Below are positions 1 to 64,000 of a DNA stretch of 64,000 bases, in pieces. The notes under the pieces are model-generated. The model saw only the letters and a list, made by a program, of their open reading frames with translations. It was not told the origin of the DNA and did not search any database. This stretch comes from an uncultured Planctomycetota bacterium (GTDB lineage: Bacteria > Planctomycetota > Planctomycetia > Gemmatales > Gemmataceae), in the NCBI GenBank assembly GCA_963849325.1, contig CAWKHF010000007.1, positions 512,001 to 576,000 of the forward strand, in the 5' to 3' direction. Within the stretch, counting starts at the first letter, position 1. The number at the start of each line of letters is the position of its first letter. The position numbers were made by a program, and so were the translations under genes.

Positions 1-578
1 TGTCGGACCACGGATTGGCGGCGCGGTCGATGCCGAAGGCGAGCTTGTTGGCCGCCGCGGCGCTGACCATGCACAGCCGGCCGTTGTAGTCGATGTTCGC
101 CGTCTTCAGGCACATGCGGGCGAACTTGCCCATCAAGTACGCTTTCTCGTTGGTCAGGCTCGCCCCGCTGAGCACGGCGAAGGCGTCGGCGCCGTGCGCC
201 GCCTGAATGTCGCTGGATGGCGGCGGCGACGCGCTCGATGGCCGCGTCGTAGGGGATGGAGCGAAAGCCTCCCGGCGCGGACGGATCGCGGTGGTAGGCG
301 TGCAGCAGGCGGTCGGGGTGCGAGCCTTGCAGGTAGCGCTTGACGCCCTTGGGGCAGAGCATGCCGCGATTGAAGGGGAACTCGTCCCACGGCTCGAAGC
401 CGACGACCTGGTTGTCCTTGACCTTGAGCTGGATGCCGCACTGCTGGCCGCAGAAGCAGCAGTGCGTCTTGACGAGGCGGTCCACCTCCGCGCCGGCGGC
501 GGCCGAGCCGAGGGAGTAGGCGCGGTGCGGGCCGAAGTGCTCGAGGATGTCCAGAGATGCGACGGGTTGCGTGGCCAT
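1..578 (-). CDS. Molybdopterin oxidoreductase, assimilatory nitrate reductase catalytic-subunit type (5' part; runs off window; frameshift near 205)
   Basis: Manual translation [10 protein letters not shown]...[43 protein letters not shown] (4Fe-4S CxxCxxxC...C), then [19 protein letters not shown]...[13 protein letters not shown]. Confidence 0.85.
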
Positions 579-590
579 GATCGTCCGTTC

Positions 591-1694
591 TCACAAGGTC
601 ACGACAACAGGGATTGCGAGCTTTCGCACCGAAGCATCGGGGCTGACTCGTCCCGGTCCGGTCCACAGGTTCGCGTGCGCCCGGCAGACGAGCGGCTCGG
701 CGGCAGGGCGGGCAAATCCACTGGTAATGTCCCGCTGGCGTGCCGCCGATCTCGTAGCGATAGCCGAGCTGCCGCTTCGACGGCGATGAGGTCCTCGACG
801 TGCATCCGCGAGGCGAAGACGGCGTGGCAGCGACGACAATGGGCCGGCTCGCCCTCGCGGCCGGCGTCCTTGTAGGCGCCGACGGCCAGGTGGGCCGGAC
901 GCATGAAAATGTGAAACAGCTTGCCGAACGGCAGCCACAACAGCGTGAAGATCACGGTGACGGCGTGCAGGATGGCCAGGAAGTCGTAGGCGTAGCCGTG
1001 CATCCAGGTGTAGCTGACCGTCAAGCAGCAGGCCGGTGACGCTGATGGCGAACAAGCAGTACCAGGGGCAGGAAGTCCTCGCCGAACTGTTGCAGCGCCG
1101 CCGCCCCCTGGTCGCGCAGCCGCCGCCGCATCGCCAGCAGCACGCCGGCGATCACCAGCAAGCGACGACCAGACCAGACCGTGAAAGATCACGAAGCCGA
1201 ACAGCGAGTGCGATGGCGAACTCCATGGCGGCGAAGCCGAACACGTGGACGCGGTAGCGCGTCAGGTCGCCCGGCACCGTCTCGAAGTGGACCCAGCCGA
1301 ACACGAGCGGGAAGGTGATGGCGAGGGCGGTGACGCAGCCCCACATGATGCAGAAGTGGGCCGCCCCGCGCAGCAGGCCGCGCCGCCAGATGAAGCGGTT
1401 GCCGGCGAAGTCGGCGGCGAACCGCCGCAGCAGACGGACGCCGTGACGGCCAAATCCGCCGTTGCGGAGCAGCAGTCGTCCGCCACGCCGCCAGTACATC
1501 GCGGTCGGCGGCCGTTGCAGCCACATTACCCAGCGATAGGTGATGCCGAAGACGGCGAACAGCGTGGCGAAGGTGTAGCCGAGCAGGGCCACGTCGAAGT
1601 CGGCCAGGTTGCGCGATCCCAGGACGATAAGCCCAGCCAGCGTCACGGTCGCCAGCAAGGCCCATCGGGTCGCTCGTCGTCGCTCGGGAACCAT
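591..1694 (-). CDS. Polytopic membrane protein preceding the molybdoenzyme (several frameshifts)
   Basis: ORF pieces 1152-1745, 599-1192 and 591-1055 join into one hydrophobic protein ending [16 protein letters not shown]...CRRC...CP. Confidence 0.7.
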
Positions 1695-1886
1695 CGTCAC
1701 ATGCGACTCCTTGCCGTGGCCGCCGACTTTCGGCGCCAGGCGCAACGCGGACGTATTCCGCGTCCCCTCCAGGACGCGGAGCCAGAACCTTCAAGGCTTG
1801 GCTCAAGCAGCTTATTGCGGATGTCGGCCACCAACGCATTCCGATTGCCGGGGCCGTCCTCGGGGCATGGAGGACATCGCCTTGTA

Positions 1887-1902
1887 AGCACGTTCAATGC
1901 CA
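1887..1902 (-). promoter_or_regulatory. Putative sigma-54 (-24/-12) promoter of the nitrate reductase operon
   Basis: Minus strand TGGCATTGAACGTGCT = GG-N10-GC, about 190 bp upstream of the start. Confidence 0.55.
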
Positions 1903-2002
1903 TAACCGTGCGTGCGGGGAGAATGTTCCCTAAATCTCCCGTGGACAAGAAGATAAGCGAGAAGGATTCCGGAAGGCGAAGGGACCGGGACTGCGGCGCG
2001 CG

Positions 2003-2032
2003 TGCTTGCTTGCTATGCACGATCTGTTAGCA
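2003..2032. promoter_or_regulatory. Putative NtrC-like enhancer sites
   Basis: Two overlapping TGC-N11-GCA 17-mers: TGCTTGCTTGCTATGCA (2003-2019) and TGCACGATCTGTTAGCA (2016-2032). Confidence 0.4.
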
Positions 2033-2331
2033 AGCTGAGCAGATACCCTCCCGACCAGCCGCGAGCGAACGCTTGCGACGGATGTTTTTCGCCTTGCGGA
2101 TGGGGTGGACATTTCCGCGATATAACTCAATCCGATCCTTTCTCCGGTCGATAACGGACCTGGCGGGCTTACGGAATAATCGCGCGGACCCGCACCGTTT
2201 CGCCAGTCGGCACAGACGGCGAATCGAGAGCGGTCTTCGCATCCACCCCCTCTTCGCGCGTCGCCGGAAGCCTCCCGGAGAGGAGGCCGTTTGGACTGCG
2301 CGCCGCAGGCTCCCTAATGTAAGGAGACACA

Positions 2332-3075
2332 ATGGCCGATCTCGCCTCCACGAATCCCTATCAATACGAGGACTTGCTGGTCCGCTCGAACGATCTGTAC
2401 GCCAACACCAAGTATCAGATCCTGCATCGTCATTTGAAAGGTAAGAAGGGCTTGCACATCCTCAACGCCGGCTGCGGCTCGGGCGAGCTGTCGCTCCAGC
2501 TGGCGGCGGCCGGCCATCGCGTGCTGGGCATCGATCCCGCGCCGGACTACATCGACCTGGCCCGCCGCAACGCCGAACGAATCGGCGTGGCGAATTGCTC
2601 GTTCCTCGTCTCCGCCATCGAGGATTTCCACGCCGACGAGGCGTTCGACTGCGTCGTGGCCACCAACGTCCTCGAACACATCGAGGACGACTCCACGGCG
2701 TTCGAGAAGCTGGTGCAGCTGGTCAAGCCGGACGGCCTGATTCTGATTACGGTCCCCGCCGGGCAGTGGCTCTTCGGCTACCACGACGTGGAGCTGGGGC
2801 ACTACCGCCGTTATTCGCGCAGCCGCCTGCGCCGCCTGGTGTCCGGCTGGTGCCGCGTCGAGGCACTCCGCTACTTCGGCTTCAGCCTGATTCCGGTTTG
2901 CTACCTCTACAGCAAGGTCCTGCGCAAACCCTACCCCGTCGGCGAATCGGGAGACAGCAAAAAGAACCCGGTCGTGGCGTTGACCTTGAAGTCGATGCTG
3001 GGCCTGGATCGCCTGCTGCCGATGCCGTTTGGCACCAGCCTGATCCTGAAAGCGACGCCCCGGCGAGCGGCCTGA
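2332..3075 (+). CDS. Class I SAM-dependent methyltransferase
   Basis: ILNAGCGSG motif I, VLEHIEDD, HYRRY; RBS AAGGAG. Confidence 0.85.
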   Translation: MADLASTNPYQYEDLLVRSNDLYANTKYQILHRHLKGKKGLHILNAGCGSGELSLQLAAAGHRVLGIDPAPDYIDLARRNAERIGVANCSFLVSAIEDFHADEAFDCVVATNVLEHIEDDSTAFEKLVQLVKPDGLILITVPAGQWLFGYHDVELGHYRRYSRSRLRRLVSGWCRVEALRYFGFSLIPVCYLYSKVLRKPYPVGESGDSKKNPVVALTLKSMLGLDRLLPMPFGTSLILKATPRRAA

Positions 3076-3083
3076 GCCGCCGC

Positions 3084-3770
3084 TCACGTTCCGCGTCGAT
3101 TGCCATACAGTTCGATGTGCAAACGCGGACAGTAGCGGAAGCCGTGCTGTTTGCATACCTCGGCCAGCCAGGCGCCGCGGCGGGCCAGTTCCTCGGAGCT
3201 GGTCCCCTGCGGCATCAGCAGCACCTTGGTCGGGTCCACGTCGCGCAGCCCGGCCACGATTTCGTGTACCTCGGCCACGTCTGCGGCCTGGTCGATGACG
3301 AATTTGAGCTGATAGTCCGAGCGCTCCATGAACGCCTGGATGACGTCCCGGCGCAGACGCAGCCGGTCGTGGCGGGCGGCCCAGCGGCCGCCCTCGCGCT
3401 CGTGCGGGATCGAGTTCGTCAGCTTCGGACTGAGGCTGGCCAGGTCGCACGCCACTTCCTTGAAGATCACGCCCGCCGTCTCGATGGTGATGTGATAGCC
3501 GCGCTCGCGCAGGCCGGCGCACAGCTCTTCGATGCCCGCCGCGATGAACGGTTCGCCGCCGGTGACAACGACGTGTCGCGTGGGGAATGAGGCCAGGCGC
3601 GCCAGGATCTCGTCAATGCGGAGCGGCTCTCCCCGCGGCCGCCAGGACGTGTATTCCGAATCGCACCAGACGCAGCGCAGCGGGCAGCCGGTGGTGCGCA
3701 CGAACGCCGACGGCACACCCAGGAGCCGGCCCTCGCCCTGAATCGAAAAGAAAAGGTCCGCGATCTTCAT
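3084..3770 (-). CDS. queE: 7-carboxy-7-deazaguanine synthase (radical SAM)
   Basis: FFSIQGEG, CPLRCVWCD (CxxxCxxC), VTGGEP, LSPKL, PRLH. Confidence 0.9.
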   Translation of the reverse strand: MKIADLFFSIQGEGRLLGVPSAFVRTTGCPLRCVWCDSEYTSWRPRGEPLRIDEILARLASFPTRHVVVTGGEPFIAAGIEELCAGLRERGYHITIETAGVIFKEVACDLASLSPKLTNSIPHEREGGRWAARHDRLRLRRDVIQAFMERSDYQLKFVIDQAADVAEVHEIVAGLRDVDPTKVLLMPQGTSSEELARRGAWLAEVCKQHGFRYCPRLHIELYGNRRGT

Positions 3771-3867
3771 GCGACATCCGCCTCGGCCGCCCCACCGGGA
3801 CGGCGCTCCTTCATCGTAGAGCATCGCGGAGCGGATGTCTCCGTAGAGGCGAATACGGCCGGGGAAC

Positions 3868-4820
3868 TCACCAGTCGGAAGCGAGCGGGTTGCCGTCGCG
3901 CGGGTCGCAGGCGTTGGCCCAGGTGGCCGGGCTGATGCCCTCGGCGACGAAGCGAACGCTGCCGTCGCCCAGGCCGACGTTCGTGCCGCCGGTGTGGCCG
4001 GACTGGCCGCGTCCGGGATCGCAATTGGTGAACGGCTGCGGCCGTACCTGGAACAACTCGCACGGGGCGTAACCGGGTGAGGCGTTCTTGAGCACGTTGT
4101 TGTGGCACAGCATCGGCCGCCATTTCAACGTCGAGTCGGACCACAGCGAGCCGAAGGCGAACGACGCATCACCCCACAGACCGCACGAGGCGTAGACCTC
4201 GCCGAAGAGGACCGTGTTCGACAGGCCGTCCGGCACCGAACGCGGCAGGGCGGCGGACCCCTGGACGCAGTCGAAATCACTGTTGCCGTTGGGATTGCCG
4301 AAGACGTAGTAGTTGGCGCCGTAGCAGCCGGCGGCGAAGCTGTCGGCGCCCGCATAGGTGGTCGTGCAGTAGCCGTTGGCGACCGACGGGTCCGACGGAC
4401 AGACATACGTCTTGATGACCGTCTGATACTGTCCGCCGCAATAGCCGCCGCTGTAATTGGAGCTGCGCGGGATGTCGCCTTTGACCAACAGGTTGTAGAC
4501 GTTTTGCTGTTCCAAATAGGGCAACAGGAAGGAGAAGCACGTCCAGGCGCCGCCGTTGTAACAGGGGGCCGCCTCCGTCAGGGCCGTCCAGCCGTCCGGG
4601 CGCACAAGGGCGGCAGCACTTGCATCGTGTCGTTGATGTTCTGCGTCGCCAGGCCGATTTGCTGGAGGTTGTTCTGACACTGGACGCGGTTGGCCGCCTC
4701 ACGCACTTTTTGCACCGCCGGCAAGAGCAGGGCGAGCAGCACGGCGAGAATAGCGAGGACCACCAGTAGTTCGATGAGCGTGAATCCACTCCGGTGGCCG
4801 TCTCGGCAAGGCGGGAACAT
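3868..4820 (-). CDS. DUF1559 prepilin-type protein (frameshift near 4600)
   Basis: [10 protein letters not shown]...[21 protein letters not shown]-terminal H-X9-DG ([14 protein letters not shown]). Confidence 0.9.
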
Positions 4821-4965
4821 GGATTGCTCCTGGACAACGGATCGGGGCGAATCATGCTCGTTTGCCCGCGCGAGAGAACACGGGTGGGAGCTGGATGCGT
4901 GCCGTGATGGACAATTCACCTCCTCGGCGGTAGGCTGATCCCAGTTTAACACGAGGGCCTCTCGC

Positions 4966-6216
4966 ATGAAAGTCAGCGCATGTGCGGCGTTGTTCCTTCT
5001 GAGTTTTTCCCTGTCGATCGTTGCTCTCGCCGACGAGAAAAAGGACGTTCCCGCGCCTCCCAGGTCGCGGGGGCCGGTGAAGCTAACCGAGGCGGCCCTG
5101 CGCCTCCACCGCGAGGCGCTGGTGATCGACGGTCACAACGACCTGCCCTGGCAGTTCCGCGAGAAGGACGACCTGTCGCTGCGCAAGATCGACCTGCGCC
5201 GGCCGCAGAAGGGGTTGCACACGGACATTCCGCGTCTGCGCCAGGGCGGCGTCGGCGCCCAGTTCTGGTCGGCCTTCGTCCCGGCGGACACGCGCCGCAA
5301 GGGCACGGCCGTCCGTCTGACGCTGGAACAGATCAACGTCATCCACCGCATGGTGGCGGCCTATCCCGACACGTTCGAGATGGCGTACACCGCCGACGAC
5401 ATCGTGCGCATCCGCCACAAGGGCAAGATCGCCTCGCTGATCGGCATCGAGGGCGGCCATTCCATCGACAATTCGCTCGGGGTGCTGCGCATGCTGTACG
5501 CGCTGGGCGCCCGCTACCTGACGCTGACGCATTCCGAGACGCTCGACTGGGCGGACTCGGCCACCGACGAGCCGAGACATCACGGCCTGACCGCCTTCGG
5601 CGAGGAGGTGGTGCGCGAGATGAATCGGCTGGGCATGTTGGTGGACATCTCGCACGTCTCCGCCGACACGATGCGTCACGCCCTGCGCGTGACGCGGGCG
5701 CCGGTGATCGCCTCGCATTCGTCGGCCTACGCCGTGGCCGAGCACCCGCGCAACGTGCCCGACGACGTGCTGGCACTGGTGAAGAAGAACGGCGGCGTGG
5801 TCATGGTCAACTTCTATCCCGGCTTCGTCGTGCCGGAGGCGGCGCGGCTGACCCGCAATATGTTCCAGGTGGCCCGCGAGCTGCGGAAGAAATATCCCGA
5901 CGACCGCGACTATCGCGCGGCGATACGGCAGTGGCACAAGGAACACCCCATTCCCACCGGCAGCGTACACCACGTCGTCGATCACATCGAGCACATCATC
6001 CAGGTGGCCGGTGTCGATCACGTCGGACTCGGCTCCGACTTCGACGGCATCGCGGCGGTGCCCCGGCAGCTCGAAGATGTCTCCTGTTATCCGTACATCA
6101 CGCAGGAATTGCTGAATCGCGGACACAACAAGGAGGATATTTTGAAGATACTCGGCGGCAACCTGCTGCGCGCGCTGCGACAAGCGGAACGAGTGGCGAA
6201 AGAGACAATAAAGTGA
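4966..6216 (+). CDS. Membrane dipeptidase (M19), signal peptide
   Basis: [29 protein letters not shown]. Confidence 0.93.
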
Positions 6217-6217
6217 A

Positions 6218-6949
6218 TCAGCGGATACGGAGCACCTGGCACGTCTCCTCGTAAGTCTGTTCCAGTTCCAGCGGCACGGCCAGGTTGCTCGCCAGCCACA
6301 GGGGTAGCGTCGGCAGTGGGGCGCCGAGCGCGAGCTGTTCCGGCCAAATCTCCATCCGCCAGGCGTCCTTCTCCTTGGTGGTGCGATAAGCGACGGCGTA
6401 GAGGGACACAACGTCCGGGTCCACCGCCGGCGCAGGCAGTTGCAGCAATTCCATCAACTCGACATGGAGGTTGGCGAGCCGATCCGTCACCACATCGACG
6501 ATGACGACGGACACACGCTGCTGCAAATAGGCGGCGCACTTGATGGCGAAGGCCTGGCGGGTTTCGAGACGGTCTTTATTGCTGGGGCTGACCAACTCGA
6601 CGGCTGCGACGAGTCGGTACCCCTCGTCCTCATCGTAGACGCGCACCTCGAAGACATCCTGCGCCGGAAGATCAATGGCTATCGTCTGTGCCGGTCGAGG
6701 AGGCGCCCAGACGGCGGTAGCGACTCCACCGTTGGGGCTGCCTGTGTCAGGGACGGGCGACTCTTCCTCGAAGGTCGCTACATCCACTTCCACGAACGTC
6801 CCGAGGTGGGCGTGGGGAGCTGAACGATAACGGCGGGACAACCAGCGCAAATTTAAACAACGAACGATTGTGTTCGCCCAGGCACTATGAAAGCTTTCCC
6901 AATGGGGCTGGTTTTTCAGCGGTGGATGAAAGTGATCGCGTAGCGGCAT
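6218..6949 (-). CDS. DUF4058-like PD-(D/E)XK-fold protein
   Basis: MPLRDHFHPP..WESFHSAW, VAAVELVSPSNK, LPTLPLWL. Confidence 0.8.
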   Translation of the reverse strand: MPLRDHFHPPLKNQPHWESFHSAWANTIVRCLNLRWLSRRYRSAPHAHLGTFVEVDVATFEEESPVPDTGSPNGGVATAVWAPPRPAQTIAIDLPAQDVFEVRVYDEDEGYRLVAAVELVSPSNKDRLETRQAFAIKCAAYLQQRVSVVIVDVVTDRLANLHVELMELLQLPAPAVDPDVVSLYAVAYRTTKEKDAWRMEIWPEQLALGAPLPTLPLWLASNLAVPLELEQTYEETCQVLRIR

Positions 6950-7004
6950 GGACCGATCCTCCGGGATGGTGGTAAATCACGGCCCTCTCTTCATGATACC
7001 AGGA

Positions 7005-8508
7005 TCAGGCCAGCACCTCAGGGATGACGGCGCCTTCGGACAGCAGCGGCAGGGGACGACCGGCGCGGTCGGTCAGAGTGGTTTCCGGATCGATGCCGAG
7101 CAGATGATAGACAGTAGCGAGCACGTCCTTGGGCGAAATCGGCCGTTCGATCACGTCGCCAGCGATCTTGTCGGTCTTGCCTACGACTCGTCCTCGGGCC
7201 ACGCCGCCGCCGGCCAGCAGTCCGCAGTAAGCCCGCGACCAGTGATCGCGTCCGCCGCCCTTGACGTTGCTCAGCTTCGGCGTCCGCCCATGCTCGCTCA
7301 GACACAGCACCAAGGTTTCGTCGAGCAGGCCGCGCACGTCCAGGTCTTCGATCAGCCCGGCCAAAGCGAGGTCGAAGCCCGGCATCAGCTCTTGCTTCAT
7401 GCGCGGGTAGTGGTCCCAGTGCGTGTCCCACGCCGAGCCGGCCAGACCGTACTCGTCCCAGAAGACGCTGACGAAGCGCGAACCCGCCTCGACCAGTCGC
7501 CGCGCCGTCAGGGCGGCCTGGCCGAAGATGGTCAGGCCATACGACTCGCGCAGCCGTCGCGGCTCGCGGCTCAGATCGAGGGCGGCGCGGACCTTCTCGG
7601 AGCCGATCAGGTTGTAGGCCATCTCGCGGTAGCGGTTGAAACTGCGGCCGGCGTCGGTCGTTCGCAGGTCGCGCCGCGCCTGATCGAACTGCTCAACCAG
7701 CGAACGGCGGCCGTCGAGTCGATCCAGCGTGATGTCGCGCGGCAGCTCGGTGGCCGTCGCCAGTTCGAAGCGGCTATCCGGCGTGATGCCCACGTATGGC
7801 TCGGCCACGTCCAGTTTCTGCTCTTGCAGCGTCTTGACGATGTGCCGCGTGGCTTGCCCGTGGAACTCGGTCCAGACCGGGTTGTAGGCGCCGCCGAGGA
7901 AGGCGGCGTAGGGACCAGCGCGAGCAACCTCGCCGACGCGGCGACTGCTGAACGGGAACGGCAAGGCGATGTTCTGGGGCACCGCTGGCGGCTTGCGACC
8001 CGGTTTTTGTCGGCCGACGTAGTCCACCACGGAGCCGAGGAACGGCCAGTGTCGGGGATCGCGCGGATTCAGCTCCATCGGCACATCGATTTGCGGCACA
8101 CCCGTCAAAGCGTAGGCGACGCCGTGCAGCGGATACGGATGGCGGAGCGAGCGCACCACCGTGACGCGGTCCATCACGCGGGCGGCGTTGGGCAGCAACT
8201 CACAAACGTCCAGGCCGGGCAGGCGCGAACGGATCGGCTTCAGCTCCCCGCGAATCTCCACTGGAGCGTCCGGCTTCATGTCGAAGGTTTCGAGCTGACT
8301 GGGCGCGCCATACAGATAGAGCAAGATGCACGACTTGGCCCGGCCGAAGCTTTGGTGCAATCGTTCCGGCGAGGGGGCGGCTTGCGTCCGGCTCAGGCGC
8401 AAGTAGTCCGCGAGACTGATGCCGAGCAAGCCCAGCCCGCCGGCGCAGCATCTCTCGCCGCGTCCAGCCGTTGCACAGGCGTTTGGGCGAGCCGAGAATC
8501 CGAAGCAT
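7005..8508 (-). CDS. DUF1501 protein (frameshift near 8445)
   Basis: TRREML N-terminus, AKSCILLYLYGAPSQLETFDMKP, WDTH, EHGRTP, GRDHW. Confidence 0.9.
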
Positions 8509-8713
8509 GAACCGAGCCTCCGCCGTTCTCTGTTCGCGGTTACGCTGTCTTGTTCTTCCGATGCTAGGCGAAGCGGCGCTCCACTGCAAGGAACAAAACC
8601 GTGCCGGGAGCCTTCGCGGATGCTTTGACCCTCGCCGCGGCCCTTGCTAGAATCAGTTCATTCCACGGCCGACGGTTGGATGATCGACGGCTTCGGGGAG
8701 GGGGAGGAACACC

Positions 8714-9295
8714 ATGTCGGCGACGTTGACGTCGGTCTCCTATTTCAAGCGCTACAAGATGGAAATGGACCTGCATGGGCTGCCGTCGCCGCAGCTGCCG
8801 GAGGAGTTCCACTTCCTTGGCTGGGGCGCCGATCAGCTCGACGTACATGCCGAATTGCTGTTCGACTGCTTTCACCAGGAGATTGATGCCCGCGTCTTCG
8901 CCAGCCTGGGCGACCGGCAGGGTTCGCTGTGCCTGATGATCGAGATGAGCCGCAAGCGCGGCTTTCTGCCCGAGGCGACCTGGTTGCTGATGGGTCCGTT
9001 CGGCCCGTGCGGCACGGTGCAGGGCATGCGCGAACGCAGCGGGCTGGGGTCGATTCAAAACATCGGCATCGTGCCGGCCTACCGCGGCCGGGGGCTGGGC
9101 GAGGCGCTGCTGCTGCAAGCGCTGCATGGCTTTCGAGGCCTGGGACTCGGCCGCGCCCAGCTGGAAGTGACCGCCCAGAACGATACGGCCATCCGTTTGT
9201 ACCGTCGCCTGGGCTTCCGCCGCTCCAAGACGCTGTACAAGGCCGTGCCCGATCAAGTTCTCAGTTGTCAGTTGCCAGTTGTCAGTTCTCGGTGA
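8714..9295 (+). CDS. GNAT acetyltransferase
   Basis: YRGRGLG acetyl-CoA motif, NDTAIRLYRRLGF; C-terminus runs into a palindromic repeat. Confidence 0.85.
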   Translation: MSATLTSVSYFKRYKMEMDLHGLPSPQLPEEFHFLGWGADQLDVHAELLFDCFHQEIDARVFASLGDRQGSLCLMIEMSRKRGFLPEATWLLMGPFGPCGTVQGMRERSGLGSIQNIGIVPAYRGRGLGEALLLQALHGFRGLGLGRAQLEVTAQNDTAIRLYRRLGFRRSKTLYKAVPDQVLSCQLPVVSSR

Positions 9296-9348
9296 AGAAG
9301 TTCGGAGTTCCGTCTTCACTGACAACTGACAACTGACAACTGACAACT
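9261..9348. repeat. Palindromic element built of 7-bp CAGTTGT / ACAACTG units
   Basis: (CAGTTGT)n ... (CTGACAA)n inverted arms. Confidence 0.85.
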
Positions 9349-9357
9349 ATTTGTGAG

Positions 9358-10602
9358 GTGCATGTGCAGCCTGAAGTCTACCAGCACACCTTCGCCAATG
9401 GACTGACCTTGCTGGCCGAGCGCATGGAGCACGTGCGTTCGGCCGCCCTCAATTTTCTGGTGCCGGCCGGCTGCGTCTACGACCCGCCCGACCAGCTCGG
9501 CGTCGCCGCCGTGCTCGCCGACCTCATCACGCGCGGCGCCGGGCCGCGCGACAGCCACGAGCTGACGTTGGCCCTGGACAACCTCGGCCTGGATCGCAGC
9601 GAGAGCGTCGGCCTGATGCACACGCGATTCTGGGGCGCCACCGTCGCCCGCAACATCCCCGCCGCGCTCGAAATCTACGCCGACATCCTTCGCCGTCCGC
9701 ACCTGCCCGACGATGAGGTGGACGCCGTGAAGGCCCTCGCCCTGCAGGACCTGCGCGGCCTGGAAGACGAGCCGCGCTCCAAGGTGCTCATCGAGCTGCG
9801 CAAGCACTATTACCCGACGCCGCTGAGCAACGATCATCGCGGTACGGTCGAGGGCATCAATCGTTTGACCGGCGACCTCATCCGCGCTCAGCATCGCCGT
9901 TTGTTTCATCCCGCCGGCACCATCCTGTCGGTGGCCGGCAATATCGCCTGGCAGCCGCTGCTCGACCAGGTGGGCCGTCTGTTCGGCGACTGGACCGGCC
10001 AGTCCGAAACGCCCCTCTCGTGCGGCCCGCAGCCGGACACTCGCGCCCACGTCGCCAAGGAACTGGAACAGACGCAGATCGGCGTCGCCTACGCCAGCGT
10101 TCCCATCGGCGATCCGGAGTATTACGCTGCCCTGGGCGCCGTCAATGTCCTGTCGGGCAACATGAGTTCGCGCCTGTTCACGGAGGTACGCGAGAAAGAG
10201 GGACTGTGCTACTCGGTGTGGGCGACCTATCAGACGCTGAAGGATCGCGCTCGCGTCATCTGCTACGCCGGCTCGCGCAACGAACGCGCCCAGCGTACCC
10301 TCGACGTACTGCTGCGCGAGCTGCGGCGACTGCCCGAGGGCGTCGAAGCCGACGAGGTCGAACGCGTCCAGGCCGGCCTCAAGTCGTCGCTCATCATGCA
10401 GCAGGAATCGACCGCCGGCCGCGCCCTGTCGCTGGCCTCCGACTGGTACTACCTCGGCCGCGTGCGCAGCTTCGACGAGATCCAGGCGGCGATCGATGGA
10501 CTGACGCCTGAGAACATCGGCCAGCACGTGCGCCGCTGTCCGCCGCGCGATTTCACCATCGTCACCCTCGGACCCAAACCCTTAACCGCGAATGAGCATT
10601 AA
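9358..10602 (+). CDS. M16B peptidase, non-catalytic-type subunit
   Basis: M16 features (SSRLFTEVREKEGLCYSV) but HxxEH absent. Confidence 0.85.
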   Translation: MHVQPEVYQHTFANGLTLLAERMEHVRSAALNFLVPAGCVYDPPDQLGVAAVLADLITRGAGPRDSHELTLALDNLGLDRSESVGLMHTRFWGATVARNIPAALEIYADILRRPHLPDDEVDAVKALALQDLRGLEDEPRSKVLIELRKHYYPTPLSNDHRGTVEGINRLTGDLIRAQHRRLFHPAGTILSVAGNIAWQPLLDQVGRLFGDWTGQSETPLSCGPQPDTRAHVAKELEQTQIGVAYASVPIGDPEYYAALGAVNVLSGNMSSRLFTEVREKEGLCYSVWATYQTLKDRARVICYAGSRNERAQRTLDVLLRELRRLPEGVEADEVERVQAGLKSSLIMQQESTAGRALSLASDWYYLGRVRSFDEIQAAIDGLTPENIGQHVRRCPPRDFTIVTLGPKPLTANEH

Positions 10603-10719
10603 AACCACGAATCACACGAATAACACGAATAAATACAAAAGACAAAACACACCGATAATGGAGGCGTATTCTATTTCTGTCTTTCTTTTATTTGTGTGAT
10701 TCGTGTGATTCGTGGTTTT
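10601..10719. repeat. Palindromic element, AACCACGAATCACACGAA family
   Basis: Inverted arms of 9-bp units; same family at 15901-15980. Confidence 0.85.
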
Positions 10720-10735
10720 GAAATGGAGCGTTTTC

Positions 10736-11993
10736 ATGCCTTTCCACCGCCACACCCTGGCCAACGGCCTGCAAATCATCGGCGAGACCAGTCCCTCGGC
10801 GCGCTCGGCGGCGCTGGGCTTCTTCGTCCGCACCGGCGCCCGCGATGAGACGCCCTCGGAGTGCGGCGTGACGCACTTCCTCGAACACATGGTCTTCAAG
10901 GGCACGCCGCACCGCACCGCCCTGGACGTCAACCGCGACTTCGACAAGCATCGGCGCCGACTACAACGCCTTCACCAGCGAGGAGAACACCGTCTTTCAC
11001 GCCGCCGTCCTGCCCGAGTATCTGCCGCAGGCCGTGGACATCCTCGCCGACATCCTTCGGCCGAGCCTCCGCCACGACGACTTCGACATGGAGAAGAAGG
11101 TCATCATCGAGGAGATCGGCATGTACGAGGACCAGCCGATGTGGTCCGCCTACGACCACGCCAAGCGCGTCTACTTCGCCGAGCACAAACTGGGCAACAG
11201 CATCCTCGGCACGCCGCAGAGCATCACCGCCCTGACGCGCGACCAGATGCACGCCTACTTCCAGCGCCGCTACGTCGCTCCCAACATCACGGTCGTCGCC
11301 GCGGGGAACTTCGATTGGCCGCGTTTCATCGGCATCGTCGAGAAGCATTGCGGTTCGTGGGAGAAAGGCTCCGTCGGTCGGGACGGCGTGTGTGAGACGC
11401 ACGGCTCGGGGCGGTTCGAGGTGATGACCAAGGAGAAGGTCATGCAGGAACACGTCATCCTGATGACGCCGGGTCCGGCGGCCGACTCGCCGCTGCGGCA
11501 CGCCGCCGACCTGCTGAGCATGGCCGTCGGCGACGACTCGGGCAGCCGGCTGTACTGGGCGCTGGTCGATCCGGGACTGGCCGACTCGGCCGATTGCAGC
11601 TTCCACGAGTACGAGGGCACGGGAGCCTTCTACACCTCGTTCGGCTGCGAGCCGGACCAGGCCGAGGACGATTTGGCCATCGTCCGTGATGTGCTGCATG
11701 GGGTGCAGACCAACGGCATCCGCGAGGAGGAATTGAACCAGGCCCGCAGCAAAGTCCTGTCGCGCGTGGTGCGCGGCAGCGAACGGCCCAAGGGACGCAT
11801 GATGGCCATCGGCATGGGCTGGACCTACCAGCACGAATATCGTTCGGTGGACGACGACCTGCGCGCCTACGAGGCGGTCACGCTGTCGGCCATCCGGGAG
11901 GTGCTGGAACGCTATCCCATCGATCGGTTGACGACGCTGGCGCTGGGACCGCTGGCGAAGCTGTCCGAGCCGACGGCGAACGGATCGAGATGA
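10736..11993 (+). CDS. M16B peptidase, catalytic subunit (frameshift near 10950)
   Basis: [12 protein letters not shown] (HxxEH), NAFTSEE. Confidence 0.9.
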
Positions 11994-12109
11994 GCGACGC
12001 TGCCGGTCGTCTTTTTTTTCTTCTCGCTTGACAGGGCTGTCGCCGTCGTCATACAACAGATGAGGGCTCTTTCACGCCCCCTGTGCATTGTCTAGCCGAA
12101 AACGAACTG

Positions 12110-12173
12110 GGCGACGGCCGGCGTCAGCCGGCTGGTTGGGGCCGCACCAGCCGGCTGACGCCGGCCGTTCGCC
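12110..12173. repeat. REP-like palindrome
   Basis: GGCGACGGCCGGCGTCAGCCGGCTGGT ... ACCAGCCGGCTGACGCCGGCCGTTCGCC; same family at 53378-53451. Confidence 0.85.
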
Positions 12174-12236
12174 ATATCGGCGTACCACGGAGAAGGACTC
12201 TTTCCTTTTTCTTTCTTTTCCTCTTGAGGAGTCATC

Positions 12237-13062
12237 ATGTTCTTCCGGCACATCTCCCGTCGCTGGCGCGGTTTTACCTTGATCGAATTGCTGGTGGTGA
12301 TTGCGATCATCGCCATCCTGATCGGCCTGCTGCTGCCGGCCGTGCAGAAGGTGCGCGAGGCCGCCGCACGCACCCAGAGCGTCAACAACCTCAAGCAGAT
12401 CGGTCTGGCCATGCAGAACCACCACGACACGCTCAGCATGTTGCCCGACCCCGGCAACGGCGATCCCGTCGCCAACGCCAGCGGTATGGCTCAACCCGGC
12501 AGTTGGTGCTATCAAATCCTGCCCTTCATCGAGCAGCAGGCGATCTTCACCAATCGCAGCGTCACCATTCCGGTCAAGGCCTTCCTCGATCCGGGCCGTT
12601 CTCGCCAAGCTACGATCCCCAGCGACACCTCTCACGGAGGCGTCTATACCGGCTGGGCCGTGACGGATTACGCCATTAATACGGTCCCGTTTGGCGGGGG
12701 CACCAACGGCGATCCGCAAAGGCAGGTAACTCTTCCTTCCTTCACGGACGGGACGTCCAACACCATCTTCGTCGGCGAGAAGTCGGTCGATCCCACCATG
12801 TACGTCAGCAATGGCGGCAGCTGGGATGAGCCGGCCTATTGTGGCCAATGGGGAGGCTGTCTCCGTCAGGGGACCGCGGTCTTACGGGATGTCAAGGGGG
12901 TGAGTTACTCGAATAATTGGGGCGCCACCTTACTCCGGAGGCGCTCCCTTCGTCATGTACGACGGCAGCGTTCACATGGTCACCTACGGCTTCGATCCGG
13001 TCTCCTTCGGTTACTACCTGACTTCCAACGCCGGCGACGTTCCGACCTCCACCATCAACTGA
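12237..13062 (+). CDS. DUF1559 prepilin-type protein (frameshift near 12925)
   Basis: [54 protein letters not shown] in the shifted frame. Confidence 0.88.
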
Positions 13063-13224
13063 GGCCGCTGGCGCCATCCTCGTTTCGCCGCGACGCGCTC
13101 CGCGGCGAAACGAGGATTCGTCGTTTCTCGCCCATCATCTTGCGGGGTCGCGGACGCCCCCATAGAATCAACTCCGTGGACCTCGAACCATCCTCCGAAC
13201 AGCGCCCACTCTCCCGAGACTGCC

Positions 13225-13766
13225 ATGCGCGTCTGGTTCCATAACCTCATCGTGGCCATCCGAACGGTGGCCCAGGGCATGTACGTGACCCTGTGGTATT
13301 TCCTGCAAACGTACCGGCGGAAGACGTTCACGGAACGCTTCGAGTATCCCGAACTGCCGGTGCCGGTCAAGCCGCGCTACCGCGGCTTTCATCGCTTCGA
13401 CCTGAGCACCTGCATCGGCTGCGACAAATGCGCCGCGCCTGTCCGGTCGATTGCATCTACATCGAGAAGATCAAGAACCCGGTCGGCAAGGGTTTCCGGG
13501 TCAACGGCTTCACGATCGACTATACCAAGTGCATGTTCTGCGCCTTGTGTGTCGATCCGTGCCCGGTCGATTGCATCTTCATGGGTTCGACCCACGATCA
13601 GAGCTGCTTCAGCCGAGATGGCTGCATCGTCGATTTCGCCAAGCTGCCGCTGGAGATCGCCTGGGGCCAGGCCACGCTCAATCCGACGGCCGTGTCCGCT
13701 TCCAAGCTTCAGGTCGAGCCGGTCTGGACCAAGCCGCCCGACCCAGCCCCGGCGGCGAAGAAATGA
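13225..13766 (+). CDS. nuoI: NADH-quinone oxidoreductase subunit I (frameshift near 13435)
   Basis: [38 protein letters not shown]. Confidence 0.88.
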
Positions 13767-13771
13767 CGAGT

Positions 13772-13817
13772 CAGGGGTCAGGGGTCAGAAAGAAGGGCTG
13801 ACCCCTGACCCCTGACT
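13772..13817. repeat. Palindrome of CAGGGGT heptamers
   Basis: CAGGGGTCAGGGGTCAG ... CTGACCCCTGACCCCTGA. Confidence 0.8.
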
Positions 13818-13946
13818 CCTACTGGCAAAGCCGGTGCGGTGGATTTACAATGGCGAATACCAGGAGCGAATGTTGCGGATTGGAAGCCTCATCCTTCTCA
13901 CTCAGGCGGGTAAACAGTCCCGCCACTCCCCGGAGGAGGGACAGAG

Positions 13947-14381
13947 ATGGCGGCACCCAAGAACGGCACGAGATTCTTCACGACGACCGAGGCCAACAAC
14001 ACCCTACCGCTGGTCCGCGCCATCGTGCAGGACATCACGGAACTGGCCCGCGAGCTGCGCGAGCGGCACGAACGGCTGGAACGACTGCGGCCGGACGGAC
14101 GCTTCGCCCTCAGCGACGCCCACGATGAGGAACTCCAGCAAGTGCGGGCGGAGCTGGAGCGCGGCCAGGAGAAGATGGAAGAATACGTCCGCGAGCTGAA
14201 TCAGCTCGGTGTCGAGTTGAAGGACTACTTCACCGGCCTGATCGACTTTCCCAGCGTGCGCAACGGCCGAGTGGTTTACCTGTGCTGGCGCCTGGGCGAG
14301 CCGGAGGTCGGCCACTGGCACGAACTCGAAGCCGGCTTCGCGGGCCGACAAAAGCTGGTGCCCGACACCAGCCGCGTCTGA
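13947..14381 (+). CDS. DUF2203 protein
   Basis: [38 protein letters not shown]. Confidence 0.9.
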
Positions 14382-14400
14382 CGCCGCGAGTATACTTTCG

Positions 14401-14454
14401 GAGCCGCGACCGTCAGGGAGCGGAGAGAAGACCGCTCCCTGACGGTCGCGGCTC
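14401..14454. repeat. REP-like palindrome
   Basis: GAGCCGCGACCGTCAGGGAGCGG ... CCGCTCCCTGACGGTCGCGGCTC. Confidence 0.85.
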
Positions 14455-14472
14455 GGTTTGGAGAGGGTTCGC

Positions 14473-15203
14473 ATGACTCCCCTGGCTGCCTATGCTCTGC
14501 TGTTCGTGGCCGTCGGCATCGGCTTCATCTTCGTTCACCTGATGGCCGGCAAAATGATCCGGCCGCACAACCCCAACGCCTCCAAGGGCACCATCTACGA
14601 GTGCGGTGAGCCGACCATCGGCAGTGCCTGGATCCAGTTTGACCTGCGCTTCTACGTCGTCGCCCTGCTGTTCGTCATCTTCGACGTGGAAGTGGCGTTC
14701 TTCTTCCCGTGGGCGGAAGTGTTCGGCAAGGCCAACGCGGTGGCATCGGCCAACCAACTGTCCGACGCCGAGGGCTACCATCAGACGGCGGAGCGAGCGG
14801 CGGAACTGCTGTCGCCGCAGGTCCGAGAAGAGCACGCCCGGCAGATCGAGCAACTTCGGCAGATCACGCCTCAGAATGTCGTTCGACTGCACGAATTGCG
14901 CCAGCAGAAGGAGAATGCTACCAACCACCGGCTGGAGGCGGAAGAAGAGGCCGAGCTGGAACCCCTGGACAATTTGGAGAGACTGGCCACTCAGACCCGC
15001 AGCAGGGACGCCAACTCGGCTGGCTCGCCTTGCTGGAGATCGCCGTCTTCTTCGGCGTCCTGCTGGTGGGATTCGCCTACTTGTGGAGTCGCGGCGATCT
15101 CGCCTGGGTCCGCAGCCTGGCCGCCGAGCGTACCGGAGCGGAGCCAGGGTCGCCGGTGGTTCGACAACCCGCGCCGCTGGCCGGCACCGCCGCGCATTCG
15201 TGA
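14473..15203 (+). CDS. nuoA: NADH-quinone oxidoreductase subunit A with a long insertion (frameshift near 15010)
   Basis: YECGEP, FYVVALLFVIFDVEVAFFFPWA; third TM LVGFAYLWSRGDLAW in the shifted frame. Confidence 0.88.
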
Positions 15204-15260
15204 CCATTCACCCGGATCGGAATAGAAGAAAGCCTCAAACCCGAGGCGGGAGTCCTGACG

Positions 15261-15894
15261 ATGGGATGGCTGGAAGGACGTTTTGAAGAGAGCGTTATCA
15301 CGACCTCGCTGGAGCAGGCCATCAACTGGGCGCGCGAGTCGAGCATGTGGCCGATGACGTTCGGCCTGGCCTGCTGCGCCATCGAGATGATGGCCACCGG
15401 CGCCTTGCGCTACGACATCGACCGCTTCGGCGCCGGCGCCTTCCGGGCGACGCCGCGCCAGGCCGATCTGATGATCGTGGCCGGCACCGTCAATTTCAAG
15501 ATGGCCAGCCGCGTGCGTCGCCTGTACAACCAGATGCCCGATCCGAAGTTCGTCATCGCCATGGGCGCCTGCACCTGCGGCGGCGGGCCGTATTACAAGT
15601 ACGGCTACAACGTCGTCAAGGGCGTCGATCTGGTGGTGCCGGTGGACGTGTACGTTCCCGGCTGTCCGCCGCGGCCGGAAGCGCTGCTGGAAGGGCTCAT
15701 GCGCATTCAGGACAAGGTGCGGGCCATGAAGGACCTGACCACGGATCAGCCGCTCGACGTGCCGATCCCCTCGCGCAGCGGCTATACTCTGCTGCCGCCG
15801 GAATTGGACGATCCCGACCCGGTCGCGGCGCCTGGAAAAGCAGAACGCCTTCGCCAAGAAGACCAAGGAACTCGCCGCCCCCGCCAAGGCATAA
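15261..15894 (+). CDS. nuoB: NADH-quinone oxidoreductase subunit B (3' end uncertain, likely frameshift)
   Basis: [25 protein letters not shown]. Confidence 0.93.
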
Positions 15895-15900
15895 GAGAAC

Positions 15901-15980
15901 AACCACGAATCACACGAATCACACGAATAAAAAAAGATTTGATTTGTCTCTTATTCGTGTGATTCGTGTGATTCGTGGTT
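15901..15980. repeat. Palindromic element, AACCACGAATCACACGAA family
   Basis: Same arms as 10601-10719. Confidence 0.85.
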
Positions 15981-15999
15981 TGTCTTGAGGAGCCAACGT

Positions 16000-16531
16000 A
16001 TGACTGCCGCCGAGATCGCCGTCCTTCTCGAACAGCAGTTCGGTTCGCGCATCCCCTCGAAGAACCTGGAAGCGATCGACCCGTTCGTCGTGGTCGAGGC
16101 CGCCAGACCTCTTCGACGTGTGCCGCTTCCTCAAGCGAAGACCCGCGTTTGCAGTTCGACATCCTCAACTGCATCAGCGGCGTCGATTACCTGGAGCCGG
16201 ACGCCAAGAAGGCACCCAAGGCCGGCTTCAGCCGCATCTGGAAGTCGTCTATCACCTGTCCAGCTTCCGTCATCGCCATCGCTTCGTCCTCAAGGTGCTG
16301 CTGCCGCGCTGGAAGAACGACAAGGCCGGCGAACTGCCGGAAGTCCCCTCGGTCACGTCGCTGTGGCGCACCGCCGACTGGCACGAGCGCGAGGTTTACG
16401 ACCTGTCCGGCGTGTGGTTCACCGGCCATCCCGAGCTGACGCGCATCCTGCTCGCCGACGATTGGGTCGGCCATCCGTTGCGGAAGGATTACGAGTTTCC
16501 GCTGGAATATCACGGTATTCGCGGACGTTAA
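16000..16531 (+). CDS. nuoC: NADH-quinone oxidoreductase subunit C (frameshifts)
   Basis: [27 protein letters not shown]. Confidence 0.9.
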
Positions 16532-16571
16532 CCTGCCGCCCCCGGCAAGCGGGGGCTATGTGAGGATGTTC

Positions 16572-17789
16572 ATGGCCACTGTCGCAGCACCGGAACGCAA
16601 ACAAGACCAAACGGTCATCGAATTCGACGTCCGCACCGACGAGATGCTCGTCAACATGGGTCCGCAGCACCCCAGCACGCACGGCGTACTGCGGCTGGTG
16701 CTGCGCACCGACGGCGAGGTCATCTCCGAAGTGACGCCGCACCTGGGCTATCTGCACCGCTGCGCCGAGAAGATCGGCGAGAACGTCACGCCGATCCAGT
16801 TCATCCCCTACACCGACCGCATGGACTACCTGGCCGGGATGAACATGAACCTGGCCTACTCGTTGGCCGTCGAAAAGCTGTGCGGCATGAAGCTGCCGGA
16901 GAAGGCCAACGTCATCCGCGTCCTCATCGCCGAGCTGAACCGCATCGCCAGCCATCTCGTCGGCATGGGCGCCTACGGACTCGACCTCGGCACGTTCAGC
17001 CCGTTTTTGTACGCCTTCCGCGAACGCGAGATGATCCTCGATCTGTTCGAGGAAGTTTGCGGCGCCCGCCTGACCTACAGTTACATCACCATCGGCGGCG
17101 TCCACGACGATCTGCCGGCTGGCTGGGTCGAGCGCTGCCGCGAGTTCCTCAACTACTTGAAGCCGCGCATCCCGGAGTATCACACGCTCCTGACGACCAA
17201 TCACATCTTCGTCCAGCGGACGGCCAACATCGGCATGCTGTCGCGGGAGATGGCCCTCAGTTACGGCTGCACCGGCCCGATGCTGCGCGGCTCGCTCGAC
17301 CGCCGACAGGGCGACCCGGACTGGGACCTGCGCCGCATCGAGCCGTACTGCGGCTACGAAACCTACGATTTCAACGTAGTGGTGCCGCCCTTCGATGACC
17401 GCTGGGGTTGGCGGAAACCCCAGGGCACCGTCCTCGGCGACGCCTGGCATCGGTTCATGGTGCGCATGCTCGAAGTGGTGGAGAGCATCCGCCTCTGCGA
17501 GCAAGCCCTCGACCGTTATCCGACCGCGCAGGGCGCGCACCGCATCGAAATGCCACGTCATCTGCCGGCCGGCGAAGCCTACGTCGAGACGGAATGTCCG
17601 CGCGGCCAGATGGGTTTCTACGTCGTCGCCGCTCCCGGCAAGGGCGTGGTGCCGTTGCGCGTGCGGGCGCGATCGTCGAGCTTCTGCAACCTGAGTGTGA
17701 CCAACGACATCTGCCGCGGCTGTCTGATCGCCGACGTGCCGGCCATCGTCGGTAGCATCGATATCGTCATGGGCGAGATCGATCGGTGA
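16572..17789 (+). CDS. nuoD: NADH-quinone oxidoreductase subunit D
   Basis: NMGPQHPSTHGVLRL, GYLHR, RMDYL, ELNRIASH, C-terminal GEIDR. Confidence 0.95.
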   Translation: MATVAAPERKQDQTVIEFDVRTDEMLVNMGPQHPSTHGVLRLVLRTDGEVISEVTPHLGYLHRCAEKIGENVTPIQFIPYTDRMDYLAGMNMNLAYSLAVEKLCGMKLPEKANVIRVLIAELNRIASHLVGMGAYGLDLGTFSPFLYAFREREMILDLFEEVCGARLTYSYITIGGVHDDLPAGWVERCREFLNYLKPRIPEYHTLLTTNHIFVQRTANIGMLSREMALSYGCTGPMLRGSLDRRQGDPDWDLRRIEPYCGYETYDFNVVVPPFDDRWGWRKPQGTVLGDAWHRFMVRMLEVVESIRLCEQALDRYPTAQGAHRIEMPRHLPAGEAYVETECPRGQMGFYVVAAPGKGVVPLRVRARSSSFCNLSVTNDICRGCLIADVPAIVGSIDIVMGEIDR

Positions 17790-17887
17790 GACGAATTTCC
17801 ATAAATTGCTTGTAAATCAAGTAGTTGCGTCGAACCGATAGTGCCGAGGCAGCTGGCACCATCCGCGAAGATTGTTCGGTGGCGGTC

Positions 17888-18676
17888 ATGAATCGTCTCA
17901 AGATCGGCATTTGTCTGGAATCGCTCGACCTACCGCTGCGGCGTGCGCTGACGGAGGCGGGGCGGCTGGGCGTCTCCGGCGTGCAGGTGGACGCGGTCGG
18001 CGATCTGGCGCCGAATGCTCTGTCGGAGACCGGCCGCCGCGAGTTCCGTCATCTGCTCCGCGCGCACAACCTGGAGTTGACGGCGCTGGGCTGCCCGCTG
18101 CGCCGCGGTCTCGATTCGGCCGAGAACCAGCAGCCGCGCCTCGAGCACGTCCAGAAGGTGCTCAACCTCAGCTACGATCTCGGGCCGCGCGTCGTCATCG
18201 TCCAGGCCGGGTCTATCGTTGAGGACGCCGCCAACCCGCACATGCACATCCTCAGCGAATCGCTGCAAGCCCTGGCCCGTCACGGCGACCGCAGCGGCAC
18301 CATCCTCGCCCTGGAAACCGGCCTGGAGGACGGCGCCGCGCTCGCGTCCTTCCTCGACCGCTTCGATACCGGCGCCCTCGGCGTCAACCTCGATCCCGCC
18401 AACTTGCTGCTGCACGGCTTCGATGCGTATGCGAGCGTCCAGGCGCTCGGCCACCGCATCGTCCACACGCACGCCAAGGACGCCCGACAAGCCAGCGCCA
18501 GCCGCGCCGCTCAGGAAGTGCCTCTGGGCCATGGCGACATCGACTGGATCAAGTATCTGGGCGCCCTCGAAGAAATCGAATATCGCGGCTGGCTGACCAT
18601 CGAACGCGAGACGGGCGACAATCACCTGGCCGACGTCACCGCCGGAGTCACCTTCCTGCGCCGCCTGATTGGCTGA
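17888..18676 (+). CDS. Sugar phosphate isomerase/epimerase (TIM barrel)
   Basis: ALETG, NLDPAN, HAKD, LTIERE. Confidence 0.85.
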
Positions 18677-18854
18677 GCCTCCGTCTTTCGCGCACTTGTC
18701 CGCGGCTTTTGCTTGCTCCGCGCCGGTCGTCCTCCTAGCATGGCTGGGACACGGTGGCATGAGGTGGATTGGGGGGCCGCTCTCCGATTCGACCCGGTCG
18801 TTCCGAGGTCGGCGCGGCGCACCCTCTCCGCCGTACTCCTCCACGAGGTACACC

Positions 18855-19856
18855 ATGAAACGATGCCTGGCGGGCGCATGTGCCCTGGGGCTGACCTTGG
18901 CCTGGATCAGTCTTGGCTCGGCCGATGACGACAAGAAGGCGAAACCGAAGCGCGATACGCACATGGCTTTCACCGATGCCGTCACCGCAGGTCCGGATTT
19001 CTTCATCCAAGGCGAGTATGAGGGGAAAATCGCCGAGAAGAACAAACTCGGCGCCCAGGTCATCGCCGACGGGGATGGCAAGTTCACGGTGGAGTTTCTC
19101 TCCGGCGGCCTGCCGGGGGCCGGATGGGACGGTAAGACGAGAAACAAGGCGTCCGCCAAGTTGGCCGACGGCAAGGTGAGCGTCGAGGGAAGCGGCTGGA
19201 CGGGCGAGATCAGCGGCTCCAAGTTCACCGGCAAGACCAAGGAGGGCGAGGCGTTCGCGCTCACGCATGTCGAGCGCAAGAGTCCGACGCTGGGCCTGAA
19301 GCCGCCCGCCGACGCCTTGGTCCTGTTCGACGGCAGCAGCGCCGACCAGTGGAACGGCGGCAAGTTGGTCGAGGGCAACCTCCTTAACGCCGGCATCACC
19401 AGTAAGAAGTCGTTCCAGGACTTCACCCTGCACCTGGAGTTCCGCCTGCCTTTCATGCCGTACGCCCGCGGCCAGGGTCGCGGCAACAGCGGCGTCTATC
19501 TGCAGAACCGCTGGGAATTGCAGCTCCTCGACAGCTTCGGCCTCAAGGGCGCCAACAACGAATGCGGCGGCATCTATTCGCAGTACGCCCCCAAGGTCAA
19601 CATGTGCTTCCCGCCGCTGTCGTGGCAGACCTACGACATCGAGTTCAAGGCCGCGCGCTTCGACGGCGACAAGAAGATCGAGGATGCCGTCGTCACCCTC
19701 AAGCACAACGGCGTCGTCGTCCACGATCATCAGAAACTCGACAAGGGACCGAGCGGCGGCGGACAGAAGGAAAGCGCCAAGCCCGGCCCGATTCAGCTCC
19801 AGAACCACGGCAACCCCGTCGTCTTCCGCAATATCTGGGTCATCGAGAAAAAGTGA
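18855..19856 (+). CDS. DUF1080 (3-keto-disaccharide hydrolase-like) protein
   Basis: [38 protein letters not shown]; signal peptide. Confidence 0.88.
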
Positions 19857-19868
19857 CGACGCGCATTG

Positions 19869-19934
19869 GGCGAGCGGGGTCGCGTCAGCGCCCCGAGTAC
19901 GAACCCTCGGGGCGCTGACGCGACCCCGCTCGCC
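19869..19934. repeat. REP-like palindrome
   Basis: GGCGAGCGGGGTCGCGTCAGCGCCCCGAG ... CTCGGGGCGCTGACGCGACCCCGCTCGCC; related copy at 61901-61967. Confidence 0.85.
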
Positions 19935-20025
19935 GGCGCTTGGCACCTCGCATTGTTCGCTCCCCGGGGTGACTTATAATTGAGGTAGTGGACCTCTCCT
20001 CCCTACCACTCCGAGGGAACGTGTG

Positions 20026-21205
20026 ATGGCCGACGCCTTTCTCCTCTCCGCGGCCCGAACCCCCATTGGCAAATATCTCGGCTCCCTGGCGGACGTGCCG
20101 GCCCCACAGCTCGGGTCCGTGGCCATCGCCGAGGCACTGCGCCGCGCTCGATGTGCCTCCCGACCGAGTCGAGGAAGTGATCCTCGGCAACGTCATCCAG
20201 GCGGGCGTCGGCCAGAACCCGGCGCGGCAGGCGGCGCTCAAGGCCGGACTGCCCGACTCCATCGCCGCCTTCACGGTCAACAAGGTGTGCGGTTCGGGAC
20301 TCAAGGCGGTCATGCTGGCGGCGCAGGCCGTCCGCGCCGGCGACGCCGAGCTGATCGTCGCCGGCGGCATCGAGAGCATGAGCCGGGCGCCGTACCTTCT
20401 CTTCGGCGCCCGCGCCGGCTGGAAGTACGGCGACCAGAAGGCGGTCGATGCCATGATCCACGACGGTCTGTGGTGCGCCTTCGAGGGCTGGCACATGGGC
20501 GAGGCCGCCGAGTACATCGCAGCGAAATGCGGCGTGTCGCGCGGCGAGCAGGACCGTTTCTCGGCGCAGAGCCAGCGGCGAGCCGTGGCGGCGTGGGAGA
20601 AGGGAGCGTTCCACGCCGAGGTCGTCCCCGTCACGGTCGGCACCGGGGCGAAGGCGAAGGTCGTATCGCGCGACGAAGGCATGCGGCCGGAGACGACGGT
20701 GGAGACGTTGGCGAAGCTGAAACCGGCCTTCCGCGAGGGTGGCACGGTCACGGCCGGCAACGCCTCGACGCTCAGCGACGGCGGCGCGGCCGTCGTCGTT
20801 GGCTCGGCCCGCGCGGCCGAGCGCCTGGGCACCAAACCGTTGGCCCGTGTCGTCGCCTACTCCACAAGCGGCGTGGCCCCGAAGGACATCTTCCTCGCTC
20901 CGGTATTGGCCGTGCGCCAGGTGTTGGACAAGGCCAATCTGCAGATGAAGGACATTGACCTGTTCGAGCTGAACGAGGCGTTCGCGGCCCAGATGCTGGC
21001 GTGCGGCCAGGAGCTGAAGCTGGACGAGGAGAGAGTCAACGTCCACGGCGGGGCCATCGCGCTGGGACATCCCATCGGGGCGTCGGGAGCGCGGGTGCTG
21101 GTGACGCTGCTGTATGCTCTCGAACAGCGCGGGCTGAAGCGCGGGCTGGCGTCGCTGTGCCTGGGCGGCGGCAACGCCGTGGCGATGGTGGTGGAACGGG
21201 TGTAA
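20026..21205 (+). CDS. Acetyl-CoA acetyltransferase (thiolase) (frameshift near 20150)
   Basis: [25 protein letters not shown]. Confidence 0.93.
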
Positions 21206-21225
21206 GCCAGGAGGGGCTCTTTCGT

Positions 21226-21900
21226 ATGAGTACCATCGTAATTGCAGACCAGGTTCGTATCCCTTCCTGGGTGAATGACCTGGAGTCGTTCCGTCGCTGG
21301 GCTCGCTCGGACGATTATCCCGAACGAGGGTGGGTGTCCTTCCTCGACGGCGAAATTTGGGTGGATACGAGCATGGAGCAACTATTTACCCATAATCAGG
21401 TGAAGACGGAGTTCACCGTCGTGCTGGGGAGCCTAATGAAACGGGAAGAGTTGGGCTACTACTTCTCTGATCGAGTGCTCCTGAGCAATGAGCAGGCGAA
21501 CCTCTCGACGGAGCCGGACGGCACGTTTTGCTCGTTCGCCGCTCTCGAGGCCAAGCGCATCCGATTGCTGGAAGGAGTAGAGCAAGGGTATGTGGAGATC
21601 GAAGGGGCGCCGGACATGGTGTTGGAGGTGGTTAGTGCCTATTCGGTTCGTAAGGACACGAAAATCCTTCGCCATCTCTACGGACGCGCCGGCATCCCCG
21701 AATACTGGCTCGTCGATGCCCGAAAATCTTCTTTGCAATTCGACATCCTGCGCTGGACGGAGCGCGGCTACTTGGCCGGCCGGCGCCGGCACGGTTGGTT
21801 GAAATCGAAGGTGTTCGGCCGATCCTTCCTGCTGGAAACCAAGCCGGATCGGCTGGGGCATCCGCAGTTCTTCCTGCGCATGGCAGGCGCCGAACCGTAG
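21226..21900 (+). CDS. Uma2 family endonuclease-like protein
   Basis: EPDG, PDMVLEVVS, GIPEYWLVD. Confidence 0.85.
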   Translation: MSTIVIADQVRIPSWVNDLESFRRWARSDDYPERGWVSFLDGEIWVDTSMEQLFTHNQVKTEFTVVLGSLMKREELGYYFSDRVLLSNEQANLSTEPDGTFCSFAALEAKRIRLLEGVEQGYVEIEGAPDMVLEVVSAYSVRKDTKILRHLYGRAGIPEYWLVDARKSSLQFDILRWTERGYLAGRRRHGWLKSKVFGRSFLLETKPDRLGHPQFFLRMAGAEP

Positions 21901-21975
21901 AGGACGCATCGGAGACCGCAGGCGCGTTTCCGTAAATAGGGGCATATCTTACCCACAAGAAAGAAGGAAGCTCCG

Positions 21976-23628
<1,653 letters not shown>

Positions 23629-23651
23629 AATCCAAAGTGAGGAGAAACGAA

Positions 23652-24242
23652 ATGGCCACAGTGACAGCCGAACCTCTGAGCGCGACCGCCGTTGAGCGAG
23701 CCTTGATGACGGCGGAGGAATTTCTGCGCCTTCCTAATGACGGTAGGCCGAGGGAATTAGTGCGAGGGAGAGTAATTTACATGAACGTGCCGACGCCGCG
23801 ACATGGGCAGATATGCGGTCAAGTCTATTACCTGTTGCGGCACTTCTTGGAAGACCATTCCGTGGGGCACGTTGTCTGCAATGATTCGGGAGTGCGTACC
23901 GAACGCGGCCCAGACACCGTGAGAGGAGCGGATGTCGCCTTCTACAGTTACCAGCGCGTACCCCCCGGCCTCTTCCCTCAAGGATACTTGCCCGTCGTGC
24001 CCGAACTGGTCTTCGAGGTCCGCTCGTCGGGTGACCGTTGGGGGCGGATCTGGACCAAGGTTGGCGAGTATCTGGAAGCAGGGGTGACGGTCGTGTGCGT
24101 CCTCGATCAGATCCGGGAAAGATGTCATGTCTTTCGTCCCGATGATTCCGGTGAAATCTTCTCGGCCGAGCAGGAATTGACTCTCCCGGACGTTCTGCCT
24201 GAATTTCAGATTGTCGTGCGGCGATTCTTCGAGTATCCCTGA
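23652..24242 (+). CDS. Uma2 family endonuclease-like protein
   Basis: ELVRG, RGADVAF, PELVFEVRS, YLEAGV, DVLPEF. Confidence 0.88.
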   Translation: MATVTAEPLSATAVERALMTAEEFLRLPNDGRPRELVRGRVIYMNVPTPRHGQICGQVYYLLRHFLEDHSVGHVVCNDSGVRTERGPDTVRGADVAFYSYQRVPPGLFPQGYLPVVPELVFEVRSSGDRWGRIWTKVGEYLEAGVTVVCVLDQIRERCHVFRPDDSGEIFSAEQELTLPDVLPEFQIVVRRFFEYP

Positions 24243-24251
24243 GGAAACTTC

Positions 24252-24662
24252 ATGGCCGAATCTCACCCCGTGCGCGTCGTCCTCGCCAAGGTCGGTCTGG
24301 ACGGCCACGACCGCGGCATCAAGGTCGTCGCTCGTGCCCTGCGCGATGCCGGCATGCAGGTCATCTACGCCGGCCTGTGGCAGACGCCCGAGGCGGTTGT
24401 GCGCACCGTCGCCGACGAGGACGCTGATTGGCTCGGTCTGAGCCTCCTTAGCGGCGCTCACATGACCCTGGTGCCGCGCGTCCTGCAACTGTTACGCGAG
24501 GCGGGGCTGGAACACGTCGGCGTCCTGGTCGGTGGCATCATCCCCGAGGACGACGTGCCGAAGCTGCGCGAGATGGGCGTGGCCCACGTCTTCGGTCCCG
24601 GCACGGCGCTGCCGGAAATCGTCGCGTTTTTGCAACAGCGCAGCGGAGCGGGCCATGCTTGA
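24252..24662 (+). CDS. Acyl-CoA mutase cobalamin-binding subunit
   Basis: GLDGHDRG (DxHxxG), GLSLLSGAH, GGIIP. Confidence 0.93.
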   Translation: MAESHPVRVVLAKVGLDGHDRGIKVVARALRDAGMQVIYAGLWQTPEAVVRTVADEDADWLGLSLLSGAHMTLVPRVLQLLREAGLEHVGVLVGGIIPEDDVPKLREMGVAHVFGPGTALPEIVAFLQQRSGAGHA

Positions 24663-25590
24663 GACGCTCCTGGAACGCTTTCGCCGCCGCGACCGCCTGG
24701 CCCTGGCTCGGCTCCTCAGTCTGGCGGCGCGGGGCGAGCAGGTCGAAGACATTCTGACCGGCGTAGGAGAACCCGCGCGGCCGGCCCGCGTGGTCGCCGT
24801 CACCGGCAGCGGCGGCGTCGGCAAGAGCACCCTGATCGGCAAGATGATTGACGAAGTGCGACGCCAGGGGGCGAGCGTGGCCGTGCTCGCTTGCGATCCG
24901 CAAAGTCCGCTGAGCGGCGGCGCGCTGCTCGGCGATCGCTTCCGCATGCCGGCGCGGCCCGACGACGACGGCGTCTTCATCCGCAGTCTGGCCGCCGCCG
25001 GAGGACACGGCGCCCTGGCCGAGCACCTCGCCGTCCTCGTCCGTCTGCTGGAAGCGTTCGGCTTCGACGTGGTACTGATCGAGACCGTCGGCGCGGGGCA
25101 GGGCGATACGGTCGTGCGCGAGTTGGTCGATGTCCTCGTGCTGCTGCTCCAGCCGGAGACTGGCGACGATTTGCAGTGGGAGAAGGCCGGACTGCTGGAG
25201 GTGGCCGACGTCCTTGTCATCCACAAGGCGGACCTGCCCGGCGCCGAGCGCGTCGAGGCGCAGGTGCTGGCGACGCTCGCCCTCGGCACGGCGGCCGCCG
25301 CGCCGGTGCTGCGCATCAGCTCGCGCACCGGGAGCGGACTTGCCGAGCTGTGGCGGACGATCGCCGCGCGGCCGCTGCGCCGCGGCCGACAGAGGAGCGG
25401 CCGCGACCTGCTCCGACTCGCTCAACAGACGTTGGCCGCGCGCTTCGCCGCGGCCGAGGGCGCCGATCGACCGGAGTTACGGCAACTACTGAAACGCTGG
25501 CAGCGCGGTGACATCCCTACCGCCCAGGCCGCCTCGTCTCTTCTCGACCTGCTCCGCGAAGCCACGACTCCCGCCGAACCGCGCCGTTAA
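24655..25590 (+). CDS. meaB: MeaB/ArgK-like G-protein chaperone
   Basis: GSGGVGKS, GGALLGDRFRM, IETVGAGQ, HKAD. Confidence 0.9.
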   Translation: MLETLLERFRRRDRLALARLLSLAARGEQVEDILTGVGEPARPARVVAVTGSGGVGKSTLIGKMIDEVRRQGASVAVLACDPQSPLSGGALLGDRFRMPARPDDDGVFIRSLAAAGGHGALAEHLAVLVRLLEAFGFDVVLIETVGAGQGDTVVRELVDVLVLLLQPETGDDLQWEKAGLLEVADVLVIHKADLPGAERVEAQVLATLALGTAAAAPVLRISSRTGSGLAELWRTIAARPLRRGRQRSGRDLLRLAQQTLAARFAAAEGADRPELRQLLKRWQRGDIPTAQAASSLLDLLREATTPAEPRR

Positions 25591-26114
25591 TCGCGCGGCT
25601 TGATGACTTTCCGCGGCCGAGCGAAGACCTGCGTGTAGTAAACCTCGCCCTTGTCATTGCGGGCGATGCCCAGGCCCGTTTCCGTGACCTTGTTGCCGAG
25701 CAGGTTCTCGCGGTGAAGCTTCGATTCCATCCAACCCTTGACGATGGCCGTGAGGGGTGCTTCCGCTCCCTCGCTCATGGCGATGTTCTCGCTGACTTTG
25801 CCGTAATCGTAACCGACGGCCAGGACGCGCTGGCCCGGCGTCTTGCCGTCGAGAACGTGTTCCATCTTCCCCTGCCTGGCCATGTTTGCCGAGTGCCCGC
25901 GCGCCGCTCGGAACAAGAGCGTCTGCGGCCGCAGAGGCGGCAGCTTTTCCTTCGCCCGCTCCTGGTTGATTAACTCCAGGAGGGTCCCCTCGTCCTTGCT
26001 CATCTCGACGTGGGCGCCTTCCAGCCTGCCCTTTCCCTTGGCGTCCTCCGCGAAGGCCGTCGAGGCCAAGGCGGCGAAGATCAGGAAGCCAAACGCGGAA
26101 GCGAATCGAATCAT
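25587..26114 (-). CDS. CAP/SCP domain secreted protein
   Basis: INQER, AARGHSANM, ENIA, WMESKLHRENLL, YYTQVF. Confidence 0.9.
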   Translation of the reverse strand: MIRFASAFGFLIFAALASTAFAEDAKGKGRLEGAHVEMSKDEGTLLELINQERAKEKLPPLRPQTLLFRAARGHSANMARQGKMEHVLDGKTPGQRVLAVGYDYGKVSENIAMSEGAEAPLTAIVKGWMESKLHRENLLGNKVTETGLGIARNDKGEVYYTQVFARPRKVIKPRD

Positions 26115-26199
26115 GACAGCACCTCGCCCAAGGTCGATAGGATGGCCGCGAACCAGACCGACCTCCTGTCCCTACGATTGTCGCCCGCGGCATCCGCAT

Positions 26200-26228
26200 G
26201 GCCGTTCTGCTGCAGCGACGGGTTCGGC
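26200..26228 (-). other. Truncated attC site (R'' and L'' half only)
   Basis: Minus strand GCCGAAC-CCGTC-GCTGCAGCAGAACGGCC, 6 bp after the PIN gene stop; matches the R''/L'' arm of the reconstituted attC; no partner arm found. Confidence 0.65.
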
Positions 26229-26234
26229 AGCCTG

Positions 26235-26594
26235 TCAGAGCGCACTGGGCCGGCGGATGCGGATCGAGCCCGGCGCGATCACGCAGAAGGCTCCGGCCAA
26301 CTCGGCCGCATGGTCCCGAAACAGCTGGGACACGGCCTCCGCCTTCGCTGAGGGAGACAGCCCCGCCAACCGGGTGAGCACGACGCCGCCGTGGATGCGG
26401 CCGAGGCGGTACACTAACTCGCCAAAGTCCTTGTCCGCGGTCACGAGCAGGGCCGACCGCGCGTTGGCCTCGCCGAGCACTTGATCGTCCGTGATGCTCG
26501 GCGCCAGTTCGGCGACGTACACCGTGGCATGGCCATCGGCGCGCAAGCGCTCCACCACCTCCCGCTCAACACTCTCGTCGGCCAGTAAGTTCAT
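26235..26594 (-). CDS. DUF5615 PIN-like toxin
   Basis: LLADES, ITDDQVL, LVTADKDFGEL. Confidence 0.9.
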   Translation of the reverse strand: MNLLADESVEREVVERLRADGHATVYVAELAPSITDDQVLGEANARSALLVTADKDFGELVYRLGRIHGGVVLTRLAGLSPSAKAEAVSQLFRDHAAELAGAFCVIAPGSIRIRRPSAL

Positions 26595-26827
26595 ACCGGC
26601 TGCGGGCTCAAGGGGTAGACTGTGTCAGCCCGCAACGCCTGGGCGGCAAAGGCGAAGGCGGCCAGCACGGCCGGCCGGGTCAGCCGGGGGTGAGCAGCGA
26701 GGATCTGTTCGATAGGCTCGCCGGCAGCCACCTTTTCCAAGATCAACTCCACCGTCACACGGGTTCCGGCGACCACCGGTTTACCCATCATGACGGCGGG
26801 ATCGGAGACAATCAATGGTTCGCTCAT
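26591..26827 (-). CDS. DUF433 antitoxin
   Basis: SDPAVMMGKPVVAGTRVTVELIL; ATGA overlap with the toxin gene. Confidence 0.92.
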   Translation of the reverse strand: MSEPLIVSDPAVMMGKPVVAGTRVTVELILEKVAAGEPIEQILAAHPRLTRPAVLAAFAFAAQALRADTVYPLSPQPV

Positions 26828-26996
26828 CGGGGCACCTCCGACCGCCAGTCTACAGCAACCGACGAGCCAAGAGCAAGCGCGGGCCGCCGAACGACACAGC
26901 TCAGATGGGGATGATGCCGGGTTGCTCCCACCGACGACAAGCCGGCGGTATTATGGAGTAACCCAGTAAAAGCCACCCCATCTGGAGCAACCCGAC

Positions 26997-28010
26997 ATGT
27001 CCACCACTCTACCACTGTTCGTCGGACTGGACTACTCCCAACACGCCGTCCAACTGTGCGTCTTGGACCCCACGGGTCAGGTCTTGTGTAACCGCGCCGT
27101 GCCGGACTCCGCCGACGCCATCGATCAGGCCGTCCGGCGATTCGGTGCCGTCCGCGGCGCCGCCCTGGAAGCCTGCACCGGAGCCGCCAACCTCGCCGAA
27201 GAACTCGCCGACCGCTACGCCTGGCCCGTCCACCTCGCCCACCCCGGATTCGTCAGCCGCATGAAACAGTCGCCCGACAAAACCGACTTCTCCGACGCCC
27301 GCGTCCTGGCCGACCTCGAACGGGTCGGCTACCTACCCCGCGTCTGGATTGCACCCCAGCAGCTCCGTGAACTCCGTACCCTGGTCCGCGACCGCCAACA
27401 ACTGGCCGCCCAGCGACGCAACCTCAAGCTCCAGATCGGTGCCCTGCTACGGGAACACCGCCTACGCTGTAGCCACAACCGCTGGACGCGGGCCTGGCAC
27501 GCCTGGTTGGAGCATCAAGCTCAACTGCCCGAACAAGCACGCTGGGTCATGCAACAACGCCTGCGTCGGCTGGCCTGGATCGTCCAGGAGATCCGCACCG
27601 TCGAAGAACGTCTCGAACAAGTCACCGCTGTGGACGGCACCGTAACTTGGCTGCGGACGATCAAGGGCATTGGTCCGGTCACCGCCTGGACGTTGCGGGC
27701 CGAGATCGGTCGCTTCGACCGTTTCCGAACCGGCAAGCAGTTGGCGCGGTACTGCGGCCTGACGCCGTGCAACCGCTCCTCGGGCGTGCGTGAGGCCGAC
27801 GCCGGTTTGATCCGGGCGGCCAATCCCGAACTGCGTCGCGTGCTCATCGAGGCGGCCTGGCTGTTGGCTCGTCTGCAGCCGCGTTGGCGGCAACTGGCCG
27901 AGCGTCTGAAGGCACGGGGCAAACCGAGTACGGTGGTGATAGCGGCCGTGGCCAACCGCTTCGTGCGTTGGTTGTACCACGAAGGAGTCCGCCAACAGGC
28001 GGCGGCCTGA
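26997..28010 (+). CDS. IS110-family DEDD recombinase/transposase
   Basis: GLD, ALE, KTDFSDA (DEDD); KGIGPVTA, YCGLTPCNRSSG (catalytic Ser region). Confidence 0.95.
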   Translation: MSTTLPLFVGLDYSQHAVQLCVLDPTGQVLCNRAVPDSADAIDQAVRRFGAVRGAALEACTGAANLAEELADRYAWPVHLAHPGFVSRMKQSPDKTDFSDARVLADLERVGYLPRVWIAPQQLRELRTLVRDRQQLAAQRRNLKLQIGALLREHRLRCSHNRWTRAWHAWLEHQAQLPEQARWVMQQRLRRLAWIVQEIRTVEERLEQVTAVDGTVTWLRTIKGIGPVTAWTLRAEIGRFDRFRTGKQLARYCGLTPCNRSSGVREADAGLIRAANPELRRVLIEAAWLLARLQPRWRQLAERLKARGKPSTVVIAAVANRFVRWLYHEGVRQQAAA

Positions 28011-28039
28011 CGGATAGTGACAAGGCGTTGTCATTGTCG

Positions 28040-28200
28040 GGGGAGTTCCTGAGCGGTTGCGGGTGTGCTCGGCCGGCTGCTGGGGTTTAATCCTCGCGCT
28101 CAGATGGGGCAGCCCGCAACCTTTCTTCGCATCCCATTTGGGCAGGGTCTTGAACCCACGCTCGGATAAGAAGCATGGGAGCCCCAACAGCGTCGGCGTC
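28040..28200 (+). ncRNA. Predicted bridge/seekRNA of element 1 (boundaries approximate)
   Basis: Stem GGTTGCGGG/CCCGCAACC enclosing GCCGGCTGCT (reverse complement of right target) and GCTCAG (left target); next loop has donor-like CATCCCAT and AGAAG. Confidence 0.75.
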
Positions 28201-28518
28201 CTGCCGAAGATTTCGCCGCCTCCGTGCGGCGACCAGGGGCGCTCATTGCCGCCCCCTGGACCCCCGGCTAGCCTCTCTCTGTTCCGGGAGGAAGAGAGGA
28301 GACTAACGCCGAGAAAAGGTGATTTTGCTCTTGACGAGTGGCCTGGCATCATAGAAGCAGCCGGCTCACGCGGGAGGAGGCGTGATGTCGCGCGAAACCG
28401 TTAGTCGCGTGGCCGGTCTGCCGCAGCGACTGGATACTCATGAAGGCTCTTGAAGCACACTTGAAGGAGACAGCACTCAGCCGCTGTCTCCTTCACCTGC
28501 TAACAACGAGAGGTCTTC

Positions 28519-29568
28519 ATGCGCTACTTCCAACCTACACCTGACACTCGATTCTATGCCGGTGTCGATCTCCACGCCAGATCCCTCTTTCTTGTTGTCC
28601 TCGACCACACCGGACAGATTCGCTACGCACGCAATCTCCCCGCCGCACCCCAGCCCTTCCGCAAAGCCATCACACCTTTCCGCGATGGACTCGTCGTCGG
28701 CTGCGAGTGCATGCACTGCTGGTACTGGCTGGCCGACGCCTGCCGCGACGACAACATCCCCTTCCGGCTCGGACACGCCTGGGCAATGAAAGCCGTCCAC
28801 GGCAGCAAGACCAAATGCGACCGTAAAGACGCCGAGGCCATCGCCCACCTGCTCAAGGGCGGCAACTTCCCGCTCGCCTATGCCTACCCCAAAGAACGAC
28901 GTGGACTCCGCGACCTGCTCCGCGCACGCCTCCGCCTGGTCCGCCAACGCGCCGAACTCTACGGACACGTCCACACCGCACGACGACAGCTCAACTTGCC
29001 GCCCATCTCCAACGATGTCAAATACAAGTCCAAGCGTGCCAGCGTCCTGGCCGACATCGACGACGACTGCGTCCGTCGCCGCGTCGAGGCCGACCTGTCG
29101 CTGCTGGAGCCGCTCGATACCACCATCCGACGACTGGAGAAGGACATCGAGGTCGCCGCACGACAGCACTATGCCACCGAGATGGCCGTGCTGCAATCGA
29201 CACCCGGCGTCGGCCTCGTCATCGCCCTGACCATCCTTTTGGAGATCGACACCCTCGAACGCTTCGACACCCGCCAACAGTTCTGCTCCTATGCCCGGCT
29301 ATGCGGCGCCCGCCAGGAGTCGGCCGGCAAGAAGGTGGGCACGGGCAACGCCAAGCAGGGCAACGCCTGGCTGAAGTGGGCCTTCTCCGAGGCGGCCGTA
29401 CTCAGCGCCCAGAAGAACGAACGCATCGGCCAGTACCTGGACAAGCTGTCGGGCCGTCTGGGCCAAGCCAAAGCCTTGTCGGCATTGGCCCACAAGCTGG
29501 GACGAGCCTTCTACCACATGCTCCACAAAAAGGAGGTCTTTCAGATCGACCAATTCCTGAGACACTGA
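28519..29568 (+). CDS. IS110-family DEDD recombinase/transposase
   Basis: GVDLH, GCE, KCDRKDA; PGVG, YARLCGARQESAGK. Confidence 0.95.
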   Translation: MRYFQPTPDTRFYAGVDLHARSLFLVVLDHTGQIRYARNLPAAPQPFRKAITPFRDGLVVGCECMHCWYWLADACRDDNIPFRLGHAWAMKAVHGSKTKCDRKDAEAIAHLLKGGNFPLAYAYPKERRGLRDLLRARLRLVRQRAELYGHVHTARRQLNLPPISNDVKYKSKRASVLADIDDDCVRRRVEADLSLLEPLDTTIRRLEKDIEVAARQHYATEMAVLQSTPGVGLVIALTILLEIDTLERFDTRQQFCSYARLCGARQESAGKKVGTGNAKQGNAWLKWAFSEAAVLSAQKNERIGQYLDKLSGRLGQAKALSALAHKLGRAFYHMLHKKEVFQIDQFLRH

Positions 29569-29575
29569 GAAGCCA

Positions 29576-30090
29576 GGGCGCGGCCGGCGAGCCGAAGCCG
29601 AACGGGAGCCGCTACGGGCTAACCCTTACGACGACCCCCACCATCCAGGGAGCATCGACTCCGCAGTGGGGGTCCGGGACCGCCCAGGCATCCAGCCGCT
29701 TTGATGGGACGCCGGCCGCGTCCGTATTATTTCGACCGCGGTGGTCGCAAAAACAGGCCGCGATCCGCCGGTGGGTCGGGGGACCAACGGGATCAGCGTA
29801 ACGCTGTCCCAAGGAATCGGGCTTGGCTTTGAGCCATCCCACGTCCTCCCGACCCCCGCCAGACCGCGACCCGTGATCGCAAGGAGCCATTCGCCCGGAC
29901 GATCCGCCCCAGTCGCCAGCCTGGCCGAACGGGACGCTCCTTTGGGGGAGTGAGCCAGTCGCTTTTTGAATGGCGGCGAAGCTGGGAACGTATGAATATC
30001 GGGACCGGCCAGGGCAGGTTCCCTGGCACAGCCGCCTGGTCCTTCGGGTCTGGGCCGCCGGAGTCCGCATGAGTGTTGGGTGCGGTTCGC
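29576..30090 (+). ncRNA. Predicted long, two-module bridge/seekRNA region of element 2 (boundaries approximate)
   Basis: Two stem-enclosed modules, each with AGCC..GCCGAACGGGA ... CCAGyCGCTTT..GA(A)TGG; donor-matching ATGAATATC and ATGAGTG follow module B. Confidence 0.6.
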
Positions 30091-30169
30091 CTCGGCCGTG
30101 GGCCGAAGGTGTTCCGCGTCCGTCGCTGATATCCAAGCCGGATCGCCGAGGACGATTGCTCACTGCCGC

Positions 30170-30361
30170 TGCAACCTTGTTCGGTCATCCTTCCGGCAAG
30201 AAAAACGCCGGAGATACCCGTTCCCGTGGAAAATATTTTTACTTGACACCAAGAGCCTTATGAGTGCAACCTTGTTCGGTCATCCTTCCGGCAAGAAAAA
30301 CGCCGGAGATACCCGTTCCCGTGGAAAATATTTTTACTTGACACCAAGAGCCTTATGAGTG
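30170..30361 (+). repeat. Exact tandem duplication (period 95 bp) of the right end of element 2
   Basis: TGCAACCTTGTTCGG...TTGACACCAAGAGCCTTATGAGTG at 30170-30266 and 30265-30361. Confidence 0.95.
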
Positions 30362-30473
30362 TTCGGCGTCTGGTGTATTGTCGCTGACTCCCGCCGAACG
30401 ATAACTAAGTTAGTCGCTGGGTGACGAACAATAAATCCTCTCTCGTCCATCCCTTCCGCTTTGCTCTTGGAGC

Positions 30474-30800
30474 TTACTTACGGTAGCCCTGTCTCTTTAA
30501 CTCATCATTTATCAAGCGCCTATTCGCATCTTTACGTTCCCTTTCATTCCTATCCTCCATCCATTTTAACGTCTCTCTCCACTTTTTTTTCTCCTTCTCC
30601 GTCTTCTCCGCCTGTTCTGCTGCTTTCTCCTGCTGACGTTTTTTTGCCGCCTCCTCCCTCTCTTTACTCTCTCGCTCGATTCTCTCCTGTTCTACGGGTT
30701 GATTCAACCATATGCCGATCAAAGCTATCGGCACTATCGTTAATAAAGTAAATACGACCCCTCGACCCCATGGTGTCGGTGAATCACTCGTCTTATTCAT
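30474..30800 (-). CDS. Hypothetical AT-rich protein with one TM segment and a charged coiled coil
   Basis: 108-aa ORF, RBS-like GTAGGT, AT-richer than its neighbours. Confidence 0.55.
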   Translation of the reverse strand: MNKTSDSPTPWGRGVVFTLLTIVPIALIGIWLNQPVEQERIERESKEREEAAKKRQQEKAAEQAEKTEKEKKKWRETLKWMEDRNERERKDANRRLINDELKRQGYRK

Positions 30801-30829
30801 ACCTACTACCCCCTGCTGTCGCCGAGTTA

Positions 30830-30967
30830 CTGATCATTGCGCAAAGAAAGTTAAGTTTCTTACAGCTTGCCTTTCAGGTCGAAATCCTCAGCGATTCCCG
30901 CAGAAAGCAACGATTTCGGCCCCAAATTCACCCGGAAAAAGTTTAACATTCTTTGCGCAACGGTCAG
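30830..30967. mobile_element. MITE-like 138-bp element flanked by TA
   Basis: TA|CTGATCATTGCGCAAAGAAAGTTAA ... TTAACATTCTTTGCGCAACGGTCAG|TA. Confidence 0.65.
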
Positions 30968-31417
30968 TAAGACTAGAATGTGCTTGCGCACTTGGACCAT
31001 CCCCGGATTTCACTCCCCCGACGCTGAGGATTCAAGCGAAATCCTTTTATCCTCAATAAATGCCCTGTGCTTATCAGAGCCACAAGCCGATCGCACAACC
31101 GTCTGAGAAACATCCGGTCCATTTGAGCGTGCCATGTGGAGTAATTGCCGTTAGCGTGTCTGTGTCACCCACACCCGCCAGGTCTCTTCCTGATCGTTTC
31201 CGCCCAAATGCTGGGCCTCCTGCCGTTCCCCGTGGGTTTCCGGAACTATACGCTTGTCACCCTCGCCCCGTGAGCGCCTACCTCAGGGCAACGCTGTGGC
31301 ACAAGACGCACATGTTCCCCCACACCGTTCCAGTAGTGTGAAGGTCAGGCTGATGCCCGTCTCGATGGCGAAGCCCGTCCTGTCGCCGAAGACCACCGCC
31401 ACAGGAATGCCCTTCTT

Positions 31418-31436
31418 CGCCGAACAACTGATTAGA
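31418..31436 (-). other. Candidate attI-like simple site
   Basis: Minus strand TCTAAT-CAGTT-GTTCGGCG; same core and orientation as the attC. Confidence 0.35.
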
Positions 31437-31447
31437 TCGCGCACATC

Positions 31448-31566
31448 GCGCAATCTAGCACGGCTGCTGCGCAACCTAGCAAGGGGCTGCGCGATCTAGC
31501 AAGGGCGTGCGCGGCCTAGCACGGCTGCTGCGCGACCTAGCAAGGGGCTGCGCAGACCTAGCACGG
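31448..31566. repeat. Six degenerate 20-21-bp tandem direct repeats (CTAGCA core)
   Basis: Units such as GCGCAATCTAGCACGGCTGCT and GCGCAACCTAGCAAGGGGCT. Confidence 0.85.
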
Positions 31567-31670
31567 TTCTCCTTATCTATCCGCAATCTTGCGCAGCCGT
31601 CAAGGAAAAAACGACTCCGCTTGGGACTTGCTCCCGGGCGGATGCGTGCGTGGATTCTGGAAGTCGTTTG

Positions 31671-31704
31671 GTAGGATGGGTCGAGGGACGAGACCCATCC
31701 TACC
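31671..31704. repeat. GTAG-type REP palindrome
   Basis: GGTAGGATGGGTC ... GACCCATCCTACC. Confidence 0.7.
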
Positions 31705-31814
31705 AAACGGGCCAACTACCAGAAACCATTCGCGCACCATTCCCCGGCCCTTCCCCAGCGGGGAGTTGCACAAGATCGATGGCCGAGGACCGAGGGACGA
31801 TACAATAAGCGATC

Positions 31815-34478
31815 ATGGAGAACGCCGCCACTGAAAGGGAATTCCTCGATCCGCCTCGGACGTCGGCCTGGCTCGACCAGGCGCCGGGGCCGGTGGCCGG
31901 CTGGTTTCGCCGGCGCTTCGGTGAGCCGACCGAGATCCAGCGCGCCGCCTGGTCGCATCTGCCATCCGGGCGGCACCTCCTGCTCAGCGCCCCGACCGGC
32001 ACCGGCAAGACGCTCGCCGCTTTCCTCCCGATCCTGACGCAGCTACTCCTATGCGGAAGGGAAGACAGACCCCATTCGGCATTGTCTTGCTTGTACGTCT
32101 CGCCGCTCAAGGCACTGAGCAACGACACCTACCGGACGCTGGCGGGGCACGTCGAGGAACTGACGGCGTTATGGCCCGGCGCTCGCGTACCGCGTCTGGG
32201 GGTGCGCAGCGGCGATTCGACGGCGACGGAGCGGCGGCGATTGCGCACGCATCCGCCGGACATCCTGCTGACCACTCCCGAGAGCATCGCGGTGCTGCTC
32301 AGCCAGCCGATGGCCCGGCAACTGTTCGCCGGCCTGCGCTGGGTCGTGGTCGATGAGGTACACGCCCTGGCCGCGAGCAAACGGGGCGCGGACCTGGCCC
32401 TGAGCCTGGAACGGCTGGCGCAGTTGTGCGGCGGACGACTCCAGCGCATCGGCCTATCGGCTACTGCCACGCCGCTCGTTGAGGCCGCGCGTTGGTTGAC
32501 CGGCGAGAGCTGCGCCATTGCGCAAGCGAGAGACGGGACACCGTTGCAACTGACGATCCGCCCGCTGGAGGAGAGCGGACATTTCCTGGCCACGCTCGTC
32601 GATCAGATCGCCCCGGAAGTGCGCGGCAACCGAGCGACGCTGATCTTCACGAACACGCGGCGGCTGACGGAGCAACTGGCCTGGGCACTGCGGCGCAACC
32701 TGCCGGAGTTGCAAGAGCACATCGCCGTACACCATTCGTCGCTGGCGGCGGAGCGCCGCCGCGAAGTCGAGGAGAAGTTCAAGCAGGGGCACTTGCGGGC
32801 GGTGGTCAGCAGCACGAGCCTGGAGCTGGGCATCGACATCGGCAGCATCGACCTGGCCGTGCTGGTGCATCCGCCCGGCGACGTGATCCGTCTGCTGCAG
32901 CGCGTCGGCCGGGCCGGTCACGGGCCGGGTCGCGTCAAACGCGGCCTGGTGCTGACGGCGACCGAGGCCGAATTGCTGGAGGCCGCCGTCACCGCCGTCT
33001 CCGGCGAGGCGGGCCAGTGTGAACCGCTGCGCATCCCTGTCCACCCGCTCGACGTCCTGTGCCAGCACATTCTCGGCATGGCGGCGGTGCGGGCCTGGTC
33101 GGCGGACGAGATGTTCGATCTCGTCCGCCGCGCTGCCCCCTACCGCGATCTGTCGCGCCGCGATTTCGACGATTGTCTGGCCTATCTCGGTTGCCGGCCG
33201 ACGGCGGACGAGGCGGGTTGGTTGCCGCCGCGTTTGCAGGGTAGACCGGAGAGCTTCACCATCCTCGATCCGCGAACGGCCCGCTTGCTCCGCCGCAACC
33301 TCGGCACCATCCTCGCCGATCCCACCTACGTCGTAAATCGTGGAGGGTGGAGGGTGGAGGGTGGAGGGAAAAATGCCGCTTCTACCCTCCACCCTCCACC
33401 CTCCACCCTCCACCCGACCGACACCCTCCACCCGACCGACACCCTCCGCGTTGGCGAGGTCCAGCAGGCGTTCGCCGAGCGCTTGCGACCGGGTGATCGC
33501 TTTCTGCTCGATGGCCGCTGTCTGCAAGTCTGCTCGGTGCGTCCCGAAGAAAGTGTGCTGTACGTCGAGGAGGTGACCGGCCGGCCAGTGGTGCCCCGTT
33601 GGGGGGGCAATGGCTGGCCGCTGTCCTCGGAACTGGCTGGCCGTCTGTACCTGCTGCGCGTGCAGGCCGCGGAAGCTCTGCGCGATGGTCCGCACGCGCT
33701 GACCGAACTGCTGCGGCGCGATTTCCGACTGGATGACAAGGCCGTCGCCGTTTTGTCCGCGTTCTTCCAGCGGCAGGAATGCGTCAGTGAAATACCGGAC
33801 TCGGCCGGTTGCCTGGTCGAGATCGTCGCCCACGACGAGGGTGCCGACTACTATGTGCATACCCCCCTCAACCGTCTCGGCAATGACGCCCTGGCACGGG
33901 TGGCCGTGCATCGGCTGGCACGCGACCGGGGGCGCTCCGCCGACTCCATCGTGGCGGACCTCGGTTTCGCGCTGCTGGTTCGCGGCGAACCGCGGCCGGG
34001 CGAAGCGAGCGCGGAAATGCTGCGGGACCTGCTGGCCGCCTCGGGCTTCGAGGAAGACCTGGATGCGGCCCTGGAGGGAAGCGCCGCCGTGCGCGAACGC
34101 TTTCAATGCGTGGCGCAGACCGGACTGATGCTGCTGCGGCAGCCCCTGGGACGGAGGCGGCGCGTCGGCGGACGAGACTGGGGCGCACGCCGCCTCTTCG
34201 ACAAGGTCCAGGCGCGGGACGCGGATTTCGTGCTGCTGCGGCAGGCGCGACGCGAGGTCCGACGCGAACGGTGCGATGCCGCGGCGGCAAACTCCTACGT
34301 GCGAGACCTGGAACGACGGCCCTTGCGCTGCCGCCGGCTGGCCCAGCCGTCGCCGTTCGTCGAAGGTTGGACGCAAATCGGATCGGGGGCGGCCGCTAAC
34401 GTCGAGACACCGGCGGAGGCCCTTCTGCGTCTGCATGAGTCGCTGACGGAGGCAAGCAACGATGCGCGTCCTGAATGA
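31815..34478 (+). CDS. Lhr-family SF2 helicase
   Basis: APTGTGKT, SPLKAL, TTPES, DEVH, GLSAT, HHSSL, LELGIDIG, QRVGRAGH. Confidence 0.92.
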   Translation: MENAATEREFLDPPRTSAWLDQAPGPVAGWFRRRFGEPTEIQRAAWSHLPSGRHLLLSAPTGTGKTLAAFLPILTQLLLCGREDRPHSALSCLYVSPLKALSNDTYRTLAGHVEELTALWPGARVPRLGVRSGDSTATERRRLRTHPPDILLTTPESIAVLLSQPMARQLFAGLRWVVVDEVHALAASKRGADLALSLERLAQLCGGRLQRIGLSATATPLVEAARWLTGESCAIAQARDGTPLQLTIRPLEESGHFLATLVDQIAPEVRGNRATLIFTNTRRLTEQLAWALRRNLPELQEHIAVHHSSLAAERRREVEEKFKQGHLRAVVSSTSLELGIDIGSIDLAVLVHPPGDVIRLLQRVGRAGHGPGRVKRGLVLTATEAELLEAAVTAVSGEAGQCEPLRIPVHPLDVLCQHILGMAAVRAWSADEMFDLVRRAAPYRDLSRRDFDDCLAYLGCRPTADEAGWLPPRLQGRPESFTILDPRTARLLRRNLGTILADPTYVVNRGGWRVEGGGKNAASTLHPPPSTLHPTDTLHPTDTLRVGEVQQAFAERLRPGDRFLLDGRCLQVCSVRPEESVLYVEEVTGRPVVPRWGGNGWPLSSELAGRLYLLRVQAAEALRDGPHALTELLRRDFRLDDKAVAVLSAFFQRQECVSEIPDSAGCLVEIVAHDEGADYYVHTPLNRLGNDALARVAVHRLARDRGRSADSIVADLGFALLVRGEPRPGEASAEMLRDLLAASGFEEDLDAALEGSAAVRERFQCVAQTGLMLLRQPLGRRRRVGGRDWGARRLFDKVQARDADFVLLRQARREVRRERCDAAAANSYVRDLERRPLRCRRLAQPSPFVEGWTQIGSGAAANVETPAEALLRLHESLTEASNDARPE
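33341..33447. repeat. Palindromic heptamer element inserted in frame in the helicase
   Basis: (TGGAGGG)4 ... (CCCTCCA)4 plus an 18-bp duplication. Confidence 0.88.
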
Positions 34479-35202
34479 CTGGTTGCTGACGCCGGAACGG
34501 GTGGCCGTGTATCTGCCCAGTGCGACGGCCGTCCTCGCCGACCCACATCTTGGCTACGCCGAGGCCCGGCGGCGCAGCGGCGAGGCAGTGCCGGACGATT
34601 CTCTCGACGAGCAACTCGCCGGCCTGTGCCGCGTGATGCGGCGTCACGCCGCGAAGCGCCTGGTCATCGCCGGCGACCTGCTCGAAGACGGCCGCTGTCA
34701 TGAGACGCTGACGGCCTTTCGTCACTGGTTGAGGCAGGCCGGTATCGAGTTGGCGGGCGTCGTGCCGGGTAATCACGATGCCGGTCTGGAAACGTCCTTG
34801 GCAACCTCGAAACTCCCTCTCTATCCCGACGGTTTTTCCCTCGGCGAGTGGAAGGTGATCCACGGAGATGGCGCCATCCCGGACGGTCGCGTGGTGCAGG
34901 GCCACGAACACCCCTGCCTGCGCTGGGTGCCAACGGCGCGAGCGGTTCGGCCGCGTTTTTTCCGCGACCGAACCGCTCCGGGCGTCCTTGACGGGGCTTG
35001 CTATCTGGCGGGTCCGCAGCGTCTGGTCCTACCGGCCTTCTCAGCGGAAGCGGCCGGTGTCAACGTCCTGTCCGTTCGGCGCTGGCGGTCGTACCGCTGT
35101 TACGTCCTCGCCGGGGAACGTGTGCTGGACCTGGGAGAATTGGCGACCCTCCGCTCCCGGCTCGCGGTCGCCGGCCGAGCGCCGCGCGTCGATTACCAGT
35201 AA
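34462..35202 (+). CDS. Lhr-associated metallophosphoesterase
   Basis: ADPHLG, AGDL, GNHD, HG, GHEHP, LPAFS. Confidence 0.9.
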   Translation: MRVLNDWLLTPERVAVYLPSATAVLADPHLGYAEARRRSGEAVPDDSLDEQLAGLCRVMRRHAAKRLVIAGDLLEDGRCHETLTAFRHWLRQAGIELAGVVPGNHDAGLETSLATSKLPLYPDGFSLGEWKVIHGDGAIPDGRVVQGHEHPCLRWVPTARAVRPRFFRDRTAPGVLDGACYLAGPQRLVLPAFSAEAAGVNVLSVRRWRSYRCYVLAGERVLDLGELATLRSRLAVAGRAPRVDYQ

Positions 35203-35919
35203 CGCAGCTTCCACCAGTCCTGCTTGGTCGCGGTCTTGCTGAACCACCAGAAACAGTCATCCCACTCCAGCTTCACCGAACGCCAGCCGAGGGGGATCTT
35301 GGGGAACGGGTAGCAAGGCCCGATGAATGGAAAGGCGTTGTACGGATACGCCAGCGGATACCCCACGCGCGAGTAATTGTTGTACGGCGCGTACGTCGGC
35401 CAGGCATAGGGCGGCATACGGGGCGGATTGAGGCTATGCGGCGCGGGTGGGCGCCTGGAAGATGGGCATCGCTTCCGGCGGCGCCTGACCCGGTGCGGCC
35501 TGCGGCGCGGGGTTCGCCGGGACCGGGTTGGCGGGCGGCAGACCTTGGAGCGTGCCCGGAACGCCGCCGGCCTGCACCGGCACGACCGTTTCGGCCACGG
35601 TCAAATGATCGACCACCCGCTCGACGCCGGCAACGCCCTGTACGAGTCGCACCACCTGTTCGCGCTGCCCGGCATCGGCCACGGCGCCGCTTAACTCGGC
35701 CAGGCCGTCCGTAAAGGAGATATCCACGTCGTAATGTCGCAAAAGGCCGCTCTGGTGGAGCTGGGCGGCGATGCGGTCGGCTGTCTGTTGGTTGGTGGCG
35801 GGAGCGACGTTCAGAGGCGAGGGTTCACACGCGGGCGGCTCCGCCGCTGGGGCCAGCCAGGGTTGCAACACCGACAACCCCAGGGCGAAGGCCAGGGAAA
35901 AACGGGCAGGAACGGTCAC
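35193..35919 (-). CDS. BON-domain secreted protein with a Pro/Tyr-rich tail (frameshift near 35435)
   Basis: AELSGAVAD...VQGVAGVERVVDHL; tail PPYAWPTYAPYNNYSRVGYP...WRSVKLEWDD. Confidence 0.75.
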
Positions 35920-36265
35920 GGCAACATCCTCCTGATGTAAGCGCATCGCAGACGATGGGTAACTATTCCCGATGAATGCCGTCCGGTCAAATCCGCGAAA
36001 TGATCGCCGTGCGATTCGTCGCCGCCCCGCGCCGGTCTCGGAGGAAAAAAGCTCCCGTCGAGCATCCTCGGCAAAAAGCCATCCGCAGCGCGAAATCCGC
36101 GCTCCTTGTCGAAGAATGGCTTCAAGAGGCTACTTACCTCATTGGTGGAAACGACTTGCAATCAGCCCTCGGCAAGGGAGTTGCCAGCGCACGCAAGTCG
36201 CCTCGAAGGATACGGAATAGAATACGCCGTAATCGTGCGTTCTTCTTCCGAAAGGAGCCATCCTC

Positions 36266-37972
36266 ATGCGATCCTTCCCGACTGCCATGACCCTGTTGGC
36301 GTTCTGCATTCCGGCGCTCGGCCAGGAGAACACCAAGACCTTTACGTACACGAAGACAAAGCAGGCCGACCTCGAAATGGTCGTCCACTTTCCTCCCGGC
36401 TGGAAGGAAACCGACAAACGGCCCGGTATCGTCTTCTTCTTCGGCGGCGGCTGGGAGAATGGGACGATCCAGGCGTTCGAGCCGCAGGCACAATACTTCG
36501 CCAGCCGAGGCCTGGTGACGGCACGGGCCGACTATCGGGTGAAATCTCGTCACGGCGTCACGCCCAAGGAATGCGTGGAGGATGCTCGGAGCGCGATTCG
36601 TTGGTTCCGTCAGAATGCGGCCCCATTGGGCGTCGATCCGGACAAGATCGTGGCGTCGGGCGGCTCGGCGGGAGGTCACATCGCTGCCTGTACCACCTTG
36701 ATGTCCGCGTCGGAAGGCAAAGACGAGAAGGTTTCGTGCCAAGCGAACGCACTACTCCTCTTCAATCCGGTACTTCGTTTCGGGCCGCGGTTGCTCAAGA
36801 GGGTGGACAACGACGAAGCGGTGGGCAAGGCGATCTCGCCGATCCTGTATCTGACCAAAGACAGCCCGCCCACCTTGCTGTTCTTCGGCACCGACGACTT
36901 CCTCATCAAGCAGGGCGAGGAATTCATCCAGCGCTCGAAGGAACTTGGGCACCGCTGCGAGATGTTCACCGCCGAGAAGCAACCGCACGCCTTCTTCCAC
37001 AAGTCGCCGTGGAAGGAAAAAACGCTGCAACGGGCCGACGAGTTCCTGGCCTCGCTGGGCTACCTTCAAGGGAAACCGACGATCGCGGTCCCCGATGCGA
37101 AGAAGGAGAAGCCGAAGGTGCAACCCGGGCCGAAGGTGCCGCCAACCTTCGAGAACGTGAAATACGGCCCGCATGAGCGCAATGTGCTGGACTTCTGGCA
37201 GGCCAAGTCGCAACAACCGACGCCGGTGCTGGTGTCGATCCACGGCGGCGGGTTCGTGGCGGGCAACAAGAGCGTCAGGCCGTTTATTCGGAAGGAATGC
37301 CTCGACAATGGCATCTCGGTCGCCGCCATCAACTATCGTTATTCGACGCAGGCCATCGCACCGGCACCGTTTCAGGACGGGGCCCGGGCCGTCCAGTTCC
37401 TTCGCTCCAAGGCGAAGGAATGGAACCTCGACGCGAAACGCTTCGCTGCCACGGGCGGCTCCGCCGGTGCGGGCATCTCGTTGTGGCTCAGCTTCCACAA
37501 GGACATGGCCGACCCGAAGAATGACGATCCGGTCCTGCGCCAGTCCACACGGCTGACGTGCCTGTTTGTCTTCGAGGGGCAAACGTCCTACGATCCGAGG
37601 TTCATTCGCAAGCTGTTCCCGGACAAGGACATTTACAAGATCGGCGCCCTGCAAAAACTCTTCGACTTCGACCCGAATCAACTCGACCATCTGCCGGCCG
37701 AGAAGTACAAGCTGTTCGAGGAATGCTCGCCGATCACGCACGTCACGAAGGACGCTCCACCCGTGCTGCTGATTTACAACAACCCGATTGACGCCAAGAT
37801 CACCAACCCGGGGATCGGCATTCACCATCCCCTGTTCGGCAAGGCGCTCAAGGAAAAGATGGACGCCCTCAAGGTTCCATGCGAAGTCGTTGCGGCGGGC
37901 AAACGGCTTGACGGCGGCATGCCGACAAGGACCATCGACTTCCTGCGAGAGCATTTGGGGATCAAGAAGTGA
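36266..37972 (+). CDS. Secreted tandem alpha/beta hydrolase (two esterase domains)
   Basis: FFGGGW/GGSAGG and HGGGF/GGSAGA. Confidence 0.9.
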   Translation: MRSFPTAMTLLAFCIPALGQENTKTFTYTKTKQADLEMVVHFPPGWKETDKRPGIVFFFGGGWENGTIQAFEPQAQYFASRGLVTARADYRVKSRHGVTPKECVEDARSAIRWFRQNAAPLGVDPDKIVASGGSAGGHIAACTTLMSASEGKDEKVSCQANALLLFNPVLRFGPRLLKRVDNDEAVGKAISPILYLTKDSPPTLLFFGTDDFLIKQGEEFIQRSKELGHRCEMFTAEKQPHAFFHKSPWKEKTLQRADEFLASLGYLQGKPTIAVPDAKKEKPKVQPGPKVPPTFENVKYGPHERNVLDFWQAKSQQPTPVLVSIHGGGFVAGNKSVRPFIRKECLDNGISVAAINYRYSTQAIAPAPFQDGARAVQFLRSKAKEWNLDAKRFAATGGSAGAGISLWLSFHKDMADPKNDDPVLRQSTRLTCLFVFEGQTSYDPRFIRKLFPDKDIYKIGALQKLFDFDPNQLDHLPAEKYKLFEECSPITHVTKDAPPVLLIYNNPIDAKITNPGIGIHHPLFGKALKEKMDALKVPCEVVAAGKRLDGGMPTRTIDFLREHLGIKK

Positions 37973-38009
37973 CTGCGCCGCTGCGTGGAGGTCGAGGCAT
38001 GACTCGCCT

Positions 38010-38110
38010 CGTCCCCGCGCGGCTCGATCCGGTGCGGGACTGGATCGCGCACTACGATCGGTTCTGGGATGGCCACTTCCAACGGCTTCAGAATCATCTA
38101 ACCAAAGGGA
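38010..38110 (+). pseudogene. Fragment resembling an ArsR-family C-terminus
   Basis: Translates RLDPVRDWIAHYDRFWDGHFQRLQNHL; no N-terminal HTH. Confidence 0.45.
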
Positions 38111-38319
38111 ACGAAAAATAACGGAAAGTATTCGAAGTGCCAAGCGCACCACCAAGCGGGCCGCGAAGAAGGCGGCCGCGCCGCCGGACTGCGCGGACAA
38201 GGCGGACGGGGAAAGTCGCCGTGCTCGCGAAGTCAGCGACGTGGATCAGAGGTCCGCCCCGCCGACCTACTTGATCGAGTGGGACCGGCACACGCTGGAC
38301 CACATGCACCCCGTCTACC

Positions 38320-38500
38320 GCTTCCTCGCTGTCGGCAAACGGCACCACGTCGTCGGCCCGTGAGTGCAGGATCGTCGTGTTCTGCTTCACGGTCCTGGCG
38401 GTCCCGTGCTTCCTCCAGGCAGGGCAAAGTAGCACCAGCGGGGTGTCGCCTCTGTCGGGGTTCCTGGCCACGGCCCCGCCCCGTGAAGAGCCGACGACAC
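38320..38500 (-). pseudogene. Alpha/beta hydrolase fragment
   Basis: VVGSSRGGAVA...LVLLCPAW...ILHSRADDVVPF. Confidence 0.55.
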
Positions 38501-38683
38501 GGCGGGCTGCGACCAGCGCCCGCTCGGTCGTCGCCTCGCAGGGGGCTACTCCCTGAGTAAAATAGGGCCTTAACTTACGGCGGAAGGCGGGTGCGCCCTC
38601 AGCCCTTCCCCCGGCCCCGTCAACGACGACGTTGGTGCAGCAATACATGCGCCGTCCCGGGCGTTTTGAGGCACGAACCGAAT

Positions 38684-38740
38684 GTGGCGGCACGTTTGTA
38701 ACGTGCCGTACAATCCAACACGTTGAAAACGTGTTGCCAC
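38684..38740. repeat. REP-like palindrome
   Basis: TGGCGGCACGTTTGTAACGTG ... CACGTTGAAAACGTGTTGCCAC. Confidence 0.6.
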
Positions 38741-39044
38741 ATTTTGTTAGAGCCTCTTACGGTCGCGGCTCGGTTCCTTTCGTCAGGTGACACTTCGGAA
38801 ATTGACAAAGCTGTTAGATCGCAGGGAGAAGTTTCTTCTTTTTCTCCGCGCTTCGCGGTAGGTTGCAATCCGAATGGAGTTGCGGCGGCACTGGGCCGAC
38901 AAGAGGGGACGAAGGAGGACGGAAAGATCGCTATCTTCTTCATAATCATTCTCACCCCAATTATCCGATTAAATGCTACGTTCTCCCAGGCCCGATCGAC
39001 CGCCCGCCTGTTCGGATCGAAGGATGGGAAAAGGAGCCATACGG

Positions 39045-40773
39045 ATGGAACGATTCGGCAGGTTCATCCTTGTCCTCCCGCCTCTGCTGTTGCCGTGGTT
39101 TGTGTCGTTGCCCTGCCGCGCCCAGCCCCCGACCCCTGCGCCGACGATAACCGTCCCGACCCCTCCGCCAGCGGGCGGCGTTGCCGAGCGGACTCCGTTC
39201 CCTCAACAGCTTGAGACGACCGCGCAGCCAAGCCTGAAGTCTCCCCTGGAGGTGCCACCGCCGGCCAGCGGCGAAGTCGTGGAGATGAAACTTCCACCCC
39301 TGGAGCCGGGCGATCGGCGTTTTCCGATCAACCTGGCCACGGCCTTGCGACTGGCCGACGCTCGGCCGTTAATGGTGGCCGCCGCCCAGGCCAGCGCCTG
39401 GGTGGCCGAAGCGAAACTCCAGAAGGCCAAGGTCCTCTGGGTTCCCTCTTTTATGATGAACGCCGTTTACATGCGGCACGATGGCTACGGCCCAGACTTC
39501 AACGGCGGCATTAACATTCCTCAGGGCGAAAATGCTTTCGGGCAACCTGCGCCCGGCAGTTTTGGCAAACCCCTGAACCAGAACCTCAACTGGTTCTTCT
39601 CCGGTGTCTCGCTGTATCAGGCCGTCGCCATGACCGACGCGATTTTTCAGCCGTTGGCCGCGCGGCAAGATCTCAATGCCAAACGCTGGGACATTCAGAG
39701 TGCCAAAAATAATGTCCTGCTGGAAACCGCCTCCGCCTATTTCAACGTCCATCGCTTCCGGGGGCGTTACACGGGTGCCCTGTACTGCGTTGAAGAAGGC
39801 CGTAAGCTCCTGGCCAAGATTAACTCGTTGAGCAAGGATCTGGTGCCGAGCGTCGAGGTGGACCGTGCCCGGAACCTACTTGCCTTCCTGGAGGTGCAGG
39901 CCGTCTCCGACCGCGAAAACTGGCGCGTTGCCAGCGCCGATCTTACGCAAGTGCTCCGTCTCGATCCTCGGGCCGTGGTCGAACCCGTGGAAAACGATCA
40001 CATGCAGTTCACCTTGATCGACCCCGACCGTTCCCTCGATGACCTGATCCCCCTCGGCCTGACCAACCGCCCGGAATTGGCCTCGCAGCAAGCGCTCATC
40101 CAGGCGACCCTGGTACGCATCCGTCAGGAGAAGATGCGGCCTCTCTTGCCCTCCATTATCCTTTCGGGTTGGCAAACGCCGGGCGGCATGACGACCCAGG
40201 CCGGCATTTTCGCGACCGGCAACGGCGGGAAGCTTAATTTGTGGAGTTTCCGCGACGACATCAGCACGCAGATAGTCTGGCAAATGCAAAACTTGGGCTT
40301 TGGCAACGCCGCCTTAATCAAGAAGCGGCGCGGAGAGCAATCGCAGGCCACCGCGGAGTTGTTCCGCTTGCAAGACGCCGTCGCCTCGGATATTACCCAG
40401 GCCCAAGCAAAATTGCAATCGGCGGCCGCCCGCGTCGTCCAGGCCGAACGTTCGTTGCAAACGAGCCTTGTCACCTTCCAAAAGAACCTGGAGGGTCTGG
40501 GCCAAACGCGGCGATTTGGGAACCTCCTCGAATTGGTCTACCGGCCGCAGGAAGTGGTCTATGCCCTCAAGCTGTTGAAGCTGGCATTTGACGAGTATTT
40601 CGGCACGGTAGCGGAGTACAACACGGCGCAATTCGAGTTGTTCCACGCGCCTCGGTTATCCGGCGCGGGAAATCTCGTTCCTCCAGACGCCCGGCGAAAT
40701 CGCCCCCGTAGACACGTCGCGGCCCAATTATCTGCCCTCGGTCGGCACAGGACCGCCGCCAGCGACACGCTAA
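39045..40773 (+). CDS. TolC-family outer membrane protein, paralog 1 (frameshift near 40650)
   Basis: PINLATALRLADARP, SAYFNV, GLTNRPELA; shared C-terminus VGTGPPPATR in the shifted frame. Confidence 0.8.
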
Positions 40774-40778
40774 AAAAG

Positions 40779-41012
40779 TTCCGAGTTCGGAGTTCTGAGT
40801 TCGGAGTGAAAAACAACCGCTTGTTTCTTTCACTTAGCGTCTGTCCGGTAAGCCCCTCTCCCCCGGTACTCCGGGGGAGAGGGGTTGGGGTGAGGGGGTG
40901 TGCTTTCCGCGAGTTTCTCGCCCCCTCACCCCCAACCCCTCTCCCCCGAGTACGGGGGAGAGGGGGGCTTGTGGGACAGACTCTCAGAACTCAGAACTCC
41001 GAACTCCGAACT
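40779..41012. repeat. Nested palindromic elements
   Basis: GAGTTCG/CGAACTC heptamer arms enclosing CCCCTCTCCCCC..GGGGGAGAGGGGTTGGGGTGAGGGG and its inverse. Confidence 0.85.
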
Positions 41013-41032
41013 AGGAGATGGGAGGCTTTCGG

Positions 41033-42758
41033 ATGCGGCGATTTAGTAAGTTGTTGATCGTCCTTACGATCCTGCCGCTCTCGTGGATGGAGTCGTTGCA
41101 CGCGCAGAACCCGCCGTCGAGTGACGTCGAGCCGACTCTGCCCTCGCCGCGTTCCACGGAGGAGCGCCGACCGGGCGGCGTCACCGAGAAAACTCCCTTT
41201 CCTCAGCGGCTCGAACTGCCCGCTCAACCAGAAAAGAAATCGTCTTTGGAGCTGCCGCCGCCTCCGGGCGGCGAGGCGGTGAAGGTGGATTTGCCACCAC
41301 TGGAGCCAGGCGACCAGCGTTTTCCGATCAACCTGGCCACCGCCTTGCGACTGGCCGATGGCCGGCCGTTGATCGTGGCCGCGGCCCAGGCCAGCGCCTG
41401 GGTCGCGGAGGCACGTCTTCAGAAGGCCAAGGTTCTCTGGCTGCCGGACCTCAACCTCGGTTTCGATTATATCCGGCACGACGGTTACGGACCCGATACC
41501 ATTCGCGGCGTGAACATTTCGGCGGACCAACTCCAGGGAGGGCCTGGCGGCTTCGGTCGATCGCAGAACCAGAACATCAACTTTTTCTACGCCGGCGGCG
41601 CCACGTTCATCCTGCGAAACGCCACGGATATGATCTTCGAGCCGCTGGCCGCCCGGCAGAGGTTGAATGCCGCGCGATGGAATATCCAGACCGCCAAGAA
41701 CGATGCGTTGTTGATGACGTTGCGGGCCTACTTCAATGTCCACCGCTATCGCGGTCAATACACCGGGGCCATCGATGTCGTCCGCAAGGGCCGCAAGCTC
41801 ATTGAGGAGATAGCGGACCTGAGTAAGGAACTGGTTCCGGCCGTCGAGATCGATCGTGCCGCAACTTCGTCGCCGACCTGGAGCAGCAAGCCGTCCTGGC
41901 TCGCCAGTTCTGGCGTCGTTCCAGCGCCGATCTCACGCAAGTGCTGCGGCTCGATCCGCGCGCCGTGGTCGAACCGCTCGAACCGGATCACATGCAGCTG
42001 ACCCTGATTGACGCCGACCGTTCGCTCGACGACCTGATCCCTGTCGGCCTGACCAATCGCCCCGAATTGGCCGGACAGCAGGCGCAGGTCCAGGCGGCGA
42101 TCGGCGCATCCGTCAGGAGAAGCTGCGTCCGTTCCTGCCCGTCCTCAATATCAATGGCTTTCAAACGCCCTACGAACAGATCCAGGTGGGCGGGTTCGGC
42201 ATCGGCAACGGCGGCAAGCTGAACAACTGGAGCGGCCGCGAAGACGTCGCTCCGCAGGCGCTGTGGCAATTCGATGGGCTGGGAATGGGCAACCTGGCGA
42301 TGGTTAAGTGGCGCCGCGGCGAGCAGTCTCAGGCCACCGTCGAATTGTTCCGAGTCCAGGACGCGGTGGCCGCGGACGTAACACGGGCCCAGGCGCGGCT
42401 TCAGTCGGCGGCGGCGCGAACCGTCCAGTCCGAGCGCGAGCTGGCCGCAGCCCTCGAGAACTACAACGGCGTCGTCGCGGGGTTAAAGCAAACCAAGCGC
42501 TTTGGCAACCTTCTGAAGCTGGCCTTCCGGCCGCAGGAAGCGGTCTTCTCGCTCAAGCTGCTCCAGTTGGCCTACGACAATTACTACCTCACGGTCGCCG
42601 ACTACAACACCGCGCAATTCGAGCTATTTCACGCTCTGGGCTACCCGGCGCGGGAAATCTCGTTCTTCCGAACGCCAGGCGAGATTGCTCCCGTGGACAC
42701 GACGCGGCCCACTTTTTTGCCTGCGGTGGGCACAGGACCGCCGCCGTCACCGCGGTAG
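41033..42758 (+). CDS. TolC-family outer membrane protein, paralog 2 (frameshifts near 41860 and 42100)
   Basis: Same motifs as paralogs 1 and 3, spread over three frames. Confidence 0.8.
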
Positions 42759-42763
42759 GAGAA

Positions 42764-42827
42764 GTTCTGAGTTCTGAGTTCTGAGTGAAAACAGAACTCA
42801 GAACTCAGAACTCAGAACTCAGAACTT
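42764..42827. repeat. Palindrome of GTTCTGA/TCAGAAC heptamers
   Basis: (GTTCTGA)3 ... (CAGAACT)5. Confidence 0.85.
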
Positions 42828-42843
42828 TGGAAGGAGCCATGCC

Positions 42844-44649
42844 ATGATGGAACGGGTCAGCCGGACAGGGATCGCCCTGGCGGTCTTGCTGCTTCCGGGA
42901 CTGGGCAGAGCACGAGGCCAGGCTCCGCCGCCGGCGTCATCGCCCTCGGCGCCGGCTCCGGCCGCACCGGCGCGCGACGAGGCCGAGCGCCCGCTTCCTC
43001 CGCCGCGTCCGGTACCGTCCTCGGAGAAGGACAGCAGTCCGCCGTGGCAGAAGTCGCCCCTCGAACGTCTACCGCCTCCCGGCGGCGAGACCTTGAAGGT
43101 GGAGCCTCCGCCCCTGGCGCCCGGCGACCGGCGCTTCCCCATCAATCTGGCCGCCGCCTTGCGACTGGCCGACGGCCGGCCGATTCTCATCTCCGCCACC
43201 GCCGCCACTGTCTGGGTGGCCGAGGCGCAGCTTCAGAAGGCCAAGGTTCTGTGGCTTCCTACCATCAACTTCGCCGCCGATTACATCCGGCACGATGGCT
43301 ACGGCCCCGATTTGAATCGCGGCGTCAACGTGCCGCAGGGCGAAAACGCCCTCGGACAGAACGCGCCCGGCAGCCTGGGCAAGCCGCTCAACCAAAACGT
43401 CAACTTTTTCTACACCGGCGGCGGCCTCACGTACACGCCGTCGGAACCCAACTATTTCTATCAGCCCGAACCGGATCGACCGCAGTTGCCGGCGCCGCAG
43501 ATGGAATTGGTCACCAATATGATCTTCGAGCCGTTGCAAAAGCGGCAGATTCTCAATGCCAGTCGCTGGACCGTGCAGGCGGCCAAGAACGACTCCCTGT
43601 TCCTGACCGCGCGAAGCTACTTCGAGGTCCACAAGTATCGCGGTCAATACGCCGGCGCCATTGATGTCGTGCTGAAAGGTCGCCGACTGGTCCGGGAGAT
43701 CGCCGATCTGAGAGCGGACCTCGTTTCGGCCGTCGAGGTCGATCGTGCGCGCAGCCTGCTGGCCGACCTGGAGCAGCAAGCCGTCTCTGCCCGCGAGCAT
43801 TGGCGCGTATCCAGCGCCCGACTGTCGCAGATACTGCGACTGGACCCGCGTGCGGTGGTCGAGCCCATCGAACACGATCACTTGCAGATTACCTTGATCG
43901 ACCCCAGCCGTTCGCTCAACGACCTGATTCCCATCGCTCTAACCAACCGCCCCGAGTTGGCGGGCCATCAGGCGGAGATCCAGGCGGCGCTGATACGCAT
44001 CCGCCAGCAGAAGCTGCAGCCTTTCCTTCCCGCCGTTCTTATGAATGGCTTTCAAACGCCTTTCGAGTTAATCGAGGTCGGTGGGTACGGAGTCGGCGAT
44101 GGCGGCAAACTGAACAACTGGAGCGGTCGAGATGACCTCAGCCCGCAGATGCTGTGGATCTTTGAACAAATGGGCTTCGGCTACGTGGCAGACGTGAAGG
44201 AGAAACGCGGCATGGCGTCGGGCGCCATCGTCGAGTTGTTCAAGGTTCAAGACGCCGTTGCCGCGGACGTGACGCGATCCCAGGCGGACGTGCAGTCGAC
44301 GGCGGCTCGTGTCGTCCAGGCCGAACGCGAGGTGGAATCGGCCCTCATTAATTACAACGGCAACTACGAAGGCCTGAAGCAAACCAAGCGATTTGGCAAC
44401 GTGCTGGAGCAAGCCTTCCGGCCGCAGGAAGTGGTCTTCGCGCTTCAGCTGTTGAAGACGGCCTATGACAATTATTTCGCCACGGTGGCCGAGTACAATA
44501 CGGCGCAATTCGAGTTGTTCCACGCCCTGGGTTATCCGGCGCGGGAAATCTCGTACTTCCGGCGTCCCGGCGAAATCGCCCCGGTAGACACGGCGCGGCC
44601 TGGCTATCTGCCGCCGGTGGGCACGGGACCGCCGCCGGCAACCCGCTAA
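42844..44649 (+). CDS. TolC-family outer membrane protein, paralog 3
   Basis: Intact 601-aa ORF with signal peptide, Pro-rich linker, ALTNRPELA, YNTAQFELFHALG. Confidence 0.82.
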   Translation: MMERVSRTGIALAVLLLPGLGRARGQAPPPASSPSAPAPAAPARDEAERPLPPPRPVPSSEKDSSPPWQKSPLERLPPPGGETLKVEPPPLAPGDRRFPINLAAALRLADGRPILISATAATVWVAEAQLQKAKVLWLPTINFAADYIRHDGYGPDLNRGVNVPQGENALGQNAPGSLGKPLNQNVNFFYTGGGLTYTPSEPNYFYQPEPDRPQLPAPQMELVTNMIFEPLQKRQILNASRWTVQAAKNDSLFLTARSYFEVHKYRGQYAGAIDVVLKGRRLVREIADLRADLVSAVEVDRARSLLADLEQQAVSAREHWRVSSARLSQILRLDPRAVVEPIEHDHLQITLIDPSRSLNDLIPIALTNRPELAGHQAEIQAALIRIRQQKLQPFLPAVLMNGFQTPFELIEVGGYGVGDGGKLNNWSGRDDLSPQMLWIFEQMGFGYVADVKEKRGMASGAIVELFKVQDAVAADVTRSQADVQSTAARVVQAEREVESALINYNGNYEGLKQTKRFGNVLEQAFRPQEVVFALQLLKTAYDNYFATVAEYNTAQFELFHALGYPAREISYFRRPGEIAPVDTARPGYLPPVGTGPPPATR

Positions 44650-44715
44650 CCCGGCTATCCGTGTGGGACAGGATCTCGTCTTCTCATGACCCAGTTACCC
44701 CGGGAGGGGAAATCG

Positions 44716-45476
44716 ATGCTACGGCAACTCTCACTCCATATTGGCTCGACGGCCCTGGCCGCGACGCTGTCCCTGACGGCGGCGGCCCAGGAGTACTCCA
44801 ACGGCGGCGCTCTGCGCGCGGACGCAAGGAGGCGACCCTTACTCCGGTCGAAGCCTTTGGCGTCCACCCTCCTGGGCCCGACCCCGCGGACGCGAACCGC
44901 TGCTTCTTTCGCCGCTGGCGATATGTTTTCATCCCCTATTACGCTCCGTTATCGCCGACGGCGACTTCGGTTCGCTGGAAGCCATGGTGTTACTTCCCGC
45001 TCATGCCCTATTACACCCCGTATTACATTGGTTATTGTCCCCATCGCCTCCACCAGCAGAAACCGCCGCCCTACGGCTCCGACGGCTGGGGACAAGGCCC
45101 CATGCCCAATCCCAACGGTCCGAGCAAGCTTCCACTCAACTTTGGTGTCTACACGTCCGTCTTGCAGGACGATACCATCTTCTGGAACATGGGCGGCAAT
45201 GGTCTCGTTCCCTATGGCGTGCCCCGTCCTCCTCATGCCGGCTCCCCGGACCTCGTGGACCGAATCCAGGACACGCGCGGCGGTGGCGGCCTCTGTGCCC
45301 CTTCCCCCGGCGGCTTTCCCGTGACGGCCTGGAGCGGCGCGGCCGCTCCCACCATGACGCCCCCCGCGCAGATGCCGGTCGAGGAAGGCGGTCCCGAAAG
45401 CGACAAGGAGGAAAGCAAGAAGTCGGCCCCCGCGGAGACGCCTCCCATGGAGGAGAAACCGGCGCCGCCCGAATAA
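44716..45476 (+). CDS. Hypothetical secreted Pro/Tyr-rich protein (frameshift near 44815)
   Basis: Signal peptide MLRQLSL...AAA in one frame, body in ORF 44661-45476. Confidence 0.55.
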
Positions 45477-45619
45477 CGCCTCGCCAGCGCTGGTACGGCC
45501 AAACCCCGTGAATCGAATCGATCTACGGGGTTTGGCCGCCATCGTCAGGGGCAAGAAGGAACCGTTCTTGGGCGTTGCGATCGTGCCGAGAAGATCGAGA
45601 GATGACGCTGGCCGTTCGC

Positions 45620-46444
45620 CTATTTGAGGGTGAAGGGCACGTTGTTCAGATATTTGAGAGCGGCGGTCATCTGGGCGGTGCCCGAATTGACGTAGTTGAT
45701 GAGCCGAATGCTGCCGTCGCACATGACGAACGGCGAGCCGCCATCGTAGGGCGAGCCCCAGCCGTTGTTGCTGGTAGAGGTAGTCGGCAAGTCCTTGCTG
45801 ATGTTATTCGCGCCGCGGCTAGTGCCGCCGTAGCCACCTGTGAAGACGCCTTCATCCCAGCTGTTGGCGGTGACGTGGCTGTAGTATTTGGTGGGCATGG
45901 ACTTCTCGCCGATCAGGATAGTGTTGCTCGTACCGTTGGCCGACGTAATCACCGACAGCGTGACGTGGGTGGTGTATCGGTTGGTGAAACTGACTTCGTT
46001 GATGGCGTAATCGACGAGCGGTTGCCGCCCTCCCGTCCCGCCGGTGGAGGCGCCAATGCGTCCGCGAGCCGGATCCAGGTAGGTCTTGATGGGAGTAGCC
46101 GGGTTGGGCTGGGCGCCTTTTGCGATCAGGTTGTAGAGGTTCTGCTGCTCGACGTAGGGCAGGATCTGAAAGGCCCAGCAGAACATGTAGTAGTTCCCCA
46201 ACCCCGACGTTCCGCCGCCGTTGCCGCCGGCGTTGGCCAGCCAGCCATAGGTGTCATGGTAGTTCTGGCAGCCCAGGCCGATCTGCTTGAGGTTGTTGAA
46301 GCACTGCGAGCGAGCGGCGGCGATGCGGACCTTCTGCACGGCCGGCAAGAGTAGACCGATGAGGATGGCGATGATGGCGATGACCACCAGCAACTCGATC
46401 AAAGTGAACGCGCGGACGTGCTTGCGGAACACAAACCTCGACAT
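45620..46444 (-). CDS. DUF1559 prepilin-type protein
   Basis: [34 protein letters not shown]. Confidence 0.9.
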
Positions 46445-46763
46445 GGAGACCTCGCTTCGGGGCGGAACAGAGGATGACGCGGAAAAGCAGCAGAAAACGG
46501 AGTGCTCGCGTCCGTGAAACAACTCTCATTCTGTTTTCACGTTTTTCTCACTCTCTGTCAAGAATAAAGTGAGTAATTCATCATTAATTCTTCTTAATGA
46601 TGCGGGGAGGTTCCCGGCGGACGCCGTTTCTCGTCGCCGTCCAGGTTGGGACGTAGGATAGCGGCACCCGGGGCGCTCGAACCCGGGTCGTCGAACTCGT
46701 GTCCCGTCGAGGGCAGGCCCGTTGTAGGGGCGTGCGTCTCGATCCGACTTATGGAGGGAAGCC

Positions 46764-48971
46764 ATGCTAACTCTGAAACTCCCCGACGGCTCCGTGCGTC
46801 AGGTTCCCGAAGGCACTCGGCCGCGCGAGGTGGCCGCGGCCATCGGCAAACGTCTGGCCCAGGCCGCCGTCGCCGCCAAGGTCAACGACGTGGTCGTGGA
46901 CCTCGACCGCGAGCTGCCCGCTGATAACGGCGAGCAAGCGTTTCAGGTGCTGACCGACCGAGACCCGGAAGCGCTGGCCGTGCTGCGCCACAGCTGCGCC
47001 CACATCATGGCCCGCGCCGTGCTGCGCCTGTTCCCCGGCACGCAGCTGGCCTTCGGGCCGGCCCTGGAGAATGGCTTTTACTACGACATCGATTCGCCGA
47101 CGCCGCTCCGCGAAGAGGATTTTCCACGCATTGAGGAGGAGATGCGCAAGATCGTCGCCGGCGCCGAGCCATTCGAGCGTTTCGAGCGGTCCACCGGCGA
47201 AGCCCGCGAGTTGGTGCGCGATCTGGGCCAGGGTTACAAGGTCGAGCACATCGACGACGATTTGAAGCAGTACCCGACCCTCAGTTTCTATCGGCAGGGC
47301 GAATTCATCGACCTGTGCCGCGGCCCGCACATTCCCAACGCCGGCAAGGTCGGCGCCTTCAAGTTGCTCAGCATCGCCGGTGCCTACTGGAAGAACGACG
47401 CCTCCCGCAAGCAGTTGCAGCGCCTCTACGGCACCGCTTTCTTCAACCAGAAGGATCTCGACGCCTATTTGCATCAGCTCGAAGAGGCGAAGAAGCGCGA
47501 TCATCGCGTGCTGGGCAAGCAGCTCAAGCTGTTCACCATCAGTCCCGCCGTCGGCAGCGGTCTCATCCTGTGGATGCCGAAGGGGGCGACCGTGCGCGGC
47601 ATCCTGGAGAACTTCATCAAGGACGAACTGCTGAAACGAGGCTATCAGCCGGTGTACACGCCGCACATCGGCCGGCTGGAACTATACCGCACCAGCGGCC
47701 ATTTTCCCTACTATCGCGATGCCCAGTATCCTCCTTTGTTTCTGCACCAACTCGGCCAGACCGTGGACACCTGGCTGTCCCTGCTGGAGGCAGAACAGCT
47801 CCAGCCCGAGGCCGAGAAGGCTTTTCTCGGAGTGTTGGAGGCAGCGGGGACGGAGATGACGGACGCTCCGGGCGAGCCGAGGGCGACCGTGCAGCTTTAT
47901 CGGGATGCGGGCGAGGACCGGGCGAGGAAAATGGAGGCTCTGAAGGGCTGGCTCAACCGGCAGGAGGGCTACCTCGTCAAGCCGATGAACTGCCCGCACC
48001 ACATCCAGATTTACAAGGCCGAGCCGCGCAGTTACCGCGATCTGCCGGTGCGCCTCGCCGAGTTTGGCACGGTCTATCGTTTCGAGCAGACCGGCGAGCT
48101 ATCCGGCATGACGCGCGTGCGCGGCTTCACTCAGGACGACGCTCATCTGTTCATCACCCCCGAACAGACCGAGGTGGAGGTCGGCGCCAATATCGATCTC
48201 GTCCTGTTCGTGCTGTCGAGCCTCGGCTTGAACGATTACCGCGTCCGCGTCGGTCTGCGCGATCCCAAAAGTGATAAGTACGTCGGCCGTCCCGAGAACT
48301 GGGAGAAGGCCGAAAAGACCCTGCTCGAATTGGTCCAGTCGCGCGGCATGAACTACAGCGCCGAGGAGGGCGAGGCGGCCTTCTACGGTCCCAAGATCGA
48401 CTTCGTGGTGCGCGACTGCATCGGCCGCGAATGGCAGCTCGGCACGGTGCAGCTCGACTACAACCTGCCGGAGCGTTTCGGCCTGGAGTACGTCGGCAAG
48501 GATAATCATCCGCATCGGCCGGTGATGATCCATCGGGCGCCGTTCGGCTCGATGGAGCGCTTCATGGGCATCCTCATCGAGCACTTCGCTGGCGCCTTTC
48601 CGCTGTGGCTGGCCCCGGAGCAGGCCCGCGTCATGCCCGTCAGTGACCGTTTCCGCGAGTACGGCGAGCGCGTCGAGAACGAGCTGCGCTCGCAGGGCTT
48701 CCGCGTCAGTGGCGATTATCGCCCCGAGAAAATTGGTTACAAAATCCGCGAGGCGCAGCTGGAAAAGCTGCCGTACATGCTGGTCGTCGGCGAGAAGGAG
48801 CAGAGCGCCGGCACGGTGTCGGTGCGCGACCGCGTGGAAGGCGACCGCGGCGCGATGCCCGTCGCGGAACTCGTCCATCGTCTCGCCGAAGAAGTGAGAG
48901 AGCGAAGCATCCGTCAGGTGAGCACCGCCAGCGCCGGCCTGGCGGACCGCGGCGCCCAGTTCGCGGATTGA
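46764..48971 (+). CDS. thrS: Threonine--tRNA ligase
   Basis: TGS domain, RHSCAH, DLCRGPH, RDHR, KPMNCPHH, RVRGFTQDDAH, FYGPKID. Confidence 0.97.
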   Translation: MLTLKLPDGSVRQVPEGTRPREVAAAIGKRLAQAAVAAKVNDVVVDLDRELPADNGEQAFQVLTDRDPEALAVLRHSCAHIMARAVLRLFPGTQLAFGPALENGFYYDIDSPTPLREEDFPRIEEEMRKIVAGAEPFERFERSTGEARELVRDLGQGYKVEHIDDDLKQYPTLSFYRQGEFIDLCRGPHIPNAGKVGAFKLLSIAGAYWKNDASRKQLQRLYGTAFFNQKDLDAYLHQLEEAKKRDHRVLGKQLKLFTISPAVGSGLILWMPKGATVRGILENFIKDELLKRGYQPVYTPHIGRLELYRTSGHFPYYRDAQYPPLFLHQLGQTVDTWLSLLEAEQLQPEAEKAFLGVLEAAGTEMTDAPGEPRATVQLYRDAGEDRARKMEALKGWLNRQEGYLVKPMNCPHHIQIYKAEPRSYRDLPVRLAEFGTVYRFEQTGELSGMTRVRGFTQDDAHLFITPEQTEVEVGANIDLVLFVLSSLGLNDYRVRVGLRDPKSDKYVGRPENWEKAEKTLLELVQSRGMNYSAEEGEAAFYGPKIDFVVRDCIGREWQLGTVQLDYNLPERFGLEYVGKDNHPHRPVMIHRAPFGSMERFMGILIEHFAGAFPLWLAPEQARVMPVSDRFREYGERVENELRSQGFRVSGDYRPEKIGYKIREAQLEKLPYMLVVGEKEQSAGTVSVRDRVEGDRGAMPVAELVHRLAEEVRERSIRQVSTASAGLADRGAQFAD

Positions 48972-48984
48972 AGCAGAAGAAGAC

Positions 48985-49123
48985 TTTCACCACGGAAAAC
49001 ACGGAAAAAAGACAAAGACAACACAAAGAAAAGGCAATAAAGGAGATAAAGAGAACATTAAATATCTCTTTTAATGTTTTCTTTTGTCTTTTTTCCGTAC
49101 TTTCCGTGTTTTCCGTGGTGAAA
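48985..49123. repeat. Palindromic element, CACCACGGAAAACACGG family
   Basis: Long inverted arms between convergent thrS and ligA; same family at 51485-51633. Confidence 0.85.
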
Positions 49124-49128
49124 TGTCT

Positions 49129-51190
<2,062 letters not shown>

Positions 51191-51199
51191 TCACCGCGT

Positions 51200-51466
51200 C
51201 GTGTTTTTTTTGCAAGGTCCGCAGGCGATCAACGGTCATGCTGGCCACGCTGAGGACGACGACGGCGCCGACTTCGTACAGCAGCCAGCGCCAGCCGTCC
51301 TGCGCAGGGCGTCGCGGAACGCCGAGGGCGGCGATGGTTGTCCCGCGTCGGCGGCCTTCTGTTCGAGGATGGGCACGACGGCGTAGCCCAGGGCCGTGAC
51401 GACGAACAGCAGGCTGGCGAGCAGCAGCAGCAGATACAGCGGATTACGCGGCTCCGTGCTCACGGA
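51200..51466 (-). CDS. Small hypothetical membrane protein (frameshifted; ends approximate)
   Basis: EPRNPLYLLLLLASLLFVVTALGYAVVP. Confidence 0.5.
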
Positions 51467-51484
51467 TGTCTCCAATTCATTCAC

Positions 51485-51633
51485 CACCACGGAAAACACG
51501 GAAAACACGGAAAAAAGACAAATTCAGGAGTTAATCAAAGGAGAGGACGGCAGTGAATTCGATCTACCTCTCTTTTGCCTCTCCGATCTTGTCTTTTGTC
51601 TTTTTTCCGTGTTTTCCGTGTTTTCCGTGGTGA
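51485..51633. repeat. Palindromic element, CACCACGGAAAACACGG family
   Basis: Same arms as 48985-49123. Confidence 0.85.
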
Positions 51634-51640
51634 TTCTTTT

Positions 51641-52094
51641 TCATCCTCCCACGATCCAGGCGGAATCGACGGGTTGATAACCGACCAGTTCATCCGGCTT
51701 GAACCACAGGGCGACCTCGGCGGCGGCGTTGTCGGGGCTGTCGCTGCCGTGGATAAGGTTGTTCTGCACGCTCAGGGCGAAATCGCCGCGGATGGTGCCG
51801 GGTGCAGCCTTGGTGCCGTCGGTGGCGCCGATCAGCTGGCGAGCGACGGCCACCGCCTCGCGCCCCTCCAGCACCAGCGCCACCGTTGGCCCGGAGGCGA
51901 GGAACTTCAACAGCGATTCGTAAAACGGCTTGCCCTTGTGGACCGCGTAATGCTGCTCGGCCAGCCCGCGGCCGACTTGCACCAGCTTCAGCCCCGCCAG
52001 GCGCAGCCCCTTTTGCTCGAAACGCTGCACGATGCTGCCCGACCAGACGGCGATGCACGCAGTCCGGCTTGAGGAGGATCAAGGTCCTTTCCAT
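51641..52094 (-). CDS. ndk: Nucleoside diphosphate kinase (frameshift near 52035)
   Basis: [38 protein letters not shown]. Confidence 0.96.
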
Positions 52095-52217
52095 GATGTT
52101 TCCACTTACCCTCTCGACAATGGAGACAGAATCAACAGGGCGAAGCAGCGGCCGGCCGGCCCGGATTCGCCGAAGAAATCATTGTAGGGAGTCGGGAAGT
52201 CGCGGAGGAGTGGGCGC

Positions 52218-53357
52218 TCAACGGGCCGGCACGGCGATACGGTCGAGGAAGGCGGCGTTGGAGGGGTACTCGCCGAGCTTGCTTGACCAGCATCTCCATC
52301 GCCTCGACCGGCTTCATCTCCACCAGGGTGCGCCGCAGCAGCGTGACGCGCTGCAAGCACCTCGGGCGGCAGCAGACGCTCTTCCTTGCGCGTGCCGGAC
52401 TGGCTGATGTCCATGGCGGGGAAGACGCGGCGGTCGGCGAGACGGCGATCGAGCACCAGCTCCATGTTGCCGGTGCCCTTGAACTCCTGAAAGATGACCT
52501 CGTCCATGCGGCTGCCGGTGTCGATCAGGGCGGTGCCCATGACGGTCAGCGAGCCGCCCTCCTCGAAGACGCGGGCCGAGCCGAACAGGCGTTTGGGCAC
52601 TTCCATGGCGCGGATGTCCACGCCGCCGGACATGGTTCGGCCGCTGTTGCTGACGTTCTTGTTGTAGGCCCGCGCCAGCCGCGTCAGGCTGTCGAGCAAG
52701 CACGAACGCCTGCTTGCCCTGCTCGGCGAGGCGCTTGGCGCGCTCGACGACCAGCTCGGCGCAGGCGGACGTGGCTCTGCGAGTCGCGGTCGGAGCTGCT
52801 GGCGATGACCTCGCCGCGGATGGTGCGGCGCATCTCCGTGACCTCCTCGGGCCGCTCATCGATGAGCAGCATGATGAGGTGCATCTCCGGGTGGTTCTGG
52901 GCCACGGCCTGGGCGATGTGCTGCAACAGGATGGTCTTGCCGGTGCGCGGCGGGGCGACGATCAGGCCGCGCTGCCCCTTGCCGATGGGCGTCAGCAGGT
53001 CCATGACGCGCGTGGTCAGCGGCTCGCGGCCGGTTTCGAGCCTGATGTGCTGGTGCGGGTCGATGGGGGTGAGGTCGTCGAAGTTGCGCCGCCGGAACTG
53101 CTCGGGCGGCTTGCCCTCGATTTGCTCGATGCGGGCCAGCCGCGGTCCGCCGGGCTTGCGCGTCCGTTGCCCGGACCAACTCCAGCGGGCCGGTCAAGCA
53201 GCAGCCCTTCGCGCAGGCCGAGCTGCTGGATCAGCGGGGCGGGGACGTAGGGGTCGGCCTGCTGGGCCACGTAGTTGCGGGCGGCGTTGCGCAGGAAACC
53301 GAAGCCCTTGGGATGCAGCTCCAGGACGCCTTGAGTCGATTGCTCGTCGCGGACCAT
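52218..53357 (-). CDS. rho: Transcription termination factor Rho, short form (several frameshifts)
   Basis: [53 protein letters not shown]. Confidence 0.95.
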
Positions 53358-53377
53358 GAGGTTCTCGTGATAGGGTT

Positions 53378-53451
53378 GGCGAACGGCCGGCGTTAGCCGG
53401 CTGGTTAGTAGTAGTAGCACCTTACCAGCCGGCTAACGCCGGCCGTTCGCC
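53378..53451. repeat. REP-like palindrome
   Basis: GGCGAACGGCCGGCGTTAGCCGGCTGGT and its inverse; family of 12110-12173. Confidence 0.85.
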
Positions 53452-53457
53452 CGACCG

Positions 53458-54283
53458 TTAAACCTTGCGATGAGGCGTGGTGGCCTCGAAGGTGCCGTCG
53501 GGCAGGGGCACGAGCTGGTAATCGCCGAACAAATGCGGTGCTTCCGTCTGCATGAGCTGGAGCACCTTGACGGCCAGCTTGCGGATCTCGACCTCGGCGT
53601 GGCGGCTGCGCTCGCATCTCGATGAAGTGCCGCAAGGCCCGGGCATTGGCGGTGACGAAAATCTTCGTCTCCGTGGCATTGGGCAGCACGCTGCGAGCCG
53701 CCTGCCGGGCCAGCTTGCGCCGCAGCGTCTTGTCCGGCTCGTCCTTGTAATGCTCGGTCAGCTTCTCGACCAGCTTGACATACGCCTGGTGAGCGTGGGC
53801 GATGGCATCGAGCCAGAGGGCGTGCAGCTCCGGGTTGGCGGCGATCACGTCCGGCTCGACGTACTCGGCGACGGACTCATCGACGTAGCGTTGACTCAAC
53901 TGCGAGTAGCCCATGCCTGCGCGATGCCGAACCAGTTCGTGGGTGAGCGAGCGGCTGATCCCGGTGAACACGAAGTTCCAGACCGCATGTTCGAGGACGG
54001 AGCCGTGTCCCACTTCCAGAATGTGGTCCAGGTACGCCTTGTTGCCGCCGGGGCGAGGCTTGGCGAACGACATGTAACAGACGCGGCCCGCTACCTCGGC
54101 CAGGTGTTCGCCGGCGACTTCGGTGTCCGTCTGCCAGCTCACGCCATGATCGGCGAGAAAGCGATCGACCATCTCGGTATCGACCGTCTGCCGGCCGACG
54201 AGATAGACGGTCGGTTCGCGGAGGATGCGGACATCGCTCTTCGGATCGAGGCCCGTCACCGAGTTCTTCCCTAATTGTATCAT
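53458..54283 (-). CDS. thyX: FAD-dependent thymidylate synthase (frameshift near 53615)
   Basis: GHGSVLEH, THELVRHR...SQLSQRY, ARSVLPN. Confidence 0.95.
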
Positions 54284-54410
54284 CTGGGCCTCCTTTCCCA
54301 ACCGAAATGTCACGCGACCCGGAATCCTTCCGGGGAGTGTTCGCTCATCTTAGTCGGCGGCCCGATTGTGTCAATCACGCCTTCGTTCCACCTCCGCCGC
54401 AAACGCCTCG

Positions 54411-55990
54411 TTAGCCCAGCTTGCCGCAAACGTCCTCCACTGCCTTCAACAGACTGCCCGAACGGATCAGTCGCTCGACGGCTTCGAGGTCGCGGTGCAG
54501 GGTGCGATCGCGTCCCAGCGGCCGGACGTGTTCGCGGAGGTGGCGATACGCCGCCTCGACGCCGCGACCGGGACGCAGCCCGTGGTGGAACTCCAGTCCC
54601 TGGGCGCCGCAGAGCAACTCGCAGGCCAGGACGCGCGTGGTGTTCGTCACGGCTTGCCGGCACTTGCGGGCGGCCCCGGTGCTCATGGATACGTGGTCCT
54701 CGCGGTTGGCCGAGGTCGGGATCGAATCGACGCTGGCCGGGAACGACAGCGTCTTGTTCTCCGAGACGAGCGCCGCCGCCAGCACCTGCACCAGCATCAT
54801 ACCGGAATTCAGTCCCGGATGCGGCGTCAGAAAGCCGGGCAGGCCGCTGAGGTCGGGGTTGACCAGGTTCTCGACGCGGCGCTCGCTGATGCTGCCGAGG
54901 TCGGCGACGGCCGCGCACAGCAGGTCGGCGGCCAGGGCGATCGGCTGGGCGTGGAAGTTGCCGCCGGAGATCACCTCGCCGGTGTCGGCGAACACCAGCG
55001 GATTGTCGGTGGCCGAGTTCATCTCGCGCTCGACGACGGCGGTGACGTGCGCCAGGGCGTCGCGGAAGCTGCCGTGGACCTGCGGCATGCAGCGCATGCT
55101 GTAGGCGTCCTGCACCTTGGCGCAGTGGGCGTGCGAGGCCATGACGGCGCTGTCGGCCAGCAGGCGGCGAAGGTTGGCGGCGCAGGCGGCCTGGCCGGGA
55201 TGCGGGCGGATGGCCTGGATGCGCGGGTCGAACGGCCGCTGCGAGCTTTTCGTCGCCTCCACGGTCATCGCCCCGGCGACGTCGGCGATGCGGGCCAGCT
55301 GTCGTGCCCGCACCAGGGCGTCGGCCAGAAGGGCCGTGCTGATCTGCGTGCCGTTGATGAGCGACAGTCCTTCCTTGGCCTGCGGGCGATACGGTTTCAG
55401 GTGGACGCGGCGGAGGGCGGCGCGGCCGCTCATCGGCTTGCGGCCATCCTCGCCGGCGGCAGGACCGGACGACGAAGGCGTGGCCCTCGCCCATGACCAC
55501 GAGGGCCAGATGGGCCAGCGGAGCCAGGTCGCCGGAGGCGCCGACGCTGCCCTGCTCCGGGATGGCGGGCACGACGCCGCGGTTGTACATCTCGAGCAGT
55601 CGATCGATAAGCTCTGTAGTCACTCCCGAATGTCCCTTGGCCAGCGCCTGGATGCGCAGGGCCAGCGCGAGACGGCTGACGCCCAGACTCAAGCAGCGGT
55701 CCCATGCCGACGGCGTGGCTGCGCAGCAGGTTCTCCTGCAGGGCGAGGACTTCGTGCGGTTCGATGCGCTGGCTGGCCAGCTTGCCGAAGCCGGTGTTGA
55801 CGCCGTAGAGCGTCGCTCCTTGCGTCAGCAGATCGTGCAGACAGCGACGGGCCTGCTCGACGCGCCGCCGGGCCGCCGGCGCCAGGCGAAGTTGTTCGAC
55901 CTGTCCGTGCAAAATGCGGGCGGCGTCGGCGAGGGTCAGGTTATCGCCGGTTAGTTCCAGGGAGGTGTCGGTGCGGAGAGTGCGGTTCAT
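54411..55990 (-). CDS. hutH: Histidine ammonia-lyase (frameshifts)
   Basis: [22 protein letters not shown] (MIO ASG), [13 protein letters not shown]. Confidence 0.93.
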
Positions 55991-56147
55991 GCACCTTATC
56001 ATAGACACGAGGAGCGACCTCGGGGTTCGCGCGCTTTCGATTTCGTGAGATGGGTTGAAAGAGGCGGGGGCCGTCCTCTCTTGTGCGAGAAGGATGGCGA
56101 GAGTATGGTGAGGAGAAGTCAATGAAACTCCAGCGCGGCAGAATCGC

Positions 56148-56540
56148 ATGACCGAGCAAATCACTGTTACGCTTCCCCTAGAGATCCTGCAACGGGCCGA
56201 GCGACTCGCCCGCTGTACGGGGCGTTCTGTCGATCAATTCCTCGCGGAAACGATTGAACTCTCTTTGCGGCCATTAGGGAACTCTTCTTTGACGGAAGAG
56301 AGTATGACGGAATGGTCCGATGAACAAGTGCTGGCCGCCGCGGACGATCCGGGCATGTCCCCCGCAGAGGATCGCCGTCTCAGTGAATTGCTCACCCGCC
56401 AACAGGCCGGCGCCTTAACGGCTGCGGAGCGTCCCGAGTTGACAGCGTTGATGGAAGTCTATCAGACACGGTTCTTGTCGAAGGCTCGGGCGCTGAGCGA
56501 ATCGGTGCGCCGGGGGCTGCGGCCGCCTTTACAGCCCTGA
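56148..56540 (+). CDS. Hypothetical protein, RHH-like N-terminus (candidate antitoxin)
   Basis: ITVTLPLEILQRAERLA; directly upstream of the HNH gene. Confidence 0.6.
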   Translation: MTEQITVTLPLEILQRAERLARCTGRSVDQFLAETIELSLRPLGNSSLTEESMTEWSDEQVLAAADDPGMSPAEDRRLSELLTRQQAGALTAAERPELTALMEVYQTRFLSKARALSESVRRGLRPPLQP

Positions 56541-56551
56541 GCGAGGGACGC

Positions 56552-56974
56552 ATGGACGAAGAGGTCCGCAGGCGCGTCCGCAATCAGGCCGGGGATCGTT
56601 GTGGATACTGCCTGGCTCCGCAGCGTCTCGTGTTGGGGTGGTTGGAGATCGAGCACATTATCCCTCAAGCGCGAGGCGGCTCGGACGACGAGGAAAACTT
56701 GTGGCTAGCCTGCCGCCTGTGCAATAACTACAAGAGCGACCAGATCGAGGGACTCGATCCCCAGACGGGGCGACGGGTCCGTCTTTTCAATCTGCGCCGC
56801 CAGCGTTGGTCCGCTCATTTTTCCTGGAGCGCGGACGGCACGCGGCTCCTTGGCAAAACTCCATGCGGTCGTGCCACGATCCTCTGCCTGCAGCTCAATA
56901 ACGTCATCGCCGTGATGGTGCGCCGCGAGTGGGTGGCCGCTGGCTGGCATCCGCCCTTGATGCCGGCAACCTGA
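56552..56974 (+). CDS. HNH endonuclease
   Basis: CGYC, IEHIIP, NLWLACRLCNNYK. Confidence 0.92.
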   Translation: MDEEVRRRVRNQAGDRCGYCLAPQRLVLGWLEIEHIIPQARGGSDDEENLWLACRLCNNYKSDQIEGLDPQTGRRVRLFNLRRQRWSAHFSWSADGTRLLGKTPCGRATILCLQLNNVIAVMVRREWVAAGWHPPLMPAT

Positions 56975-57034
56975 CGAGTCGATCCGTCTCCTCGGCGGTC
57001 GTGAAGCCGAACCATTTCTGCTTGTCCCTACGAG

Positions 57035-58357
57035 TCAATCGCCGTCGGCCGCGAGATCCTTGCGCGACGTCTCGGCAAGGAAATGCACGCAAATCAACGA
57101 GACGACCCCGAGGCCCATGAGGTATGCCGCCAGCGGCCAGGACCGTCCCGAGAAGTGGTGCGCCAACGTGGCGGCGACGAGCGGCGCCGTACCGCCGGCG
57201 ACCGGCGCCGCCAGTTGATAGCCGAGCGAGGCGCCCGTGTAGCGCAGCCGCGTGCCGAACAGCTCGGGAATCAGCGACGCCTGCACGCTGTACAGCATGG
57301 CATGGCCAACCGCCAGCGAGACGATCACCGCCGTCAGGATCGCCGCCGGCTGGCGCGTGTTGAGCAAGTAGTAATAGGGTCCGGCGAAGCCGATGAGGAC
57401 GAGGCTGCCGACCAGGAACATCCCTTTGCGCGACCAGTAATCCGACAGGATGCCCCACAGCGGTATCGTGAAGAACTCGATGGCCGCCGCCACATTGATC
57501 GCCAGCAGGATCTGCCTTTCCTCGACGTGCAGGATGTCCTTGCCGTAAGCGAGGACGTAGGTGCTGAACAGATAAAAGCACGAGTTCTCGCTCAGACGCG
57601 AGCCGGCCGCCAGCAACACTTCCCGCCAGTGTCGCCTCAGCGTCTCGGCCACGGGGGCACGAGAGACTTGCTGGGTCTGTTGTAGCTGTTGAAATAGCGG
57701 CGTTTCCAGGATACGCATGCGGATGAGCAGACCGACGACAATGAGCAGACCGCTGAGAAAGAACGGCACGCGCCAGCCCCAGGCGAGAAAGTGCTCGGGA
57801 GCGAGCCGGTCCTGGAACAGGGCCACCACGCCGGCGGAGGTTAACAGTCCCAGCGGTACGCCGGCCTGCGGCCAGCTGGCGTAGAAGCCGCGCTTGCCGC
57901 GATGGCCGTACTCCAGGGCCAGCAGCACGGCGCCGCCCCATTCGCCGCCAACGCCGATGCCCTGCACGAAACGCAAGAACGTCAACAGGAACGGCGCGGC
58001 CACGCCGAGGCGATCCGCCGTCGGCAAGAAGCCGATGCTCATGGTGCTGACGCCCATCAGCAACAGCGTGGCCACCAACGTCGATTTCCTCCCAACACGA
58101 TCGCCCAGGTAGCCGAAGAGGGCGCCTCCCAGCGGACGGGCCACGAAACCCGTCGTGTAGGTGGCGAAGGACAGGATTTGTCCGACGAAGGGATCGACCG
58201 AGGGGAAGAACAAGCGTGGGAAAACCAGGGCGGCCATCACGCCGTAGAGAAAGAAATCGTACCACTCGATGGTGGTGCCGACCGTGCTGGCGATCACCGC
58301 CTCGATCACGGCCCGCCGTCCGCCGGGTACGTCCGCCGCGGAGATTGGTTCCTTCAT
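57035..58357 (-). CDS. MFS transporter, MHS (metabolite:H+ symporter) family
   Basis: GTTIEWYDF, RPLGG, GDRVGRK, GGEWGGA, ELFGTRLRYTG. Confidence 0.92.
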   Translation of the reverse strand: MKEPISAADVPGGRRAVIEAVIASTVGTTIEWYDFFLYGVMAALVFPRLFFPSVDPFVGQILSFATYTTGFVARPLGGALFGYLGDRVGRKSTLVATLLLMGVSTMSIGFLPTADRLGVAAPFLLTFLRFVQGIGVGGEWGGAVLLALEYGHRGKRGFYASWPQAGVPLGLLTSAGVVALFQDRLAPEHFLAWGWRVPFFLSGLLIVVGLLIRMRILETPLFQQLQQTQQVSRAPVAETLRRHWREVLLAAGSRLSENSCFYLFSTYVLAYGKDILHVEERQILLAINVAAAIEFFTIPLWGILSDYWSRKGMFLVGSLVLIGFAGPYYYLLNTRQPAAILTAVIVSLAVGHAMLYSVQASLIPELFGTRLRYTGASLGYQLAAPVAGGTAPLVAATLAHHFSGRSWPLAAYLMGLGVVSLICVHFLAETSRKDLAADGD

Positions 58358-59500
58358 GGACTTCCCTCGCCGTCCAATTCGCGGCGAATGCGTGCGCCGT
58401 CGGCGTTCAGTTCGGGGGCCGGCCGGCGCGTCGGCGGGTCCGCGAAGCCGCTGAGCTTGATGGGGTTGCCGGCCATGCGCAGCTCGCCGGCGCGGACGAC
58501 CATGTTGCGGGCCTGCGTTTGCGGATGAGCGACTGCCTCCGCGACGTTCTGGATCAAAGCTGCACGGCACGCCCGCCGCTTCGAGCACGTCGATCCAGTG
58601 CGCCGCCGGCGCCGTACACAGCACTTGCTCCAGGGCGATTTTCAGCTCCTCGGCGTGGTGCGTTCGTTGACGGTTATCGACAAAACGGGGATCGACGGCC
58701 AACTCGGGCCGGCCCAGCGCCTGGCACAGCCGGCCGAACAGGACGTCATTGCCGGCCGCGAGGACGAGGAGGCGATCGGCGGCGGCAAACGGCTCGAAGG
58801 GTGTGATGGAGGGGTGGCGATTGCCCATCGGTCCCGGCACTTGCCCCGTGGCGGCGTAGCGCATGATGGCGCTTTCGAGGATGGCGAGTTGGCCGTCGAA
58901 CAGGGCCACGTCCACCTGCCGGCCCAGGCCGGTCTTCTCGCGGTCGTACAGCGCGGCGGCGATGCCGGCCAGTAAAAACAATCCACCCGTGAGGTCGCCG
59001 ATGGAGGTGCCGGCCTTGGTGGGCGGATCGCCCGGCCGTCCCGTCACGCTCATCATGCCGCCCAGCGCCTGCGCGATGAGGTCGTAGGCCGGCTTGCGGC
59101 CCCACGGACCCGTTTGCCCGAAGCCCGACACGGCCGCGTAGATCAAGCGCGGATTGATGGCACGCAACGGCTCGTAACTGAAACCGAGGCGCTCCATTGT
59201 GCCGGGGCGGAAGTTCTCGACCAGCACGTCGGCGCGGCGCACCAGCTGGAGGAAGACGGCGCGATCGCCGTCGTTCTTGAGGTCCAGGGCGATGCTCTCC
59301 TTGCCGCGATTGAGGGAGGCGAAGTAGGCGGACTGGCCCTCGAAGAACGGCTCGAAGCGCCGCGAGTCGTCGCCGCCGTCCGGGGTCTCGACCTTGATGA
59401 CGCGGGCGCCCAGCTCCGCCAGCATCATCGTGCAAAAAGGGCCGGCCAGGACGCGCGACAGATCGAGGACCAGTACACCGGAGAAGGGACCGTCAGCCAT
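58354..59500 (-). CDS. CaiB/BaiF class III CoA-transferase (frameshift near 58555)
   Basis: DLSRVLAGP, NRGKES, ENFRPG, GDLTGG; C-terminus in ORF 58354-58557. Confidence 0.92.
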
Positions 59501-59634
59501 GCGCAGTGCTCGGCGAAAAACCGGGGGATGAATCGTCGGCCAGCATATCCGCGCAGCGCGGATTCGGCCAGCGGAGATCCATCCCGCGTCGCGGCTCGCT
59601 GGTGGCGCGAGCGAATGGTGCGTAGAATCTGGAC

Positions 59635-60993
59635 ATGAAAGCCATCGTTGTCGTCGCTCGGGGTTTGCAGCTTGGTGCGTTGGGCTGCTACGGCAATTCC
59701 TGGATCGACACGCCCGCCCTCGACGCCCTGGCCGCCGAGGGAGTCGTTTTCGATCAGCACTTCGCCGACCGCGCCGACCCGGCCGGCGCGCGTCGCGCCT
59801 GGCGCTCGGGGCGCTCTCTCTTGCCCTCCCCTACCCCCACTCGAGAGGAGAACGCCGGCCCGGATTTGCTCACCGCCCTCCGGGCGCAGGGTATTCACAC
59901 CTGTCTGATTGTCGATGACAGCCGGTCGTCACCGCCGGAGTTCGCGGCGGGATGGGATGAGGTCGAGCGCGCCGCGGCGGCCGAGGAGACGACGCCGCTG
60001 GAGGCGACCCTGGAGGCGGCGGGCGCGGCGTTGATGCGGCTGGAGCAACGCGACAACTGGCTGCTATGGATCGACCTGACGACGCCGCTGCCGCCCTGGG
60101 ACGTGCCCGAGGAGTTCCAGGCGCCCTACTTCGACGAGGCGCCCATCGAGGACGACGAGGCAGAGGGAGAAGAGGCGGAGGAGGACGAGCCGTTGACGCC
60201 ACTGGTCGAGCCGCCCAATGGGCCGATCGATCCCGAAGACGATGCCCTGTTTCTGAGTCTGCAAACCAGTTACGCGGCGGCCGTGACGTACCTCGACGCG
60301 GGGGTCGGCCAATTGCTCGAAGCGCTCGCCAACCTGGAGGGCGGCGACGACGTGCTCGTCGTACTGACGACGGACGTGGGGCAGAACCTCGGCGAGCACG
60401 GGGTGGTCGGGCCGGTTCGCGCGTGGCTGCACGATGAGGTCATCCACCTGCCGCTGCTGCTGCGCTGGCCCGGTGGTGCCGAGGCCGGCCGCCGCGTGAG
60501 CGCCCTGACGCAGGTCGTGGACCTGGCCCCGACGCTGGCTGAGTGGTTCGGGACGTCGCTACCCGGAGTGCATGGCCACAGTCTTCTGTCGCTGGCCCGA
60601 GGGCAGATCGAGACGATACGGTCCTACGCCTGTGCCGGCCTGCAGGTCGGCGCGGCAATCGAGTACGCCCTGCGTACATCCGACTGGGCCTTTCTCCTGC
60701 CGGTGCAAACCGGGGCCGAGGAGGCGAGCCGTTCGCTCCAGCTGTACGTCAAACCGGACGATCGCTGGGAGGTAAACAACGTCGTGCAGCATCACCTGGA
60801 TCTGACCGAGCAGCTCGAACGAACCTTGCGCGATTTTGTGACAGCGACGTGTCAGCCGGGGCCGCTGCAAGCGCCGCCGTTGCCGGAGGGGGCGACGGCC
60901 AAGGCATCAGCGCCGAAACATCGGCCGCTCCATCGGACAAGCCCGTATCCGAACCGTGAGGCGCGGAGGAGTGCAAAAGGGCGAGCAGGTTGA
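59635..60993 (+). CDS. Sulfatase-like (alkaline phosphatase superfamily) protein; 3' end uncertain
   Basis: LGCYGNSWIDTPALDALA, LGEHG, VDLAPTL. Confidence 0.75.
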   Translation: MKAIVVVARGLQLGALGCYGNSWIDTPALDALAAEGVVFDQHFADRADPAGARRAWRSGRSLLPSPTPTREENAGPDLLTALRAQGIHTCLIVDDSRSSPPEFAAGWDEVERAAAAEETTPLEATLEAAGAALMRLEQRDNWLLWIDLTTPLPPWDVPEEFQAPYFDEAPIEDDEAEGEEAEEDEPLTPLVEPPNGPIDPEDDALFLSLQTSYAAAVTYLDAGVGQLLEALANLEGGDDVLVVLTTDVGQNLGEHGVVGPVRAWLHDEVIHLPLLLRWPGGAEAGRRVSALTQVVDLAPTLAEWFGTSLPGVHGHSLLSLARGQIETIRSYACAGLQVGAAIEYALRTSDWAFLLPVQTGAEEASRSLQLYVKPDDRWEVNNVVQHHLDLTEQLERTLRDFVTATCQPGPLQAPPLPEGATAKASAPKHRPLHRTSPYPNREARRSAKGRAG

Positions 60994-61846
60994 TCTCGAT
61001 GGTCTTGCAGATCGCGTCCAGAGGCAGGTGATTGAGACGATTCGTGGCGAACGGCTGCTGCAATTCGATGCCGATTTGATCCAGCGACAGCACGGTGTAG
61101 GCGAGCAGGACCGTTACCAGCGGGGCCAGCCATTCTTCCTCGAACTTGTGCAGCAGGGCGAACGGCAGCGTCCCCAGGTAGAGCAGAATGAAGCGGCGTA
61201 TGGTAATCGAGTACGTGCTCGCCAGCGGCGTGTTGCGGATGCGTTCGCAAGCACCGAGATAGTCGATCAGCGCCGACCGTTCGCGTTCCGCTTGCAGGAA
61301 CGCGAAGCGGTCCATCCCGTGTCGCTCGCAGCCCTCGCGCAGCAATTCGTCAATCCGCAAAGCCACGAACGACGGTATGTGCTCGGCGGCCTGCACGCGC
61401 GCGGCTTCGTCCTCGCTCAGCAAAGCCGTCAGCTCCGGCACCCGGTTTTCGCCGCGCAGCCGAGCCTTGGCGGCGTAGGAGAACGCCGCCGTCCAGCGGA
61501 CCATTTGTTCGCGCCAGCGTCCATCCGCCGGCCCGTGGGCCAGGGCCGTCAGCGCCAGGTTCCGCGACTGATTGACGATGCCGCCCCACAACTTCCGCGC
61601 TTCCCACCAGCGGTCGTAACCCGCGTTGGTACGCATCACGAGCAGCAGACTCAGCAGCACTCCGCCGACCTCGTGCGGTCCGACTTCGATCGCCAGGTTG
61701 GCGTGCTCCAAGGTGTAGAGCAGGGAAACGAGCGTGGCGAAGGCGCCGAAGGCGACGGTCGTCGGCAGCACACGTCCGCTGGCGGCCCCGCGCCAGGAGA
61801 ACGCCTCCATCCAGAAACTTCGCGATTCCGGCAGCGATTCAGGCAT
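60749..61846 (-). CDS. Bestrophin-family (YneE-like) channel; 3' end uncertain
   Basis: RTNAGYDRWWEARKLWG, CERIRNTP, IELQQPF. Confidence 0.88.
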   Translation of the reverse strand: MPESLPESRSFWMEAFSWRGAASGRVLPTTVAFGAFATLVSLLYTLEHANLAIEVGPHEVGGVLLSLLLVMRTNAGYDRWWEARKLWGGIVNQSRNLALTALAHGPADGRWREQMVRWTAAFSYAAKARLRGENRVPELTALLSEDEAARVQAAEHIPSFVALRIDELLREGCERHGMDRFAFLQAERERSALIDYLGACERIRNTPLASTYSITIRRFILLYLGTLPFALLHKFEEEWLAPLVTVLLAYTVLSLDQIGIELQQPFATNRLNHLPLDAICKTIEINLLALLHSSAPHGSDTGLSDGAADVSALMPWPSPPPATAALAAAPADTSLSQNRARFVRAARSDPGDAARRCLPPSDRPV

Positions 61847-61900
61847 CAGCGGACCTCGTGACACATCGGCTTGGCGACATGCCTAATCATAGGCCACGAG

Positions 61901-61967
61901 GCGGCGAGCGGGAGCGTCAGCCCCCTGTTGACGGCGAAACAGGGGGCTGACGCCCCCCGCTCGCCGC
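61901..61967. repeat. REP-like palindrome
   Basis: GCGGCGAGCGGGAGCGTCAGCCCCCTGTT ... AACAGGGGGCTGACGCCCCCCGCTCGCCGC. Confidence 0.85.
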
Positions 61968-61981
61968 TTTCTGACAAGCTG

Positions 61982-62530
61982 TCACTTGATCGGCACTTCG
62001 TACACCAGGGCGCCGAGGAGGTCGCCTTCCTTGTAGCCGGGGTGGCAGTTGAGGCACTGGCTCATCACCACGGGGACGCGAGTGGCCGCGCGAAGGACCG
62101 GCTGGTCGTCCTTGTGGCCGACTTCCGAGTAGTAGTTGTCGCCGGCGTTCAACTTCTCGACCGCTCGTTTTTCAAAGGCGCTCTTGGCCACGTTGGCCTT
62201 GTTGATCGGCGTGCCGGTGGTATCGATCAAACGCACCGTGCCCCAACCGCTCTTCTGCATGTGCTCGAAGACCTTCTTGGCGACGTGGGCGGCCGGCGTC
62301 CGCTCGCGGGCCTTGACGTAGGTGGAGGTGATCGTCACCACGTAACCCTTGTGTACGTCGTCGAGCATCTTGACCGTGTCATGGGCGCGCTGGACGGCCT
62401 CCTTGTCCGGCACGGACGTGCCCGCGGCCCGACCGGCGTTCGGACGACCCACACCCTCCATCGCACCGACAGCGATCAGAGCAACCAGCAGAACACCGAG
62501 CAGGGAACGGAACAAACGAAAACTTCGCAT
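61982..62530 (-). CDS. DUF3365-like exported c-type heme protein
   Basis: Signal/anchor segment, VPVVMSQCLNCH (CxxCH), GALVY. Confidence 0.8.
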   Translation of the reverse strand: MRSFRLFRSLLGVLLVALIAVGAMEGVGRPNAGRAAGTSVPDKEAVQRAHDTVKMLDDVHKGYVVTITSTYVKARERTPAAHVAKKVFEHMQKSGWGTVRLIDTTGTPINKANVAKSAFEKRAVEKLNAGDNYYSEVGHKDDQPVLRAATRVPVVMSQCLNCHPGYKEGDLLGALVYEVPIK

Positions 62531-62606
62531 CACAACTCCTGCGGAAGGAAAAGAGAACCGATTCGGAGGGAGGGAGCAACCAAGCTCCCTTGCGTTGGCA
62601 GGCAAA

Positions 62607-62628
62607 TTCTGGATAATCATATCCAGAA
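62607..62628. promoter_or_regulatory. Putative Rrf2 operator
   Basis: Perfect palindrome TTCTGGATA-ATCA-TATCCAGAA between divergent genes. Confidence 0.6.
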
Positions 62629-62689
62629 GCATTAAGATAAAACATCCCGACGGGATGTCAAGATCCAGATATCCATTTTTGGGGCCTTC

Positions 62690-63142
62690 ATGTTTTCGCA
62701 AACGACGGAGTACGCTCTGCGAGCGGTTATTTACCTGGCCTCGCAGTCCGGCACGGCGCGGACGACGCAACAAATCGCCGAAAGCACCCGAGTGCCGACC
62801 GGCTATCTGTCCAAGGTGATGCAGGGTCTGGGTCGCGCGCGGCTGGTGCAGTCGCAGCGCGGCCTGCACGGTGGTTTCACCCTGGCCCGGCCGGCCGAGG
62901 AGCTAACCGTTCTCGACGTCATCCAGGCCGTCGATCCGATCCAGCGCATCCGCAGTTGTCCGCTGGGATTGAAAGGACACATCAATCTCTGCCCTCTCCA
63001 CCGCCGACTCGATCACGCCATGAAACTCGTGGAGGAGGCGCTGCGCAAATCCAGCATCGCCGAATTGCTCGCCGAGCCGGAGCGGACCCGCGGCATTCCG
63101 ATCCCTCTCTGTTCCTGGCCGGAGGACGAGTGCGTCGGCTGA
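62690..63142 (+). CDS. Rrf2-family transcriptional regulator
   Basis: MFSQTTEYALRA, YLSKV, SQRGLHGGFTL, CPLG...LCPLH. Confidence 0.92.
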   Translation: MFSQTTEYALRAVIYLASQSGTARTTQQIAESTRVPTGYLSKVMQGLGRARLVQSQRGLHGGFTLARPAEELTVLDVIQAVDPIQRIRSCPLGLKGHINLCPLHRRLDHAMKLVEEALRKSSIAELLAEPERTRGIPIPLCSWPEDECVG

Positions 63143-63261
63143 GATCGTCTCCCCCGTTGTCCAGGCTACCCTCTTGATCCACTCAGTCGGGCGTGCGATA
63201 GTTGGTTCGTCGGTCGATTCGTCCCTGGGAAAAATCCTTCACGACACGCCGAGGTCGGACG

Positions 63262-64000
63262 ATGCTTCCACTACCACATTATAGATGGTTTTTATCTTCT
63301 ATTTTCGTACTCATCGCCGCATCCATGCCGTCGGTCGCGGCCGGCGAGAAAGACTGGAAGGAAATGACCGACCTGCAATCGTGGCGCAAGCCCGACAAGC
63401 TGTGGATGCTGGCCGATCACGCCGGCATCGATCCGGACAACCCCCGGCTTCTGACGGCCACGCCCGGCAAGGACATCCTGGTCAACGGCCGCAAGGGGCG
63501 TGCGCACGACCTTCTCAGCAAGCAGGAGTTCGGCGACCTCGAGGTCCACGTCGAGTTCCTCATCTCGAAAGGATCCAACTCCGGCGTCAAGCTCCAGGGT
63601 TTGTACGAAATCCAGATCTACGATAGCTGGGGAGTGAAGGAACCCAAGGGCAGCGATTGCGGCGGCATCTATCCGGCGCGGACCTGAAGCCGAAATATCA
63701 CTATCTTGACAAGGGCGTCCCGCCGCGTCGCAATGCCTGCAAAAAGCCGGGCGAATGGCAGACACTGGACATCGTTTTCCAGGCGCCGCGCTTCGGCGCC
63801 GACGGCAAGAAGACCGCCAGCGCTCGCTTCGTCAAGGTGGTCCTCAACGGCCAGCTCATCCACGATGACGTCGAGGCGGCGACGCCGACCGGCCATGCCT
63901 GGAAGAACAAGGAAGTCGCCGCCGGCCCCCTGTTACTCCAGGGCGACCACGGACCCGTCGCCTTCCGCAACGTCCGCGTTCGCACGTACACTCCCCCTGT
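63262..64000 (+). CDS. DUF1080 protein (frameshift near 63680; runs off window)
   Basis: SNSGVKL, YEIQIYDS, CGGIYP, WQTLDI, LQGDHGPVAFRNV. Confidence 0.85.

Follow-up and report, generated by a model that had tools for sequence, protein, structure and literature searches.

Insertion sequences of the IS1111 type that target attC are thought to shape integrons by disrupting cassette sites, and little is known about how they do so. Elements of this type are recognised, following PMC11187229, by subterminal inverted repeats, by the lack of a target duplication and by an extended non-coding region behind the transposase gene. The IS1111-attC group (ISPst6, ISPa21, ISKpn4 and ISPa25) is described as inserting into attC with site and orientation specificity, near the 5' end and antisense to the cassettes (PMC11187229, PMC3001079), and as encoding, downstream of the transposase, a seekRNA that matches both target strands (PMC11187229). 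The group is a monophyletic clade to which ISPst6 and ISPa21 belong. The IS1111 criterion applied here was a pair of subterminal inverted repeats of about 11-13 bp, beyond which the element runs on for a short, asymmetric stretch of 7 or 6 bp at its left end and 3 bp at its right end. For a seekRNA or bridge RNA, the criterion was the presence of two segments complementary to opposite strands of the target and overlapping at the insertion point, the complement of the top strand coming first.

The locus under study lies on the chromosome of an uncultured Planctomycetota, a soil bacterium whose assembly (14 contigs) is 84.7% complete; the stretch of 64,000 nucleotides that was analysed, hereafter the window, falls within a 695-kb contig. 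Two elements, El1 (26905-28357, + strand, 1453 bp) and El2 (28434-30361, + strand, 1928 bp), interrupt one attC, and the remainder of this site (26886-26904, 28358-28433 and 30362-30367) sums to 101 bp. These coordinates, proposed in the initial annotation, were confirmed using the other copies in the genome to set the ends; the end positions hold in general, the exact base being ambiguous by 2 nt for El1, where flank and element end have AG in common, and by 1 nt (G) in the case of El2.

The rejoined site was scripted from the coordinates, with both elements removed in silico. It scored 85.0 bits over its full length against a profile of 17 uninterrupted sites from the same genome, against which the intact sites of this genome score 25 to 85.6 bits; removal of El1 alone gave 78.0 bits, removal of El2 alone 64.6 bits, and the central piece by itself a partial match of 58 bits. 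A profile derived from 9 integrase-adjacent sites of two other genomes also matched it over its full length (65.0 bits). Sites of this type occur beside integrase genes: in G006, a genome of the same genus, an intI scoring 427 bits (cut-off 265) on contig L019 is adjoined by at least five of them, all co-oriented and with ORFs on the opposite strand, and in G016 (L024) three lie upstream of an intI scoring 421 bits. Given the array context beside intI in G006 and the scores against both attC-type profiles, the palindrome was considered as a genuine attC, as had been claimed from the letters alone; by definition, an attC is recombined by IntI as a folded bottom strand.

The orientation of the site was taken from the integrase-linked array in L019. 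On the + strand, which is the bottom strand of the site, the first piece (26886-26904) opens with the R' inverse core (26886-26892); a 5-nt spacer separates this core from the initial 7 nt of the L' arm, which break off at the El1 insertion point. The second (28358-28433) is a 76-bp core that starts with the remaining L' arm and runs through the central stem-loop and the L'' arm, which has two extra bases, into the spacer as far as the El2 insertion point. The third (30362-30367) supplies 6 nt of the R'' inverse core, all but its first base, a G that is either base 28433 or the final base of El2. Once rejoined, the site has its inverse cores at 26886-26892 and 30361-30367, with an extra T and an extra C on the 3' arm of the + strand. 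A length of 101 bp is presumably in the usual attC range, and the extra T and C are taken to be the canonical bulged bases. The initial annotation had labelled the left end R'', following the order of the + strand; with the cassettes on the - strand this labelling was dropped, while the placement of El1 in L' and of El2 in R'' was retained.

The El1 transposase gene (26997-28010, + strand; 337 aa) encodes a DEDD-type IS110-family recombinase (PF01548, 72 bits; PF02371, 87 bits) and is preceded by 92 bp (the left end, 26905-26996) and followed by 347 bp. The subterminal inverted repeats (26911-26921 and 28342-28352) are 11 bp long with one mismatch, and the terminal extensions measure 6+5 (8+3 with the ambiguous AG assigned to the left end), which fits the IS1111 lengths only approximately. 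A candidate -35 box (28331-28336) is placed for pairing with a -10 box across the circle junction, the latter being weak, yet conserved in a relative of El1 (L053). The right end of El1 also contains a two-hairpin motif of about 95 nt (28194-28296, + strand), in which 6 of 15 pairs are compensatory; it is found as well without El1 in other genomes of the family. No Rfam family matched this motif, the window (gathering thresholds) or positions 26800-30500 (E<=1).

El2 has a native length of 1833 bp, that of the copy on contig C12; in the window its right end is duplicated in tandem over 95 bp (30170-30264 is repeated exactly at 30265-30359). Its transposase gene (28519-29568, + strand; 349 aa), above the Pfam cut-offs for PF01548 and PF02371, has 85 bp upstream and, in the native form, 698 bp downstream. 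The inverted repeats (28439-28452 with 30250-30262, again at 30345-30357) are 13-14 bp long with one indel, and the extensions are 6+3 with the ambiguous G assigned to the left end. A -35 box TTGACA stands at 30243-30248 and again at 30338-30343, and the predicted circle-junction promoter is TTGACA-17-GATACT. The two transposases share 27% identity, and each of them aligns with the transposase structures of IS621 and ISCro4. In the alignments of both proteins the acidic and serine motif columns, which we take to be catalytic, are conserved; the names carried by their homologues are generic. Neither element shows a target duplication beyond 1-2 shared core bases. On these sequence features the inserts were assigned to two different elements of IS1111 type in the IS110 (DEDD) family, in agreement with the initial annotation.

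Both elements occupy fixed positions in attC, antisense to the cassettes, which bears out the earlier proposals on position and on antiparallel orientation. El1 is inserted in the L' arm (GCTCAG|CAGCC), and all four of its full-length copies in the genome (98.3-100% identical) span bases 1-1453 with identical ends and the same flanks; three of the four are solo copies elsewhere in the genome (98.3-99.4% identical). El2 is inserted in the R'' core (CTGG|TTCGGC), and its two full-length copies, one of them solo and 99.3% identical, share the left end and the flanks; other attC sites of the genome hold, at this very point, decayed El2-type stubs and a transposase-less derivative. The relatives of El2 with resolvable ends use this position too. 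Both junctions are at this point in the two copies of this genome, the transposase-less derivative and loci L057, L062, L064, L066, L086, L087 and L090, and one junction is there in four other loci (left in L058, L059 and L061, right in L083). Among the nine El2-clade loci examined for their ends, five gave no convincing ends (L060, L065, L069, L072 and L076). L058 has an extra insertion of about 190 bp at its right end and a right flank other than the expected core, and was left out of the El2 covariation. Beyond this genome, no El1-like transposase (E<=1e-70) turned up in a sample of 400 other genomes of the phylum, and no El1-attC junction in the 251 other genomes of the family.

The initial annotation had described both elements as RNA-guided. 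In El1, the 3' non-coding region contains a candidate guide block (28055-28121, + strand), where two guides lie between the strands of a stem (28055-28063 with 28113-28121). Guide 1 (28072-28082) is the complement of the target + strand across the insertion point, an 11-nt match that 16 of 2000 resampled right ends also reached. Guide 2 (28098-28103) has the same sequence as the left flank of the target, and directly behind it come the 6 nt with which the left end of the element begins (28104-28109). This segment order fits the IS1111 rule as given in PMC11187229 (top-strand complement first). The block is conserved in the El1-type copies L089, L090 and L091, and the L'-side element of a Vibrio plasmid (Vib1) has the same guide layout. 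At L053 (with L027), where the protein is 57% identical to that of El1 and the target is not an attC, both guide segments are altered to fit both new flanks on a conserved scaffold. Since these relatives target a non-attC site, El1 looks like a separate retargeting to attC.

In El2, the candidate guide for the R'' flank ('site B', 29918-29933, + strand) has a core at 29924-29930 complementary to G+TTCGGC, and an identical heptamer ('site A') occurs at 29597-29603. The right flank of the target comes in three variants (TTCGG, TTAGG and TTATG), among them those of the Alteromonas and Vibrio relatives, and the heptamer at the anchored position varies with it. Left-flank segments of 8-9 nt (29909-29916 and 29955-29963) fit the flank of El2 itself; they showed no covariation in L058, L059, Alteromonas or Vibrio, and are at best tentative candidates, such matches being non-significant alone (9 nt was reached in 365 of 2000 resamples). 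RNA guidance is thus well supported for El1, where both segments covary with both flanks, and partly for El2, where one segment covaries with the R'' flank. From these patterns we infer that the elements produce and use guide RNAs. Guide 1 of El1 would pair with one strand over a stretch that takes in the core dinucleotide and the right flank, and guide 2 with the other strand of the left flank, so that the L' arm is recognised; El2 would recognise the junction between the spacer and the R'' inverse core; and each would insert without target duplication in one orientation, antisense to the cassettes.

The surroundings are those of a small cassette cluster. The downstream cassette (26235-26827, - strand) encodes DUF433 (26591-26827) and DUF5615/PIN-like (26235-26594) proteins according to Pfam, a probable toxin-antitoxin pair, and is closed by a degenerate half attC (26191-26228, + strand; nhmmer 20.6 bits, model positions 64-101). 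An ORF of low G + C content (30474-30800, - strand; 108 aa, no family; 46-48% GC against about 65%), which on the cassette strand immediately precedes the split attC, is probably the cassette that owns this site. No integron integrase above the TIGR02249 cut-off of 265 was found in the assembly (84.7% complete; best match 85.3 bits), which contains short intI remnants only (C11:1306-1451 and C5:71469-71615). A 14-nt repeat (25566-25579 and 30386-30399) was evaluated as a duplication flanking an inserted cluster and rejected, because the meaB-CAP pair is conserved in 6 of 9 same-genus loci and repeats of 14 nt are expected by chance in 64 kb (by arithmetic).

The reading that we consider likely is that a genuine attC, in a small integrase-less cassette cluster beside conserved housekeeping genes, was invaded independently by two unrelated IS1111-type elements. 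Each element moves on its own, as judged from the intact genes and the near-identical solo copies in other attC sites. The three pieces of the site are now separated by 1.45 and 1.93 kb, so the integrase hairpin very probably can no longer fold, the split attC is very probably no longer recombinable, and the cassette boundary would be frozen as a by-product. The pairing would recur because attC is a shared preferred target and El2-type elements are abundant.

The same El1/El2-type pairing was also found outside this genome, on a Vibrio campbellii plasmid, a MAG contig and two metagenome contigs. Counting the window, four contexts (the others being L089/L090, L091 and the plasmid) share one architecture and co-orientation. 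As the partners diverge incongruently (in L091, 82% for El1 against 53% for the El2-type element), sequence comparison points to at least three independent pairing events. Such recurrence would be expected if L'- and R''-targeting elements shared attC sites above chance, possibly because a disabled attC is a safe and long-lived landing pad, or possibly because transcription of the upstream element runs through the 76-99-bp core into a promoter-less downstream element. In support of this, two of the five El1-in-attC sites found without requiring a partner are paired; with El2-type occupancy near 6/45, however, this proportion is not significant (P about 0.13, by arithmetic), and El2-type elements are common enough that the pairing may be due to chance. 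Moreover, with each element fixed in its orientation, co-orientation follows of necessity; three of four El1 copies and one of two El2 copies in this genome are solo, and L089/L090 were found with a pattern requiring both elements. Coupling above chance is held to be doubtful. The same applies to its extended form, which we regard as rather unlikely, wherein attC is partitioned between an L'-arm class (El1, Vib1) and an R''-core class (the El2 clade) paired non-randomly across phyla into a stable co-oriented module, upstream transcription feeding the downstream element and the doubly disabled attC being a permanent refuge that freezes the adjacent cassette. In L089 the left flank of El1 is coding-like and not attC. 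A pattern match in G149 (2 mismatches) was discarded for lack of attC context, and no base rate was derived from G153, in which the site type occurs on one short contig only.

The initial annotation had gone further and interpreted the pair as a reversible double lock, by which the elements would switch the mobility of the flanking cassettes off and on through scarless insertion and excision. In its favour, both elements are intact and have been active in the recent past, joining the flanks would restore an attC that scores at the top, and the pairing recurs; but with no intact intI in the assembly there is nothing here to lock against, the attC next door has degenerated, decayed El2-type stubs persist at attC cores, and El1 in the L090 pair is still paired despite a deletion of about 453 bp. 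In the IS1111 element ISEc11, a rejoined empty target was not detected after circle formation, according to PMC11187229. The double lock was not upheld and is judged highly unlikely; the probable loss of attC recombination is better described as a consequence of two independent invasions than as a demonstrated regulatory device. Public reads containing part of the stretch were found in 20 of the 22 runs listed, the best with a 0.15 share of its words; the four runs examined gave short contigs, mostly those of relatives, none bridging a junction and none showing an empty site or a circle, and are uninformative on either.

A misassembly, which could be suspected from the multiple copies of both elements and the exactness of the 95-bp duplication, is most improbable as the source of the tandem or of that duplication, given the El1-core-El2 order in the independent contigs L089, L090 and L091, the unique 76-bp core linking both elements, and the 695-kb contig of a 14-contig assembly. 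Next to no weight is given to the view that the palindrome is a REP-like repeat hit by ordinary REP-targeting IS110 members (such as ISPa11; PMC11187229): the repeats are indeed scattered singly or in pairs in this genome (43 matches), whose assembly lacks intI, but they have inverse cores, bulged arms and variable loops, they form co-oriented ORF-plus-site arrays beside bona fide intI in G006 and G016, and the attC sites occupied by the marine relatives of El2 belong to known cassette types (in L118, to the dfrA6 cassette).

With two independent invasions of one attC as the preferred reading, at least two unrelated lineages are aimed at different fixed positions of the same site of about 100 bp, a pattern that a Vibrio plasmid shares with Planctomycetota-like genomes from soil. 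Together with its non-attC relative, El1 provides a clean natural case of retargeting, in which both guide segments have changed and which pins the location of the guides in an uncharacterised IS1111 lineage. The locus and its relatives offer testable targets for guide-RNA work and a system for asking whether such insertions freeze cassette arrays.

Among known systems, the IS1111-attC group resembles El2 in the R'' (5' end) position and the antisense orientation, and resembles El1 in attC specificity and antisense orientation, El1 differing by its location in the 3' half of the site (L' arm). The El2 clade has no match at E<=1e-30 in Klebsiella plasmids and a single one, not in an integron, in Pseudomonas; plasmid matches H53 (Pseudomonas) and H69 (Klebsiella), considered as references for the classical group, were discarded, as they are not in integrons. 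IS621 and ISCro4 (IS110 group) belong to the same protein family by sequence and follow the same logic of two guides on opposite strands overlapping at the core dinucleotide; here, in contrast, the guide is at the 3' end and not the 5' end, the subterminal inverted repeats are long and the segment order is reversed (PMC11208160, PMC11187229). Group IIC-attC introns also insert into attC antisense to the cassettes (PMC3001079), but are retroelements with a ribozyme and a reverse transcriptase, not DEDD recombinases. IS4321/IS5075 are 39-40% identical to Vib1 and differ in target, and are only distantly related to El1 and El2, El1 being at most 33% identical to any element among the plasmid matches listed. 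A literature search in a limited library found no report of two lineages in one attC. Targeting of attC by IS1111 elements was already known; what is new is one attC split by two unrelated elements, each at its own fixed spot.

The observation of the initial annotation that one attC, at 26886-30367, is split by two different IS110-family elements was confirmed. The window corresponds to C7:512001-576000 of the assembly (G000; 8.16 Mb, 65% GC, 14 contigs), and the interval contains two ORFs, each on the + strand: the transposase genes of El1 (26997-28010, 337 aa) and El2 (28519-29568, 349 aa). Both proteins carry two Pfam domains of IS110-family transposases and match IS621 and ISCro4, recombinases of known structure, and they share only 27% identity. 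Element ends were set by a BLAST search of the entire genome with the proposed elements. El1 (26905-28357, 1453 bp) has three more genomic copies, aligned over bases 1-1453 (98.3-99.4%); El2 (28434-30361) has a second copy (99.3%) whose alignment spans only bases 1-1833, so the window copy carries an extra right-end duplication, an exact 95-bp tandem repeat (30170-30264 = 30265-30359). The duplicated stretch (30170-30359) takes in the inverted repeat and the -35 box, leaving two possible right termini for El2; the terminus is single in other El2-type copies (C12, L057, L090), and the duplication may stem from an assembly error. Flank and element end have 2 nt (AG) in common for El1 and 1 nt (G) for El2, and beyond these shared bases no target duplication was found for either. 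In each element the left end is short, subterminal inverted repeats are present and the transposase gene is followed by a long non-coding stretch (347 bp in El1, 698 bp in El2); this set of features separates IS1111 from IS110, according to PMC11187229.

The attC identity of the palindrome rejoined by removing both elements was evaluated using two profiles, the first built from 17 uninterrupted members of the repeat family in the same genome, the second exclusively from integrase-adjacent sites of this type, nine in all, as found in G006 and G016. Applied to the whole genome, the 17-member profile retrieved 38 sites at E<=1e-3, a number that rose to 43 with the threshold at E<=0.01; the majority are single or paired. 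The site rebuilt by script without El1 and El2 scored 85.0 bits over the full model length, at the top of the range of intact sites (25-85.6), as compared with 78.0 bits when El1 alone was excised and 64.6 bits when El2 alone was; against the integrase-adjacent profile it scored 65.0 bits, also at full length. In G006, a genome of the same genus, a 427-bit integron integrase gene (intI) directly adjoins at least 5 sites of the same attC type, co-oriented and spaced by ~550-670 bp, with ORFs on the opposite strand, and G016 shows the same arrangement. These scores and the intI-adjacent arrays uphold the earlier claim, and the split site is, on sequence criteria, an attC. From the orientation of the G006 array, the bottom strand of the attC is the window + strand, with cassettes read on the - strand, which puts R' (26886-26892) at the left end of the split site and R'' (30361-30367) at its right end; this orientation agrees with the extra T and C carried by the 3' arm of the + strand.

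Insertion positions were then compared across copies, and each element recurred at its own attC position. El1 is flanked by identical sequence on either side, and occupies the same position, in 4/4 copies of the genome, the copy on C12 having lost the distal attC arm. For El2, the left flank ends in ...CTGG and the right flank begins with TTCGGC in 2/2 copies. Within the El2 clade, both junctions fall at the same point in these two copies, a 370-bp derivative, L057, L062, L064, L066, L090, and the Alteromonas and Vibrio plasmid elements, as does the single readable junction of L058, L059 and L061 (left) and L083 (right); convincing ends were not found at five further loci (L060, L065, L069, L072, L076). 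The right flank of L058 (G143) is aberrant, and its El2-type right end is interrupted by an extra segment of ~190 nt that is bounded by separate terminal inverted repeats and may be a miniature element inserted into the IS. The 370-bp derivative (C5:954502-954868), which lacks the transposase gene and the candidate guide region, joins the left 75 bp to the last ~297 bp; it occupies the R'' position in a different attC and has the appearance of a non-autonomous miniature element. Two El2-type right-end stubs of 46-48 bp (C7:458540-458587, C12:510833-510878) and a 5'-truncated relative (C12:1417572-1418760, 86%) were also detected; two of these remnants adjoin TTAGG-type cores, and all are footprints of old insertions. 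Metagenomes contain a very large number of El2-clade proteins (6930 of the 8000 scored, at E<=1e-20), and the close clade of El1 is smaller.

RNA guidance, also proposed initially, is well supported for El1, both segments of which covary with the flanks, and partly supported for El2, through a right-flank heptamer; no guide was resolved for the left flank of El2. In the El1 right end, a predicted stem (28055-28063 with 28113-28121) surrounds an 11-nt segment (28072-28082) whose complement spans the insertion point on the + strand, a match reached by only 16/2000 resampled El1 right ends, and a 6-nt segment (28098-28103) that has the sequence of the left flank and runs directly into a copy of the initial 6 nt of the El1 left end. 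L053, a relative with 57% protein identity (second copy, L027), has a different, non-attC target; its scaffold is kept and both segments are swapped for matches to its own right and left flanks. This natural retargeting is the strongest evidence for the El1 guides, and the attC-matching segments are retained in the El1-type copies L089, L090 and L091. The complement of G+TTCGGC is present in El2 as two heptamers, at 29597-29603 and 29924-29930, the second site being anchored by a conserved hexamer; at the anchored site, the version of the Alteromonas relative fits its own TTAGG flank and that of the Vibrio relative its own TTATG flank.

The El1 right end also contains a conserved two-hairpin motif of ~95 nt (28194-28296), absent from L053, with compensatory changes in 6/15 predicted pairs and no match in Rfam. 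Eleven further genomes of the family carry it on its own (1-3 copies each, unrelated flanks; loci L028-L036, L038-L040, L054, L055), next to IS110 and IS21 genes and also housekeeping genes. At L040 (G141), which has an attC match at 117-206, an ORF with an integrase N-terminal SAM-like domain (845-1586) ends within the motif and is possibly an integrase gene truncated there.

The cluster is bordered on the left by methylmalonyl-CoA mutase, meaB and CAP-domain genes and on the right by an Lhr-type helicase gene. Two Uma2-family (putative restriction endonuclease-like) genes, at 21001-21900 and 23622-24242, lie on either side of the mutase gene. The meaB-CAP pair is kept in 6/9 same-genus loci, and neither an attC nor the toxin-antitoxin pair occurs at this place in any of those loci. 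A degenerate half attC (26191-26228, 20.6 bits) is separated from the split attC by the probable toxin-antitoxin pair, DUF433 and DUF5615/PIN-like, on the - strand, and a low-GC ORF matching no family lies beyond the latter; the locus is a two-site cassette cluster without integrase. No integron integrase exceeded the TIGR02249 cut-off in the assembly (84.7% complete; best 85 bits versus 265), and 16/61 related genomes carry one above it. Two short intI remnants, at C11:1306-1451 and C5:71469-71615, match the G006 integrase with 76% identity (34 aa) and 43% identity (aa 2-54), respectively. On its left, the C5 remnant has a three-site array (C5:64312, 65028, 67156) that includes an El1 copy, which is how a decayed integron is laid out.

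Non-random coupling of El1- and El2-type elements in one attC was considered, as the pairing recurs. A pattern requiring both elements (El1 right end, 60-90 nt, El2 left end) matched two metagenome contigs, L089 and L090, with identical cores and transposases 91.7% (El1) and 86.2% (El2) identical to those of the window; they differ from the window in the central loop and outer flanks. The L090 El1 has an internal deletion of ~453 bp in the transposase gene, and the left flank of the L089 El1 is coding-like rather than attC and ends in a 5-nt guide match; these features point to an exchange of flanks among copies and to in-place decay. A pattern requiring no partner (El1 right end and attC arm only) matched one contig of the genome collection, L091, with an 82%-identical El1, a 76-bp core and then an El2-clade element; given that this partner is only 53% identical (over the first 58 residues), the pairing is an independent event. 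A Vibrio campbellii ATCC BAA-1116 plasmid (L086/L117) is a public example of the architecture, with two different IS110-family elements in one VCR-like attC: Vib1 (IS1111-type, 1338 bp; transposase 39-43% identical to IS4321/IS5075-like and 23% to El1) starts 14 nt past the R' core and has a right end with a two-segment layout as in El1, and the R'' core, 99 bp beyond it, is occupied by an El2-clade element (45% identical). The outer left part of this attC is replaced by an IS4-family transposase gene, and an intact form lies beside dfrA6 (L118). Against coupling, 3/4 El1 copies and 1/2 full El2 copies of the genome are solo, ~6 of its ~45 sites already hold El2-type elements or stubs, and at that rate the 2/5 unbiased El1-in-attC sites that are paired are not significant by simple arithmetic (P ~0.13).

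The split attC is very probably unable to fold, and the cassette boundary would therefore be frozen. The initial interpretation was supported as regards attC identity, fixed positions and, in part, the guides, but the reversible lock on cassette excision, taken as an adaptive switch, was not borne out: the assembly has no intact integrase, the neighbouring attC is degenerate, El2-type stubs persist at R''-like cores, an El1 with an internal deletion survives in a pair (L090) and, for ISEc11, the rejoined target went undetected once circles had formed (PMC11187229). An infection, expansion and extinction cycle would fit this genome. Tetu & Holmes 2008 are said, in their abstract, to report such a cycle, together with arrays whose ends bear degenerate IS footprints. 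Experimental evidence on the effect of IS1111-group insertions on integrons is limited, as stated in PMC11616780.

Elements of the IS1111 group that target attC, and their guide RNAs, are already known (PMC11187229, PMC3001079). In the literature searched, which did not cover two primary papers, no paper was found on two lineages in one attC, and this arrangement is provisionally regarded as new. El1 resembles IS1111 seekRNAs in segment order, in which the top-strand complement comes first and the segments overlap at the insertion point (PMC11187229). The published position of attC-targeting IS1111 elements is 'near the 5' end', antisense (PMC3001079). El2 fits both this position and this orientation, whereas El1 lies in the 3' half of attC, and its nearest relatives among those with non-attC targets suggest a separate retargeting to attC.

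Follow-up and report, generated by a model that had tools for sequence, protein, structure and literature searches.

The window, by which we mean the whole 64,000-nucleotide stretch of planctomycete DNA analysed here, contains a mobile element, called element 1 below, which by its sequence is an IS1111-type insertion sequence of the IS110 family. Its recombinase gene, tnp, is preceded by 92 nt of non-coding sequence at the left end and followed by 345 nt at the right end, where a target-binding module with two putative guide segments and a predicted second module are located (Table 1). The ends carry 11-bp subterminal inverted repeats with the short extensions ATGGGG and AGA. The IS1111 group is described as having subterminal inverted repeats of 7-17 bp flanked by short extensions (PMC11208160), a longer non-coding region downstream of tnp and a transposase of 330-350 aa (PMC11187229), all of which element 1 shows.

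Table 1. Features of element 1 and of the repeat that it interrupts; positions are those of the window.
Feature	Position	Strand	Details
Left half of target repeat	26886-26904	+	R''-like GCCGAAC 26886-26892; left target GCTC + core AG 26899-26904
Insertion sequence (element 1), 1451 bp	26905-28355	+	4 genomic copies; single AG in the empty site
Left-end 6-nt extension ATGGGG	26905-26910	+	Precedes the left subterminal inverted repeat
Left subterminal inverted repeat ATGATGCCGGG	26911-26921	+	Pairs with 28342-28352 at 10/11 positions
tnp, 337-aa DEDD recombinase, IS110 family	26997-28010	+	Pfam and NCBIfam
Target-binding module	28055-28121	+	P1 28055-28064 / 28112-28121; GCUC 28067-28070 / GGGC 28107-28110; hairpin P2 28082-28095
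Putative top-strand guide (RTG, or T segment) GCCGGCUGCU	28072-28081	+	Complementary to core + right flank 28356-28365, 10/10 nt
Putative bottom-strand guide (LTG, or B segment), 7-nt slot CGCUCAG	28097-28103	+	Last 6 nt = left flank + core 26899-26904
Second, donor-type module (predicted)	28129-28181	+	GCAUCCCAUUU 28129-28139; hairpin GGGC...GCUC 28140-28163; GGAUAAGAAG 28164-28173
-35-like TTGACG	28331-28336	+	19 nt before the right end; would face GAAGAT (right end + core + left end) in a circle junction
Right subterminal inverted repeat CCTGGCATCAT (28342-28352) + 3-nt extension AGA	28342-28355	+	Read from the sequence
Core AG (28356-28357) + right part of target repeat (CAGCCGGCTCACGCGG ... 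CGCGTGGCCGGTCTGCCGCAGCGACTGG)	28356-28435	+	nhmmer C7:540355-540435, E = 2e-18

Four copies of element 1, each 1451 bp long and 98-100% identical, were found in the genome, and all four lie at the identical point of one palindromic repeat of ~100 nt, with flanks that are alike (...AAGCTCAG on the left, AGCAGCCGGCTCACGCGG... on the right). The junctions of all four copies read ...GCTCAG/IS/AGCAGCC.... The unoccupied site, GCTCAGCAGCCGGCTCAC, is present on another contig of the same genome (C5:750902-750919) and contains AG only once. AG is therefore a 2-nt core, of which the target has one copy and the inserted element one at each border, so that insertion adds one copy of the core. Members of the IS110 family characteristically insert at specific sites, where a 2-nt core that is single before insertion flanks the element on either side, and both the anatomy of element 1 and its site specificity are established by these comparisons. 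The target sequence can be written GCTCAGCAGCCGGC, and at two of the copies the ten bases to the right of the element (AGCTGCCGGC and AGCAACCGGC) show one mismatch with the 10-nt guide. The differences between the four copies amount to 9, 10 and 25 element positions outside the RNA core, with no difference inside it (28052-28181).

Both IS110-family transposase domains were detected in the tnp product (PF01548, E = 5e-20; PF02371, E = 9e-25), which scored 204 bits against the NCBIfam model NF033542 ('IS110 family RNA-guided transposase', cut-off 140). When the protein was aligned with ten relatives (11 sequences in all) D12, E58, D100 and S261-S262-G263 were invariant and D97 was nearly so. 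The acidic residues align with FIGID and KTDxxDAR of ISCro4, as in the N-terminal RuvC-like DEDD domain of the IS110 family, and the motif GLTPCNRSSG contains the SG with the catalytic serine of the C-terminal Tnp domain. The solved relatives IS621 and ISCro4 matched at E of about 1e-16, with the PDB matches covering the C-terminal half only. No HUH/Y1 transposase domain was found in tnp by Pfam search. When the protein was searched against another 400 genomes of the phylum (E up to 1e-60), no genome gave a match, at a threshold that was perhaps too strict. The protein had previously been described as a compact recombinase; since 337 aa lies within the usual size of IS1111 transposases (330-350 aa, PMC11187229), this description adds nothing.

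The landing site of element 1 is an imperfect palindrome of ~100 nt, GCCGAAC-N5-AGCTCAG^CAGCCGGCTCACGCGG...CGCGTGGCCGGTCTGCTGCAGCGaCTgGTTCGGC. A profile made from eight copies of the repeat gave 38 nhmmer matches in the genome, mostly single, with five pairs located 640-3900 bp apart. Uninterrupted repeats fold to a hairpin of ~100 nt in which an outer stem of 7 bp is separated by an internal loop from a long stem that is interrupted by single bulges and ends in a variable tip (fold z-scores -4.2 and -5.9 for the site on contig C8, -2.0 and -1.4 for that on C5). This is the general hairpin shape of attC sites, which fold to imperfect hairpins with R and L boxes, an unpaired spacer, extrahelical bases and a variable terminal structure (Cury et al. 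2016, PMC4889954). The outer boxes of the repeat family read GCCGAAC ... GTTCGGC. The inverse core sites R''/R' at both ends of attC sites have the consensus RYYYAAC / GTTRRRY; AAC and GTT are present in the repeats, and the fourth base G (with its partner C) departs from this consensus. A search of the 85%-complete genome for integron integrase with TIGR02249 gave 15 matches, none of them over the cut-off (best piece 85 bits vs 265). CALINs are defined by two or more attC sites within 4 kb that bound short cassettes (PMC4889954), and in the window a weak second copy of the repeat (26148-26228) and the interrupted repeat flank a toxin-antitoxin-like gene pair. Judged by sequence and predicted fold, 'attC-like repeat' is as far as the evidence reaches, and the label attC is unproven.

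The toxin-antitoxin-like pair between these two repeats consists of DUF433 and DUF5615/PIN-like genes on the minus strand (26235-26827) and looks like a cassette, with a CAP-domain gene (25587-26114) beyond it. A second and far more abundant family of palindromic repeats (GGCGAACGGCCGGCGTaAGCCGGCTGGT ... ACCAGCCGGCTtACGCCGGCCGTTCGCC) is spread over all contigs, for example at C7:524145 (about 12145 in the window), and the guides of several element 1 relatives would fit repeats of this type (right flanks AGCGTAAGCGA and the like).

An earlier note on this DNA had described a target-binding loop after tnp that matches both sides of the insertion site, and every one of its coordinates was confirmed when 26700-28600 was read. 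GGTTGCGGG (28055-28063) pairs perfectly with CCCGCAACC (28113-28121), and the closing stem is extended to 10 bp by U28064-G28112. The stem encloses GCCGGCTGCT (28072-28081), the exact reverse complement of AGCAGCCGGC (28356-28365) directly after the element, and GCTCAG (28098-28103), which is identical to the six bases before the element (26899-26904). Between the two segments lies a small hairpin in which GGGG (28082-28085) pairs with CCTC (28092-28095). The AG core, which is single in the empty site, is included in both segments, and the identity on the left extends to 12 nt (GCTCAGATGGGG, 28098-28109 = 26899-26910). The 10-mer occurs four times in the window, both strands counted, compared with 0.44 expected occurrences and with 0/100 shuffles that reached four, and the 12-mer occurs twice compared with 0.01 expected. 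By arithmetic from the window counts, the chance expectation on one strand of the 345-nt non-coding region is ~1e-3 for the 10-mer and ~3e-5 for the 12-mer. Given that the window counts are far above expectation, the match inside this region is not due to chance.

The main test was whether the two segments change together with the flanks when different elements of the family are compared. A scan of species genomes gave 12 relatives with 47-82% protein identity, mostly from metagenome-assembled Planctomycetota, and the best 80 of 519 relatives from a metagenome scan with alignment (55-92% identity) were added, which brought the relatives to 92. Among the 93 sequences examined, 81 could be parsed and yielded 67 non-redundant guide pairs, in which 55 different 10-nt guides occur; the twelve unparsed sequences (L017, L019, L048, L055, L072, L078, L091, L099, L101, L103, L109 and L112) enter none of the counts. 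The same scaffold follows the stop codon in nearly all relatives. Its first stem half is variable and leads to invariant GCUCG and the 10-nt slot; GGGC-hairpin-GCUC and a single G separate this slot from the 7-nt slot, and AUGGGGC comes before the second stem half. The entropy is 1.4-1.9 bits per column in the 10-nt slot and 1.3-1.9 bits in the two slots together, which is near maximal, and these columns lie between columns of zero entropy.

Read from the core on, the element's own right flank was matched by the reverse-complemented 10-nt slot over at least 7 nt in 50/55 non-redundant loci (mean 8.3), compared with 39/2944 mismatched pairs (mean 2.85). The observed mean was reached by 0/2000 permutations, a figure that overstates the significance because the relatives are kin and not independent. 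Three family registers were allowed in this comparison, for own and control pairs alike; under strict in-register scoring 42/55 loci matched, and most of the failing loci use a register with one skipped base. The right-flank match was absent in 5/55 loci (L015, L083, L085, L095 and L105). The 7-nt slot shared a run of at least 5 nt with the end of its own left flank in 41/63 loci vs 107/3866 mismatched pairs, with a mean run of 4.9 nt vs 2.3. In one locus, L012, the core is GG instead of AG, and this change is seen again in both slots, top-strand and bottom-strand, and in the second module. The top-strand matches, the own-flank runs on the bottom strand and the high slot entropy are what is expected of seekRNA or bridge-RNA guides, and covariation between guides and flanks is established by these counts. 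With 55 different guides, the pattern in these sequences is hard to explain otherwise.

The structure of the putative RNA was examined in the same relatives. RNAalifold was applied to an alignment of 66 of the 71 distinct RNA stretches, from which five were excluded: L010 and L056 because they exceed 190 nt, L018 for a long insert, L054 as a near-duplicate and L076 because it reaches the end of its contig. The closing stem P1 was predicted with compensatory changes in up to 31 sequences, together with two invariant GCUC/GGGC helices, the small hairpin and the second hairpin module, and 13 of the 24 predicted pairs showed compensatory changes, which establishes covariation of the stems. A covariance model (R1) built from the alignment scored 106.8 bits at each of the four copies of element 1 and found no other place in their genome. 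The fold energy of the 161-nt stretch as a single sequence was ordinary (z = -0.99; 36/200 shuffles folded at least equally well), that of the whole 347 nt gave z = -2.4, and Rfam models (E up to 1, 24000-34000) gave no match in element 1. Covariation across homologues, which had been proposed as a check of the target loop, was obtained in two forms, as guides that follow flanks and as closing stems that covary, and it supports a target loop whose two segments read the flanks of the insertion site.

The two segments previously read in a further loop, CATCCCAT (28130-28137) and AGAAG (28169-28173), were located in the second module. The build of this module copies that of the target module, with GCUCG, a guide, a GGGC hairpin GCUC, G and a guide in the same order. 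Its 3' arm, GGAUAAGAAG, resembles the right end followed by the core (CATAGA+AG) with one extra A, so that a 1-nt bulge is needed, and its 5' arm, GCAUCCCAUUU, is complementary to the core followed by the left end (AG+ATGGGGATG) given one DNA-base bulge and one G-U pair. ATAGAAG is present in 57/66 aligned relatives, and the single locus with a GG core has ATAGAGG. Discontiguous donor pairing has been described for IS621 (PMC11208160), and donor loops have been predicted for IS1111 elements (PMC11208160, Fig. 6d). The second module is probably a donor loop.

A different role for the second module would be that of a protein-binding scaffold (28129-28181), with the RNA guiding the choice of target only, as a short seekRNA, and with the ends of the element recognised through the subterminal inverted repeats. 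This alternative concerns one step of the best explanation and we consider it rather unlikely. It would fit the near-invariant columns of the module, which have 0-0.9 bits of entropy and leave almost no covariation to reveal pairing, and also the left-end variants, which are mirrored in the 5' arm in few loci (L080 and L118 follow; L013, L079, L082 and L110 do not). Moreover, the predominant seekRNAs of ISEc11, ISPa11 and ISKpn4 are 82-96 nt long and are described in PMC11187229 with target matches only. The donor-loop covariation is thin because the element ends hardly vary among the relatives. Against a scaffold role speak the 3' arm, which repeats right end and core in most relatives and follows the core in the GG locus, the build that this module shares with the target module, the donor loops predicted for IS1111 elements and the donor pairing known for IS621 (PMC11208160).

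More general alternatives concern the guides themselves. Complementarity, covariation and stems would look identical if a DNA strand acted as the guide. In IS200/IS605 elements, guide sequences in single-stranded DNA pair with the target, and the right-side single strand of element 1 might pair with its target in the same way. This is very improbable given that tnp lacks the HUH/Y1 domain, that G-U pairs are kept in the invariant GCUC/GGGC helices (U-G in 65/66 sequences), as suits an RNA, and that RNA guidance has been established biochemically and structurally for the tnp family (PMC11187229, PMC11208158). Still less credible, to the point of being nearly negligible, is the idea that the guide matches have no function and reflect chance or a scrap of target carried by element 1. 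Related palindromic repeats with CAGCCGGC abound in this G+C-rich genome, and the 10-mer is found at two further places in the window, but the expectation in the non-coding region is far below one match and the slots occupy fixed positions of a conserved, covarying scaffold and change with the flanks, with 55 different guides, in all but five of the 55 loci. The comparison of guides with own and mismatched flanks refutes this last idea for practical purposes.

AUGGGG is common to the scaffold and to the left end of element 1 itself. The extra ATGGGG of the 12-nt identity was considered as a guide for the left end and rejected: it is a family-wide motif of the scaffold without covariation, and according to RNAalifold the GGGC within this hexamer region pairs with the invariant GCUC. 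With the arms continued into the left-end hexamer, the RNA in the window has the same 12 nt as the integrated left junction and comes close to repeating the circle junction. The two loops of the RNA in this clade might be paralogous copies of one guide module, in which the continuation of the bottom-strand arm into the left-end hexamer (AUGGGG; AAUGGG in the second module), if it is more than scaffold, would be a long bottom-strand counterpart of the 2-nt handshake guides of IS621 and could balance excision against insertion. We regard this as improbable, given that variant left ends and variant RNA hexamers never mirrored each other (0/14 and 0/10).

In our interpretation the region after tnp very likely encodes a structured guide RNA that directs the recombinase. 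The 337-aa DEDD/Ser recombinase would be directed by RNA from the 345-nt region (core about 28052-28181), in which 28072-28081 would serve as the top-strand (right) guide and 28098-28103 as the bottom-strand (left) guide, overlapping at AG, and both guides together would specify GCUC-AG-CAGCCGGC within the ~100-nt palindromic repeat. The second module probably holds the ends of the element (right end + core and core + left end), so that circle junction and target would be brought together and exchanged at the AG core. The action of the guide as RNA, its binding by the recombinase and exchange via a circle are inferred from homology with ISEc11, ISKpn4, ISPa11 and IS621. Element 1 would be active, or recently active, as part of this explanation, which we hold as a whole to be highly probable.

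The RNA would probably be cut from the tnp transcript, or from read-through, and boosted by a promoter formed at the circle junction. The sequence TTGAC is found at exactly the same 19-nt distance in 60/66 non-redundant right ends, from which a promoter across the circle junction can be inferred; the idea of a junction promoter is known for the IS110 family (PMC13626964). When linear element 1 was scanned for promoters and terminators, none of either was found, and there was no complete sigma-70 promoter. Soil and rhizosphere metatranscriptome runs contained only 0.04-0.05 of the sampled words. Their contigs are mostly those of relatives with <95% identity, and gaps in the coverage carry no information. 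One rhizosphere contig of 194 nt covers 28059-28180 with one mismatch and is then unlike the window; given this divergence beyond 28180 it comes from a close relative. It is a weak hint of transcription of the RNA of a near-identical relative, since the contigs show neither ends nor strand.

The hairpin-rich part at 28200-28290 had a summed depth of 144 in one soil metatranscriptome, in contigs that were unlike the window on both sides. In its own genome this part is found only in the four IS copies, and it is lacking in most relatives outside the subfamily to which the element in the window belongs.

A second, different IS110-family element (28434-30361; tnp 28519-29568, 349 aa) lies ~78 bp beyond element 1, close to the other end of the palindromic repeat that both elements occupy. 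Its junctions are GACTGG/ATACTCATGAAGG and TTATGAGTG/TTCGGCG, it has 16-bp subterminal inverted repeats, and its non-coding region contains GCCGAAC-type strings complementary to the GTTCGGC end of the repeat. The R1 search gave no match in this element. A 99% identical copy is located at C12:879951-881804, likewise in such a repeat, and is without the 95-bp tandem duplication seen at the right end of the copy in the window (about 30170-30361; 97-nt self-match at offset 95). In two loci, L009 and L044 (Tnp 82% and 92% identical), an element-1-type IS is followed by the rest of the repeat and by GGATACTCAT(G/C)AAGG, the left end of an element-2-type IS, which could result from repeated co-targeting or from shared descent. 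Further along, a near-perfect hairpin of 74 nt (33340-33413), made of GGTGGAG-type repeats and their complement, is located inside a long ORF (31815-34478), and the only Rfam matches over 24000-34000 were microRNA models on the hairpins 33327-33425 and 31643-31736, all below gathering scores.

The known systems close to element 1 include IS1111 elements that encode seekRNAs. In these the RNA follows tnp, the top-strand match is located 5' of the bottom-strand match and the two overlap at the core (PMC11187229), and the same order of segments with overlap at the insertion point is seen in element 1. Element 1 also resembles ISKpn4, ISPst6, ISPa25, ISEc11 and ISPa11 as described by Siddiquee et al. 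(2024, PMC11187229) in its long non-coding region downstream of tnp, its subterminal inverted repeats, its folded palindromic target and a transposase of the same size class with the GL-P----S(t)G motif. In contrast, the protein is very distant, with the best plasmid-borne relatives at most 33% identical (ISKpn4, ISPst6 and ISPa25 were compared by description). ISKpn4, ISPst6 and ISPa25 target one end of attC sites (PMC11187229), whereas element 1 uses a different, G+C-rich repeat, with the insertion point in the 5' arm of the long stem, in a genome where the integron integrase search found none.

The bridge RNA of IS621 (Durrant et al. 2024, PMC11208160; Hiraizumi et al. 2024, PMC11208158) is similar in having two guide loops with the 2-nt core in both, DEDD and Ser recombinase chemistry and discontiguous donor pairing. 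The LTG of IS621 pairs with the left bottom strand and the RTG with the right top strand, with the core in both (PMC11208160), and the strand rules of the element 1 guides fit this scheme; the arrangement after tnp follows the bridge or seekRNA logic named in the earlier note (PMC11187229, PMC11208160). Most relatives have a U after the top-strand guide, at the position of the IS621 handshake guide (PMC11208158), and this U could base-pair with the final A of the right end; the subfamily of the window has G at this position. Element 1 differs from IS621 in having its RNA at the 3' instead of the 5' side, a reversed order of arms and long inverted repeats.

IS4321 of plasmid R751, which belongs to a system targeting Tn21-type inverted repeats (cited in PMC11208160), shares with element 1 the IS1111 family call and the non-coding region after tnp, but the proteins are only 25% identical over 283 aa (71/283), in an alignment restricted to tnp residues 56-334. 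R1 found nothing in the non-coding regions of both IS4321 copies (best 4.5 bits, E = 0.75, on the wrong strand), and the RNA scaffold therefore differs from that of IS4321 at the sequence level. By these sequence comparisons the RNA scaffold of element 1 is a separate sequence family, and its logic is the published one.

Bridge RNAs have been predicted in 93% of catalogued IS1111 elements (PMC11208160), and element 1 is a well-supported new example of the mechanism described in 2024, not a new mechanism. Given that this mechanism was published in 2024, what the finding contributes is mainly a clean example from nature. One scaffold with 55 natural 10-nt guides and their flanks gives a picture of the extent to which reprogramming, shifts of register and single mismatches are tolerated by the RNA. 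The clade, found in large soil-type genomes, branches far from plasmid-borne relatives, to which it is 25-33% identical. The palindromic repeats of this genome are marked as landing pads, with two different IS110-family elements in one repeat.

Follow-up and report, generated by a model that had tools for sequence, protein, structure and literature searches.

Bridge recombinases are under development as programmable genome-rearrangement tools, and to our knowledge all described bridge systems work with one target loop and one donor loop. Here we ask what is encoded 3' of the transposase gene of element 2, an insertion sequence in the window (the whole 64,000-nt stretch of DNA that was analysed), where an earlier note had proposed that a single recombinase is served by two complete guide RNAs in tandem. 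The reading that we favour, with a probability of roughly 0.55, is a three-loop guide region, made up of two target-type loops (modules A and B) and one donor loop (D), in an IS1111-type element inserted in an attC-like repeat.

The element and its attC-like target

The element, its neighbour and their target are laid out as follows.

26886-26905 (+): left arm of the attC-like repeat, comprising the R'' box GCCGAAC and the first part of the inner repeat; interrupted by element 1
26906-28356 (+): element 1, a second IS110-family element, with PF01548 and PF02371; ends set against the empty site
28357-28431 (+): inner part plus right arm of the attC-like repeat; serves as left target of element 2 and ends in GCAGCGACT
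28432-28433 (+): left core dinucleotide GG, inferred from junctions compared with empty sites
28434-30359 (+): body of element 2, IS110 family, IS1111-type
28437-28452 (+): left subterminal inverted repeat; its exact 10-nt core (28443-28452) pairs with 30345-30354, and 15/16 positions agree by eye
28519-29568 (+): transposase (bridge recombinase) gene, 349 aa, frame open; PF01548 (E 2.4e-11) and PF02371 (E 5.9e-17)
30170-30359 (+): two perfect 95-bp tandem copies of the right end (30170-30264 and 30265-30359)
30360-30367 (+): right core TG, then the remaining R' box TTCGGC of the attC-like repeat

Element 2 belongs to the IS110 family, its protein matching both the N-terminal DEDD RuvC-like domain PF01548 (44.1 bits, cut-off 29) and the C-terminal Transposase_20 domain PF02371 (62.3 bits, cut-off 21.3). 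Within that family it is of the IS1111-type subgroup, which the available parts of two reports define by subterminal inverted repeats of 7-17 bp (PMC11208160) and by a longer non-coding region 3' of the gene together with a transposase of 330-350 aa (PMC11187229); its repeats, non-coding region and protein length all agree with this. The gene is flanked by 85 nt upstream and 791 nt downstream, the latter running from 29569 to the right end at 30359 and including the tandem duplication, each 95-bp copy of which carries the right subterminal repeat and a TTGACA box, at 30243-30248 in the first copy and 30338-30343 in the second. The 95-bp unit is single in all relatives read and in a second genomic copy on contig C12, which is 99.2% identical and has other flanks. 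Without the duplication the non-coding region comes to about 696 nt, as in that copy, and the length of about 690 nt first reported is right for this single-copy form and wrong for the window copy. The left junction is better written CT-GG-ATACT, with its core at 28432-28433, and the right junction GAG-TG-TTCGGC, with its core at 30360-30361. In a circularised element, the joined ends would give TTGACA-N17-GATACT, composed of the TTGACA at 30338-30343, 16 nt, the second core base and ATACT (from sequence only), a putative promoter that would allow transcription of the transposase gene and the guide region.

Element 2 occupies the R' box of an attC-like repeat in which element 1 is also inserted, and we set the arms of the repeat and the ends of element 1 by comparing the flanks of four element 1 copies with five empty copies of the repeat. 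Element 1 has a transposase gene (26997-28010), one bridge RNA encoded in the 345 nt of its 3' non-coding region, with guide matches read by eye, and three further genomic copies at 98% identity. In the five empty copies of the repeat and in relatives, the boxes GCCGAAC ... GTTCGGC enclose pairing arms with single unpaired bases. This combination of attC boxes and an imperfect inverted repeat, judged by eye rather than by an attC covariance model, bears out the proposal that the target is attC-like. About 15 such repeats occur in the genome, most of them scattered; the members of two pairs are separated by 0.9 and 3.9 kb. An integron integrase with a cassette array, which is also used as a criterion for attC, was not found in the assembly (84.7% complete), the best TIGR02249 match scoring 85.3 bits against a cut-off of 265. 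Like element 2, all relatives read are inserted directly before the TT of the R' box (G|TT), and the insertion position of element 2 is shared with the C12 copy, the C5 mini element, L002, L003, L005 and L006.

Loops of the 3' non-coding region

Module A lies just past the stop codon and is followed by hairpin H (in planctomycete relatives), module B and donor loop D.

29576-29723 (+): module A, about 150 nt of target-loop-like RNA, with a stem, 12 compensatory pairs and orthologues in relatives
29724-29735 (+): A+T-rich linker, earlier supposed to be a donor guide; overlaps promoter-like and terminator-like matches
29756-29871 (+): hairpin H, a long helix with a three-way junction; 47 predicted pairs, 9 compensatory
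29908-29986 (+): module B, a compact target-binding loop; 5' guide GCCGAAC at 29924-29930, 3' side at 29955-29973
29990-30085 (+): donor-binding loop D; 5' guide 29992-30000, complementary to the left end; 3' guide 30069-30077

Module B is closed by a stem of 29908-29917 with 29975-29986 across a 2-nt bulge, and has 15 pairs, 5 of them compensatory, in seven relatives. Its 5' side would pair with the top strand of GTTCGGC and its 3' side would carry the sense of the left target; the right-target match is 7 nt long in the window, against 8 nt for the C12 copy, and the weaker left-target match reported previously is present, with the letters in B corrected to GAATGG against GACTGG (5/6). In the C12b copy, the B 5' guide reads CCTAAC beside a flank of GTTAGG, and A there still reads GCCGAAC. 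As had been noted, it is only B that precedes segments matching the junction of the element, namely ATGAATATC at 29992-30000 and ATGAGTG at 30069-30075. These are the guides of D, the 5' side of which would pair with the left end (8/9 positions in the window, 9/9 in four relatives), while the 3' side would represent the sense of the right end, which it matches together with a further TT. The D 3' guide and the right end change together, reading ATGAGTG/ATGAGTG in the window, ATGACGG/ATGACGG in C12b and L001, ATGCGTG/ATGCGGG in L003 and ATCCGTG/ATCCGGG in L006. D also contains two inner hairpins with compensatory changes and scores 122.2 bits with model R3. As judged from these matches and pairs, B and D together form a canonical bridge RNA; the region as a whole goes beyond the one target and one donor loop of such an RNA, as A and H share it.

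Modules A and B have near-identical loops. They hold in common the 11-mer GCCGAACGGGA (at 29597 in A and 29924 in B), which has two matches in the window against 0.07 expected (0 of 100 shuffles reached two), and their 3' sides also resemble each other (29692-29707 in A, 29955-29973 in B). Together with the stem pairing, this confirms the two modules of the earlier note, as well as its statement that both carry GCCGAAC, the complement of the attC-like R' box. The two are nevertheless distinct in covariance-model searches, in which two matches per element had been expected and the B-built models returned one significant match. Model R1 was built from 19 Gammaproteobacteria B modules, 8 of 27 having been dropped with 3' strands out of register, on a structure assigned by hand (RNAalifold predicted no pairs on the first Gammaproteobacteria B alignment). 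It matched only B, with 27 B matches in 36 sources, plus one 13-bit match elsewhere; with filters off it reached A in L026 at 3.6 bits, and in the window no match overlapped A or B. Model R2, from seven planctomycete B modules, scored B in the window at 106.5 bits and A at 8.1 bits (E 0.49), and it matched Gammaproteobacteria B modules at their exact places (14.0-15.3 bits, E 0.24-0.49). Since models of B do not detect A, we take A to be no recent copy of B.

Module A has a 14-nt stem (29576-29589 with 29710-29723, 93% complementary) that encloses a 5' loop with GCCGAAC at 29597-29603, a large inner domain and a 3' loop at 29692-29707. RNAalifold gave 37 pairs, of which 12 are compensatory, a result that none of 500 shuffles equalled. 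The module measures 143-154 nt in planctomycete and Gammaproteobacteria relatives, and GAG..AAC and T.GA in the loops do not vary across a joint alignment of 31 A modules. By eye, A is present in 6/6 planctomycete relatives, and a regular expression located it in 58 of 66 Gammaproteobacteria loci having B and D; when six of the eight misses were checked by eye, five carried A and one was a deletion derivative. It occurs additionally in L025, L031, L074 and a Nitrospirota plasmid copy. A, B and the donor loop thus co-occur in relatives of 44-93% protein identity from Planctomycetota, Gammaproteobacteria and Nitrospirota. On the sequence evidence, A is a separately conserved, structured domain, orthologous across phyla and probably much older than a recent duplication would be, and it is probably functional, because relatives in three phyla have kept it. 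The suggestion that A might be a relic does not fit a module of this kind, which is not specific to element 2.

Other approaches told us less about the region. Searching the whole window with Rfam at gathering thresholds gave no matches, and single-sequence folds give no information at this G+C content, with z values of -1.96 over the whole region and +0.70 over B plus D. Relatives at 33% identity (Variovorax, Pseudoalteromonas xiamenensis) have different non-coding regions. Two metatranscriptome runs contained 6-7% of the words sampled. Their contigs are those of relatives at 85-95% identity, not the window copy, and may in part be DNA; these contigs span the whole element, gene and non-coding region alike, and no transcript ends were seen in them.

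Guide matches across loci and the possible role of module A

A, B and D share a loop signature, in which GGGA or TGGA follows the 5' guide and AGCC-like bases precede the 3' side, and we therefore infer that A is a third recombinase-binding loop for the same attC arm. What we observed directly is the anatomy of the region, how it is conserved and how its structure covaries, together with the joint change of D and the right end and the agreement between guides and flanks. Read from these, the RNA would be expressed and bound by the recombinase, and A may take part in target choice: it could be another target guide with a different tuning, or else a hard-wired target-loop-only RNA working alongside the full bridge RNA.

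In Gammaproteobacteria, the 5' guides of A and B read CTAAC with flanks GTTAG or GTTAT, and in planctomycetes mostly CGAAC with flanks GTTCG; in L003 and the Nitrospirota copy they mismatch the flank at one position. On the left target, the Gammaproteobacteria A 3' side matches its own locus at 5.68/9 positions against 4.89/9 for other loci (reached by 0 of 5000 permutations) and the B 3' side at 5.09 against 4.61 (permutation 0.0016), significance being overstated in both cases as the loci are related and non-independent. The contiguous run of the A 3' side is 4.61 against its own target and 3.56 against other loci, with a maximum of 8 nt. On the right target, no locus-specific match was found in Gammaproteobacteria (1256 of 5000 permutations reached the observed value for A and 938 of 5000 for B), and each module pairs with only about 4.5 nt of the generic box. 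The A 3' side of planctomycete copies fits the left target poorly, at 3/6 in the window as compared with 5/6 for B. An assignment of A to the R'' arm and B to the R' arm was also considered and rejected: at the 13-15 loci where an R'' arm was found, both fit R' better (5.7 vs 3.1 of 9 for A, 4.9 vs 2.5 for B).

The best-surviving alternative, although we consider it rather doubtful, is that A is a structured 3'-UTR or regulatory element that guides no DNA, its likeness to a target loop reflecting the RNA-binding consensus of the protein. It might then act in feedback on the mRNA through recombinase binding, as a processing or stabilising domain, as a terminator or as an internal promoter for B and D. 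The position of A suits such roles, in that it begins a few bases past the stop codon in all relatives, and so does the presence of a promoter-like TTGATG-18-TATTAT at 29701-29730 (one found, 0.2 expected) and of a terminator-like stem with a T-rich tail at the 3' end of A, yet the T-rich, -10-like linker is not conserved in Gammaproteobacteria. RNAalifold pairs both 'guide' segments of A with one another (helix 2), a fold in which A may form a closed helix instead of an open guide loop. Against the regulatory reading, the variable 3' stretch of A tracks the left target of its own locus beyond what B does, over as many as 8 contiguous nt, and its 5' loop follows the R' box type of the host across phyla. 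The right-target side of A, which lacks a locus-specific match, is consistent with a regulatory role, as is the use of two loops in known complexes: solved IS621 complexes have two recombinase dimers on two loops, and in the available part of that report a third loop would have no known place in the two-dimer complex (PMC13626964).

It is also conceivable, but unlikely, that the roles are the reverse of those proposed, with A as the main target-binding loop and B accessory or vestigial. In Gammaproteobacteria A outdoes B on the left target, and on the right side it is better in 7 insertions and B in 3, with 25 ties; the A 3' side there reads TTG-AT, which takes in the first two letters of the left end, and B reads TTG-AA. 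The A 5' guide also fits the flank better than that of B in L006 and the Nitrospirota copy. However, in C12b only the B guide changes with the flank, and in the window, L003 and L005 it is the B 3' side that is the better fit to the left target. Moreover, B directly adjoins D, as the target loop does in characterised bridge RNAs, and is conserved as strongly as A.

The original proposal of two complete bridge RNAs, in which A would carry a diverged donor loop (linker plus H) and B the working one, has some resemblances in its favour: CGTAT follows both modules in the window, H and D each enclose two hairpins between GGGAC and GTCC, and R3 has a weak second match right after A (29720-29811), scoring 16.8 bits with a rough E of 1e-3 to 1e-4, with a like match in L001 (14.8 bits). 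That match contains many non-standard pairs, however, and is missing from the other six planctomycete copies at E up to 1. The stretch after A (CGTATTATTTCG) differs in all eight planctomycete copies, and the linker in every relative. H has no open loop, because its would-be guide sites pair with each other, and they are nearly invariant; it has no counterpart in the Gammaproteobacteria and Nitrospirota relatives read, which keep A without H, and is found in planctomycete relatives only. With a variable linker and a lineage-limited H, no conserved donor loop belonging to A was found. A genome search for element ends that would match the supposed donor guide of A returned the reverse complement of the linker 12-mer four times, two of them in the element itself and none of the four at an element end, and the linker 9-mer 21 times (about 4.7 expected from composition). 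With A also undetected by the B-built models, a tandem array is very improbable.

Relation to described bridge systems

The three-loop reading can be set against systems known from the available parts of the papers cited here. Element 2 resembles IS621-type bridge systems in its DEDD recombinase with Transposase_20 (PMC11208160, PMC13626964) and in having target- and donor-binding internal loops with two guide segments each and a shared core dinucleotide. It differs from them in that its RNA lies 3' of the gene with the guide order reversed, as in the IS1111 type, where the top-strand match of the seekRNA is 5' of the bottom-strand match (PMC11187229), and in its multi-branch donor loop, third module A and extra hairpin H. 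Closer likeness is seen to the IS1111 seekRNA elements ISKpn4, ISPst6 and ISPa25, which share the subterminal repeats, 3' non-coding region and protein of 330-350 aa, as well as the attC target and the order of the seekRNA matches, and which have a promoter formed by joined ends, like the one predicted for element 2 (PMC11187229). In what is available of that work, however, these elements have one target-matching RNA of 82-96 nt with a long form of 148-172 nt, and element 2 has two target-type modules. Of 72,556 plasmids searched by protein, 304 records matched, and the matches listed include no Klebsiella or Pseudomonas; the combined protein and DNA search for ISKpn4-type relatives among plasmids gave no named relatives among the matches listed.

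Two further systems have an additional RNA species. In CazIS110-1, a target-loop-only RNA cooperates with the full bridge RNA (bioRxiv 10.1101/2025.10.25.684509), so that one recombinase has two RNA species with target loops, as A and B would provide here; the short RNA supports one of two strand-transfer steps. According to the accessible part of that preprint, it is a truncated form of the same bridge RNA, whereas A is a separate target-type module of different build, encoded in the DNA. ISPpu9, also of the IS110 family, has an additional RNA module, ssr9, downstream of its transposase gene; as far as the available part of the report goes, ssr9 is an optional module that has recombination boxes of its own on either side and moves independently (PMC12288879). 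Unlike ssr9, module A is internal to the element in nearly all intact relatives, with no sign of separate movement. A bolder version of the three-loop reading, which we hold only tentatively, is that an attC-targeting clade in at least three phyla has separately evolving A and B serving one donor loop, with A as a hard-wired target-loop-only RNA. An A of this kind would widen the range of attC variants open to insertion, or would perform one strand transfer of a direct-transfer pathway.

The earlier view that no multi-unit arrangement had been described agrees with what we found in the literature, although the supplementary figures 6-7 on long seekRNAs (PMC11187229) may bear on it. A conserved second target-type loop, if real, would mean that nature multiplexes target recognition, splits the strand-transfer steps between RNAs or regulates by means of a decoy loop, and a three-loop guide system, if true, would give a natural precedent for multiplexed or dual-target bridge RNAs. 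Whatever the role of A, element 2 marks out an attC-targeting lineage whose insertion point is exactly the integron crossover box, at G|TT of the R' box, in contrast to the known IS1111-attC group, which, in the part of the report available, inserts at AA*CG about 10 bp upstream of GTTAG (PMC13604230). Insertion at exactly this point bears on the disruption or mobilisation of gene cassettes by insertion sequences.

Two target-type modules and one bridge RNA in element 2

Judged from sequence comparison, element 2 belongs to a new lineage that targets attC boxes, and the guide region in its 3' non-coding sequence is best described as holding one additional, conserved target-type module. Subterminal inverted repeats and the 3' non-coding region place this element, on its sequence features, in the IS1111 type of the IS110 family, by criteria set out in section 6 of PMC11187229 and in PMC11208160. 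An earlier note had described two RNA modules resembling target loops, A and B, and read them as a tandem array of two guide RNAs; the sequence bears out both modules at their coordinates. The observation is confirmed and the interpretation partly supported.

Features of elements 1 and 2
~26906-28356, element 1, in the left arm of an attC-like repeat (flank comparison)
26997-28010, element 1 ORF, with the same two IS110-family transposase domains as element 2
28434-30359, element 2 body (junctions and copy comparison)
28519-29568, element 2 ORF (349 aa), with both IS110-family transposase domains
29576-29589 with 29710-29723, closing stem of A (14 nt, 93% complementary)
29724-29735, A+T-rich linker after A
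29756-29871, hairpin H
29908-29917 with 29975-29986, closing stem of B
29990-30085, donor-binding loop D

A and B have in common the 11-mer GCCGAACGGGA (at 29597 and 29924), found twice in the 64 kb against 0.07 expected, a count that none of 100 shuffles reached, and their 3' sides are similar (29692-29707 and 29955-29973). Located 3' of B are ATGAATATC (29992-30000) and ATGAGTG (30069-30075).

The canonical bridge RNA of element 2 is B plus D. The guide order in B agrees with that published for IS1111-type RNAs, in which, according to PMC11187229, the top-strand match lies 5' of the bottom-strand match. The 5' side of B is the complement of GTTCGGC over 7 nt in the window and 8 nt in the C12 copy, and its 3' side carries GAATGG, the left target being GACTGG. 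In C12b, a 5'-truncated relative in the same genome (85.7% identity), the 5' guide of B is CCTAAC and the flank GTTAGG, with A unchanged. The 5' side of D is complementary to the left end (8/9 in the window, 9/9 in several relatives), while its 3' side is a copy of the right end and varies together with it across copies. Pairs in the B stems are kept, with five compensatory changes among seven sequences, and the inner hairpins of D covary.

Donor-loop 3' side and right end in copies of the element
Window: ATGAGTG; right end ATGAGTG
C12b and L001 (a relative): ATGACGG; right end ATGACGG
L003 (a relative): ATGCGTG; right end ATGCGGG
L006 (a relative): ATCCGTG; right end ATCCGGG

Insertion site, copies and derivatives

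Whole-genome BLAST and flank comparison put elements 1 and 2 inside one copy of a dispersed repeat of ~120 bp, with GCCGAAC at one end, GTTCGGC at the other and imperfect inverted arms between, the architecture of an attC site. We call the site attC-like because no match to an integron integrase in the assembly (84.7% complete) scores as high as the family cut-off. The genome holds about 15 copies of the repeat, some of them empty. Element 2 lies immediately 5' of TTCGGC of the right box, with junctions CT-GG-ATACT (left) and GAG-TG-TTCGGC (right); GG stands at both cores in most relatives. The attC-targeting IS1111 elements ISKpn4, ISPst6 and ISPa25 insert ~10 bp upstream of GTTAG, according to a table in PMC13604230, whereas the insertion point of element 2 falls in the right box itself, next to its TTCGGC; in plasmid searches these three were not close relatives of element 2 among the matches listed.

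A second copy of element 2 (the C12 copy, 99.2% identity) lies inside another attC-like repeat. A mini element that lacks the transposase gene (C5:954488-954889) also occupies an attC-like repeat; in it, 96 bp of left end run straight into the 3' half of B, which is followed by a complete donor loop and the right end. In the window copy only, the terminal 95 bp of element 2 stand twice, as a perfect tandem duplication (30170-30264, 30265-30359) that is absent from the C12 copy. Its joint consists of the right end, TG and the unit start, and the sequence before the first unit (...GCCGC-TG) is similar to the left target plus core. Such right-end duplications look as if the recombinase had carried out an unequal exchange within its own end, using a pseudo-target there. 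A 22-bp right-end duplication in relative L019 (~4000-4045) is likewise TG-bounded. Relative L005 has a ~220-nt insertion in its right-end region (4190-4410), flanked by a short direct repeat, and the unusual CCGAGCG in place of TTCGGC after its right end.

Element 1, a different member of the IS110 family, has three more genomic copies (98% identity). Reading of its 345-nt 3' region by eye shows a single target loop (~28060-28130) and a single donor loop (~28135-28205), and 12 nt that match the left junction of element 1.

Conservation of module A

Relatives were sought in one genome per species and the best 80 loci kept: six from Planctomycetota (93-67% identity) and 74 from marine Gammaproteobacteria (45-50%). 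In all six planctomycete loci A directly follows the stop codon, then come H and B; D is present in five, all those whose contig continues. The gammaproteobacterial elements are only ~1.5 kb long and keep the order A-B-D; their linker is short and they lack H. A regular expression found B and D in 66 of the 74 and A in 58 of those 66; six of the eight misses were inspected, of which five had A in variant spelling and one was a deletion derivative. Six of the eight loci lacking the D anchor were read (L068 and L075 left out): all three modules are present in L025 and L074, L031 carries A and B up to an interruption, L030 is interrupted within A, L029 is masked, and L064 is a deletion derivative (3650-3680) with the 3' side of A joined straight to that of D. 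A, B and D, adjoining TTCGGCC, also occur on a Candidatus Manganitrophus plasmid (Nitrospirota, 44% identity).

A measures 143-154 nt in Planctomycetota and Gammaproteobacteria alike. The loop letters align across 31 A modules, with GAG..AAC and T.GA invariant, and across eight sequences from planctomycetes compensatory changes occur at 12 of the 37 pairs predicted (0/500 shuffles as high). A is thus an old, conserved module, present in relatives from three phyla, and neither a recent duplicate nor the relic that the earlier note had allowed for.

In two metatranscriptome contigs that come from relatives, 71-77 nt within A are missing (window 29611-29687), so that some relatives may carry a compact A without the inner domain. 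L021 (1400-1540; Gammaproteobacteria) holds a deletion derivative that has no A and has lost the greater part of the transposase gene. At C9:357079 in the genome, a short stretch similar to the A 3' loop is joined to linker without a stem strand; it perhaps represents a piece of a related element.

A second donor loop and the role of A

The earlier note expected a covariance model to match twice if the region held two units; models built from B gave one significant match per element. R1, from 19 gammaproteobacterial B modules, matches B only. R2, from seven planctomycete B modules, gives B 106.5 bits against 8.1 bits (E 0.49) for the start of A, and it locates gammaproteobacterial B modules at their exact positions (14.0-15.3 bits), which argues that B is orthologous across phyla and A a distinct module. 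By the criterion of the note, the single match counts against a tandem duplicate. It does not weigh against a target-type loop as such in A, since the common letters lie only in the loops.

Nor does A appear to specify a different donor. The linker, taken earlier for a donor guide, differs in every planctomycete copy, and no element ends matching it were found in the genome. H, not found outside planctomycetes among the relatives compared, forms a long helix that includes a three-way junction; nine of its pairs are compensatory, and its would-be guide positions are paired with one another. R3, a donor-loop model, has a weak second match downstream of A in two copies: the window, at 16.8 bits and with many non-standard pairs, and L001, at 14.8 bits. 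The other six planctomycete copies have none. Of the proposed array, then, the two target-like modules stand, and a working second donor loop is, on these comparisons, absent; A plus H may be a remote descendant of a duplicated unit.

The same letters surround the loops of A, B and D, which suggests a single protein-binding mode. In the gammaproteobacterial set, the variable part of the A 3' side agrees with the left target at the same locus in 5.68 of 9 positions, versus 4.89 with those at other loci, with runs up to 8 nt (0/5000 permutations as high), and B at 5.09 versus 4.61 (permutation 0.0016), figures overstated because the loci are related. Neither module gave a locus-specific signal on the right-target side. 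Across phyla the 5' guides of both track the host box, CTAAC going with a GTTAG or GTTAT flank and CGAAC, in most cases, with GTTCG; L003, L005, L006 and the Nitrospirota copy are exceptions. In a direct-transfer pathway described in a preprint (bioRxiv 10.1101/2025.10.25.684509), a target-loop-only RNA is reported to cooperate with the complete bridge RNA; by analogy, A might be a hard-wired version of an RNA of this kind.

Alternatively, A could serve in regulation or processing: its 3' end and the linker overlap both a promoter-like site (TTGATG-18-TATTAT, 29701-29730; one found versus 0.2 expected) and a terminator-like stem whose tail is T-rich (29707-29733), and RNAalifold pairs the guide segments of A with each other. 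The A+T-rich patch there is kept in close relatives, in a genome of 65% G+C. A further reading reverses the roles of A and B. One loop per palindrome arm was rejected, since both modules fit the R' (GTTCGGC) arm rather than R'' (GCCGAAC).

The published IS110/IS1111 accounts compared here have one target-matching RNA per element, whereas the element 2 region has an extra target-type module; a full-text literature search, with supplementary figures outside its reach, found no mention of two target loops. Such a module is of real interest for the bridge-recombinase field.

Elsewhere in the window, 9-nt units similar to CACGAAT or to CACGGAAAA form inverted arrays at 10594-10719, 15896-15985, 48985-49123 and 51485-51633, which resemble iterated protein-binding sites. 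Three tandem paralogous units of ~1.9-2.0 kb (63-84% identity) occupy 39235-44650, with short periodic repeats, such as CTCAGAA units, between them.
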